A stretch of DNA of 64,000 nt, taken from NCBI GenBank assembly GCA_026770705.1, contig JANJGN010000024.1:27714001-27778000 (forward strand), given 5' to 3'. The notes below the pieces were generated by a model. That model saw only the letters and a list, made by a program, of their open reading frames with translations, was not told the origin of the DNA and made no database searches. Positions 1-64,000 of the stretch are shown here, in pieces. Position 1 is the stretch's first letter, and each line of letters begins with the position of its first letter. Source of the stretch: Isurus oxyrinchus (taxonomy: Eukaryota). Position numbers and translations under genes: made by a program.

Positions 1-211
1 TGCCCAAAAGTGGAAACTCTACCCCAGGGTGTATTTTACTACATGGAGCAGACTGGAAAGGGCCCACCTCCATTGAAAAGGTAAAGTGCAGAATGAAAAA
101 ATAATTTTCTGTGCCCAGGGAATGAAGAGAAATGTAGGTGGCGGGGGTGGGGGTGGGTGATGGTGACAGCACCCCAGATACTAAGGAAATGATTTTCCAC
201 ATTGAGATAAT

Positions 212-890
212 GGGCTGGATTTTACATGCCCCCGCCGGGTGTGTTTTTGGCAGGAGGGCACGTAAAATAGGGCAGGTAGCCAGTCCACTACCTTCCCACC
301 CCTGCCACCTACACAACAAGTAGGCAGGTGCCAAAATTGGCAGCCTGCCTGCCATATGTAAATAATCAATGATCAATTGAGCTTGTTAACAAGCCAATTG
401 ACTCTGATGCTACGTTGCCCATACCATAATACAATTGGCATGGACAGGCGGGTGGGAATGGACAGCTCGTTTCTTAAAAAAGTTTTTGAAAGGATGGGAT
501 GGAAGGGGATACTACCTTCTGGGAATTGTGCATTGGGGGCAGCCCCCCTGAAGATAGTGCCCCCTCTTCTTTCCCACCCACTTCACAATCCTCCTGCCCC
601 TTGCTTCCTATCCTGTCCAAATCCTCCCCGCTAAATAGCCTGGACTTAACTCACTCCAGGATCCATCAGACCTTTATCTTCAGACTGCCCGCAGCCCTGG
701 CAACACCAACTACTGAGCCCTTGCCGCTGTCAGGATTGCTGGAGCTGCCATTCAAGCAGATTGCCCAGCAGTTCCCAGGGGTGTAAGTCCTACAGTGAGC
801 TGATTTAGCCCGGCCACAGTGTACGACGTCGCACGTTTGCACAGAGTGAGTCGGCTTCCAGCTGACTTTCCTTCCTGTAAAATGCAGCCC
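212..890. mobile_element. Non-autonomous PIF/Harbinger-like DNA transposon (MITE)
   Basis: TIRs GGGCTGGATTTTACA / TGTAAAATGCAGCCC (14/15 match); 3-bp TSD AAT at 209-211 and 891-893; no recognisable coding capacity. Confidence 0.8.
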
Positions 891-1664
891 AATTATTCAA
901 AGTTGCACTTTAAACGTAACTAAAACTTAGAATTTATAACAATGAACTGCAATTCAGGCCAGTGCTGTCTTGTTGTGTGTTGCTAAGTTGATAGGCTCAT
1001 CATTGAACAGTGATTGATGTGAGATGAAGACCAAAGGAGCACAAAAAGATGCTAGATGATTAAATCAACATTAGTCCTCCTAACTAAACGTAGTATAGCG
1101 GCAGCTGGAATTCACCTGGCCAGTGCAAAGGGAGGCGGCAGGGTTTGGGAACAGCAGCTCTTATTGCTTAAAGAGCTAGAAGCTGAGGGGTTTATTCATT
1201 TTCTTCATTGTTGCTTTAATTTTACAGTATTTTAACGTGTGAAGAAACCTCTTACTTTGTTCTGCGCTTTGACAAACAAGCAGACATCTTAGTGTTACGC
1301 TACAAATAGTTTAGAATATATATGTTAAAAACTCTTTTTCAGCAGGGACTTTATGATTAAGAAAACAATGTTAGTGCCGGAAGGCTCAGGCCCTTTTATG
1401 TGCGCTTTTTTTAATGAAAAGGGGCAGTGTCCATCCTTCACTGTTGGGGACAGGAATTTAAATGGGCAGAATTATTGTTTTTTTTTGTTTGTTGTCCAGT
1501 TGAAGGGACATCATCATCATTTCATTTGGCCTTCCTGTAGAATGTAGCTCACCTTTCTGCTGTCATCCATCAGTCTCTTCTAAATTTGGTGGAAACCCAT
1601 CTATCTGAGCAGCTTCAACATTTTTAAAACATCTTCATTGGACCCGTTCTCTGAAAAGCTCGAT

Positions 1665-1910
1665 GTTCGAGCCTTGCACATGTTTTGAATCTTTTTGAGC
1701 TTGGGGAGCCTATATTTTCATTACTTTCTCCGGGCAATGCCTCAGTCAATCAGAGTCAACTTGCCAACCAATCAACACCCTTTTCTCCTGGAGTATAAAC
1801 TGTCATGATCATTTGAAGTTTGGCATTCTAGTATTTGTCCTGACGAGCACAAGATGAAAAGCTTCAGCATCATCTCTCTCTTTTCAGCAATATCCAAGCT
1901 CTGTACTACT
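1665..1910 (+). mobile_element. Penelope-like element 3' end / pseudo-LTR remnant
   Basis: CCAAT-like boxes, TATAAA (~1794), then a hammerhead-like core CTGACGA..GAAAAGCTTC (1840-1865); this layout is typical of PLE pseudo-LTRs. Confidence 0.6.
1835..1870 (+). ncRNA. Degenerate minimal type I hammerhead ribozyme motif
   Basis: TGTC-CTGACGA-GCACAAGAT-GAAA-AGCTTC; core boxes intact, stems I and II eroded. Confidence 0.45.
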
Positions 1911-3111
1911 AAGCAACTGTTAATTGTTTTGTTTTTAAAAGATCTATTTCAGAAAATCACAAAACAATCATGGGTAAAGAGAGCCATTCAGTCGACATTA
2001 GGCGTCTATCCAGAACGGCCGGCTTTAAGACCTCACACTGTACAAGCCACAACTACTTAAACATGGGTGGATGTGTGTGAGGGGGAAAGATGAGTCTTCT
2101 CAGAAGATCATTCCACAGCCAGAACTTGCACAGTAGTAAAAGAATTATGCAGGCACAGGCTAGAGGAGCAAACCTCAACTCTATTCTGGGGCTGAAAGGA
2201 GCAGAGCTCCAGAGATTTCACTTCTGATCTGGGAGGACTGGCAGTACAGAATAGCTTTGACTGGCTAAGGATGAACCCAGTCTACACAAGTTTTTTTTAA
2301 TTTCATGGGGTTAAACATTGTGATCAAATGTCATGTGATAAAGCCTCCAGGAACATGTCCAAGCCCAGTTGGTAGGCCTCACACAGATTCAGAAACGTTT
2401 CCAGCCTGCTCGCCTTGTCTTCAGGGACAGAGATATTTGTTTCCGTGTACTAAAGTCTGATTGAATCAGGCTTTCCACAAGGCGCTGGACTTCTGTTAGA
2501 ATCTAGATCACAATGTCAGAAATATTCCTTCATAGTAATTCCACACAGATGGCAGATGATTTGTTATTTCTGTGAAGTAGTCTGATTAATATGATATTTT
2601 GATTTATACCTCATCAAAAGGTTATGCCCATTGGATTGGTAAAAGCTGATGCTTGTCAAAATACCCCCGAGGGAACACTGCCTTAGTATTACAGTCAATA
2701 GTGAATTGTGTCTCTATTACTCTGACAGACACTGTTAGGATCCCTGTGGAGGAATTGTAAATCAAAATAACCAAATTTACTGAATGACCTGCAAATGAAG
2801 GAATTACCGACAAAATTCCACTTTTTGCAGCTTTTCCTTTAACATGAATCAAAACCAACACAAATTGCACAACAGACAAATGATACCTCAAATAAAAAGG
2901 TAAATTTCACTTTAAATAGTCAATACAACAAAGATACCTCTTATGCAACTACAAGCATCCAAATCACTCAAACGTGGTACAATGTCATTACACAATGCCA
3001 CAATTTGCTGTATTTTATTCATGTGGGAGAGGTCGATGCCTCTGCATCAATTGTCTGGTAACATAACCACTATACAACTGTCCCCTGCATGCTCAGTGGA
3101 ACATGGCAGGC

Positions 3112-3185
3112 TTTTTTTTATTCATTCCTGGAACGTGAGCATCACTGGCTAGGCCAGCACTTATTGCCCATTCCTAACTGTCCTT
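3112..3185 (-). mobile_element. 3' tail of CR1/L2-group LINE (family X) or its partner SINE
   Basis: Reverse complement of the GGGCAATAAATGCTGGCC..GATGCCCAC..A-rich tail seen at ~3455-3526 and ~20465-20530. Confidence 0.75.
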
Positions 3186-3526
3186 CATCTACAAGACACA
3201 TTGCGGGAACTCACCAAGGCTCCTTTGATAGCACGTTCCAAACCCACGGCCACTACCATTTAGCAGGATAAGGGTAGCAAACACATGGGAACACCACCAG
3301 CTGGACGTTCCCCTCCAAGCCACTCACCATTCCGACAAGAAATATAATGCCGTTCTTTCGCAACTCTCTTCCGAACAGCACTGTGGGTGTACCTACTCCA
3401 CATGGACTGCAGCGGTTCAAGAACGTGGTTCACTACCACCTTCTCAAATGAAATTAGCAATAGGCAATAAATGCTGAGCTAGCCAGTGATGCCCACACCC
3501 GTGAACAAATAAAATAAATAAATAAA
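3186..3526 (+). mobile_element. CR1/L2-group LINE (family X) 3' fragment
   Basis: Colinear with 20180-20530 (GGACTGCAGCGGTTCAAGAA..CACCACCTTCTCAA); ends in (AAAT)n. Confidence 0.85.
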
Positions 3527-3800
3527 CTTTTCCCTGATTGCCAAGTTTGGTGCTATCCTTCCTTTTCCCAGTTCCTTATACAATCATTATCTCTTTCAAT
3601 CATCATCTCAGCAGCATGCAATATTTTCAAAAATATATTTGAAAACACATTCTTTATCTATTTACTTTTTTTCTTTCTCAGTATGTCATCATTCCATGAA
3701 CTGTCTCCTAGAAGACAGGGCTGGTTGATTGCTTGGGCTCTGGTCTCTTGTGCCTCATGGATTCATGCCTTATTCCAGAGATTTAAGCACACAAGCTTTT

Positions 3801-4107
3801 GGGGTGATGGCAGGATAACACTAATGTCACTGAACTAGTAATCCAGAGGGCCAAGCTAATGCTCTGGGGTCTTGGGTTCAAATCACACCATGGCAGCTTG
3901 CAGAATTTGAAATCAGTTAACAAAACCTGGACTATAAAGTCTGTAACAGCGACCATGAAACTATTGTCATTAAAGCCCATCTGGCCCTTTACGGAAGGAA
4001 TCTGCCATGAGACTTCAGATCCACAGCAGCGCCCTCTAAAGTGGATTGGCAACAAATTCTTGCCAGTGATGCCCACATTCTATGAAAGAATATTTTTTAA
4101 AAAAAAT
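3801..4107 (+). mobile_element. tRNA-derived SINE sharing the family-X LINE tail
   Basis: B-box-like GGTTCAAATC, central GGAAGGAATCTGCC block, tail GCCAGTGATGCCCACAT..A-rich; homologous to 31584-31894. Confidence 0.75.
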
Positions 4108-4111
4108 CTAG

Positions 4112-4270
4112 CCTGACACTCCAGTGCAGTACCGTGCATGTGTTGCGCTGTCTGAGGTGCTTTTTTTTTCCGGATGTATAGGACCCCACGGCAATTTTAA
4201 GAGCAGCAGATTCCCCAATGTCCTGGCCAACATTTATGCCTGAATCAACATCACTAAAAACAGATTATTT
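4112..4270 (+). mobile_element. Deu-domain SINE (SacSINE1/AmnSINE1-like) fragment
   Basis: CTGACACTCCAGTGCAGTAC..TGTCCTGGCCAACATTTAT..AACATCACTAAAAACAGATTAT; homologous to 24095-24497. Confidence 0.65.
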
Positions 4271-5879
4271 AATGATTGATACTGCATGCATTAATATATG
4301 TTCGTTTTTGAACAATAAGGAAACTAATTGTGTTCATTTTTTCTTGAGATTTAATACAATGCAGATCAGTCAGCATGTGCAATGTACTGTGGCTGCTGCA
4401 GCAAGCACTGAAGGGTTGTTATTTTTAGTTAGTTACCATGCAGATATATTTTGAATATTTTAAAGCTGAAAAGCTTTGATTTCTATGCACTAAGCAATCC
4501 ACGCACAAACATATATTTATAATTAAATTTACTCTTAATCTTTTGCACAGCAAAGAGATAAAGGTAAAAAGACGCTAATACTTAATAAATGGAAAGTTGT
4601 CTGTGGCATCAACAATTTTGCAGTTAACCAGCAATTTGTAAATTAAGTGAAAATTAGATTGCGATGAATTAAAAGCCAGTCCACAGGGAGGTGAAATCTG
4701 AATTCTAACGGCTCACTCTTTGCATCCAAATTGTTTAATTGTTATAGTTTCTGGTGCTTGTGGGTTCCCAGTTCCTCTTGTGCAAACACAAACAGTTCAG
4801 GTGAGGGTTTCCACTCTGAGACTTCGAGCTATTTCTCTCCCTTAGCTGTAGCCGCATGTTACATGCATTTCCTGTATTTTCAGACTCTGTTTGTAATTCC
4901 TGATACTCTGCATAAACAACCGGATAAACAAGTGAAAACAATCAGGAATTCCATAGCATAAAGGACTGACCAAGATGCTGATGGGTTTGTACACACAATG
5001 TGCAAACATTTGGCTGGGGCTCATTCACACAAAAATAGCAGAAACTTCTTGCAGGAAAGACAAGAAAATAAAATGACTTGGAAAACACACAAGTCGTGTG
5101 GCCTCGCATCTGAAAACGCAGGAACAGTCACTAAATCCCAAGGGAGGAAGCCTTGGGAGGAAGTGCTTTCAAACAAAGTAGGAAGGAATACTGGAAACAT
5201 TTTGGTGACATGACAGAGTCAATTTGCCATAAACACTTTGCCTTTGAAGGGCAGAGAGAGTAAGACATAGTTCACACCTATCAAGAGGCAATATCTCATT
5301 TCCCCCATCACATGGAGAACAATATTTGGGTTAACAGAAGCAAAGGTCGAACAAAGGTCAGCGGAAAGATTACTGTACATAAATCTATCCTTTCTTCTTG
5401 TGGTGTCCGTTGGTGAAGCTAAAACTGGTCTAAGTCACAGTGAGTGGTAACTCCAGAGGAGACATCACATAGGGCTTCTTTAGACCTTAATCTCTTTTTC
5501 CTTTACTTCCATCTCACACTACATACACTAAATGATAAAATGCAATCACTTTCACCAGCCACATGTCTCACCACTTTCCCTTCACAGTTAAAGCCAACAC
5601 TTGTCCCTGTTTTTCATTTCAGGTGATAAACACTTTCTCCCTCAACCACTTAAGGAAGAGGATGTCAGCCTTTCTGAAGATGTGTCATTGCTTGATCCAA
5701 TGCGAGTAGGCAGAGATTGGCACCATACATGTACTTTAGAGGCAGGACAGAGGAGAACTGTACATAAATCTATGGTGAGTCATCTGCCACACATACACAG
5801 GGCCTAGGGCACGATCATAGCACTTATATTCAGTGTTGCTCCTGCTCTTATTCCTCTTGGACTGTTTATCCCTGTCCTC

Positions 5880-6130
5880 CTGCACTCCTTTGTTGCCCAG
5901 TTAGTAGGAAGGGCGGACCCCTTATTATGAAGTAATGCAGCATGCAGAAGATGACCTCAAATCTCGGTGTACAGTCCGGGCTAGATTGCAAAACTCCTTC
6001 CAAATGATCAACAGAGTGGAAGTATTGTTTGAACACACCGATAGACTGCTCAATGTCTTTTATGGCAGTAGCTGGACTTTCATTGTACATCAGCTCTACA
6101 GCTATGCCTGGGTCCCTGACAAAATTAAGG
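5880..6130 (-). pseudogene. Harbinger (HARBI1-like DDE) transposase C-terminal remnant
   Basis: Peptide IEQSIGVFKQYFHSVDHLEGVLQSSPD..VIFCMLHYF resembles the HARBI1-family IERTIGLLKxRFRCLD..LQY.P..ACCVLHN block. Confidence 0.7.
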
Positions 6131-6589
6131 GCGACACCTGGAGAAGCCATTCCAAGGCTTCAAAAATAAACAGAAATAGAGTAAGAAAGATTTTGTTTGA
6201 GAAAAGAGGAGACTAAATGTTTCGAGTGCAAGACTCATGCCTGAGGATGTATAATGTCACCAATCATTGAACTGATGAGAGAAAGTTGGGTGATTAGGAA
6301 CAGAGATAGGAAAGGCTAAGAGGACTGATGCAGTCTTTTTAATAAGATAACCTAGGTGAGAGCATATAGGAAAGATAGAGGAGAGAAAACAAAACAAGAT
6401 TCCCTGCATGTCAACCTATTTTTATTCAAACAGTTGCATATTGAAAAATGGGGGAAAATGAATAAACACTGACATGGACCTGTTGGTCCTTGAATGGGCC
6501 ATTTCTGTTGTCACTATGACAGGAAACTGTGACTGAGTGAGGGCTACCTACAACTTCAGCAGCTAACCACACACATATTTAACTGTTTA

Positions 6590-7370
6590 AAGGAGATCTT
6601 TTTGTTAAAATAGAAAAGGCACTGATCAAAAAATGGCTGCCATGAGTCACCTGCTGGTTGATACTATAAAGTTGACCACTTTTCTGGTAAGTTTCTATTT
6701 GATTTGCACTGCAGACCTGTTACATGGAATTTCACACCTGGGGGTTTCGAGGTCGTCAAACAGAGACACTCTTGAAAGGAAGGCATTAAAAATTGTCAAG
6801 TGCTGGATTTTGATCAGCTGCCATTCTATCAAGACAATGGAAGCTGCTGACCAGCCAGATACTCATCAGATATTCACAACCTCTGTGGAGGATGAAATAA
6901 CCCCCATCTAATGTTGATTAAAAGCTTGAAATATGTCAAAGATTTCAGAGATGAAAAGATTAAAAAATGGGATTACTTGATCTGCGACCAGGGCTGCAAG
7001 ACATGCTAACGACTTTCTTTTCTGGGAATATACAGTCAGGAGTTTAAAAACTGGTTCTGCCAAATAAAGAATGAAAGAATGAAAGAAAGGAAAAGCAGGA
7101 GGAAAAGAAACATGACAGCCATCTGAAAACACGGCTGGAAAAGAGCAGGAAAGATCTCTCTCTCTCTCTCTGAAGCTAAAACAGTGTCTTAAATGAACAA
7201 ACCACCTGAACAAAGTGATCTCCGGAATTCTACAGGAAACCAACTAACTTCAAACAGCTGCAACACTCAACAATCTACGCCTCAAAGATAAGCAAAGGAC
7301 TAATATTCTTTTAACTTTTTATTGGACCCTATCTTTCTTACTTCTGATATCTATGCGTGTGTGCGTGCAA
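6590..7370 (+). mobile_element. Possible decayed LTR
   Basis: LTR-like composition with a (CT)n tract and a GT-rich 3' part; termini and TSD not resolved. Confidence 0.3.
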
Positions 7371-7939
7371 ATCTCCTCTGCACAAGAGGCTAAATGGCCT
7401 TCAGTTTTCTTTGCGAACGACAGCAAAAATATTGCAGAGAGGATTTATACAAGTATTTATTAAAAAATCTGCAACATTAGTCTGATGTGGTTGCTAAATT
7501 CTGATATCCTTGCTGAGATGATTTCCCTTGATGTGCTAATTAACATTTTTAAATGAAAGCTCAGTTAGAGAGAAAAATTGCAGGTGTGATCATTATAAAT
7601 AAGTTTAATTATGTTTTTACCAATTTACTTTCTCATTGATGGAAGTGAAATGATCATGCTAATCTGATAAAGATTCCACCTGACCTCCCCGTCTGTTGTG
7701 ACATGGGAGTTAGCACAATTATTTCTTGTGGAGAGCCATGGTAAAGTTGTGCAGCTCTCACTCTTAATCATATAACAAGAGAAATGACAGTAATAATCCA
7801 TGAGTAACAGGCCAGTGAGTGGTCAGGGAAGGTCAGGCCACAAGTTCAATATTTTCCATGGTCAATGGACAGCCTGATATAGTCATGAGAATTTTCAGCT
7901 TTAATTCTAATGGCAGAAAAGAAACCTCCAAAATCTGTA

Positions 7940-8620
7940 AACAATGCAGAGAAATATTACAGTGGCACTTACTAATGTCAGAGGTTTGTGTTATGGGGAA
8001 AAATATTCCCCCTGTCGGGGGAGGGGGGGGAGCGCAGGAGCAGGCACAGGCGGGCCATAACTTTTATTGAAACCTTTATTAAAAATTTAAATACCCTCAT
8101 GAAACCTCATCCCGCCTATAGATGAGGTTTCATGCTTTTTCTGAAGCTCACTAGGGCTCCCAGCATGCCTGCCAACCTTAAGGTTGGATGGGCAGGACCA
8201 TTAATGACTTTAATTAGTTTCTCAATGGCCTCAATAGGCCAGGTTGGCAGGCACGCAGCTGACTCGGCTGCGCCCTCGCTGACCAGAAATTGGAAATGAT
8301 GCGGGATGACGTTGGGAGTTCCACCTGATGTCATCGCGCATCATTTTATGCATCGACGAGTGGGCCCCGCCTCTGCTTGCCAACTGGAAGACCCTGCCCA
8401 TGAAAAAAGGTTAGGTGACCTTGGACTCTTCAGTCTAAATGCCTAATCAAAGGAAGCCTTACAGAAGTACATGAGACAAAAAGGAGAATTGAAGATAATA
8501 ATTTAGAGCAGTATTTCAAGTTAAACTGATCACTGATTGGAAACGAAAGGCAAAGTGGAAATGGAAAGTTAGAACTGATGTCACACAGTGATCAATGTGT
8601 GTAATGGTATTCTTAGCAAC
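7940..8620 (+). mobile_element. Old CR1 ORF2 3' fragment interrupted by a MITE
   Basis: Removing 7996-8399 and one ATG restores GLCYEKRLGDLGLFSL, similar to the CR1 motif [16 protein letters not shown]. Confidence 0.6.
7996..8399 (-). mobile_element. Hairpin-array Harbinger-like MITE, internally deleted copy
   Basis: Contains the CATGAAACCTCATC..GATGAGGTTTCATG hairpin and the AACCTTAAGGTT palindrome; TSD ATG (7993-7995 / 8400-8402). Confidence 0.8.
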
Positions 8621-8654
8621 ATGTGTGTGTCAATTGTGACTAAGTTGGCAGCAC

Positions 8655-8748
8655 AGAGGGTGCTGCACTGTCAGAGGTGCTGAATTCAATTGAGATGTTA
8701 AACAAAGGTCCCATTCGCCTGCTCGGGTGGATGCAAAAGTTGCCCATC
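8655..8748 (+). mobile_element. Deu-domain SINE fragment
   Basis: GTGCTGCACTGTCAGAGGTGC..GAGATGTTAAAC..GGTGGATGCAAAAG. Confidence 0.6.
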
Positions 8749-10429
8749 TAAGTCTTGACTGTGTATTCAACTTTCCCACATGTATTTTAATTCTTCCCTT
8801 TGGATCTACCTTTTGTTAGCACCAAGTACACAGTGTACGATGAAAAGTAAAATTGGGTAATGTATAAAACTGATGCCCTGTCTAATACTGACAGTTTCTA
8901 CTTGGGTGGCTTAGCTTAATGTTACCATCACATCCTCCTCCCCCCTCGCCCCCCCCCCACGAAAAAGAGACAATTTGGATCCTTTTCCATTAGACAAAAA
9001 TAATAAGTGCCTGCGCTGGTCATGAAATGAAATGTAATGAGTTAATTATTAAGAAATAGCAAGTTGTGGGATGGCATGGTGAAGTATGCTAATGTGAATA
9101 CAGTGTGGTTTTTCACCCTTGCAATCAGATCTCAATCTGTTCCTTATAGTAACAGGGAACAAAATGTGGAGGGTCAATGGTTCATCACACATCCTGGGGA
9201 ACAGCAAAACCATACTGTTTAGGAAGATGGACCAAAACCATACCATCTAGTACGATGGAGATGGGGATTGTTTTAGAGAGAGAGAAACATAAATAAAAAG
9301 AAGGGAAGGACAAAGAGAGTGATACTGATTTGTCAAGGAAGATGAATAGAATCAAGATGTTCCTGCTTGTGAAATCAGTAAAGCAATCTTTTATTTCTCA
9401 CCGATACACACTGCACACTTATCATTCTTTATCTCACCACAGTTTATCTCAGTTGGACTTCGTGAAGTACCTTTATCCACAACCGTGAAAGCCAGAGGTT
9501 CTGCTCTCAATTTAGTGAAATTATTGCAGCTTTAGTTCCACTGAGGCTGTGTTAGTTCAAGAAATATATATAAAAGCAGAATATTTCTCTTAAAATAGAA
9601 GAGATTTGAAGCACCAGTGGTTTGAATAATGTGCAATCAGCTGCTGTTCTCCGCACCTGCAAGGGCAGTACGCTATGGAAAAGACTATGGGAGTTATTTA
9701 TTTCAGTTTTCATCATCTCACTCGAGCATTCATTGTGCATGGCCACAATACCGCATGTATCCTGAATATACTGGGTAAATTGAGCAAGATGAATTGAACA
9801 CTTAAGTTCAGTTTAACTCCTCCCAGGCCTGGAAAGGTGTGTAACATTGGCCATGTTTCTGGGGAGGGGGTTGGGGGGTGCATTGCCTTTTTTTTGAGGG
9901 GTTGGGGGTAAACCCAGAAATGCCAGGAGCATAGAGATCCTGCTGAATTTTATGGCAGGATCCCATTAAAATAATACATTTCTTGCCCAGCATCCAGTCA
10001 AATTGAGATGTCGTTGTAGATGACAACTGGGCAACAATGCAAGTTGATGGGGGATCATTGGAGAGGCGAGGTGGGACAGGGTTGGGGATGGTGGTGGAAG
10101 CAGAGCAGCAATTGGGAGGGAAAGCAGACTGGCAAAGATCACAGGAGTTGGGGTAGGTAGCGTTGGGTCATCCTGCCAGAAGATTGGCTGAAGTGGGAAA
10201 CACTCCTGCAGCTCCTGGACCACAACAGCACATAGTCAAACATGTTCCTGCTGGATCCAGCTGCTCCTGCCTCTGTTTAGCTCTCTGGTCGTCTGGTCAG
10301 CTAGTGTTGAATTCAAATGGCTGCCAAAATCTGAAGAAGGAGACTCACTAATATATTATAATAACCAAATGCCTCTCCAATTGGATTACAAGGATGTCCC
10401 CAAACCTGCCACGGTTAACACAGAAGTAG

Positions 10430-11332
10430 TGTCATGAAAATATAATAATTCTCAAAATTTTATCATGATTTATTGTAAACATAGGTTAATAGTATGGTTT
10501 GGATAATTTCTCTGTGTTTATGTCTGTGCGTGTGTAGGGTTTAATTGAATTGGAGACAGCTGGTCTGGATGCTTTGAGTCATCAATAAGTAGCTAGGTTT
10601 AAAATGCTAAATCCATAAACATGGCTGAAGTTTTAGAATGTGAGATGTGAGGAAAATTTGCATTTATAGATAAATTAGGGCAGTTTGAATTTCAAACAAA
10701 TGATAGGATGTTACACTTCGCCAGAAGAAGCTAAGCCAAGCAGTGTGTTTATTTTTCCCCAAAGGTTACTGGTAAAATTAGTACTATGAAAGATTTATAT
10801 TATGAGAGCAGTAAAGTTGCAAAAACATATGGGAACAATGGAATTTGCATTGAAAGGGAGGAACATGTATAAAGGAGATAAGGCAATGTGTAAGAGGAGA
10901 AGGCATTCTAAGATCTAACACAAGTGTGGAAAGCCTCCAGCCTCTATGCATCAAGTTGCTGTCTACAGGAACCCAAAGCTGAGAAAACACACTTTGAATT
11001 CCAGTGTCCAGGAGTATCATGTTGCTTTGTCTGGGTCTATTTAAATCTATTTGTTTTTACTGTTGCCTTAATGGGGGTGTAACTGGAAGCTAGATTAATT
11101 AGAGGTTTTATGATTTATTTTGTAGACCGATGTATGTGCTTGAAATCTTTTCTTCTGTTAATAAATGTTTAATTTAGTTTTCTAAAAACCTCTGAAGTCG
11201 TGGTAGTCTTATTACTTTTAATTCAGGGCATCTCAAAATAAAATACAAATTGCAAAACAGTTGTGACCGCGTGATCAAGTTTCCCTCGTGGATTTGATCT
11301 ACCTAGCACACATCATCTGCTACGTCTTAACA
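10430..11332 (+). mobile_element. Solo LTR (Gypsy- or ERV-like), 903 bp
   Basis: TG...CA termini (TGTCATGA / TCTTAACA), exact 4-bp TSD GTAG (10426-10429, 11333-11336), TATAAA ~10868, AATAAA ~11160. Confidence 0.8.
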
Positions 11333-11434
11333 GTAGGTGCATTCAAAATGAGTCAGGTCCAGATTTCACATATGAGATAATCCCACCCTGCCCCAACAAA
11401 ATCTCTCTTACCTATAGTGTGGAGGCGGTGTGGG

Positions 11435-12356
11435 GGGTGTTAAATTTTCCCCATTACCTCCCTCAGTCTTTTCCTCTTCCTGTCTTTTCAACCCCAATCT
11501 TGGGATCATCAAACCACCACTTGGGCCAAACCTTCTGCTCTCTGGATTATTGGAGACCGGACATATGATTGAAGATGCACATCAGGACCCTGCAAAAGTC
11601 CTAACATGCTGACCTATGTGGGAACTGCCCGGGAAATGTAAACTTCTATTGGGCATTTCCCTTGCTTCCTGGAACCCACTGCAAATGTTTCCCACTCTGA
11701 GTTAGAGTCTAAGACTTCGGGCAGTCTGTAGCATTTACCTTAATAATTACCTAGGAAATGTTAAATAGATTAAAGCCTAGTCTAACTGCTGAGTAACTAC
11801 ATAGCTGACACCCCTAATCACCTCCCAGATCCTCGACTATCCCCTAGCCCAACTACACCCCATGACCTGACACAACTACCTAACCCACCTGACCCGACTA
11901 CCCCCCAAAACCTGATCCAGCTACCACCCCGAGCTGACCAGCCCCCAACCACCTGACTATCTCCCCCCGCCCTGTACCCTCCCAACCTAACCCAATTCGC
12001 CCCTGTCCTGATTGCTGCTCCCAAACACTCAACCACCCTTCCAGCCCAGTCTGACGCTCCCCCAACCACCCCCAGACTGACTACCTACCCACCCAACTAC
12101 ACCCCTATCCACTTAGCTACCTCACCCACCTGCACACGCACTCACCCATTCGTCCACTCACCCATAGGTTGGACTTTTAAACTTACCCTATGGTAGATAG
12201 CGCTGTAAAAAGCAGTGTGTCCTGCCTTCCCACAACTCCGCTCCGCTGTAACGGAGTTCCCCAAGGGATGCTGTGCTGTCAATTTCTCTAAAAGCTGGGA
12301 TCGGAAGAGCCCGAAAGAAATGTGCAGTAACATCGAGTTGGGAAAATTTACGAGCA
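11435..12356. mobile_element. Non-autonomous DNA transposon with a C-rich core (related to 44003-44702)
   Basis: Perfect 11-bp inverted repeat TAAATTTTCCC (11441) / GGGAAAATTTA (12340); 11620-11810 aligns in reverse to 44450-44625. Confidence 0.6.
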
Positions 12357-12398
12357 CAGTGGCAATCCCGGCTAATCCTACCTACACTTTATAATTCC

Positions 12399-13278
12399 TG
12401 GTGAAGGCCTGCACAATAGGTTTAGATGTTAATGTTAAGTTAATTGCATTGCTACGGTTAAGAATAATCAGGTGCAGGATACTGATTGATTAAAGTTTCC
12501 TGAGCAGATATAAAGAGGGACAGAGATCGATCATTTATTTTATTTTATTGATCATTTGTTTTATTTAAAAGAGAATATAAAGAAGGACAGTGCCCCTTTA
12601 AAGGGGCTATTACTTTAATTTGTTAATTTGCCGATTTTTTATTGTTGTACTAAAAGAATGTAAAGAGGGATGGCTGTCTTTTGAGGAGTCTGTGTTCCAC
12701 ATATATAAAGGTTACCGAGGTTGTGGCCCCTTTTTGATTATTTGGGGGGTGGGGGTTTTGGTTGCACTTTAGCACCATGCACCCAGTGCAGAGCGAGGCG
12801 GATAGGATGGGGGATCATTTGTTAGCCTGCTGTTGGGCCTAGCTAAGGTGGCTGTTAGCATGTCCAGATAGCAGGCATTTGTTTGGCCTAACTGTCTACC
12901 CCTTGACCGCAGCTACATTCATTTCTGGGTGTCCCTGGAGAAAGGGCATGCGGTGTCCGCAAGTACGCTTAAGTCCTCCTGCAACCAGTGAACACCATAG
13001 GGGCTGCAGTGCATCATCTCTGGGAACATTAAAGGAAACTTAGCAAATTAAATTAAAATAAATTTTTGCATTTTGGTTACAGTGCCCTTTAAGGGGCTGT
13101 TAACTAGTTTATTAGTTAATTTGTTAATTAGATTTTTTTTTGGTTTATTTGAGAGAGTATAAAGAGAGACGGCTGGGATACTGGGTGAGTAGGTAGGGGG
13201 CAGGCATATAAAATGCTGCATTCTGTAAATTAATAAACTATTAAGAAAATTATTTGCATCTACTTTCATATTTCACCA
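12399..13278 (+). mobile_element. Small solo-LTR-like host interrupted by Tx1-like insertions
   Basis: Termini TGGTGAA / TTCACCA, TATA-like GATATAAAGAG at 12507, AATAAA at 13232; no clean TSD. Confidence 0.5.
12677..13155 (+). mobile_element. Tx1-like (L1 clade) LINE ORF2 C-terminus and 3' UTR
   Basis: Decayed peptides EESVFHIY.. (zinc-knuckle end) and LLLGLAKVAVSMSR..CLPL..YI..VSLEKGHAVS..; flanked by a 20-bp direct repeat matching at 16/20 (12657-12676, 13156-13175). Confidence 0.7.
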
Positions 13279-13520
13279 TCTGGCTTGGGATCCATTTATC
13301 ATTTGGTATTTCCCCAGGTTTCTGAAAATCAAAAGAAAACCTGGAGAAACTCAGATCAACTTTGGGCAGAGATTAACTCAATGGCTGACCACCTCTTAGA
13401 ATATGTGGTGATCATTTAAAATTCAAAAGCTGATGTCCACTGCTTATTCAAGCCAACCTCATTTCTACATAGCTTCATAATTATCAAGGACTACAAGCCC
13501 TGTTTACAGGTAGTATTAAA

Positions 13521-13879
13521 CAAGAAGAACTTGCATTTATATAGCACCTTGTATAACTAGACATCCCAAAGGACTTTACAGCCAGTGAAGTACTTTTGAA
13601 GTGCAGTCATTGTTGTGAAGTAGAAAACGTGACAGTTAATTCATACACAACAAACAGCAAACAGAATAATGGTATCTGTTTGAGGTAAAAACATTGGCCA
13701 AATGACAAAGCTTAACACTCTAACCCCATTCCCAATCCCATTGGTCTTCTGCAAAATAATGATATGGGATATTTTATGTCCATCTGAAAGAGCCTCAGTC
13801 ATCCAAAAGACGATACGTTTGACAGTGCAACACTGCCTCAGTATTGCAGAGGATTGTGAGCCTTGATTTTTGTACTCAT
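13521..13879 (-). mobile_element. Deu-domain SINE
   Basis: Reverse complement has the tail CTTCAAAAGTACTTCACTGGCTGTAAAG..GCTATATAAATGCAAGT and the Deu core; homologous to 24095-24497. Confidence 0.7.
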
Positions 13880-15491
13880 ATAACTAACTTCATGACTAAC
13901 TTGCGTATATAACTAAATTTAGTTCAGTTAGATAAAGTGGACACATATTCTGCTACTTGCGAACCTTCTCGTTTTCTGACCCACAGAATTTCTTCCCCTT
14001 ATTTTCCATGCTATATTCCTAAGTCTTTACTGATCCTCATTGTCCTGTCAAGAAGCAGGTGCGAGACTGGGGTTCAATGCTGAGCTACCCTTTCATGCAA
14101 TAAATCTCTTCTGGGATTGATCCTACAGTTGTCTTGGTATCAATGACAAATTAAACACGAAACTCAGCAAATATGGTTTTAGAAAATAGGCACCTCTCAC
14201 TGGACTGTTCAAGGCCTTAGCAGAGGGGTGGGGGATGGAACGGGGGAAATGAATATTGAAGATCTATTGCCGAGCAACCATTATAACTGCTAGTCTCATT
14301 GCCATTATAGTTCACGTGCATGAAAATTAAGCTTGACAATTCCAATCCATGCAATATGTGCAAGCAATATTCCTCAATTCATTTTTGAAGAATATAAGAG
14401 AACAAAACTAAAAAAAAAATGCACTTTTGACAAACCCAGGTTACTTCTTTGGATGGTCACGATATGATAAAAACTATCAAGGACTCTCCTCAGCTTCCTT
14501 CATAAGCTGAGAGGGCACAAGATATACACGAAGATCCTCAAAGAGCAGACAAAAAGCGTAATCTCTCCTTGGTTTGTAAAAGCAACCAGGCAAAAACTCT
14601 GGGATATCAAACCTTACAATATACATTAATCAATCCTGACTGGTTGACACTCTCTAAATCCCTATGGGTTTGCAGCAACAGTGTTGATGAAGTGGGATCA
14701 TTTCTGACTATGCTCACCCCCCTCAATCGTCAAATCCCAGCCAGAATCAGATATCTATTCAACTCATTTTTATAAGGGATGCAAGTGTCATAATATAAAT
14801 TATGTTTGATTGAAGTTGATTCCACCCAAGGTTCTATTAGAAAACAATTAAGAGAGCATCGCACCTCTGGCTGTGACTTGCAGTCATTTATTCACTCATG
14901 TGAAATAATATAATCATTCACTTACATCTACAATCCCCACTAGGGACTGAACTGGCACGTTTATACAAGAATGAGCTGAGTTAGCTGCCTGTAGTTTGGT
15001 TTCAGCACTGGCAGAAATTAGTGCTTTGCAAGCAGATGCTGGAAGTTGCTATAGGATTTACAACAGTTGGTGGAAATCGCTGCTGGACAGTTAATGCAAC
15101 AAGAACAGTGAGAGATGGAAGGCAATACTCAAGAAAACAGAAAGAGTAGCCAGTGGATTGTTATCTAAAACACCTGCATTATTGAAATGTAGGCTTTGCA
15201 AACTTGTTCAGTTGCATTTGAGCTTTGCTGCAGTTATTTTCCCCGAACTGGTCAATTAGCAGGCAGAAAGCAAGCTCACTGTCCAATTAAGATTGGTGGG
15301 CCGGCTCAGGAAGCTGGAGAGCCAATGGGACACCTTCCAGCAGAGAAACAGCAGCAGGCTGCCTTTTCAAGTAAGATGGAGAGAGAGAGGGTGCCTGTGG
15401 CTGTGGTGTTACAACCACAGCTGATGTTATTGCTGAGCAAGCCAGATCCCAGAGTAAAGTCTGTCTCACTGATCATAAATGTTTTTTTTTA

Positions 15492-16403
15492 ATTATGAAA
15501 ACGGGGAAGAAGAGCTACTGACCTCTAAAGAATAGAATTCCAGTAACACATTTAGGATTCCAAAATTTAAAAGATTTATTAAAAAGGAAAAAAAAACAAA
15601 CACACAAGATAAAAGTTACACAGTTAAAATAGTCTTCCAGAACAACCCCCAGCAAACATGCTTGGCCAAAAGTGCACCTGTTTGGCAACAACACTTTATA
15701 GATTTTTTTTAACCATAAAAATCCAGTGAATATCACCCGAGTCAAGGAATTGTTGTCACTTTAATAAAGGTACACCTCACGACTTCTCAGACACTTCTAC
15801 TCTGATGTGGAATTCCACAAGGAGGTTCAGAAACATCTGTTTTCTAAGACAAAGACTTCCCTGGCTTAGCACTGAGTTGCTTTCTTGAATTTAAATCTTT
15901 CACAGCTTTTTAGCTCCAACACAAAGAAGCTATCTTTAGTGGACATCCCTTCACAGCAACTCTGGACAGTTAAACAACCCTCTCCTTAAATATCTTTTTC
16001 CCCTTTCATCTCAGCTTCCATTGTCCTCAGCCATCTCTTAGAAACGCAATTTTCCAAATATAAAAATCTTTCATGTTTTCTATTTTACCTCTATTGGGTC
16101 ATAAAATTTAATATACCTTCCCCTGTTTACTCATGGAACCCAGTAAGATGCAAATGTTCCCCGTCACCTCTGAACTCCCTTCTGAAACTCAACAGCTGAG
16201 AACCAGTTTTCCAAATTATCTCAAAACACAAATTTCAGATCCAACCTAGTTACTTGTAACTCAAACCCAGTCTAACCGCGCATTCCAAATGACAAGCCCA
16301 ATCACTTTAACCTTTCGTCTCCAAGACCTCACAGACACTTTCCCCATTTAACTAACCAAAAAACATAATCACAAAAATATTTTAAAAACACATCTCTCAT
16401 CAC
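15492..16403 (-). mobile_element. Putative solo LTR
   Basis: Right end CATCACA (TG start on the minus strand), minus-strand AATAAA at ~15575, LTR-like composition; left terminus eroded. Confidence 0.4.
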
Positions 16404-16659
16404 AGTAACCATGGCCAGGCAGGTGGGGAGGGATTGAAGGCCTGTCTGGAGTGCTGCCAACATCTCGCAACCACCGCCCCCCACCCCCACCCCTCCCCCA
16501 TCCCAGCCCCCTTCTCCAGGCAGCTGACCTAACCCAAATCTCTGTGCATATGGGCTCTAACAATAGGTCATGAATACCCTTTAATTGACATTGCCTGATG
16601 GTAGGATAGTGCCAGTAAACCACACACCTCTGTGCTCACCTCCAGTGGGGGTTAAACAT

Positions 16660-17030
16660 CCTGGCACAGAAAGAGGCTATCAGTCCATACCAGCTGTTTG
16701 CAGAGCAATCCAGTCAGACCCATTCCCCCACTCTACACCCATAGACCTGCAAGTTTATTTCACCCGAGTGCCCATCTAATTTACTTTTGAAATTTTGATT
16801 GCCTCCACTTCCACTATCCATGAAATTCCAGGTCCTTATTACTTGCTGTACAAGAAAGTTCTGCTTCACATTCCCTCCTGCATCGCTTGCACAAAACCTT
16901 AAACCTGTGTCCCCGAGTTCTTATACCATCAGCTCATGGGAACAGATTTTTTTCTCTCCTTTGTCTAAACCTGTCACAAGATCGTACACAACTGTCAAAG
17001 CTCTCCTCAATTTCCACTGCCCCAAGGAGG
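16660..17030 (-). mobile_element. Old CR1 3' end
   Basis: Similar to the CR1 3' ends at 25852-26195 and 31005-31400. Confidence 0.6.
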
Positions 17031-17297
17031 CAATATGAAAATGTTTAATTTCATGACTCATTTGTTGCAGAAATATAACCTATAGTTTTGTGGAAATTAA
17101 ATTAGTATTGACACATTAAAGGTCCTTCCTTTTGTAATTACAAGGTTAGAATTAGCTTGGTGAGGGCCATAAAATGGCAGGTGGGCCTATTTGGCTGGGG
17201 AACTGAAGACAGTATGTCTGAGGAGAATTGCCTTGTCTTTGTTATTGACTTGATTTATTCATGCAATTTCTTAGATCCAAGAAAGGTTAAAAAGCAA

Positions 17298-17408
17298 AAT
17301 AAAAACAGAAAATGCTGGTAACATGCAGCAGGTTTGGCAGCATCTGTGGAGAGAGAAGCAGAGTTAAAGCTTTGAGTCTCTATGACTCTTCTTCAGAGCT
17401 AAAGAGTT
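17298..17408 (-). mobile_element. 111-bp Penelope-like tail with a degenerate hammerhead
   Basis: Reverse complement CTGAAGA-A-GAGTC-ATAGA-GACTC..GATGCTGCCAAACCTGCTG; 17-bp TSD GAAAGGTTRAAAAGCAA (17281-17297, 17409-17425). Confidence 0.8.
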
Positions 17409-17425
17409 GAAAGGTTGAAAAGCAA

Positions 17426-18138
17426 CTAGTAAACAGGAGCAGGTCTTAAAATACTCATATACTGTTCAGATCAAAGAGACATTTTGGAAAGTAAAGTTAA
17501 TTGGTTTAAATATCTACCCAGCATATCCTAGGTATATGCCTTGTTGCTATGGGGATAGATTTCAGGGAGGCAGTGTTTTTTTTTAGGTGTATCTGTGTGT
17601 TTTCTCACAGATTCAGACAGAGGAAGAAATCTGCCAGCAGTGGCTGCGTGGAAGTAGCCGAGATCCATAGCAAAGGGCTACCATAAATGAGGGTGTTTTT
17701 GGAGTCTGGAGTCATTGAGCAAGAATACAGCGAAGCCCATGTTTGAGCCGGGATGTCCACAATCGTGAGGTTCTTAAACAGAATTGGAGGTTCGCCTGGC
17801 CAAATGCAGTGGAAGGTCCCTAAGGAATCTCATACCTTGGAGAATAGCAGGAACACTGAGGAGAATCAAAGTGAATTCCCAATAGCTGTGGCACATCTTG
17901 GTTTGGTCTCAAAGAGAGGAACTCTTGGATGGTATTTAAAACAGAAGAGGAAGCAGTCTGTTGTTGAGATTTTTGGGTTTAAAATCTAAATGTTTATGAA
18001 TTTTTAGTACTTGCTTGTTTAGTTCTTGTATAGTAAATGTTTTGCTGAAAACAAAATCTTGTGGCATAATTCTTTCAGGTAATAGCAGAGAGTTTGATTT
18101 TTTTTTAAAAAGTTAATGATCTCCCTCAAAGCCATAAC
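17426..18138 (+). mobile_element. Decayed solo LTR (3' part), related to 56790-57586
   Basis: Ends ATAACA; AAATCTTGTG..AATTCTTT..AAAGTTA block shared with 57505-57565. Confidence 0.4.
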
Positions 18139-19902
18139 AAAATATAAAGGTACAACATTTTATTTTCTGCCCTTTGTCACATGCACATTGTTGACTGCAC
18201 CAGCCTCATTCCACAGGCAACATTCATATTCAGCTTCAGTATCTAGGACCTGACTGTTCAATCTAGTTTCCATAGCCAAAAGCAACTCAAAGATGCAATC
18301 ATTGCTGTACAGCTAGAAAAGGCAGATTTAACAGCTGGTCACAGATATCAGGCTTCCAGAAATTGAATTGAAATAAAAATCAAAAAAAATTCAGCATTAA
18401 TACACTATAATAACAATTACCAGATGGTTGGTTGTTGATTATTCTCAGGCTAATTAAAGCCAGGATCAATCTTAAAATCTGAATTGAAATACAAATATTC
18501 AGGATGTAGTGATGAGTGACATTCAGGATTATTCTGTTGTTAAGTGGGAAGCAGACTTTATTTTTGTCCATGAAATGATCACACCCAGTAAAATATGTGA
18601 CACTTAAAAGTTTCAAAACTGTTACTGCAGAATAGCGAGAAGAAAGGCACTCTCCAGAAATTAGAGAGGTAGAAATTGGTGAATGTTGCACCTGTTTTTA
18701 GGGCAAAAAAATAGGCATAAAGTATAACATTTAGCAATGTTAAGAGACCTGTTTTCAAAATTTGCAGTGATACTCAGGTAAGGGAATCCTTAGCTTTCTA
18801 CAAATTTTGAAATTATGGATTGAAGGCAGCAAGATATTGCGAAGTGTTGCTGAGGGACTAGTTAGTGAATGAATGCAGCTAAACTTAACTTAGCTTAACT
18901 CAGCTTCTTCTTTAATCTTTGCTTTCCCTTATGTATTCATATAGTTTATTACAGAAAAGACCGGGCGCATTAGAGAGTTCGATAGATGGGTCCAATTTGG
19001 AGTATATATATGGAAGCTTGGCGATGAGCCTTAGCTATAGGCATGAACTTGGGAAAAAGAAATGGGTGAAAGTTTTGCAAACAGTAGAGTAGCAAACAGA
19101 CGGTACTCGCTGTTCACTGTACTTACACTTGCAATGCAACTTGTGGCAATTAGGGGATCTTGGATCTGTGTCGAAGAATCCTTACTGAGAAACGTAGGCT
19201 CCAAAATTCAACTCCATAGTGCCAGTATTTTGGAACTGCAGGTGCCGGTTCACATCCAAAATTCCTTCCATTCTGCACACAAACCTATGGTGCGGACTGT
19301 GCCAAGTGCTACTTTGGGTACATCAGTAGTGCCAGTGCTAGGAGTATGCAGCGGATGTATGCAGGATAGACAGATCATGACATCAGTTGGTGTGTAATGT
19401 TGATTTGACTCTAGCGGAGCCACTTTCAACCTCAATACTCCAGTTAATACCTTCTCTGAAATTCTCACAGTTGAACACAAACATGCATTCAGTGTCAGGA
19501 ATGATCCCCACCCCTGCAGTGCTAAATGAATCATCGGCCACTATCAGGTTCATTGCTGATTGATTGCTACCGGCTACTGCTGAATCAGTAGAAGTGTTTA
19601 GTTGTTTGAACTGCAATTTATATCCGGAGAAGCCCAAAGGGAGTGATCTGTCATGTGGTGAAGGTCTTGGTTCCGACTTCAATGGTTCTGCTCAGTCTAC
19701 TGACTCCCAGTTACGGGTGCAGGATGCTATGTCCACCCAGAGTCTAGAGGGAGCAATTTTCTACTTGAACCACGGCTCTGTTTCACTAAGGACATGCTCA
19801 CTAAAATTTGCAACCAACTGCAGGCAGGCTGGATGACTCAGTCCTGGTGGGCAAGGACTGTTAATTGAATACTAATTGACCAGAAACTGAACTAGAAGAG
19901 AT

Positions 19903-20533
19903 CATATAAATACTGTGGCTACAACAGCAGGTCAGAGGCTAAGATTCCTGCGGTGAGTAACTAACCTCTGACTCCCCAAAGCCTGTCCACCATCTACAAG
20001 GCACATGTCAAGAGTGTGATGGAATAATCCCCACCTGCCTGGATGAATGCAGCTCCCACAACACTCAAGAAGCTCAACACCATCCAGGACAAAGCAGCCC
20101 GCTTGATTGGCACCACATCCACAAACATTCACTCCCTCCACCACTGACGTACATCAGGAGCAGTGTGTAGCATTGACAGGATACACTGCAAGAATTCACC
20201 AAGGCTCCTTAGACAGCACCTTCCAAACCCACAACCAATACCACCTGGAAGGACAAGGCTTGCAGATATATGGGAACACTGCCACCTGGAAGTTCCCCAC
20301 CAAGTCACTTGCTATCCTGACTTGGAAATATATCACCATTCCTTCACTATCGCTGGGTCAAAAATCCTGTAGCTCCCTCCCTAACAGTACTGTGGGTGTA
20401 CCTACACCACATGGACTGCAGCGGTTCAAGAAGGCAGCTCACCACCACCTTCTGAAGGGCAACTAGGGATGGGCATAAATGCTGGCCCAGCCAGCGAAGC
20501 CCATATCCCATGAATGCATTTTTAAAAAACTAA
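19903..20533 (+). mobile_element. CR1/L2-group LINE (family X) 3' fragment
   Basis: Encodes decayed QSLSTIYKAHVKSVME..WMNAAPTTLKKLNTIQDKAARLIG; A-rich tail. Confidence 0.85.
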
Positions 20534-20659
20534 AGCGAAGCCCACATCCCATGAATGCATTTTTAAAAAACTAATTATATTTAATTGTAGGGAGGTGATG
20601 GGCATTAATTGTGGATTCACACGTGCCTCTATAAATAGATACAGACTGAAACAGTGGAT

Positions 20660-20797
20660 AAAACAAAAAAACTGCGGATGCTGGAAATCCAAAACAAAAA
20701 CAGAATTACCTGGAAAAACTCAGCAGGTCTGGCAGCATCGGCGGAGAAGAAAAGAGTTGACGTTTCGAGTCCTCATGACCCTTCGACAGAACTTGAT
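20660..20797 (-). mobile_element. Penelope-like pseudo-LTR tail with hammerhead, same subfamily as 54743-56566
   Basis: Near-identical to the reverse complement of 56462-56566, plus a 3' extension also seen at 30815-30845. Confidence 0.9.
20755..20793 (-). ncRNA. Minimal type I hammerhead ribozyme motif (CUGUCGA variant)
   Basis: AGTT-CTGTCGA-A-GGGTC-ATGAG-GACTC-GAAAC-GTC-AACT on the minus strand. Confidence 0.65.
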
Positions 20798-20902
20798 GTT
20801 AGATTAGAAGGTGCATGCTTGTAATTTGTAACTCAGTATAAATGAAACATGCAAAGATTGGCTCCAGTTCTATCCTACACTAATTGGCTTTCTGGAACTT
20901 AA

Positions 20903-21555
20903 CAAGGACAGCATTGCCAGTAGTCACAGACTTCTTCACTTTCCACTCCTTCCAGACTGGAGCAGGGGACATCTCTAGCAGCTTGCAGTCTGCTGTCCAC
21001 TGCTATGTAGGGAGGTGACTGACCCATTGTGTGCAAAGAGAGGGGAAAACAGTGCCTTCTCTCTTTGCAGATTGAAGCAGGTGTAGCATGCACTTGGCTT
21101 TGGAATGGGATGCTACTGGGTGCACACATGTTCCTTTAAAGGTGATGCGCTGTTTCAAAATTAAGAGATGTACTGCAACTGCAAAGACTGCAACTGGTTT
21201 GTGACCATACCCAACATATCATTTAGGCTAATGCCTGCTATCCTGGCAGCATTATCATGTCTTTATTATGTGCCAGTCTTCTGTACTATCAACATTTAAG
21301 CCACCACAAGAGACCAGGTGATTACTGGACATACGGCTGTCTGCTGACCACCTGGCCCATATCTCTGGTGCGCAACCCACACATATGGGCAACTGAATAT
21401 AATGAGAACCATTTTACCATCAAGCAAACCACTGGGGTGCTCAAGCAATGCTTCTGCTGCCTAGTCTGCTCTGGAAGAACCCTGCAATATTCTCCAAACC
21501 AAATGTCACAATTCATCATGCTGTGCTGCATCCTGCACAACCTCACTATCATGAC
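20903..21555 (+). pseudogene. Harbinger transposase remnant (HARBI1-like)
   Basis: N-terminal part RTALPV..FFTFHSFQTGAGDIS..QSAVHCYV; C-terminal part GD..YGCLLTTW..VRNP..YNENH..IKQTTGVLKQCFCCL..SGRTLQYSP..LCCILHNL. Confidence 0.8.
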
Positions 21556-24094
21556 AGGGCTTACTCTTTTTCACCTCAAACAATTCATAATCTCAATACT
21601 TGACAGAATTAAACATGCAGAATAATTAAAATTGCATTTCTTCCCAATTAGCTTAGTTGTTTGAAAAACTAGTAATTTTTTAGTAATTTTCTCTCAATTT
21701 ACTTTGTATTTCGTGCTGCAATTCTCCTTTTCCCCCTTCCGATTATCTAGTGCTTTTTTGGCACTACACCTGCAACACGTAAGAAACCAAAGAATCATTT
21801 TTTTTATTGGAAATAACAAAGAAGTTTAATGGTCCACGAATCTGAGGCAAGTGTACAAGTCTCAGGCTGGAGAGTGACAAACTATGTGCTGATCAGAAAG
21901 TAGATTTGTCAGACTTGTGCACAATGTGAGATAAGATCTCTCATATTTTTCCCAGGAAGTTACAAAGTCATAGCAGAAGCAATCATGAATGAATATGTAG
22001 GCAAATAATACTTTTAACAAAGTTTCTTCTCAATGGGCATCTCTTTAATAGTGAGATTCGCACTATTCAAATTTAGAGTAACACCCTAATCCAGGGAACA
22101 CCATGATTGCAGCACATTATGTTATATGCTGAAAGCCTCAAGGTAACATTCAATCTTCAGTTCAGTTTAAGCAACATAATTTTTGCCTGGGCGTTACGAT
22201 TATCAAACAAGCTTCCTTGGAAGATGCAAAGATGACGCTTGGAAGACTACGGCAGAACTCTGAATCTACATCAACTGGAGTTTTCAACCTTGCTCCACAT
22301 TCTTATGAATCCAGTCGATGCTAAGCTTTCACATTGTTCCAATTCAAATAGTTATCTCCATCCACAAAACATTTCATCTAAATCTCAACATCGCTATGTG
22401 CCAGCAGCAGGGATAATAATATTATCTTGTTCTTGTTCCCCTTATTATCTGAGTCAGTCCCAAAGTGGTACTGAACATAATTAAAGCAAAACATTTCCAA
22501 TGTAAAGAAGCTGGAGGACTCGGGAGGGTTTGTGGGGGGCTGCAGCCTTAGTGTGCTCTATCAGCTGTGATCAGGTGTCTGCAAATCCTGCCACTGCTGA
22601 AGGGACATGGCTGTAAACAGATTTCTGCCAGACTCTAAGCCTTTCTCTATACCTAGATTTGCCAAGGTTGCTATGAAGTTAAATGTCACCATTCCTCATC
22701 ACAAAATAGGTATTTTTCACTTCATATGGCGGAGAAAGATAAAACTGTCTGCTCTGCACTTCAAGATTATCAATTCAAGCTTTTGATAAGTCCCATCATT
22801 GTGATTTTAATTGCTGTAGAAACCATAATATGGTCTGTTTTTCAGGCATGTAAATTTGTTTCATCTCAAGAATGAACAGTCAGAAATTCTTATGCTGAAA
22901 ATGGATTGTGTTGGTACAGCTGGCTTTTAGTGGATATTAATTAGGATAAAGTTAATTGGCTGGGAACCAATAATAATATTGTCTGTTTGATAATGATACC
23001 TACCGATTTCAGACCGAGGACTGCGTGGAACAGCCGCAAAGTTGAATTCCCACACCAGCCCCCACCCCACCTGACAATAACGTTTCAAGAAAGTAAAGGT
23101 TCAGAAGACACCCTACTCTGTAACAGGTGACAGTGTCATTCAATTCCTTCTGTAACAGGTTAATAGGCTTTGACCCAAATACCACGTGCTCATTGGAAAG
23201 CTGTTAGAAAGGTCACAAGAGAGTTCAATAGCACATGTTGGTGTTAGACGTAGAGGAGCTGAGAAACTATGTTTGCAAATGTTTGTGATGGGTGGATAGA
23301 AAAGGAATTTGTGGTCACTAGTCCTTTCCTTACTCCAAATTCTTTTTCCATTAATACAAAGCAATTTGTTTAATACTTGTAAATTCTGGACAGCTGCAAA
23401 ATGTACTTGTAAAGTTGATGAACTTCAAAAGTGTTCTGTACCTTGAGGAAAGAGGCATATAGAAGTCAGCATACAAAATGTCTGTGCGCATAATAAGATC
23501 CTCTGGGACAGCCAACCTAACATTGAACACAATTTCCATACAAGAAGTATATGTTCTGATTTCTCAAGTGTAGGAACAATTCCCACTTCACCCTGAACAG
23601 ACCACAGAGGAATAGGGGTATACCTGAGGCGCTTTCTTATGGAAGCAGAGGTGCAGCTTCAAAAGAGAACAAGTGAGTTAATTAACTGAAGGGCCATTCT
23701 TTACTCTCTCCAAGATTGAGTGAGTGAAGAACACACATGACTCTCAAGGTAGGTTATAAAATTCAACTTCCATTATCAATCAAAACCTCTCCTGAAGTTG
23801 CTTTGGAAGCAGAGGATAGACCCAGAGGCTGGTGATCTCAATAGAAAGACCAGATGCATCTAAAGAATGTGAAAAATCTTCCTGTGTATTATTATTTTCC
23901 TGTTCAATGAAGCAGGCCCTAGTCACAGATGACTACCGAGGATATGACACAAATAAAACGTGGGTTCTATTTTCAGATCTTATTCTGAAGCAGATTAGTC
24001 TCACAAAGTTGACAAACTGTTGGCAACTCACCAAAAAAATTTCTCTTTTTTTTCAGCAATTAAATATTTGTATTGATTTTGACGGTTAGTATGT

Positions 24095-24497
24095 GTCAGC
24101 CATGGCTCAATGGTAACACTCCCACCTCTTTGAGTCAGAAGTTTCTGGGTACGACAATCTATGCTGTCAGAGTTGCTGTCTTTTGAATGAGATGTTAAAC
24201 TGAGATCCCATCTTCCCTCTCAGGTGGTGCAGAAGGTCCCATGATATGATTTTGAAGAAGAGCAGAGAAGTCATCCTTGATGGTCTCGCTAATAATTATC
24301 CCTCAATCAATATCACAGAAAAAACAAATGATTTTGTCATTATCACATTACTGTTGCTGGAGCTTGCTGGACATAGATTGGCTGCTGTATTTCCTACATT
24401 ACCACATTGACTACACTTAAAAATACTTCATTGGCTGTAAACCACTTGAGATGCCCAGTGGCAATGAAAGGCCCCACATAAATGCAAGTCTTTTATT
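24095..24497 (+). mobile_element. Deu-domain SINE (SacSINE1-like), near full length
   Basis: tRNA-like head (TGGCTCAATGG), Deu core GAGATGTTAAACTGAG..CTCTCAGGTGG..GAAGAAGAGCAG, L2-like tail ATAAATGCAAGTCTTT. Confidence 0.75.
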
Positions 24498-24689
24498 TCC
24501 TAGTCAACTCTAACCTAGCTAACATAAAAGCTGTAGGGAATTAGTTGAACTTCCATTGTGTTGCTCACAGTAACATGGAGGCAGTTGTAGGGTGAGCAAT
24601 GTATAAATGCCAACTGTTTGGGTAGTGAACAAAGCAGGGTCTAAGATCAAGTAGGCTATTAAAAGTTTCTATGCATGCCAGCTGCTTAC

Positions 24690-24903
24690 CTCCTCTTCTT
24701 AGAAAAAGGTGTTCAAAATCATGAGGGGTCCAGACAAAGAAATTATTTCCATTGGCAAAACGGTTGAGAACTAGGGAGAAATGGGCAAAAGAATCAAGGG
24801 TGACATGAAGAACCCTTTTTTTTAAATAGAGCAAGAGGTTATGGTCAAGAATGCACTGCCTGAAAGTGTGGTGGAGGGAGATTCAATCATGGCTTTCAAA
24901 AGG
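24690..24903 (+). mobile_element. CR1 ORF2 3' fragment
   Basis: GTGTTCAAAATCATGAGGGGT..AATGCACTGCCTGAAAGTGTGGTGGAG (VFKIMRG..NALPESVVE). Confidence 0.65.
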
Positions 24904-25505
24904 TTGTGCGGGGGCAGGTGGGAGTAAGTGCGAACCAGATCGGCGCCCCCGATTGGGTGCACACCACCATTTTATGGGCAGAACAATTAAGGCTCACCCA
25001 GCGTGACGCTCGCCTGGAAGCGCTCCCTGTGCAGGCGGGGGGAGGGTAGGTGGGGGGAAAGAGATTCCCTGAGTCGGGAGTGCTTCCGTGCCTCAGAGAT
25101 TTGTTTAAGTTTAACATTTCTAAATAAAGTATTATAAAACTTCACATGAACTGGGATATATGAATGATTTTTTAAAAAATTTTATTGAATTTTTAAACAC
25201 TTCATGAAACTCTCATCCCGCCCATGGATGAGGTTCCATGAAAAATGTGAAGGCCGCCTGGGCTCTTCGCCTGCCTGCTAACCTTAAGGTTGGACAGGCA
25301 GCTCTTTTAATTGTTTAGATTAATTTTTAAACAGGCCTTAACAGGCCTTTGACAGTTTGGCGGGTGCACAGCCGAGTCGGCTGCATGCCCGCCAAACTGA
25401 AAATCTAAATAACTCGCAGTGACATCGGGACACCTGCCTGACATCACCGCGCGTCATTTTACATGTCGGCAAGCAGGCCCCGCCTGCCGACCGGAGATTT
25501 CAGCC
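24904..25505 (-). mobile_element. Hairpin-array Harbinger-like MITE copy
   Basis: Reverse homolog of 41832-42504 with the shared hairpins; left end truncated. Confidence 0.8.
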
Positions 25506-25851
25506 GCGTTTTTTTAAAAAAGTTACATTCTCATGCAATGATCAAAGCATTAGTGTCAGGGAAGTGGCCACATTAATTCGAATGGAGACACACAATGTTA
25601 CATAACTGAAACTCAGCTTCAGTCAGGCCAGAACTGAAAATGGCTTTGTTTCTCTGCTGTAAATACTTTCAGTAAGAGAAGGAAGCATGAGGATGGATGG
25701 GGTTTCTCTTTTAAATTAGGACAATTACAGCCATTTAACAGAAATGTTTAAAAAAACTCAGCCACCGCTTGGGCTGGCTTGTGAAAAGAATAAATCTATT
25801 ATCATGTTGAGAGTATGTGAACTTGCATTTATACTCATCACACTCCAAAGT

Positions 25852-26195
25852 TAGAGTCAGAGGTCTACGGCACAGAAAAAGGTCCTTCGGCCCATCGAGT
25901 CTGCGCCGGACAAACAAGTACCTAACTATTTTAATCCCATTTTCCAGCACTAAACCCATAGCCTTATATGCCATGGCATCACAAGTGCACATCTAAATAC
26001 TTCTTAAATGTTATAAGGGTTTCTGCCTCTACCATCCTTTCAGGCAGTGAGCTCCAATATCCTGCCACCCTCTGGGTGAAAAAATTCTTCCTCACTTTCC
26101 TCTAAACCTCTTGCCCCTTATTTTAAATCTATGGCCCCTGGTTATTGATTCCTCTGCCAAGTTCCTTCCTGTCTATGCCCCTCATAATTTTATAC
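25852..26195 (-). mobile_element. CR1 (HER1-like) 3' end
   Basis: Minus strand GATGGGCCGAAGGACCTTTTTCTGTGC tail, preceded by the ORF2 end (FFTQRVA..LPE..VEA). Confidence 0.8.
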
Positions 26196-26712
26196 AGTGG
26201 AAAGCAATTTAACAAAAGTCTCTTCCAGGTTTGGCCATTTAAACAAAATTCTAATGCTTTATGTTATAAATGTTTGAAAAATTAAATATCCAGTGAAGGC
26301 CGCAGAATTGGGCAGAGTAGTTTAGTCTAAGTGGATAATGCAGCTCTTCTACATGAAAAGGAAACCTTTTTTATCCGTGTTTATTCTTGGTTATTTGAAA
26401 ACAGACTTCCAAATTCCACTGCCATAGTGACTAGTGATATACAAGAAACAAAGAAGCTTTATAGTTTCAATGTTTCATAGAAGCAGTACAAATTACATCT
26501 TATTTATGGCTATAAGTGCTTCACGTGTAGGTCCTCTGAGCAGCACAAATGTCAAGAAAATGCCAGTTTTCCTTTAAAAGAGGCATCTATCGATAACTTG
26601 CTTTACTCAGGTTTGTTGTGTGCTTTTTCCCCTATTTCCAATCATTAGATGAAACAGTCTTTTACTTCTGAATATTGTCAATATGGTGAAATTTACACAA
26701 AGCTTGTCAAGC

Positions 26713-27706
26713 TTTTTAAAAATGTATTCATGGGATGTAGGCATCGCTGGCTAGGCCAGCATTTATTGCCCTTCCCTAATTGCCCTTGAGAAGGTGGTGA
26801 TGAGCTGCCTTCTTGAACCGCTGCAGTGCATGTGGTGTAGGTACACCCAAAGTGATGTAACGGAGGGAGCTTCAGGATTTTGACCCGGCAACCTTGAAGG
26901 AATGGCGATATATTTCCAAGTCAGGATGGCAGGTGGTTTGGAGGGGAACTTGCAAGTAATGGTGTTCCCATGTGTCTGCTGCCCTTGTTCTTCTAGATGG
27001 TAGTGGTCGTGGTTTTGGAAGGTGCTATTGAAGGAGGCTTGGTGAGTTTCTGCAGTGTATCTTGTAGATGGTACAAACTACTGTCATTGTGCGCCGTGGT
27101 GGATGGAGTGAATGTTTGTGGATGGGGTGCCAGTCAAGCAGGCTTGTTTGTCCTGGATGGTGTCAAGCTTCTTGAGTGTTGTGGGAGCTGCACTCATCCA
27201 GGCAAGTGGGGAGTATTCCACCACACTCCTGACTTGTGCCTTGTAGATGGTGGACAGGCTTTGGGGAGTCAGGAGGTGAGCCACTCGGTGCAGGGTTCCT
27301 AGTTCTGACCTGCTCTTGTGGCCACAGTATTAATATGGCTAATCCAGTTCAGTTTTTGGTCAATTGTAACCCCTAGGATGTTGATGGTGGGGGATTCAGC
27401 GATGGTAATGCCACTGAATGTCAAATGGCGATGGTTAAATTCTCTCTTGTTGGAGATAAGTCATTGCCTGGCACTTGTGAGGCATGAATGTTACTTGCCA
27501 CTTGTTAGCTCAAGTCTGGATATTGTCCAGGTCTTGTTGCACTTGGACTGCTTCAGTATCTGAGGAGTCGTGAATGGTTCTGAACACTTTGCAATCATCA
27601 GCGAACATCCCCACTTCTGACCTTATGATGGAAGGAAGGTCGTGGATGAAGCAGCTGAAGATGGTTGGGGCCTAGAGCACTACACTGAGGAACACCTGCA
27701 GTGATG
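26713..27706 (-). mobile_element. CR1/L2-group LINE (family X) RT C-terminal half and 3' tail
   Basis: Minus strand GVPQCSALGP..MFADDC RT motifs and HLLTPQSLSTIYKAQVRSVVEYSPLAWMSAAPTTLKKLDTIQDK. Confidence 0.9.
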
Positions 27707-27714
27707 TTTTTCAC

Positions 27715-28015
27715 AGTCACAGTCAATGTTAATTTTGAAATGCAATCATATCATGCAGACCAACAGCAAACCATTTACAAGCCAAGGTCTCAAATAGCAA
27801 TGGTGATAAGTTACTATTTTGCTGAGGAATAAAAATGGTAGCCAGGGAAATTCCATTGTTTTACCTTACATATTGCCAGAGGGTCTTTTACGTCCACCTA
27901 AACAGGCCAGATGGAGTCATCGTTGAATGTCTCAGTGGAATCAACATCTCCAACCACAGAACATTCCTTCAGTATTGGACCGAGGTGTAAACTTTGATTA
28001 TGTACTCAAATCCTG
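27715..28015 (-). mobile_element. Old Deu-domain SINE
   Basis: Reverse complement TGAGACATTCAAC..AGGTGGACGTAAAAGACCC core. Confidence 0.55.
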
Positions 28016-30704
28016 GTACATTAAATAGCATACGAGAATGAAATTTTAAAAAAATAGGAACATAACCTGTCAATGAACGCAGGACAGGCAGGCTAGCAGA
28101 GTGGGCAGATGCAATTCAATGCATAGAATTGTGGTAATAAACTGGGTGGTGTGAAAAGTGGGAGAGAATAAAAACAGAATAAATCACTCGCACTTCAGCA
28201 TCCACTACTGAACGTAGACTCCAGAACTGAAGACTCCAGCCTATGATTCTACAGTCTCTAATTCAGGGTTTTTTTTTAACCCCCACTGATAATCCTTTCA
28301 GAGATTGTTTGTCATCTGGTTTTGGACTGATGCCCTAAAATGTATTTAAAATTGTAAGTTAGCAACAGTTGAGTCAGAGTTACGTAATAGCTAGTAAATT
28401 ATGCTTATACAACATGAACCAAACAACACATGTCTTTCTTTTAGTTCTGAGCCAATAAACCGTTTGGCTTTTTCAAGCTTTAATCTATTAGCAATGCTTT
28501 TCTTTTCCTCTCTTTCTACTCAGTGTGTCTCGCCAGTCAATTTTCCCTTCCCCCACTCCACTCATCCCTCAGATTTTCAACGCCCCGTCCACTCAGTTTA
28601 TTAATCTGGGGTGACCATTCCATCTTTCTTCTATCTGTTCCTGTTGCATCTCTGCAAGAAAATACCAGCATTTCTCAGTTTATTGTTTTGATCTTGGCGC
28701 TAACATCAGCGATAAGTTTGTTTAGCAAATTTCAATACAAAGGGCAAAGAAAGCTTCCTTTTCTGACTTTGCTGTACTGGTTTTGATGTTGCTTTGTGAA
28801 GGCAAGTGTAAGACTCGATTGTTTACCATGGGGAAGGGACAATTAGAGCGTGCATCACCCTCTGGCCAGTTTTTGCACCCATTGTGGTAGACAATTTCTG
28901 GTTCCTAGGCAACAACTTGGGAAAGGGTTGTTCACCTTCCTTTCAGCACAGAAAACCAAGAGGTGCCAAGGAGAAAACTCTTTCTAAAGAGTCTCTATGC
29001 TGAATTAATTGAGGTAAGATGACACGGCTCGCCGCTTCTTATCCATACAAATAAATCCAGAATAAACATTTAGGATGAATCCAAAAACTTAGGCATTAAA
29101 ATTTGCACATCAACTGGCACAAATACTTCAGGCGCCAGAGATTCCAAAATGTGATCTAGTTGAAATAAGTATCGGTTTCTAGTCTAGTTATTTGAAATAA
29201 GCCCACAAATTGGATATATTTTGAAATGGAGGACCTTGATACAGAATGCAAAATCCAAGGATTTTAAACCAAGTTTCTTACTAACAGATTCTCTTTACTG
29301 GGGCCAATAGATCATGGTTGATCTCAAACACTCTTGAAAATAGCTGCCTGTCTTAGAGTTAATTAAGTCAGAATGCAGTTCAAGGATTACTAAAATTATT
29401 TCTCTTCACTGAAGTTCACCAAATTACATTTATGCCATGTTTACAAAGCAGTAACGTGACAGAACAGTCAAATTAATGTTAATACTTACATTGCAGCCAA
29501 AGAAATCTTGAAAAGTTCATGTTAAGTACTCATCAATGTGGAGGATGATTCTTAATGGTGACCATTCCATTAATTAAATATCAATGTTGTGGAAAAGGAA
29601 CTTCTGATCTGACAAGTTTACTACAAATTCAGGATGATCTGCAATGAACATTTTTGCTCCATTTTAAGCAGCAGTCTTCACTGCCCTTGAAAAATATTGT
29701 AAAATCCTTTTCATAAATATCATGCATATTCTAACATTTAAATAGAATGCATTATCATGGGATCTCTTCCAAGAGAGTGAAGCATTAAAATTAGTTTAAT
29801 TTTGTTTATATTCTATATTTCTTTCTTCGCTATGTTTAGGCAATAAAAGTTAATGAAACTTATCTAGAGCAATTACAGTCCAGAACTAGAGGAAATCTTA
29901 ATCAACCTGATCATGTGGGTCAGTAAAGCAAGCTCGGTGAAGAAATGCAAAGAACTATTCCATTTAGACAGTTAAGTAGTGTGTAATTATGAACCAGGCA
30001 GAAATTCTGCGAAGTCTGATAAACAACCAGATTTTAGCTAGAAAGGCTGAAATTGGTTATCTCCATGAACAGGGATTAAGCATGTGAGCACAACATTAGT
30101 GATGGTAAAGAACACAAATGCACACAGATGACCGTGCTTTACAGAAGCTGAAGACTTGGTGAAGATGATTTATCAATTCCAACAGCTTTCCTGCCAGCTT
30201 TACAGGCTGGTTGATGGAAAGAATTACACAACATTTTGGAATTTTCACCCAAGTTCCAGTGATAAATCCTGGAGTGAAGCAGTGAGTCTATGTTATATGT
30301 GTGATAGCTTGTTGCAAACCTACTCTAATGCATCGACTATGCCCACAGGCTGGACTAACAGGGTAACACAATCTGCACGACAGCAATAATAGTTAGTCAG
30401 TTGCTTTTTTGTTGTAGTTTAACAGCGGGCCACCAACTTGTCAAATTACCACTTGAATCTTCAGTTTTTAAATATTTCCCCAATTTGCAGCTGTCACAGA
30501 TAGTCTAGCACCAAACAAATTCAATTTCCCTAGTATGAAAAGATCCCTGCCAACTAAGTAAAGAAAGTTGAGGAATTATATAATTGAGAATATAAATTAC
30601 ATATTACTCTTCCCCGAGTAGGCTCTCTGCAAACCAGGAAAGGAACTGCGTCTTCTCATTCTGTGAAATTGCTGTCAGCTTTTCACACAACACATCAACT
30701 ATTT

Positions 30705-30873
30705 ACTAAAACCCGCTTTCACAGCCATATCTCCTTTCTCAGTGACTGTCTCCGTCTCCGACCTCCGCCGATGCTGCCAGACCTGCTGAGTTTTTCCAGG
30801 TAATTCTGTTTTTGTTTTGGATTTCCAGCATCCGCAGTTTTTTTTGTTTTTTTTTGTTTTTATTTTTATTTTT
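30705..30873 (+). mobile_element. Short Penelope-like insertion (chimeric 5' piece plus 3' tail)
   Basis: 30763-30816 identical to 56513-56566; 13-bp TSD ACATCAACTATTT (30692-30704, 30874-30886). Confidence 0.85.
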
Positions 30874-30939
30874 ACATCAACTATTTTATCGACTCTTTGT
30901 TGTCTCTGAAATTGTGAGCTAAGAGGCCTCCTAAATATT

Positions 30940-31004
30940 TTTAAATTAATTCCTGAGATTTGATTGTCACGAGCAAGGCCAGCATTTATTGTCCACCCCT
31001 AATT
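30940..31004 (-). mobile_element. Family X LINE 3' tail (continues at 35751)
   Basis: GGCCAGCATTTATTGTCCACCCCTAATT continues as GCCCTTGAAG at 35751, as in the intact copy at 26753-26795. Confidence 0.8.
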
Positions 31005-34000
31005 ACATACAAACAAGGAGCAAGAGTGGGCCATTCAGCCCCTCAAGCCTGCTCCGCCATTTAATAGGATCATGGCTAATCTGATCATAACCTGAAATCT
31101 GCATCCCACCTACTCCTGATAACCTATCACTCCCTTGCTTACCAAGAATCTATCCATCTCTGCCTTAAAAATATTCAAAGACTCTGCTTCTACCGCCTTT
31201 TCAGGATGAGAGTTCCACAAAGGCTCATGACCCTCTGAGTGAAACAATTTCACCTCATCTTTGTTTTAAATGGGCGACCCCTTATTTTTAAACAGTGACC
31301 TCGAGTTCTATATTCTCTCACAAGACAAAATGTCCTCTCCACATCCACCCTGTCCCTCAGGATCTTATATGTTTCAATCAAGTCGCCTTACTCTTCTAAA
31401 CTCCAGCAGATGCAAGCCTAGTCTGTCCAACCTTTCATCATAAGACAACCCACCCATTCCAGGTATTAGTCTGGTAAACCTTCTCTGAACTACTTCCAAC
31501 ACATTTATATCCTTCCTCAAATAAGGTGACCAATACTGTACACAGTACTCCAAATGTGGTCTCACTAGTACCCTGTACAACTGGGGAGGCAGTGGCATTG
31601 TCTCTAACTGGTATTCCAGAGATCCAGGGTAATGCTCTGGGGACGCAAGTTCAAATCCCACCATGGCAATCTGGAATTAAAAATCTGATGATAACCATGA
31701 AACCATTGCCGATTGACACTTATGTCTCGTTAGGGAAGGAAATCTGCTGTCCTTACTTAGTCCGGCCTAGGTGTGACTCTAGGCCCACAGCAATGTGGTT
31801 TACTTTTGAATGCCCTCTGAACAAGGGTAATTAGGGATCGGCAATAAATGTTGGCCTAGCCTGTGACACCGACCTCCCATAAACAAATTAAAAAAAGCAT
31901 AACCTCCCTACTTTTGTATTCAATTCCCCTCATAATAAATGATAACATTCTGTTAGCTTTCCTAATTACTTGCTGTACCTGCATACTAACCATTTATGAT
32001 TCATGCACTAGGACACCCAGATCCCTCTGTGCCTCAGAGCTCTGCAATCTCTCACCATTTAAATAATATGCTTCTCTTTTATTCGTCCTGCCAAAATGGA
32101 CAATTTCACATTTTCCTACATTATACTCCATTTGCCAGATCTTTGCCCACTCACTTAACCTATCTATATCTTTTTGTAGACTCCTAATTTCCACTTCACA
32201 GCTTTCTTTCCTACCTATCTGTGTCAACAGCAAATTTGGCAATCATCCCATATGTCCCTTCATCCAAATCATTTATATAAATTATAAACAGTCGAGGTCC
32301 CAGCACTGATCCCTGTGCCATACCACTTGTTAATCTAGCCAACCTGAAAAATACCCATTTATGCCAACTCTCTGCTTCCTGTTAGTCAGCCAATCTTCTA
32401 TCCATGCCAAATGTTACCGCCTATATCATGAACTTTTATTTTCTGCAATAGTCGGTGATGTGGCACTTTATCAAATGCCTTCTGGAAATCTAAGTACAGT
32501 ACATCCACCGGTTCCCCTTTTATCCACAGCACATGTCACTTCCTCAAAGAACTTCAATAAGTCGGTTAAACATGATTTCTCTTTCACAAAACCATGTTGA
32601 CTCTGCCTGATGGCCTTGAGCTTATCCAAGTGCCTTGCTATATTTTCTTTAATAATACCTGAGAGCATTTCCCCTATGACAGCTGTTAAGCTAACTGGCT
32701 TGTAGTTTCCTGCTTTCTGTCTCCCTCCCTTTTTGAATAATGGAGGTACATTTGCTATCTTCCAATCTAATAGGATCTTCCCCAAATCTAGGGAGTCTTA
32801 GAAAATTAAAACCAATACATCAACTATCTCATTAGATGCTTCTTTTAAGACCCTAGGATGGAGTCTATCAGGTCCTGGGCACTTGTCAGCCCGCAGCTCC
32901 AACACTTTACTCAGTAGCACTCCTCTAGTGACTGTAATTTTCCTGGCTTCCTCTCCCACTTCCTTGACTGGTTTTTAGTTTCTTCTGAGATGTTACTTGC
33001 ATCCTCTATAGTGAATAATGACGCAAAATACTTGTTCAATTTATCTGCCATCTCCTTGTTTTCCATTATCAATTCTCCAGACTCACTTTCTATAGGACCA
33101 ACGCCACTTTGTTAACTCGTTCCTTTAAAATATTTATAAAAACTCGCCATGTTTTTATATTTCTGGACAGCTTTCTCTTAAACTCTAATTTTTCCTTCCT
33201 GTTTAATCTTTTAGTCATTCTTTGCGGTTCCTTATATTCTGTTCAATCTTCTGACCTGCTACCTAGCTTTGCACATTTATATGCCTTTTCTTTAAGTTTG
33301 ACACTATCTTTAACCTTTCTAGTTAACCCACAGATGGTGTGTCCATCCCTTGGATTTTTCTTACTTGTTGGAATGCATCTATTCTGTGCATTCTGAAATA
33401 TCCCCCTAAATATTAGCTACTGCATCTCTATGGACCTATCCCTTAACCTGATTTGCCAATTCACTTTAGCCAGCTCTGCATTCGTTCCCTCATAATTGTT
33501 CTCGTTGACCACTCCTCTCTCCCTCAAACTGAATGTAAAATTCAATCATACTGTGGTCCCTGCTACCTAGGGATGCCTTCACTATGAGATCATTAATTAC
33601 TCCTATCTCATTGCACAATACCAGGTCTAGTATAGCCTGCGCTCTGGTTGGCTCCATAACATACTGTTCTAAGAAACTATCCCAAAAACATTCAATGTAC
33701 TCCTCACTTAGGCTATCTTTGCCCATCTGACTTTTCCAGTTTGTATGGAAATTAAAATCTCCCATGATTATCGCCGTGCCTTTCTGACAAGCTTCAATTA
33801 TTTCTTTCTTTATGCTCCAAGCTACTATGTGGTTACTATTAAGGAGCCTGTACACGACTCCCACAAGTGACTTCTTAACTTTACCATTTCTCATCTCTAC
33901 CCAAGTCGTTTCCGCATCCTGGTTTCCTGAACTTAGGTCATCCCTCCCTATTGTGCTAATACCATCATTAACTAACAGAGCCACCCCTCCACCTTTTCCT

Positions 34001-35744
34001 CACTCCCTGTCCTTCCTAAATATCCTGCATCCTTCATTATTAAGTCCCAATCCATGTCCTCCTTCAGCCATGTCTCCATAATGGCTATCAAATCATAATT
34101 ATTTATTTCTATGTGCGCTCTCAGTTCATCATTTTTTGCTTTGAATGCTAACGTGCATTCAAATACAAAGCTTCTAGTTTTATCTTTTTATTCTTTTTAT
34201 AACCTCAGTTTCACCTGTTGATTTAATGTTAACTATGTATCTCTATCCCTTCCCGCCACCATCTGTTTTTCATTTCCCATAATAATACCTTTTTCATTTG
34301 CCTTGTCTTTGGTCTTTGATTTACCACACCTTCCCAAATTTGATCCTTTACTCTGCTATTTAGTTTAAAACCCACTCTACTTCCTTCGTTATACAGCTCG
34401 CAAGAACACTGGTTCCAGCACAATTCACATGTAGACTGTTCCAACAGGGCAGATCCCACTTCCCCCAATACTGGTGCCAGTGTCCACGAACCGGAACCCA
34501 CTTCTCCCACACCAGTCATTGAGCCACACATTCATTTCCCTAATCCGACTGGTCCTATGCTAATTTGCACATAGCTCAGGTAATAATCTAGAGATTATGA
34601 CCTTTGAGGTTCTGCTTCTTAATTTGATGCATAGGTCCTCATACTGACTATGCAGAACCACCTTCTTTGTCTGGTCTATGTCGTTAGTAACTACATGGAC
34701 TACGATGATTGGGTCCTCCCACTCCCCCACTACAAGTTGCCGTCCATCCCCGAGCAGGTGTCCCAAACCCTGGCACCAGGAAGACAACACAGCCATCAGG
34801 ACTCACTCTCTTTGCTGCAGAGAACAGTGTCAATCCATCTGAATATACTATTCCCTACGACCATTTCACTATTTTTTGCTCCCATGACTTGAATGGCTTC
34901 CTATACCACTATGCCATGGCCAGTTAGCTCATCCACCCTGCAACACCCCGCTCTCATCCAAACAAGCTGAAAAAACCTCAAATCTATTGGACAATTGCAA
35001 AGGCCGAGGCTCCTGCACTCCTGCCCTCTGTGTCCCCTCACTCACAGTCACACTCTCCTGTCCCTCATCACTGACCAATCAGAAGACCCTGTCCTAAGAG
35101 ATGTGACTACCTTCTGGTACAAAGAATCCAGGTAACTTTCCCCCTCCCTGATGTGTTGCAGTGTCTGTAGTTCAGCCTCCAGCCCATAAACTCTGAGCTG
35201 AAGCTGTTCAAGCTTCAAACACTTATTGCAGACATATTTGCCCTGGATCAAACAGGCCTCCAGGAGCACTCACATGCTTCAGCTGTGACACATCACCTGT
35301 CCTGACATCCTTAACGTGTTCTAGTTAATTATTTAATTATTGTATTCAATTATATGTTTTACTTTTGTTTTTCTATATTTTATTAACCTTACCACTAGTT
35401 GCTAGACTATTTTGAACCTTAGGAATAGAATAAATCTTAACTGGCTTACCAGATACTCACCAAATAACTTCTTCTCCTGTAGCAGAGTGCAACCACTTGC
35501 TGAAGGTTGAGAAAGTTAGAAAACAGAAAACAAAAGAGCACCTCTTTCCCTTCCTTCCCTAACTCCCTTAATTACCCAACTCCTGGCACTCTATTCTAAG
35601 TCACACTTCTTGCAGTAAACCTTACCTAAAGCACCTCTTTCCCCTGATGCACCTCCCACTTTGAACCAAATTCCCTAATATACTCACTCGGTCTCTGTCT
35701 CACTCAGGCCAAAGTCTCCTCTCACTGTTCGTGCGCCTCTTACT
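31005..35744 (-). mobile_element. Near full-length decayed CR1 LINE (ORF1 zinc finger/esterase; ORF2 APE and RT)
   Basis: ORF1 YVCNKCLKLEQLQLRV (35048-35269) and SGNH-like IVVHVVTND (34560-34796); APE GVVYR..MGDFN..LDLV..DH (33490-33984); RT WKIANVPPLFKKG..NYKPVSLT..QHGF (32471-32785), [25 protein letters not shown]; TSD CTAATT (30999-31004, 35745-35750). Confidence 0.92.
31584..31894 (+). mobile_element. tRNA-derived SINE inserted in CR1
   Basis: A/B-box-like head (GGCAGTGGC..GTTCAAATCC), GGGAAGGAAATCTGC core, family-X tail GGCAATAAATGTTGGCCTAGCC, A-rich end; the CR1 sequence resumes on both sides. Confidence 0.85.
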
Positions 35745-35750
35745 CTAATT

Positions 35751-36258
35751 GCCCTTGAAGAGATGGCAGTGAGCCGCCTTGAACCGCTGCAGTCCATCTG
35801 GTATAGGTGCACCCAGAGTGCCATTAGGGAGTAAGTTCCAGGATTTTGACCCAGCGACAGTGGAGAACATCGATATAGCTCCAAATCAGGATGGTATGGG
35901 GCTTGGAAGGAACTTGCAGCTGGTGGCGTTCTTATATGTCTGCTACCCAACTGTCCCCCTAGGTGGCAGAGATTGCAGGTTTGGAAGGTGCAACAAAAGA
36001 GATTTGGCGAGTTGCATCTTGGCAAACACTGCTGCCACTATTTGTCAGTGGTGGAGGGAGTGAATGTTTAAGGAGATGAATGATGTGCCAATCAAGAGGG
36101 CTGCTTTGTCATGGATTGTGTTGAGTTTCTTGAGTATTACTGGAGCCACACTCATCCAGGCTGGTGGAGAGTATTCCATCACACTCCTGACTTGTGCTTT
36201 GTGGATCATAGACAGGCTTTAGGGAGTCAGGAGGTGAATTCTTCACCTCTGACCTGCT
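35751..36258 (-). mobile_element. Family X LINE body (host of the CR1 insertion)
   Basis: Colinear with 26780-27310. Confidence 0.85.
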
Positions 36259-36703
36259 CAGTGTGCTGGCTGTTAAGTAGTTCACAAGAGTTAGGAACTT
36301 ATGTACTTATTTCAGACATTGAAGGCAATACATTAGTTTGTGCTGACCTACCTTATGGTACAGGGATATCTAATCAAAAGACAGCACAGTAACTTTGTAA
36401 GGTATCAGCTCCAAGAGTGCAGAGCATCCTGGATATTGTAGAGTTATATTCTGTAATTAATGTTGGACAGGGTTAGCCATGTCAGGAGTAGTACAGCATA
36501 AATTCATTCATAAATGTTCAAATATACATGAGAACATTTTGAAGGAGCAAGTGAAGGAAAACATGGAATCATAAGTTTTAAATTCCAAAACACAAGATGT
36601 ATGAGGCCGTGGTTTATTTGCAGAAAGCCTAACTAGATTAAATATACAATTTAAACATATAAGTAGGCTAAAATGTGCTACCAAGCAGAAACACATCAAC
36701 AAG

Positions 36704-38793
36704 TTAGAAACATAGAAACATAGGAAACAGGAGCAGGAGTAGATCATTCGGCCCTTCGAGCCTGCTCTGCCATTCAATATGATCATGGCTGATCCTCTAT
36801 CTCAACACCGTACTCCCGCGCCCTCCCCATACCCCTTGACAGCTTTAGAGTCCAGAAGTCTATGTCCTTCTTAAATATTTTCAGTGATTTAGCCTCCACA
36901 GTCCTCTGTGGTAGAGAATTCCACAGGTTTACCATGCTCTGAATGAAGACATTTCTTCTCATCTCAGTCCTAAATGGCCTATCCCATATCCTGAGACTAT
37001 GACCCCTTGTTCTAGACCCCCCCATCACCAATCCAGAGGAAACATCATCCCTGCATCCAGTCTGTCCATCCCCATCAGGATTTTACATGTTTCAATGAGA
37101 TCCCCTCTCTTTCTTCTAAACTCCAGTGAATACAGGCTTAGTCGGCCCAATCTCTCCTCGTACGACAATCCTGCCATCCCAGGAACCAGTCTGGTGAACC
37201 TTCACTGCACTCCCTCTATGGCAAGTATACCCTTTCTTAGGTAAGGAGACCAAAACTTCACACAATTCTCCAGGCCCTGTACAGCTTCAGTAAGACATCC
37301 TTGCTCCTCTCACAATGAAGGCCGACATACCATTTGCCTTCTTAACTGCTTGCTGCACCTGCAAGCTTCCTTTCAGTAATTGGTGTACAAGGACACCCAG
37401 ATCTCTTTGTACATCAACATTTTCCAATCTAATATCATTTTAATAATGCTCTGCCATTCTGTTTTTTTCTACCAAAGTGGGTAACTTCACATTTATCCAC
37501 GTTAAACTGCACCTGCCATGTATTTGCCCACTCACTCAATCTGTCTAAATCACCTTGAAGCTTCTTAACATCCTCCTCATCACTCACATTCCCACCAAAG
37601 TTCATGTATCAGCAAATTTGGAAATATTAAATTTTGGTTCCCTCATCCAAAACATTGATTATATCATGAATAGCTGGGGCCCAAGCACTGATCCCTGTGG
37701 TACCCCACCAGTCGCCACTTGCCATTCCAAAAAAGGCCCATTTATTCCTACTCTATGTTTCCTGCCTGCTAATCAATTCTCAATCCAGGCTAATATATTA
37801 CCCCCAATCCCAGGTGCTTTAATTTTACTCACTAACCTCTTATGTGGGGCTTTATCAAAAGCTTTCTGAAAATCCAAATGCACCACAACCACTGGTTCTC
37901 CTTTATCTATTCTGCTAGTTACATCCTCAAAAAACTTCAGTAGGTTTGTCAAACATGATTTCCCTTTCATAAATCCTGTTAATATTTTCTAAGTGTCCTG
38001 TTATCACATCCTTTATGATAGACTCCAGCATTTTCCCTTTACTGATGTTAGGCTAACCGATCTGTAATTCACCGTTTTCTCCCTCTCTCCTTTTTTAAAT
38101 AATGGGGCTACATTTGCCACCCACCAATCCAGAATCTACAAAATTTTGGAAGATAACAATCGACACATCCACTATTTCCATGGCCACCTCCTTTAGTAAG
38201 CTGGGATATAGATTATCGGGCCCTGGGGATTTATCGGTTTTCAGTCCCATTAATTTCTCCAGTACTATTGTTTTAGTAATACTAATTTCCTTCAATTCCT
38301 TCTTCCCACTAGACCCTTGGTTCCCTAGTATTTCTTGGAAGTTATTTGTGTCTTCCTTCGTGAAGACAGAACTAAAGTAGTTGTTTAATTGCTCCACTAT
38401 TTCCTTGCTCTCTATTATAAATTCTCCTGTTTCAGACTGTAAGGGACCTATTTTATTTTCACTAATCTTTTTCTTCTTACATACTCAGAAGCTTTTACAG
38501 TTTGCTTTTATGTTCCTTGCAAGTTTATCCTCATACTCTATTTTTCCCCTCTTAAACAATCTCTCGGTCCTCCTTTGCTGAATTCTAAGCTGCTCCAAAT
38601 CTTCAGGCTTGCTACTTTTTCTAGCAACTTTATATGACTCCTCTTTGGATCTAAAGCTATCCTTAATTCCTTTTGTTAGCTATGATTGGGCAGCTTTTCC
38701 TGTTGTGTTTTTGCACCAGAAAGGAATGTGTAACTATTGCAAAGCTTACATTCATTCCTTAAATATTAGCTATTCTCTATATACCATCATGCC
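36704..38793 (-). mobile_element. CR1 LINE, 5'-truncated ORF2 with 3' tail
   Basis: [62 protein letters not shown]; (TTTCTATG)n tail. Confidence 0.92.
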
Positions 38794-40247
38794 TCATATC
38801 ATACCCTTTTACATATATTTGCACTGCCAGGCAATCCCACAAAAGAAAACAAGATTGCCAACTGAAGTCAAAATGTCCTCAGTCCATGAAACACACTTGA
38901 ATCTTGTAGTCAGCAGCCAGAATCACGATGAGTAACAATCACTAAAGGCTTGAAACAGGTCAAGATCCTTCTGAAAGGACTTCGGAATCTACTGTGACCA
39001 GAATTCTGTTAGATCAACAGCGCCGAGACCTTTTTGAACTTCATGCTTTTAAAAAAACATTCCCATACTCCAGCCTCTGCAGAGACCATGCTTGTTTTGT
39101 CCTGTTTTGTGTTTGTGTTCATGTAAAAGTGTTGGGATATCTGTTTTGTAAAAAAGAGGAAAATCATTATGCTTCCAAATTACAAATTGAATGTTGACCA
39201 GTTTTGCAACTTGTTTTTAAAAAGTTTGTTTTATAATAAATCAATTATATTGCACTTATTGAAAGAAGCCTGGTTAAAGTCTTTTTATGCTGGGTATAAC
39301 AGTATCAAAGGTAAACAATTGCCCATTTTGGCGAGTGAATTAAACATTTAAACTATTGTTGAGAACTAGGGCTACAATTAACTGTGCACTCCTCCTGTGC
39401 CGGTCATAACATCACACATCAGCTAGTTGAATAAAGTAATGCTATGAGACACGTGATGTTCATCTGCCAGTTAAGAAGGCATAATGAAAGAGATAACGGG
39501 ACCAGTATCTTAGAATACTATGAGGCACAATCAACCAATAACTCCCTCAAGCTTAAAAACCGTAACTCATTGAACTTTCTGCAGAGCTCATTAACTGTGC
39601 TCTTAAGTAAATGTGCAATTATTCTTACTCACAGTTAACACTGAATCCTTCATTCCTATGATTTCCGAACCCTATTATCTTGAGGAATAACAAACTCATA
39701 AGTCAGAAAACACATTCTGCAACAGTAGACTAGATGATAGATGCAATACCGTTATCTGCCTCACAGTTGCTAAGGCTCTGATATGAATGTCTTCTGGCTG
39801 ACACTGCACCCGTAGATAATGATCTTCATGTTTGTATACAGACAATGCAGCACTATATATGTTTGTAATGTTAGTTAAAAAAAAAATCAGTTGGAATTGC
39901 TTAAAAGATGGACAAACAAAAATACAATGAGCAACTACAGATTCCCAATAGAGAGTGTGTCAAGACCATCAATACAAATCTCGCTGTCACTTAGCGATAC
40001 CTGTCCTCACTGGGTGATCTTAGCCAATTCGTACCTGATTGTGAATAGAAGCAATTTGACACAGTACTGATTTCTTGTCTCTCGGGTGGTAAAGGAAATG
40101 AAGGCTAAGAAAATCTGTTGCACTATCATGCAAGAGTGCATCCTTTTAACAGCAATGCTGCACATCAATCATGTTCACTTGGACAATTTTTTGTTTTCAC
40201 TTTCAAAATGGAACTCAAAAATATATGCTACTCTCAGGCTACATTTA

Positions 40248-41070
40248 CTTTTATTATTTGTTCACAGGATGCGGGCTTCACTGGCAAAACTGGTATTTAC
40301 TGCTAATCCCTAATTACCCTCGACAATGTGATGGTGAATCTCCTTCTTCAGCAGCTGCAGTGTGTAGAGAGGGTACACCCATGGGAGGGTTTTCCAGGAT
40401 ACTGACCCAGCAGCAGGGAAGGAATGGCAACATATTTCCAAATCATAATCATGTGTGACTTAGAGCAGAACTTGTATCTGGCAGTATTCCCATTTGCCTG
40501 CTGCCCCTGCTCTTCCAGGTAATGCAGGTCCGAGATTTGGATAGTGCTGTCCAAGGAGCCTTGGAGAGTGACTGCAGCGCATCTTGTAACTGGTATATAC
40601 TGCATCTACAGTGCGCCAGTGGTGGAAAAAGTTAAATGGGCCATTTTGTCCTGGACGGCGGTGAGCTTCAAGTGCTGTTGGAGCTGCACTCATCCAGACA
40701 AGCAAGGAGTATTCCGTCACACTCCGGACTTGTGCCTTGCAGATGGTGGAAATGCTTTGGAAAGTCAGGAGCTGAGTTATTCGCCACAGGATTCGCAGCC
40801 TCAGGCCTGCTCCTGTAGCCATAGTATTGTATGTCTGGTCCTGTTAAATTTCCAATCAATTGTGATCCCCATTGTTGATGGAGATTTCAGTGATGACAAT
40901 GCCATTAACGTCAAGGGGAAATAGGTGGACTATTACTTGTTGGAGATTACAATTACCTGGCACTTATGTGGTGAGAAGGTTAGTTTGCCAGTTATCAGCC
41001 CAAGCCTGAACGCTGTCCGGGTCTTGCTGAATGCAGGCATGGACTGCTTCATTACCAGAGTGGTCTGGAA
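40248..41070 (-). mobile_element. Family X LINE 3' fragment
   Basis: QSISTICKAQVRSVTEYSLLVWMSAAPT; colinear with 26713-27560. Confidence 0.85.
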
Positions 41071-41831
41071 TGGAAAAAATATGGAAAATATTGCCCCTTG
41101 TATTTACATTTATTTTATGTTTGGTTATGTATCACTCAGTAATTTCCTAATGTTCTTGACCTCTGAGTTGTGGAGAAAATGGTAAGTGAGCTAATTCCAA
41201 ACTAGGGGCTGAGGAAGGAAGCCCAGTGAAGGAAGCAAAAAAACAAGATAGTCGGAGAAAAATGAGCGGAGTTAAAAGAGGACAGGCCATAACAATGGAA
41301 TTCGGCAGCACATGGCAAAATCTGGAATCTTGAACTGGCCATTCATGGATATCAGCCGGATTGTGTTACACTTAAACAAGCATCTTCTAACATAATACTA
41401 TGACACCTTCTCGTTGTGATATTACTTTTGGATGTTAAATGCCAAAAGGTACTTTCAAGTGAATTCCTGCCTGGTGGTGGGAAGAAAGATCAGCCAAGCG
41501 TGTCATTAATCAATATGACAGCCTGAAAAGAGTGTACCAGCAGCATCATCTGTCCCTTCAGCATAATTGTTGGGTATGTTACCCAAGCTGTAAAATTTAG
41601 ATGCATTTTGTGGTTTCAGTCTATCTCCCGAATGGTTTGCATTCTGCATTCCATTACAACAGAGACAAAAGTTGATTATATAAACTGCTTTAAAATGAAG
41701 CAAAATAACTGCAGAAGAAAATGCTAAAACTAGTCCATTGTGTAACCAATGACTTTCAATTCTCACACTAAAATCACTTAAAATAACAAACAAATTCTCT
41801 ATACTGATCCCAGAAAGACAACACACACAAT

Positions 41832-42504
41832 GGGCAGAATTTTGCCGTTGGCGAGCAGGGGACGGGGCCCACTCGCTGATGCACAAAATGACGCGGGATG
41901 ACATAGGGGGGGAACCCCCGACGTCATCCCACCCCATTTAAATTTTCAGGAAGGCGGGGGCACTGCAAAATCAGCTGTGTGCCCACCGACCTGTCAATGA
42001 CCAATTGAGGCCATTGACAGGATCATTAAAACAATTAAAGGACCTGCCTGTCCAACCTTAAGGTTAGCGGGCAGGCCAGAAGCCCCGGCGGGCAATAGAA
42101 AAAACATGAAACCTCATCCACCGGCGGGATGAGGTTTCATGTCGGTATTTAAAAAGTTGAATAAAGTTTCAATGAAATTTATTAACATGTCCCATCTCAT
42201 GTGACATTGTCACAAGGGGGACATGTTAAGGATTATTTTTTTTCTCTATTTTTAATGTTTAAACAGCTGTCAGCCATCTCCCTGAGGCAGCACTTAGCCT
42301 CAGGGAGATGTGCGCTCTTTCGTGCGCATGCGTGAAAGAGCGCACTCTGGTAGTTGGGGAATCTCCCCCGCCCTCACAGGAAGCGCATAGCTGGGCGGGG
42401 CCACTTAAAATGGCAGCGGGGCCCGCTTGTCCGGCGGGGATTGGCTCCCCGCCCGCCGGAGATTGGGTCAGGCCCACCCTCCTGGTAGGCAGAAAATTCT
42501 GCCC
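41832..42504 (+). mobile_element. Complete hairpin-array Harbinger-like MITE (673 bp)
   Basis: Perfect 12-bp TIR GGGCAGAATTTT / AAAATTCTGCCC; TSD AAT (41829-41831, 42505-42507); at least six internal palindromes. Confidence 0.9.
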
Positions 42505-42705
42505 AATATGAACCAGAAATCAGATTTACATAATGATAGGATTTTGCCATCAGACCAGTCGAATCAATACACCTTGATTTACAATTCAGTTTGCAAGAAA
42601 TGAAGAACTTGCTCAGAGCAAAGCAACAGCTCCTTCGTCTCGTAGGACTGTAACAGTTTCATTGTCCTAACTCATCTTAGCTTTATCAGCACAATCAACA
42701 AAACA

Positions 42706-43205
42706 GTACAAGCTACTTGTACTGATATAGCATCATACATGCAGGTAAATGTCCAAAAGTGCTTTGCAGGATAATCAAACAAAATATGACACCAAGCTGT
42801 GTAAGGAGATATTAGGGCAGATGACGAAATTAGAAAGAGATAGGTTTTAAAGACCTTCATAAAGGACAAAAGAGAGGCAGAGAGGTTCAGGGGGGAATGC
42901 CAGAGTTTAGGGCCTTGGCAGCTGAAGGAATGGCTGCCAGTTGTGAAGTGATTAAAGACAGGATATTTAAGAGAATTCAGAATTGGAGTAGTGCAAACAT
43001 CTCGGAGCATTGTAGGGCTGGAGGACATTAAGAGATATGCAGATATGGAGATAAGGGGAATTTGAAAACCTTGAGAATTGTACCATGAAGTCATTGTTTA
43101 AGTGGAAGCCAATGTAGTTCAGCAAGCACAGGGATGTTGGGTGAATGTGGCTTGGTGCAACTTAGGATATTGACAGCAGAGTTTTTGGATGACCTCAAGC
43201 CTACC
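42706..43205 (-). mobile_element. L2 LINE 3' end
   Basis: Minus strand QNSA-like..PVLAELHWLP and HSFSCQGPKLWHS..SFMKVFKTYLF; L2-type tail. Confidence 0.8.
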
Positions 43206-44002
43206 TCATGTCTCTGTGCAACCAACCAAACCAGTACAAAATATCTTGGAAACTCAAGAGTACATTATGTCAAACACTGGTTTATAAATCATTGCACCCA
43301 AAGCTATGCCACCTGCAAAATTGGGCATGCACCCACATTGAAATAAAGAGCATCATGAGCTTCTCAAATGCACATTCGAGGAGGCTTTTCAAATTGATTT
43401 TGTTTTCTTAAGCACACAGGTAATAGGTACATTTTAAAAGCTTTCACAGTTGAAAGGTATCTAGCTGATAAAGAAACTGACTAGTGTACGAAGAAACTAG
43501 TAAACGGTTTAGTATAGTTGTTTTTAATTCCGTTTCAGTGATTTAAAATCAGGTTACTCCCTAGTACTAAACCATACATTTTTAAAATGCTTATTTTTTT
43601 GTGATAAATCTACCTTCAGCACTAAAAGTGCACCAGGTCTACATAGATATGATTTCTTCAAGACATGATTATTATTTTATGTTTTATTTATTAAAATGAC
43701 ATGTGAAGTTCATTCATTTATCATCAGTATTCAAACACAAACAGAGTGAGGTGCAGGTGCATCCACTACCAGTGCGAGAGTATGAGATGTCCTAGGCAAA
43801 CCTTCAGCCTTGTGGCTGCTCCCTTCCCCCACAACAATTATCTTCCAAAAAAGAATTTTGTGCATTTGCATGAAGAAGAATTCTGCATTTATAATTACAG
43901 ATTTACTTTACATGAAAAGGGGGAACATTATGATGCCACTTGTACATTCCCATTGTTCTATACTTTTATTAGGATATGTACCAGAAGAATGCAGAGTATC
44001 AT

Positions 44003-44702
44003 GGGCCGAATCTTCTGTGAAATGGCAATCGCCGTTGGATGGCCGCTCCGCTCCTTTTTACTTACCTTAACCTGAAGCTGCGCATTTCTCACCTGGGCTT
44101 CCAACCCAGGGCTGTTGAGAAATGCACAGTGTTAGCTGCTCCTGGAAGCCCTCAGTGCAGTGCAGGGTCATTGGGGAAGTGAAGCCATGCTCCCTTTTTA
44201 CAGCACTAGCTGCTGTAAACCTGTAAGTTTATATGTCCCAGTCACTTTGAAAAGTTAGGAGAGAAGGTAAGTGAGTAAGGTAAGTGGGTAGAATGGGTTG
44301 GGGGCTCAGGCGGGTTTTGGGGGGTACTTGGGTGGTCGGGATGGGGGGGGGGGGTGGCCGATGGGAAGAGAGTGCAGTGGGGGGGGCAGTTGGGTGATTG
44401 GAGGATGGTTGGGTGGTAGTCGGGAGGCCCATTTTGGGGGCGGGGAGGTCACTAGTATAGTTACTCGCAGTTAGAAGTGGTTTTAATCCTTCTAAGTTTT
44501 ACTGGGGTTCTGCAAGAGAGTCAGGACCATCTGAAGTCTCTGACTTTAAATTGGAGTTCAAGGATTTCAGACGCTAGGTAATTTTCCAATGGAGGCTGAA
44601 ACTTCCTGGGCAATTCCCATGCTGTCCTTGGCTGGGGACTTCAGAGGTGCCCCCAGCATATCTTCCGGAATATGACCCTTTGGGGAACGGAAGATTTGAG
44701 CC
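44003..44702. mobile_element. Non-autonomous Harbinger-like element with a G-rich core
   Basis: Imperfect TIR GGGCCGAATCTTC / GAAGATTTGAGCC; homologous in reverse to 11435-12356. Confidence 0.6.
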
Positions 44703-45413
44703 AATGTGCAATATGGCTCACATGAAGTAATATCATGCATTCCTGTTACTCGATGGCTAGATGATTTTATGCACAATTCACACAATCAATAATCATTACG
44801 ATAGAGCTGGCTGGATTAAATTATGTCCTTTGATATTTACTGGTTTGCAGTTTTGCAATAGTCAAATAGATGCAAAGCTGTCACAAACAGAATGAGAAAT
44901 ATAAAGTGAAATTTTGGGAAAAACTGTAATGTAAATAATGGAAATGTATATGTATGTCAGCATATGTGGATATGTATCAGTAAGTCTAGAGCATTCATTC
45001 CCACTGCTGATGTCTTTTTCTGTACTGATGTAGTTTCCAGGGGTGAGGGTGGCTGAAGACAAGTAGGTCTTAAAATATTTTTGTGATGGAATCAAGTACA
45101 CATTATAACACAAAGTAGCAAAGTCATTAAAGCGTGACGAGCTGGAAATTATAGCACTTTTTATGATCTGTAGTGAAATGCAAATGCTTCTACATCACTT
45201 CAAATGGGTGAAATTATGAGACTTCAAGTGGGTAGAAACATTAGTATCGCTTTTGTTTACCTTCTATTACCATCAAGACTGTGGACTAATGCATACATAT
45301 AAAATCACCAAGTGTCCTCAGTATTTCAACACATCAGCCTTTCATGCAGTTAGTGTACGTAATACAGGATGAATTCCACGCTAAAGCAGAACATGACCTT
45401 GTTGTACATCATC

Positions 45414-46084
45414 GGGAAGAATTTTTGGGTCGGTGAGTGGGGGCAGGGCCCGCTTGCCGATGGGTAAAATGACGCGCTGTGTCAGCGTCACCACTCGTCA
45501 TTTAGATTGTCAGTTCGGCGGGCACGCATCCAAGTCGGTTGCACATCTGCCGAACTGTCAAAGGCCTATTAAGGCCATGTAGAAAGTATTTAAAGTTGTT
45601 AAGAATGCTGTCCGTCCAACCACATTTTTCATGAAACCTCAGCCACAGGCGTGATGAGGTTTCATGAAAGGTTTATTAATTAAATAAAACATTTTGAAAA
45701 AATTAATGGACATGTCCCAGCTCGTGACAGCTTCACATGAGGGGACATGTCCTTAATTTTCTTTTTATCTTTCTTCAATGTTTCATAAGTGAAAGTAACC
45801 TCCCTAAGGCACCTCCCTGCCTCAGGGAGGTTTCTGCGCTCTTTCTCACGCATGAATGAAAGAGTGCAGGCCCCAACTCAGGGAATCCCCCCCCAATCCC
45901 ACCCCCACCACCTGTACAGGGAGCACACAGCACTTTCGGGTGTGCGTCAAGCTGGGCAGGCCCTAATTGGCCCGCCCGTGTAAAATGGCGGCATGCACTC
46001 AATTGTGGGCACCGATCGACTTCATGCCCACCCCAGCCCGCCCCCGCACAACTCCCCCTCCCCGACGGGGGGAAGTTTCTGCCC
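45414..46084 (+). mobile_element. Hairpin-array Harbinger-like MITE copy
   Basis: Termini GGGAAGAATTTT / AAGTTTCTGCCC; colinear with 41832-42504. Confidence 0.85.
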
Positions 46085-47304
46085 AAAGGCAGGGAAGCTT
46101 CAGTGTCAACACCCACAAGCTAAGGCTGTCATCTGAAAAGTCTCTGTTCATCACCTGTGAAGACAAGGTGAGTTCCAGTCATTCAAAGCAGTTAACATGA
46201 GGAGCTCAGGATACCATTCTTCCTTAGTTCCTTGGTATTTTCCAGCAAATTTGGATTCTAAATACAATTCTCAATTTACAGCGATAAACAAATATCAGAT
46301 TCATCTCAAATTTCAACTGTTTGATGCAATGAAACAGAAATCAGACAGACTTAAGAAGCAATTTTCATAAGTTAGTAACAAACCAAATTAATTTTTACAT
46401 TTTCATCATTTTCCTCATTCCTCATTTCCTCCCCACCCACCACCACCACAGGTTTATTTACTTAAGGGGAGCAGTCAAGCTCCCGAAGGCCTTGCGAACT
46501 ATGCACTCATCTCACATGTTAGGAATTTCCCAGGTCCAATTGCTCATCTCTGCTAAACTGACTGATCTTGACTGAATCAGTGGAACGATGCTGTCGACAG
46601 GAGTCACCACATTCAAGTTTCAGCTGATGTGGGAATGAGGGTAGCCACCCAACAGTATACCATCTGTCACTTATAATTTTAAATATCATTAGGCCCATCA
46701 TATTCCCATATTCAAAAGACTGTGCATGGGATCCTCTTAAACTGAGGAAAGGGCCCCATGGTGTTGCCATGACAATCCCAGGCTGGGTTCCCACTCTCAA
46801 ACACAGAGAACCCTGTGCATCCAAAGCACCAGCCAGCCTGATAAAGACTCCCACCTCGCCCCGGTACAGTCCCCCACCCCACTCTGGGTTTCAACCTGCC
46901 TCTTCCCTCCTCTTTTTTCTTACTCAGCTCTTGTCTTTGACGTTATCGGGGATGTCGAATGAGTCAGACTAGTCATAGAGTATGTGGGCAAAGTGATGGG
47001 TGACAGCACAGCTGAAAGTCTCCTGCATGCTGACAGCGTGACCGGCCAGAAGAACTGCCCATCGACCTCCAATGACAAGGTTCCCTCCTTCCCAATCTTA
47101 GATCTGTCTCCGGAGGAGCAGCACAATCAGGAGAGAGGGAACCTATGATTGCAGGAGCTGGAGCAGTGAGTGTGGAAGGTACAGAATCTGTGATTGGAGA
47201 GCAACTCTGCCCAGCCCACACTTACTGCTCCTCAATTACTGCTCTGCAGTCAGTCTCTGCTTCCAGCAACTATCAGTTTAACTGAAAGTTAACATTTAAA
47301 AAAA

Positions 47305-48025
47305 GACCATAACATGGTAGAATTTAGCATTCAGTTTGAGAGTGGGAAACTTGGGCTGGAAACAACTGTGCTCAACTTAAATAAGGTAATTACAAAGGAA
47401 TGAGGGCAGAGTTGGCTTGGGTGGGCTCAGAAAGGAGTTTAGCAGAAAAGACAGTTGATGAACAATGGCAGACGTGTAAGAAAATAGTTCATGACTCACA
47501 ACAAAGATATATCCCAGTGAGGAAGAAGGATTCTAGGAAGGGGATAAACCAACCATGGTTAACCAAGGAAGTTAAGGATAATATCAAATTGAAATAAAAG
47601 CATACAATGTGGAAAAGATTAGTGGTAAGCCAGAGGATTGGGAAACTTTTAAAAACAAAAAAAAAACTCAAAAAAAGGAGAAAATAAACTTTGAAGGTAA
47701 ACTAGCAAGTAATGTAAAAACGGACACTAAGAGCTTCTTTAAATATATACAAAGGAGGGGAGAGGCCAAAGTGAAAATAGGCCCTTAGAGAATGAGGCTG
47801 GGGAAATAATAATGGGAAACCAGGAAATAGCAGAGGGGTTGGATAAATACTTTGCATCAGTCTTCACAGTAGAATACACTAATAGTATTCCAAAAATACT
47901 AAATAATCATGGGACAAAAGGGTGGGGCGGGGGGCATGGGCAGGGGGTGGGGGGGTAATAAATACAATGACAAGAGAAAAGTGCTAGGGAAACTAATGGG
48001 ACTAAAGGCCGATAAGCCCCTTGGA
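47305..48025 (+). mobile_element. CR1 ORF2 internal fragment (APE end and tether)
   Basis: DHNMVEF..NYKGMRAELA..QQRYIP..PWLTKEVK..YFASVFTVE..LMGLKADKP. Confidence 0.85.
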
Positions 48026-48628
48026 ACATGAAGCTGCTCAAGAGCAGGTTAAGCAGTTGTGATTTTTTTTAAACTGGTCTTCCAGGTCTGGAGGTCAGAA
48101 AGGAAGATGTCAATAGCAGATTTCTGAAACGCCAATGTTGGAAATCTGCCATTTGGTAGAAATTTCTCATCTCTAAGTTTCATGAATAGTTCATTTAGTT
48201 TTTTGCAGCCCCTGGCAACCGCCTAGTTTGCCTCATGGTTGCACTGGCCCTGGCTGCAAAGGGTAAGATGCAGGGTCCACATCCTCCTACTCAATCTTCC
48301 TCTCAGCAGTTTGTCACAGATGCTTTGGACTTTACAATCTGTTCTTCATAGTGTTAAGGACAGGAGGGGGTTTAATTTAAACTGCCCTGATATCTCCTCT
48401 CATCACCCATCCGGTAACAGAAAGGTATTTTTATTTCTCCCTTTATAACCAGTGGTGTATTTCCCAGCACCTCAGTTTTGGTGTGATCCAATTTCTATTA
48501 ATAAGCCCACAGCAAACTCAAGATAGGGTGAACTCAGACAGCTCATTTATTCATGCACACTCAAAATGCAGGAGCGGGGTCAGAGAAAAAAAGATTTACA
48601 CAGCAAAGACCACAGAGCAAAGACTTAT

Positions 48629-49285
48629 TGGCCAACATTTACCTCCTGTCGGGGGGCGGGCGGGGGGAAGTGGGGGGGGGGGGTGTGTGTGTGTGGGGTG
48701 GGGGAATGCAGAGGGGGTGCAGACAGGCGGGACTTCGATTGGCTATGCGCTTCCTGTGCTGGTGGTGGTGGGGGGTGGGGGAAGAGTTCCCTCAGGTGGG
48801 AGTGCGCTTTCGAGCATGCGCATGACAGAGCACACAGATCGCCCGGAGGCAAGGTGCTGCCTCAGGGAAATCGGCTCTAATGCACAAGTTAAATTTCAGG
48901 TTCTGAAAAAATTTTCCCTGCCGTGTCCCCTCATGTGACACTGTCATATAACTTGAAACATTTGTTAAAATCTTAAAAACCCTCATGAAACCACAGCCCA
49001 CCCGTGGATGAGGTTTCATGCCTTTTCCAAGGCCTACCTGGGCTCCCAGCCTGTCCGCCAACCTTAAGGTTGATAGGGCATGTCTATCTATCAGGTTAAT
49101 TAGTTTCTTAATGGCCTTAATAGGCCGTTGACAGTTTGGCGGGCGTGCCTGCTTCGGCTGCCTGCCCGTCGAACTGAAAATCTAAATGATGCAGGGTGAC
49201 ATTGGGACACACGCCGACATATGCCCATGTCATTTTACGCATCGGTGAGTGGGCCCTGCCCCTGCTTGTTGACCAGAAAAACCTA
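48629..49285 (-). mobile_element. Hairpin-array Harbinger-like MITE copy
   Basis: Reverse homolog of 41832-42504 (CATGAAACC..GGTTTCATG, AACCTTAAGGTT). Confidence 0.8.
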
Positions 49286-52200
49286 TCAAAGTTCACTGGT
49301 GTATTCTTTCAGAAGTCAGCAGCTTGAAGACTGATGCTGGATAATTCATTTTTCCAGTAGAGGTGACTTCCACAATGGGATTGACACATAGAGATGAGTT
49401 AGTCATGTAGGTGCTGGTACAGAAGTTCTACTAGGTACAGTGTAGATAGGGGCCAGGCATTCACCTGAACCGAGCCCTTATTCTGAGCAGATGCTTGCTA
49501 GATGGAAGATGGCAGACTGAGTAGCAACACGGCAAGACAATGTTACAGGTTCCTCCAGCTAGTGGGTCATGTCACATGTCTCCCAACTGTCCATTTTGGC
49601 TTTGACAAAGGATGTATATTCCTTTGCCCGGATTCTGGAGATTATTAATGGTTCAGCCATTAACAATTTGCAAGGAAAACTGCAGCCTCCTTTGTTCTAG
49701 TAGACTGGTAGTCTCCATTGGCCAGGCCTGGCTTATGAAATGTAGATGGCCTTTGTATAATTCCCTTTGAATTTGGTCTCTGCAGTCCACAGAGCCATTA
49801 GCATCTCTTCAGAGATAACTAAGTGTCATGATATTGCCAGGGAGTTCCTTTTGTTCAAGGTTACAGGCAGACAAAGCTTCAGCCTTTTTGAAGTCTTTGT
49901 CCAGTTTTTTAAAAAAAAATGCCACCATGTTGATATATATATATATTCATAAAAATAATGTGAGTCTTTAGCTCCGTAACAATAGGTTGACATTATAATT
50001 GTTGATGCAGTTTTACTTGGTGTCAATGTTTATTGCTGCATAATAAAATCACACTTCTTCCTTTTTCAAAGTTGTTTACTTCTCTTCAATGAATTTACAT
50101 CTGAGGTATTGTAAGAACTTTTTTTCATGATTTATAAAACTAGAAACTAATTTTTAATTGACTACCTGAATCCAGTGTTGACACCGCTGCTGTTTTAGTC
50201 TTCGGCCATCATCCTTTTTATCTCTAATGTTTTGCCCTACCAAAGCTGCTAACCACACCTTTTTTATCTGCTGGTTTAAGACAGTTCAATTTTCAGTAGC
50301 ATCTCTTGTTGAATTGTCTTGAGCAGACTTTCATGTTCTCTTATCTCACGTGCTTTTACACCTTGGGAAGCTCTAAGCCAGTGTTTTCTGCCCACACAGC
50401 AAACCCTAGCCACTGATTCTATCCTCTGGCCTGGCCAAAGTTGAGAGAATTAGATAAAGAAAATTCCTGAGGACAATTTACAGACTGTCATGCTGAGGGT
50501 CCACAGGTTGAATAGTCACTTTGTTAGTCATCCACGGCATTAGTAGTAAGATCTATAAATCGAGACCAGGCTGGGCCACCATGGTTCTTCAGTCTAAGTG
50601 GATGTGACACGATCAATGCCATAGATCCAGCAAACTGGTGAGCCCTATTAACTGTAATGGTGAACTAAGTAACATGAGCAAACTTCTGTCAATTTTGGTG
50701 AGAATATTGGTGGGGTATCAAAAATGTCCTAACAAATTATGGCACAGTGTAAATAATGCCATAACTCACTGAGTCATTTCATGGAACGTGTGTGTATTAA
50801 CAATGGGACGTACAATTAGCACATCATTGCTAGGGTGCAAGTTTCCAACAAATTCAGGACCATTACCAGTTAAAGGAATATGAATAGCAGTGAATTAAGA
50901 CACTGTTCCTTTACACCTATGAGATGGGCTTCAATCTGTTGTAGACTGATGGGATGAAACCAGCTATATGGGGCCCAAGTGAAATGAGTTTTGGCATTTT
51001 GGTCCAGGTCTTCTTGGCCACTCAGTACAACTTCACTGAAAATCTTGGTGTAATAATGCTATCAACTGGAAATCTTGTTCAGAGAACTCATTATTATCAC
51101 TTGGTGAAAAATGAAACATCATTCTCATGTTCTTTTGGAGGAGCTATTAGGTCACATTATTGGAAAGGAGTAGGAAGAGTTTTATTCTGCATCTATCCTT
51201 TACCTAGCTGAGAGACCTTGAATACACAAAATGTTCCATTTCACAGCAGCGGGAACATAATAAGCCCAATTTTTTCTTAAAAGTGCTCTAGATAACCTGT
51301 CCCTTTTGCTACCTGGCAGCCATTATTAAAATCTTTTTAGTATAGTGTTGAGAGGAGGAAAAGTGAGAAGAAATATTGCTGTCACAATAAATCCTTTGTA
51401 CAATTTTATCACTTGCAAAGCTTCAATGACACCAACAAGAGCTCGGAGGGTGTAATTATTATCACATTAAGGTGGCACGGTGGGGATTAAATTGATGCAG
51501 TTAAGCACTGTGGGCATGAAATGGAAGGACATGCTCCCTGCAATTTCCCACATGCATTTCCACTCAGAGCTAAATGTACAGTTGAAAAGGGATGCTAGAG
51601 CAGAGAGGGAGAAATTGTACTATAAAAGGAGGAAAGGAACTTTGAAGGTGAATCACCCGTCTTGTATTGTTGACCTCCAGGAAGCTACTTTAGAAGCCAT
51701 TTGCTTGCTCTTTAGGCTAAAAAATGAGAATGGTGAGTGTTGTGAATGGAGCAAAATGTTGAGGAAAGAAGAAAAAAACCAAAAAACATTAACATGGGGG
51801 AAGTTAAATCATTATCTTGTGACAGATTCGGTACTAATTATGCAAATTTGGCTAATTACCAAATCAGATTTCCATTACAACTCAAAAACTCAAGTTCTAT
51901 CTCTACAAGAGTTTGGAATATAATTATTACTCTAGGTTGGATAACATTTTAGGGAATTATGCCAATTAAATATAATTTGCATATGCAAACCAGAATAACT
52001 GATACTCAAAATCTATAACAATTCTCAAAGGTAAATTGTATAAGAAAGGTAATTTCCCTATGACTGGAGAGTGATACATTATAAATTGTTGGAAAAAAAT
52101 CTGCTTTTACTCATCTACAAAACCTGTCTTATTATAAATACTCTTGAATATACCATTCACATCAGTTTTTCAACCAAGAATCTCTTTAATTCCAAAGCGT

Positions 52201-52925
52201 TATGTGACATGGCTATTTTGTGAACTACAATGTGATTTTGTGCCGCTTTTTTCTACCCTTAAAAGTTTACATTTTTAACAGCCTTAGTTTTTAATAAATT
52301 TTGAAAGTTCAAGAAGAAACCAGACAATGGTCTAGAATTTCAGGTTTGCCCATTTTGGGGCCTCAGGGTACATGCCCTGAGCATGACCATTAAAGCATTT
52401 ATTTTTCCTTTCCTAATATTGGGGTGGTGGGGACAGGGAATGGTGGTGGTGGTGGTAGCACACTTCTGGTCAGGAATATTTGTATTATACGCTTCCACCC
52501 ATGATATTGGGAGCTTCATATGTTGATTGGCAACAAAAATATAAGTGCTGTATGGCAACTGGTAAGTTAAATCAGTCCACTGGATTTCAACCGATCAATG
52601 GCTCTTTCTACCATCGAACATTACTCCTAACTATTATTACAGATCATTGATCAAGGGGTTTCTTAGCCCCTCTATATAATAATCTTGATCATTGCCACCA
52701 TCACAGCTAACAAGCTAATACCCAAAACTTAATGCAGAAAATAACGCAATAAAAGAACAGTGATGCTTTAGCTGTATTTAGTGCATTAGAACTTGCACAT
52801 GGGTATGTGATGAAACTACTTCAGCTTAATGAAGTGGTTTGTAAGTTTTAATGTTAAACGCCTGGGAGTGTTATATATGAAGCCATGCTAACACTAATTT
52901 TTAAAGCCAATGTAAAAAAACCATT

Positions 52926-53031
52926 GGCCAGAATTTTACACCAGTGGGGTTTTACAGTCCCGCCGAAGTCAATGGGGTTTATAATGGCTCGGCGCATTTT
53001 ACAGCCCCGTCCCTATCATAAAATTCCGGCC
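52926..53031. mobile_element. Tiny (~106 bp) Harbinger-like MITE
   Basis: TIR GGCCAGAATTTTA / TAAAATTCCGGCC (12/13); flanks ATT / ATA. Confidence 0.65.
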
Positions 53032-53265
53032 ATATATAACTTACACAAAAATACGAAGATCCAGCTCTTTGCTCCTGCAACAATGTGCCTGTCTTGACAA
53101 TAACATCACCTAAACTCACTAATCATGAGTATTGATCCAACAAATAGAACTGACTGAATTCTGTCATTGAATACTACAACTGCAAATATCATTATATCAG
53201 GATATGTGTTCTTCTTATGATATGGTAAATAAATATGAATAAATATATCTATATTATAAAATACG

Positions 53266-53468
53266 TTGAGTCAGAAGGTTCTGAGTTCAGGTCCCTTCCC
53301 GAAGACAAGTACACAACCTATATGTGTGACTTCGACAGGTTGAAGTTATCCGAGGCTGATACTTTCAGATGAGGCCCATCAAACCATGCAGGTGGGCATA
53401 GAGAAACTATTTTAAAAGCAGGGCAGTTCTTGGAGTATCCTGGCCATCATCCATCCTTCAACCAATTA
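53266..53468 (+). mobile_element. Old Deu-domain SINE fragment
   Basis: GAGTCAGAAGGTTCTGAGTTCAGGTCCC head; TTTCAGATGAG..CAGGTGG..TCCTGGCCA core. Confidence 0.55.
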
Positions 53469-54185
53469 TTAGAATAGTTAGGGACATAGGAATTGTTAGA
53501 TGAGAAAAGAACAAGGCCTATCCAATTCACCTTCTATCATTCTGGTAGTCACATGATAAAATGATAATAGAAATATTGACAAATCTGGCAAGATTTTGCT
53601 GACCTGGAGGAGGTCCTGTCATTCAGGGTGCTTTCTGGGTGGCTGGCTCGCTTGAGGAGTGACGTGGTGCTGCCCCACAATATTGCCAAGAGGCAATTAA
53701 GAGCTGCAGGAGGGGCAGACGGCTAATTCAGCCTGGTGGGCAGGCCTTAGATGCTGCTGGCCCATCAGAGGGCCAGTAGCTCTAAACCTCGGCTGCACGG
53801 TCCCCTCAGAAGGATTAAATAAATTTTAAGGTGGGCCAATCAGGTAAGGCCTGGAGAACAGAGGGGAACTTTCCCAGCTGCAATGTTGGGGCCACAAAGG
53901 CATCATTCATTGCATGCAGCCCACTCCCTGAAACATGGAGACTCCGGCTCTGATCGTCACCCATGCCCCCCACCAAGAAGCTGCTGGGAGGCTGTCCCCA
54001 TGCAGCTGGTGGCTCCCCCATATGGCAGGACATTGCTCTGCCACTGGCAAAAAGAGAGCCGCCCAGAAAATGGACTATTAATCACTCAAATTGGCTGCTT
54101 GCTTCTGAAATGCTGCAGTTCCTGCCACTGGATAACAGCTCCATGGCATTTTACCAGTCTCCCTCACCTCCAGTACATTAAACAA

Positions 54186-54258
54186 TAACTCTGTTTCTCT
54201 CTCGACAGACTCTGCTTGACCTGCTGAGTACTTCCAGCATTTTCTGTTTTTATTTCAG
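54186..54258 (+). mobile_element. Old Penelope-like tail fragment
   Basis: TAACTCTGTTTCTCTC..GACCTGCTGAGTACTTCCAGCATTTTCTGTTTTTATTTCAG, similar to 17298-17365 reversed. Confidence 0.65.
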
Positions 54259-54744
54259 GAATTCATGATTTTACTGATTAGAGACACTAAAGTCCTTGTG
54301 GGAAAAGCACTTCACTCTGAAGTTCTACTTCAAGGTTTTCAAATGATTAACAGGTTCTCAAACAGCCCAGTGGGTATGTGCTGCTTCGAGTGTGATACCG
54401 AGCCACGCAGCTAAGAAAGTTCCAAGATTCAATGCTTGGTGTATACGCTGTTTGTCAGTCTCAGCCAAGTCAGCGGAGTGCCAGCAGGCTTCTGTGTCAT
54501 CAGCTATTAAGAGTTCTTCCACTTCTGAACATGATCCATGAATGGATAACATCTGGCTGCAATTATACATTCAACCCACTAACATTTCAGCAGCTCAATA
54601 ATGCAAACTGCAGGGTTTCACATCTCAAAATTAGCTACTTAGTGAGGTACCAGGAGGCTACCAATGGAATCATATCCTGGCAAGAGACTGTGCTTAAAAG
54701 TGGGGAGCAGTGCAACTTTGAAATGGGCAAGCAGATACAGTTAG

Positions 54745-56070
54745 GATGGTCTGAGGGCCCTTAGCTTCTTCCTCAAACAGAGGCCCGAACAATCCCCATC
54801 CACCACTACTCTCCTCCGTCTGGCTGAACTTGTTCTCACGTTGAACAATTTCTCCTTCAACTCCTCTCACTTTCTCCAAATAAAAGGTGTGGCTATGGGT
54901 ACCCGCATGGGCCCCAGCTATGCCTGTCTCTTTATGGGATATGTGGAACATTCCTTGTTGCAGTCCTACCCCGGCCCCCTTCCACAACTTTTTCTCCGGT
55001 ACATCGATGATTACTTCGGTGCCGCTTCATGCTCTCGTCGGGACTTGGAAAAATTTATTAATTTTGCTTCCAATCTCCACCCCTCCATCATTTTCACGTG
55101 ATCCATCTCTGACACTTCCCTTCCCTTCCTTGACCTCTCTGTCTCAATCTCTGGTGATAGACTGTCCACTAATATCCATTACAAACCCACCGACTCCCAC
55201 AGCTACCTCGACTACAGCTCCTCACACCCCGCTTCCTGTAAGGACTCCATCCCATTCTCCCAGTTCCTTCGCCTTCGTCGCATCTGTTCCGATGATGCTA
55301 CCTTCAAAAACGGTTCCTCTGACATGTCCTCCTTCTTCCTTAACCGAGGTTTTCCACCCACGGTCGTTGACAGGGCCCTCAACCGTGTCCGGCCCATCTC
55401 CCGCGCATCCGCCCTCACGCCTTCTCCTCCCTCCCAGAAACATGATAGGGTCCCCCTTGTCCTCACTTATCACCCCACCAGCCTCCGCATTCAAAGGATC
55501 ATCCTCCGCCATTTCCGCCAACTCCAGCATGATGCCACCACCAAACACATCTTCCCTTCACCCCCCTTATCGGCATTCCGTAGGGATCGCTCCCTCCGGG
55601 ACACCCTGGTCCACTCCTCCATCACCCCCTACTCCTCAACCCCCTCCTATGGCACCACCCCATGCCCACGCAAAAGATGTAACACCTGCCCCTTCACTTC
55701 CTCTCTCCTCACCGTCCAAGGGCCCAAACACTCCTTTCAAGTGAAGCAGCATTTCACTTGCATTTCCCCCAACTTAGTCTACTGCATTCGTTGCTCCCAA
55801 TGTGGTCTCCTCTACATTGGAGAGACCAAACGTAAACTGGGCGACCGCTTTGCAGAACACCTGCGGTCTGTCCGCAAGAATGACCCAAACCTCCCTGTCG
55901 CTTGCCATTTTAACACTCCACCCTGCTCTCTTGCCCACATGTCTGTCCTTGGCTTGCTGCATTGTTCCAGTGAAGCCCAACGCAAACTGGAGGAACAACA
56001 CCTCATCTTCCGACTAGGCACCTTACAGCCTTCCGGTCTGAATATTGAATTCAATAACTTTAGGTCGTGA
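54745..56070 (+). pseudogene. PLE ORF: RT (partial), thumb, Cys-rich linker and GIY-YIG endonuclease, with a single in-frame TGA at 55099-55101
   Basis: QIKGVAMGTRMGPSYACLFM, FLRYIDD, PFLD, YKPTD, CPRKRCNTC, LVYCIRCSQCGLLYIGETKRKLGDRFAEH..HF..GLN; ORFs 54841-55101 and 55324-56070 are in the same frame. Confidence 0.93.
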
Positions 56071-56465
56071 GCTCCCTCCCCCATCCCCACCCCCTTTCTG
56101 TTTCCCCCCCTTTTTTTCCCCCTTTTTTTTCCCTATAAATTTTACAGATTTTTCTTTTCCCACTTATTTTTAAATATTTTAAAATCTTTTATGCTCCCCC
56201 CACCCCCACTAGAGCTGTACCTTGAGTGCCCTACCATCCATTCTTAATTAGCACATTCGTTTAGATAATATCACCAACTTTAACTTTAACACCTATGTGT
56301 TCTTTTGTCCCATTGTCACTGACATCTTTTGATGATCTGCTTCTATCACTGCTTGTTTGTCTACACAAGCACCTCTGTCTCTCTCTCTCTCTCCGCGCCC
56401 CCCCCCCCCCCCCCCACACACCTTAAACCAACTTATATTTCAAATCTTTCCTGGACTCGAAATCA

Positions 56466-56504
56466 AGTTCTGTCGAAGGGTCATGAAGACTCGAAACGTC
56501 AACT
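56466..56504 (+). ncRNA. Minimal type I hammerhead ribozyme motif in the PLE pseudo-LTR
   Basis: Stem I AGTT/AACT, core CTGTCGA, stem II GGGTC/GACTC, GAAAC-GTC; predicted cleavage after 56500. Confidence 0.65.
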
Positions 56505-56789
56505 CTTTTCTTCTCCGCCGATGCTGCCAGACCTGCTGAGTTTTTCCAGGTAATTCTGTTTTTGTTAAGCAGATACAGTTTTTGGTTAAGAGCCAATTTA
56601 GGGATTATTATTTAATATGCCAGTGCCTGGTAATAGCTTTGTCGATTATTAAATTCACTAAAAAACACAAAGTATTGATATGTTAGTTTTTAAAGATAAT
56701 GCTACTTATTTCTACACTATATTACTTATGGATTTTATTTTTAGTTATATTTTTACATTCAAATGTGTTTGTTGCAAATTTGAGAGTTT

Positions 56790-57586
56790 ATAAGATGGTT
56801 ATGTTTTAAACCGCCTCTTAGTTTAAGGTAAAAAATGCCCTGGAATGGGAGATGATGTGAAGCTGTACTGAACTCTGCCCAGTCACAGGTGGTCTGGTTG
56901 CCATGGGGACAGGGACTCAGGTCACAACCTACTGAGTAAGGTGCAAGCTTTAACACCAGGGCACAAAGGAAGAAACAGCTGGCCTTACTGTGTACAGACT
57001 GGCAGATTCAGGATCAGTCGGAGGGAAAGATTTGGGGTTAGAAGATCCACAACAAATGCTGCTATGCTAAACAGAATAAAAGAGCTGCTTTTGGAGTAAC
57101 CACCAAGTGGAGGGCTGGTAAGGACAGAAGCCATGTTCAAAGAAACATGGATTATGAAGAGTTAGAGACCACAGAATCACCAAAGGGAATCTTGCAATGG
57201 GACATCCATTCAATTATGCTCAAAAGATTAAGTGAAGGGGACTTTGTTTAAAATGACACTAGAAGATTCACATTGGTAAAGCAGGGCGAAGCGATCCTGT
57301 TCACAACAGGAGGATCTGTGGAATTTAACTTGTGGCTACATGTCTACAGAAAGTGAAGTATAATGGACAAATCCGGTTTGGGCTGAATTAAGAAGTTGAA
57401 GGGGGGATACCTTTTCTGTAGTTTGGTGTATTAGCTGCTTGCTAAGTAATGTTTTGTCAGTGTTGATTTTAGTTGGTTTGTTACAGTGAAAGTTTTAAAA
57501 CATGAAATCTTGTGCAATTCTTTGCATGTGTCACTGGGAAATTCATAGCTTTTGGAAAGTTATTGGCCTCTAGGGGAATTGTAAGA
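56790..57586 (+). mobile_element. Decayed solo LTR-like element
   Basis: 3' block shared with 18050-18138; GTTGCCATGGGGAC motif at a position similar to GTTGCTATGGGGAT in the other copy; termini uncertain. Confidence 0.35.
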
Positions 57587-58660
57587 ATTTTAGCAGAGGA
57601 GTGTATGAGAGCAGATATAATTGTGGAACTCTACTCATAGCACAGGTGGTTAAGTTAAGCATTAGGACATGATACAATAGACATCAGGCTATTGAGAGGT
57701 ATTGAATATTATAGGCATGTGAGCATTTGTACACATCATGACTTACAAGCTCAAATTTTCTAATATTATTACTAAGTACGGAAAGAGTAATTGCAGGACT
57801 TGGAAAGATGTTTCTCGAAATGTGTTTGTATCAGCTCCACACAAATTATGGAGAATCCACTGGTTATGTAAAGCAGCTAGGCTCATGAATGAAACACTAA
57901 ATCAAACTAATGAATATTCTAGCAAGACATCATCTATTTAGAACAAAATCAATAAATTCAGCCTACATTCACCTCAGTGATTTCAAAAGGTTATAAAATC
58001 AGCAGTGATATAATGGAGGTTGTGATTTCAATTGTGACTTCAACATCCCAACTGTCTTTGAATCTTATATAGCAGGAAAGTATAGTCCCTCTGTACTCAA
58101 GTCGCCATATGCCAAAAAATGCACTAATTGCCACTAAATTACTAATATCACTTACAGAGATCATGGCTGACTTATGAAATTGAAATTTGTTACATTATGG
58201 AAGAAGCAGGTATTCTTTAAAGGTTGGATATGAGATATATTTGCGGTAGCCCTGCTCTACATTTACCGTGCTATGCCTGATCTGAGAAAGCATGATGTTG
58301 TCACTGGATACATATGATGGGACGTTGTTCTACTTCCCAGAACCAACATCTCTCACTTTGAAAAGTACAAAATTCACAAGGGATAAAACATATTTAAAAA
58401 TACCTCAACTGTGCTACTTTTCATGGACATCAACAGTGCTAGGCCTCGTCTCATCGAATTCAAACTAAGAGTCATAATGCCAGGGGACCAGGCCATTCAG
58501 CCCATGGAGTCTATGTCAGCTCTCTATTGCACCGCTCTATCCCTGCATCCCTGGGGCAATAATGATTCAGATTTTGATGTAAATAGTGAGGGAATGGCTT
58601 TCACCATTCACCTCATGTACTATTGCCCCACAGACATTTAACAGGATTGCCAGCAAAACA

Positions 58661-58992
58661 GAAACATAGGACTTAGGAACAGGAGTAGGCCATTCAGCCC
58701 TTCAAACCTACTCCATCATTCAATAAGGTTATGGGCGATCTGGTTGTGTCTTAACTCCACTCTGCCGCCTACCCCCATTACCATAACCCTCGACTCCCTT
58801 GTCTATCAAAAATCTGTCTAACTCCGCCTTAAATAAATTCAATGACCCAGTCTCCACCACTTTCTGGGGAACAGAATTCCACATTCTAATGACCCTTTGA
58901 GAGAAAAAAAATCTCCTCATCTCTGTCTTAAATGGGAGAGCTTTTATTCTGAAACTGTGTCCCCTGGTTCTGGTCTCTCCCACAAGTGGAAA
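58661..58992 (-). mobile_element. CR1 3' end
   Basis: FPLVGETRTRGHSFRIK..FKTEMRRFFFSQRVIRMWNSVPQKVVE..FKAELDRFL; GGCTGAATGGCCTACTCC tail. Confidence 0.9.
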
Positions 58993-61309
58993 TTTCGAGT
59001 ACTTTGGCACCAGTTTGAATTTGGCATTCTCAAAAGGTAACCTGTGATGGCTGTGAACAGAGAAGCTTTTCAAGCAGATTGTGTGCCTCAGTGATGATGC
59101 TTCAGACAGCAAGCAGGAAACATAAATTACATTTAAATTATCGGAAAGGAAGCAACATAAAAATTGGGACATTCATATGGTATTAAAGTGCATACACAAA
59201 AGTGAAAAACTAGAAAACTTAAAACAATATAATTTTTCTTGTTAAAATCTGCAATATTATTTTTCTTCTGAGGGAATGAGACTCTACACTTGGCAAATTA
59301 TCTTTGCAGGGCCAGAGAGTAATTAACATTTACCACCCTGTTATAATTCAGTTATCCTTATTGAATGAGGCTTAGCTTGTTCAGCCATTTTTGAAATGGG
59401 ATTAGCTTAATTCACATAAATTTACACCATGACAATGAGATCTGTACAGATTCCATCAGCAAAGACTGTAGTGGACAGGCTATGGGGGAGCAAGGAATCT
59501 CTGACTTCCACGTTTCCAGGTTTAACTGTGCACGTGTGGATACCAGAAGTTGCTATTAGTTTTACCCAGTAATAGCCTCAACATGATTTGTACAGCAAAA
59601 TACAGGCCAATAAACCATTTACTGCCACAGAATGTATGAAATGCACTTTCAGAATTTATTACCATTTTTAAATGATTAATTTAGGTAAAACATTTAGTCA
59701 GAAGGAAATTTAGTACAAAATTAGAGCTCAAGAAATACTATGTAAAAAATGGAACCACAAAGATAGTTACAAATGGATGAGATAATTTGCTGTCTCTGCA
59801 ACCCAACCCAGAAGCCAATTCCAGGTATTGATTACTCTTTACGTGAAAAATGTTTCTGGTTATCAGTCCTGAACTAAACTTCTCCCAATTTAAATCTATT
59901 GCTTTTTGTTGTCCAGTCATATTTTAACCTGAATAATGCTCAGGATTAACCTGCTCCATTCAACTTTGTATATTACATAACTGCATAAGGCTCTGCCTTA
60001 TTCATCTAATTTCGAGGCAAAATAATGTATATTTTTATAGATTTCATAATAATTTAGTCCCCTGACTTTAGGGGTGAGTTTTAGTTTTTTGACCCCCTCC
60101 ACCCCCGGAGTGGGAGGGCCTGTCTATTGCCTTGAGAAACCGAGGAGTGGGGAATTTTCCACACGCTGTGGAGTTCTAGCTGCACAGTGTGTGGGTATGT
60201 GACATCACTGACAGGGTTCCCACTCAGAATTCAGCCTGGCTGACAGATTTTGTTCTCAGTCGAGTTGGAAAAAGCCAAAGCAAAAACTCCAGAGCCAGAC
60301 AGTTGAGGGGGGGTCGGGGTTGGGATGGCGGTGCGTTATTCTGGGGCTGGTGGTATAGCGGTGTCCAATCCGGAGGGCAAGGGCCTCAGTGGCCTCAGCG
60401 ACAGCTGGTCTTGGGAGGGGCGGGTTCAGAGAGAGATGGGAGGCCGTGCGGGGGAGATCGGAAGGGTCTGGGAGATGTCTAATCATAGGGTGTTAGCGAG
60501 GCAGGAACTCTGGATCCAGCAGTAGGTGGAAAGTCGTTGCCTTCCTTTAGTCATTGGGCTTCCTGAGGCCCGGAGAACCTGTCTAGCCAGAGTCAAATTT
60601 GAAATGGTGGATGAATGAGGCATGTAGTCTGATTATAATAATTAAATTGACACCTGCCTTCTGGGAGTGGTTGCATGCCCCCGAGTTTCTAAAATGGAAA
60701 TGGGTGAGTTCAGGTCAGAATCCTGATTTTTAATACATTAACATCCCATCTGACCCAATCTCATCATTTCTTTGGGTTTATATTCTCCTCTAAGCATTAG
60801 ATTTGTAGCCTCTCTCAGCAGAGTTTAGGCTTGAATGTTTACATTAAACTTTGACACTCAGAATGTTTGGCCCGAGCAGGAAAGTATACAGATTCAGCAT
60901 CTTCACCTCAAATTCATAACTTGTAAAGCAAGATTTAAAATAGAGAAACTAGGTATTCACACTGGAGTTTATCACACCATTCTTATAGCTTCAACAATTA
61001 ACTATAGCTATTGCAAACTACAAGCGATTTAATCACCCAAAATCCATTAGATTACAGCCTACATTATGCATCCAAAAAACATTCATTATCTTGTATACAA
61101 ATATATTTAGCAGATAGGAGAGACGCAAATGCTTTTGTGTAGCAATGTAAGTAAATGGATTCAAAAAGAATGCTTTTTAACATTTGCAACACATAAGGAC
61201 AAGAGCAGTGTTTGGATCCTTGTTCTTTACTTCTCCGATAGCTTGCTTAAAAAAGTTCAATGTAGTCAATAACAGCTGATTTGATCTATCCATATATGGT
61301 AGATACATC

Positions 61310-61900
61310 GGGCTGAATGTTCTGTTCAGCGTGCGGGGGTGGGGGTGACTGTGCATCCCTGTGTCACTGTGCATCATTCTGATCCTTAGTTCGGCGGGCA
61401 CACACCGGAGTTGGCTGGGTGCCAGCCTAACTGTCAAAGGCCTGTTAAGGCCATTAATAAAGCAATTAAAGATATTGACAGGGCTGCCTGTCCAACCTTA
61501 AGGTTGGCGGGCAGGTGAAGAGCCCAGGCAGCCTTCACATTTTTCATGAAACCTCATCCACGGGCGGGATGGGGTTTCATGAATGATTTATTAATGAAAT
61601 AATTTTTTTTTAATCGCAATTCGTTAACAGGTCCCAGCTCATGTGACACTATCACATGAGGGGGCATGTCTGAATAAGTTTATTTTTTTTTCAATGTTTC
61701 ATGATGAAATTAATCTCCCTGAGGCAGCTCCGTGCCTCAGGGAGATTACTGCGCTCTTCCACGCAAGAGCGCAGGCCCTGACTCTTCCTCCCCCCCCCCA
61801 CCCGCACAGATAGCGCTGAGCGCTTCCAAGTGCACATCACACTGGGTGTGCCTTAATTGGGTCGCCCACATAAAACGGCAGCGCGCAGCTGATGGTGGAC
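61310..61900 (+). mobile_element. Hairpin-array Harbinger-like MITE copy, 3' truncated
   Basis: Starts GGGCTGAATGTT; same hairpin series as 41832-42504; abuts a PLE tail. Confidence 0.8.
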
Positions 61901-62275
61901 GGTGAAAAACTCAGCAGGTCTGGCAGCATCTGCACAGAGAGAAACGGAGTTGGCGCTTCAAGTCCGTATGACTCTTCTTCAGAGCTAAAGAGAAGTAGAA
62001 GTGTGATGGATTTTATACTATTTAAGAGGGGGTGGAACATGTGGAACGAAATAGAAGGTCAAGGCTAGGTGACAGTTAAGGAGAGATTAACAAAGAGGTC
62101 ATGGACGCAAGACAAGAGAGTGTTAATGGTAGTGGTAGTGGTAAAGAGTAAAAGAGTGCTGATAGTGGCATAAAGTTAAGATAGCAGAAGGTATTAATAG
62201 CAGAACAAGGGTCAGCACTCTGTGAAATCAAAACATAAGAACAAGTGACAGATGGACCTGTGGGGGGGGTTTGCG
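61901..62275 (-). mobile_element. Penelope-like pseudo-LTR fragment with a degenerate hammerhead (61946-61986)
   Basis: Reverse complement CTGAAGA-A-GAGTC-ATACG-GACTT-GAAGC..GATGCTGCCAGACCTGCTGAGTTTTTC. Confidence 0.75.
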
Positions 62276-63349
62276 GAAAAAGGATAAAAAGAATGAACAA
62301 ATTAAATATACAATATTGCATATGAGTTGACTCACACTGCATTATATCTATCTGTACTATTACAAGGATAAACAACAGCATCCCCTTGTGTCTTGGATCA
62401 GCTCATCACGTCTATCACAGATGTACATCTTCAATTTTTCCAAAGGCAGATCTAGTTACCAGTAGCTGAAATGAGGCTGGAGTTGAATCATTAAGAGACT
62501 TTATTCCACAGTCGGAGCAATATACAGAGATTTACCGAGTTCAATGGATATAATTCATTTCCAAAGAATAACATAGCAGACCTCAGATAAAGTGGATTGT
62601 TTTGGTTATTGATTCTGCCTCTTTTAGGGTCCCACTGTCTTCACGGCTTCTCTGTAACAAACCGCTGATTGCCTTTTTAATGTTTGTTTCTCTTTCCCCC
62701 AGCTTCATCGACAGAGATCGAAGTGTTTTCAAACAGAACAGGGGAGAACTGTTTTCTGATTATCCAGCCAAGCTAAGGAATTATTTATTGATTAGCCTTT
62801 GGGAAAACAGACCTTTAGCATATTAACCAGTCTTTCACTGGGCATCCTTGTGAAACTTGTCAGAATAGACATTGGTGATCTTGAAAGGCAGCATTGAAAA
62901 TAACTCCTTTATCTTCCAAATCCTTCTCCAGAAAAATGATCAAAATTCATTGTAAAAGTGTAGAAGGCACATTGGGTTGTGTTTAATTTATGGCTGAAAT
63001 AGGTGTCACAGATCACCCTGATCAGTTTAAAAGTGTCTCACATCGTCTAAATTGTTAAGTACCTAAAGTGGAACTGAGCAATCTAGACCATGATGGAACA
63101 AAATTTGATCCCTGGAGCAGTGGTGAATGAGGCCAAAATGCCCTCAAGGAAGAACGTCTCGATGTCAGATTCTGGCCATCAAAATTGTGCGAGTGAGTAC
63201 GTTGAGGGAGAAACAGATCTGGTTCGTTGTGCTTCGCCCAGAACTAAGTAACCTTTTTAGACTCAATGAATAACTTCACGCCTGCAGAATAATCATTTGC
63301 AGGAAGGTGGAAGAATCAGTAAGTGGATGAAACTCATGGCACTGTAGGC

Positions 63350-63875
63350 CCTTGCCTCCTCCGCATCAGGTGGCAAGAAAGCCAATCCAACAACAGCATC
63401 GTCTCCCAAGTCAACATGCCCAATATTGAGGCACAAATCACTCAAAACCAGTTCCGTTGGGCAGGGCATGTCACTTGCATTCCTGACATCAGAATCTTGA
63501 AGCAACTGCTCGACATGTAACTCAGTCGTGGCAGCAGGCTCCAGACGGAAGCGAAAATGCTAGGGATGTCCTCAAAGCAGCCCTGATTAGGACAAATATC
63601 CCTGTCGACTCACTGGAGTCCATGGTTTGTGTCCATTTGGGAAGGCACTGCACACATCAAGAGACTTCATCGGGAACTTGCAGGGGCAGAAATTGAGGCA
63701 TCGAAGAGTATGCGCAAACTGACCAACACCTCATCCACCTGATCCTCCAAGCACCACCTGCCCTATGCATAGCAGAACGTACAGATCACGCATTGGACTT
63801 ATTAGCCAACTCGGAACCCATCGAACTGGAGTGGAAGCAAGACATCTTTGATCTCGAAGAACTACCTAAGGAGAC
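63350..63875 (+). mobile_element. RTE-clade LINE 3' fragment
   Basis: CLLRIRWQE..SNNSIVSQVNMPNIEAQITQNQFRWAGHV..IPDIRILKQLL matches the RTE LRWAGHV.RM.D.R.PKQ motif. Confidence 0.8.
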
Positions 63876-64000
63876 GGTAACCCCAATGTGAGTGAGTACT
63901 TACAAGAGGAGGGGGAAAATGGGAGCTGGGGGAAAGAGGGAAAGAGAATAGAAGGGGAGCAGAATAGTCAAAATGGAGTTGGGGAAATGCCTTCTATTTG

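What the first reader, a model, noticed from the sequence alone, without database searches (positions are those of the whole stretch)
12399..13278. Three Tx1-like retroelement ends stacked at one TATA-box target inside a small LTR-like host
Seen: one motif recurs four times: GATATAAAGAGGGAC (12507), AATATAAAGAAGGAC (12574), AATGTAAAGAGGGATGGCTG (12657) and AGTATAAAGAGAGACGGCTG (13156). Between the copies lie three segments of about 50, 70 and 480 bp, each ending in a T-rich tract followed by AAAAGAG, AAAAG or GAGAG. The two longer segments share the palindrome GCCCCTTTAAAGGGGC (12592; variant at 13084), and the longest encodes a Tx1-like ORF2 C-terminus. Removing the segments leaves a roughly 230-bp unit with TGGTGAA/TTCACCA termini, a TATA box and AATAAA. 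Known: Tx1-clade LINEs are often sequence-specific (Tx1L into the Tx1D transposon, Keno into U2, Mutsu into 5S). Inference: a Tx1 family repeatedly targets the TATA box of an LTR family, each insertion duplicating the target, so one element parasitises another element's promoter. I do not know this target to be described.
Basis: partly seen in the sequence, partly recalled or inferred. Interest (0 to 1): 0.72.

Follow-up and report, generated by a model that had tools for sequence, protein, structure and literature searches.

The report
Tx1 LINE stacking in Copia LTRs
Three tail pieces of a frog-Tx1-type jumping gene sit stacked at one 13-base spot, the likely TATA box, in the end-repeat of a Copia-type retrotransposon; the same spot is occupied in about a third of such repeats sampled from this shark-like genome, a new example of a targeting habit known from frogs and crocodilians.

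Summary
(1) The host is a 226-bp LTR of a GalEa-type Copia retrotransposon at 12427-13301 (TGTTA...TATCA), not 12399-13278. Empty copies carry the motif once; 18 of 53 LTRs found by their right half carry a Tx1 tail at it. (2) The inserts (54, 70, 486 bp) are 5'-truncated copies of an old LINE whose RT groups with Xenopus Tx1L. 36 of 56 Tx1-found loci lie in such LTRs, across four LTR subfamilies; the target duplication is 13-18 bp. (3) Promoter capture is not supported: both full-length copies found lack the duplicated TATA motif upstream. Extra observation: 10 of 30 adjacent stacked units start at the same base (1.3% between loci), at times with different 3' UTR types. This suggests new copies land at the 5' junction of older ones and join by homology to them. 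Tx1 insertion into LTR elements (crocodilians) and tandem stacks (R1) are published. This scan noted the same habit before in other shark genomes, there with hosts labelled Gypsy. A new member of a known kind, with a mechanistic twist.

The parts
12422..12426 (+). Left flank of the LTR; candidate decayed 5-bp target duplication (3 of 5 bases match 13302-13306)
   Evidence: Across 31 copies the 5-bp register matches 50%, against 31% and 26% for 4 and 6 bp. Weak for this copy alone.
12427..12508 (+). Left (U3-side) part of a GalEa-type Copia LTR, starting TGTTA
   Evidence: 40 scored matches of 71 candidates in the genome; joined directly to the right part in empty copies
12509..12521 (+). Target motif copy 1 (TATA-like box plus 7 bases), preceded by host sequence
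   Evidence: present once in empty LTRs. TATA function inferred from position, untested.
12522..12575 (+). Insert 1: 54-bp Tx1 3' tail; likely the last to insert
   Evidence: Matches tails of other copies, score 64 against null maximum 45; order inferred
12576..12588 (+). Target motif copy 2
   Evidence: the next two bases (AG) are the same as behind copy 1, which alone is weak
12589..12658 (+). Insert 2: 70-bp Tx1 3' UTR with the palindrome at 12592
   Evidence: Score 95 against null maximum 45
12659..12676 (+). Target motif copy 3 plus GGCTG: 18-bp duplication of 13158-13175
   Evidence: G as first base behind the motif was seen in 0 of 19 A-type right halves counted, though two other loci show it.
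12677..13157 (+). Insert 3: about 480 bp, broken C-terminus of Tx1 ORF2 plus 3' UTR; likely the first to insert
13158..13170 (+). Target motif copy 4, at the 3' junction (inferred bottom-strand nick at its left edge)
13171..13301 (+). Right (R/U5-side) part of the LTR, AATAAA at 13232-13237, ending TATCA
   Evidence: 40 scored matches of 670 candidates; followed by a PBS and gag in 5' LTR copies

Best explanation
An old Tx1-clade LINE family inserted three times, as 5'-truncated copies, at one 13-base site (the likely TATA box) in a likely solo LTR of a GalEa-type Copia retrotransposon, and each insertion duplicated that site. Shown: the host LTR and its empty form, the fixed 3' junction at the left edge of the motif, the 13-18 bp duplication, and the same site hit in four related LTR subfamilies. 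Inferred: the APE endonuclease nicks the bottom strand at the left edge of the motif and the top strand about 14 bases downstream (target-primed reverse transcription). The duplication rebuilds host-plus-motif at the 5' junction, so later copies land there and the stack grows leftwards. When the new cDNA reaches the point where the older neighbour begins, it likely anneals to that neighbour and is joined there, which would explain why stacked units often share a start. The LTR serves as a dispersed multicopy landing site, not demonstrably as a promoter.
For: Empty hosts: 18 of 29 A-type and 14 of 24 B-type LTRs found by their right half are empty with one motif; 9 and 9 carry a Tx1 tail at the motif; 2 and 1 are other (read by eye). 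Of 29 found by the left half: 12 empty, 13 Tx1, 4 other (by eye). Specificity: 59 of 89 Tx1 3' ends have the motif within 3 mismatches against 5.5% in shuffles; 25 run into an LTR right half, 40 into another Tx1 unit, 24 other. 36 of 56 Tx1-found loci hold an LTR half on the same strand and the expected side, 1 on the opposite strand; 2 hits in 226 kb of control DNA. Passengers without Tx1 sequence use the same nick: a histone H2B coding copy and a 5S-like piece (E=0.007). Host: PBS, termini, about 225 bp length, 5-bp duplication, INT before RT, KARLVA, weak RVT_2 in three copies. Insert: APE motifs and RVT_1; RT groups with Xenopus Tx1L, bootstrap 100. Shared starts: 10 of 30 adjacent pairs in 8 of 17 loci, against 35 of 2651 between loci; different 3' UTR types in two clearly typed same-start pairs. 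Direction: the beta UTR type lies left of the others in 6 of 6 mixed arrays and its copies are more alike (72.8% against 68.5%). R1 stacks form this way (PMC2718515).
Against: 20 of 56 Tx1-found loci show no LTR half within 1.5 kb, and 30 of 89 ends lack a recognisable motif. Decay, long arrays and later insertions may explain many, but off-target insertion was not measured. Same-start units are slightly more alike than controls (mean percentile 0.66 for identity, 0.60 for shared variants), so some could be old tandem duplicates. Leftmost units are not significantly closer to the family profile than rightmost ones (p=0.16, n=10). Many UTRs could not be typed (27 of 107). RVT_2 hits are below Pfam's cut-off and no rve hit was obtained. 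The three window inserts do not share a start, so the homology-joining step is not shown at this locus. No endonuclease assay and no RNA data.
Confidence: 0.85

Rival explanations
1. Stacks, above all those whose units share a start, arose after a single insertion by tandem duplication or unequal crossing-over between the motif copies.
For: 10 of 30 adjacent pairs share the start to within 4 bases. Same-start units are a little more alike than controls. The copies are so old (about 80% to the profile) that early duplicates would now look diverged.
Against: The three window units differ in start and tail. Same-start pairs in L021 and L076 have different 3' UTR types. Shared variants are 22% within arrays and 21% between loci. 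20 of 30 pairs differ in start.
Confidence: 0.1
2. Promoter capture: the LINE targets the TATA box so that the duplicated box and the LTR enhancer drive its own transcription.
For: Insertions are in the LTR's sense orientation (36 to 1). About 25 of 29 leftmost junctions of truncated copies keep the motif upstream (read by eye). The host AATAAA lies about 75 bases downstream of the 3' end and could end a read-through transcript.
Against: Both full-length copies found (L237, L238) start at the nick with about 1 bp duplicated, so no TATA motif lies upstream of them; they carry about 0.95 kb of their own 5' sequence before ORF1. Only two copies, both in B-type 3' LTRs; three further searches found no more.
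Confidence: 0.15
3. The site is chosen through a protein bound at the LTR promoter (for example the TATA-binding complex) rather than by sequence reading by the endonuclease.
For: The nick stays at the left edge of the TATA motif across four LTR subfamilies whose right halves differ.
Against: Purified Tx1L endonuclease nicks its target sequence almost exclusively in vitro (PMC1950540). About 20 bases around the nick are similar in all four subfamilies. A young sister family ends at a similar core inside a tRNA-like repeat.
Confidence: 0.12
4. The motif is the LINE's own 3' end and no host target exists.
For: The motif follows most 3' ends.
Against: Empty LTRs hold it once with no Tx1 sequence. 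The leftmost copy is preceded by LTR sequence. Passengers without Tx1 sequence use the same site.
Confidence: 0.02

Closest known systems
Tx1-8_Crp and Tx1-4_AMi, crocodilian Tx1 families (Kojima 2015, PMC4494074; passages and section 15 read; supplement not readable; figures not held)
   Same: [quoted passage not shown]
   Different: The main text names neither the LTR group nor the position; 'TATA' does not occur in it. Copia is reported absent from crocodilians (PMC11889832, passages), so their target is unlikely to be Copia. The unseen supplement may bear on this.
Xenopus Tx1L in Tx1D (as cited in PMC4494074 and PMC1950540, passages; the primary paper is not held)
   Same: Closest named protein: 48-49% identity over about 290 RT-region residues of decayed copies, one clade with bootstrap 100. 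Targets another mobile element through a specific endonuclease.
   Different: The target there is a piggyBac-type DNA transposon, not an LTR promoter motif.
Drosophila R1 tandem arrays (Stage and Eickbush 2009, PMC2718515; passages)
   Same: 14-bp duplication; stacks formed by insertion into the duplication at the 5' end of older copies; in melanogaster-type R1, truncated copies have the duplication while most full-length copies do not.
   Different: Another clade and target (28S rDNA). The passages read do not describe neighbours sharing one truncation point.
Tandem SINEU-3 in Mariner-N4_AMi (PMC4494074, passage)
   Same: Sequential insertions sandwiching a target duplication, with Tx1 machinery carrying passengers.
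   Different: DNA-transposon target and a SINE passenger.
GalEa clade of Copia (PMC3587641 and PMC5445492, passages)
   Same: Host: TGTTA/TATCA termini as in CoRex1 and CoRex2, tRNA-Met PBS, LTR of about 225 bp, 5-bp duplication, KARLVA.
   Different: All internal copies seen are decayed; no RT tree against named GalEa elements was built.

Membership tests
Tx1 clade of non-LTR retrotransposons | ORF2 with APE endonuclease followed by RT | tested here: met
   L151 aligns with Xenopus Tx1L ORF2 from residue 52 to 1291, E=2e-109; RVT_1 above cut-off in L151 and L159. No Pfam endonuclease hit on the decayed copy.
Tx1 clade of non-LTR retrotransposons | RT groups with Tx1L | tested here: met
   Shark families (bootstrap 100) are sister to Xenopus Tx1L, turtle and sturgeon proteins (joint bootstrap 100). 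Caveat: rows were projected on the Tx1L sequence, and no named L1, Keno, Kibi or Koshi rows were included.
Tx1 clade of non-LTR retrotransposons | ORF1 upstream of ORF2 | tested here: met
   L237 and L238 align with ORF1 of a young sister family (66%), whose ORF1 has a zinc knuckle (E=0.004, below cut-off).
Target-specific Tx1 families (Kojima's rule: more than 20% of flanks of one type) | Target sequence in more than 20% of flanks | tested here: met
   36 of 56 loci; rule as in PMC4494074. The sample is the best-scoring matches, not all copies.
Target-specific Tx1 families | Endonuclease cuts the target in vitro | not testable with these tools
   Needs a bench assay.
Tx1-Mar group, Tx1-8_Crp, Tx1-4_AMi | RT clusters with Keno and the crocodilian families | not tested
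   Those sequences were not at hand.
GalEa clade of Copia (host) | LTR bordered by TGT...CA, about 235 bp | tested here: met
   Uninterrupted copies measure 214-250 bp; termini match CoRex1 and CoRex2.
GalEa clade of Copia (host) | PBS TGGTAGCAGAG(C) directly behind the 5' LTR | tested here: met
   Exact or decayed PBS behind A-, B- and C-type LTRs; the last base differs. No PBS was found for the D type, which is assigned by LTR similarity (z 12).
GalEa clade of Copia (host) | 5-bp target duplication | tested here: met
   10 of 31 copies match 4 or 5 of 5 bases; mean 50% against 31% and 26% in the other registers. The 31 include some LTRs that are not solo or were mis-registered.
GalEa clade of Copia (host) | Order PR-INT-RT-RH with Copia-type RT (KARLVA) | tested here: met
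   Order and motif read in L111 and L118. RVT_2 at E=0.0015-0.033 in three of four copies scanned, below cut-off; no RVT_1.
GalEa clade of Copia (host) | RT/RNase H groups with named GalEa elements | not tested
   A homolog search with an RT piece found nothing.
Gmr1-type Gypsy (alternative host; also INT before RT) | Gypsy-type RT (RVT_1) | tested here: not met
   No RVT_1 hit in four internal copies; only RVT_2.

The most novel reading that the evidence does not exclude
A Tx1L-related LINE specialised on the TATA box of GalEa Copia LTRs knocked out about a third of these promoters, and its stacks record a joining rule not found in the papers read: a new cDNA is closed off by annealing to the 5' end of the older copy next door, so one truncation point is handed on to unrelated later copies, while full-length copies use a different top-strand cut with no duplication.
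Probability: 0.5. Interest if true: 0.62.

Novelty: new member of a known kind. Interest (0 to 1): 0.43.

Why it matters
It adds a target class, the promoter motif of Copia LTRs, to the known list for Tx1 LINEs, and shows one retroelement disrupting another's promoter on a large scale (about a third of sampled LTRs). The stacks are a natural record of how an APE-type LINE finishes its 5' end, a step still poorly understood: shared truncation points and separate junction classes for full-length and truncated copies can be tested. Sister Tx1 families with other targets in the same genome, one of them young, offer a series for studying how endonuclease specificity shifts.

Tried and rejected
Gypsy or ERV host: rejected on RT type, PBS and termini. 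Pfam on short stop-free pieces was mostly blank. Word-based protein searches with decayed pieces found nothing. Searches for more full-length copies returned only the query itself or chance hits in what read like antigen-receptor V segments (that label is recalled). Rfam gave nothing useful on ten whole loci and no tRNA hit for the tRNA-like insert in L036. A tree of the 3' units was star-like and could not say whether neighbours are sisters. Age by array position was not significant. Literature searches for a Tx1 target at an LTR TATA box, in Copia, or in sharks: (0 papers); for shared truncation points in tandem insertions. None showed such a description, but Repbase reports, Kojima and Fujiwara 2004, Christensen et al. 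2000 and the supplement of PMC4494074 could not be seen. No RNA data were examined.

Full report
Observation. The four motif copies lie at 12509, 12576, 12659 and 13158, separated by segments of 54, 70 and 486 bp. Each segment ends in a T-rich tract and an AAGAG-like end. Segment 3 carries a broken Tx1-like ORF2 C-terminus. Segments 1 and 2 match tails of other copies above all shuffles. The window lies in a genome of about 5 Gb. The nearest named protein relatives of the LINE are from whale shark (55-56%) and turtles (38-39%), so a shark is likely.

Host. The two halves were searched separately. Many copies have the halves joined directly with one motif. Copies followed by internal sequence show a tRNA-Met type PBS and gag. 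L111 and L118 show gag, protease, integrase, RT and RNase H in Copia order with KARLVA. Pfam gives weak RVT_2 in three of four copies and no RVT_1. Termini, PBS, length and 5-bp duplication fit the GalEa description in PMC3587641 and PMC5445492 (passages). No tree against named GalEa elements was built. The window copy has no internal sequence beside it and a 3-of-5 flank match, so it is likely a solo LTR.

Insert. Longer copies reach the endonuclease and RT. In an RT tree the shark families are sister to Xenopus Tx1L, turtle and sturgeon proteins with bootstrap 100; the rows were projected on Tx1L, which may favour that grouping. The family is old: copies are about 80% identical to the family profile.

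Specificity. Starting from Tx1 queries, 59 of 89 3' ends are followed by the motif (5.5% in shuffles); 25 run into an LTR right half, 40 into another Tx1 unit and 24 into other sequence. Per locus, 36 of 56 hold an LTR half on the same strand and expected side, 1 on the other strand; 226 kb of control DNA gave 2 hits. Twenty loci show none within 1.5 kb. Two near-duplicate loci and the two query loci were left out of the 56. Four LTR subfamilies are hit. B and C were tied to the same PBS and gag; D rests on similarity. Starting from LTR right halves, 18 of 53 carry a Tx1 tail at the motif, 32 are empty and 3 are other (by eye). All samples are best-scoring matches, not random draws.

The motif is the target, not the tail. 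It is present once in empty LTRs. The leftmost copy in a stack is preceded by LTR sequence. A histone H2B coding copy ends at the same nick and a 5S-like piece starts two bases behind the motif. The duplication is 13 bp plus 0-5 bases. In the window the pair around insert 3 shares five further bases, beginning with an uncommon G.

How stacks form. Ten of 30 adjacent pairs, in 8 of 17 loci, start at the same base, against 35 of 2651 pairs between loci. Their bodies share variants no more often than units from different loci in the first test (22% against 21%) and only slightly more in a matched test. Two clearly typed same-start pairs have different 3' UTR types, which a plain duplication cannot give. 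The beta UTR type lies leftmost in 6 of 6 mixed arrays and is the most uniform type, which fits growth at the 5' junction as described for R1 (PMC2718515, passages). The inference is that the DNA just behind the cut is the older copy's start, and the new cDNA anneals to it. Old tandem duplication cannot be excluded for some arrays. The window's own three units have different starts.

Promoter capture. Two full-length copies were found, both in B-type 3' LTRs. Both begin at the nick with about 1 bp duplicated and share their first 15 or so bases, so no TATA motif lies upstream of them. About 25 of 29 leftmost junctions of truncated copies keep the motif (by eye, after dropping one duplicate and one spurious row). 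Melanogaster-type R1 shows a similar split. That the motif is a working TATA box is inferred from its position.

Comparison. Tx1 families inserting into LTR retrotransposons, and tandem insertions around a duplication, are in Kojima 2015 (PMC4494074; passages and section 15; supplement unreadable). Copia is reported absent from crocodilians (PMC11889832, passages), so the Copia target is unlikely to be the crocodilian one. The searches listed under Tried and rejected found no description of this target. Earlier notes of this scan report the same habit in other shark genomes with hosts labelled Gypsy, and other Tx1 targets in this genome; those loci were not checked here.

Verdict. A real, well-supported new member of the target-specific Tx1 LINEs. 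Interest is moderate and rests mainly on the shared truncation points and the junction split.

Noticed in passing
window 20570-20905: A second, diverged GalEa-like LTR with an empty TATA-like motif at 20630 and an unrelated insertion about 16 bases behind it.
   Followed up: partly
window 13025-13061: About 35 bp of the insert's 3' end are inverted relative to most copies; L005, L007 and L014 show the same orientation.
   Followed up: no
L102:1020-1342 (same place as L111:1-324): Histone H2B coding retrocopy inserted at the TATA nick of a 5' LTR, ending at its stop codon, with no long duplication.
   Followed up: partly
L033:1601-1712: 5S rRNA-like sequence directly behind the motif (E=0.007), followed by a weak tRNA-like match (E=1.2).
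   Followed up: partly
L036, about 1430-1515 (minus strand): Insert of about 75 bp flanked by two motif copies; looks tRNA-like by recall, no Rfam support.
   Followed up: partly
L208-L216: Young sister Tx1 family (95-96% identity among copies) whose 3' end runs into a tRNA-like short repeat at a core similar to the TATA motif; that repeat has a Tx1-like tail. In L214 the array lies before an LTR-like right half.
   Followed up: partly
L217, L219-L221, L226: Older sister Tx1 family followed by a shared non-LTR repeat, so a third target in this genome.
   Followed up: no
L091:5292-6233: Harbinger-like transposase pieces (label recalled) inside a decayed Copia internal region.
   Followed up: no
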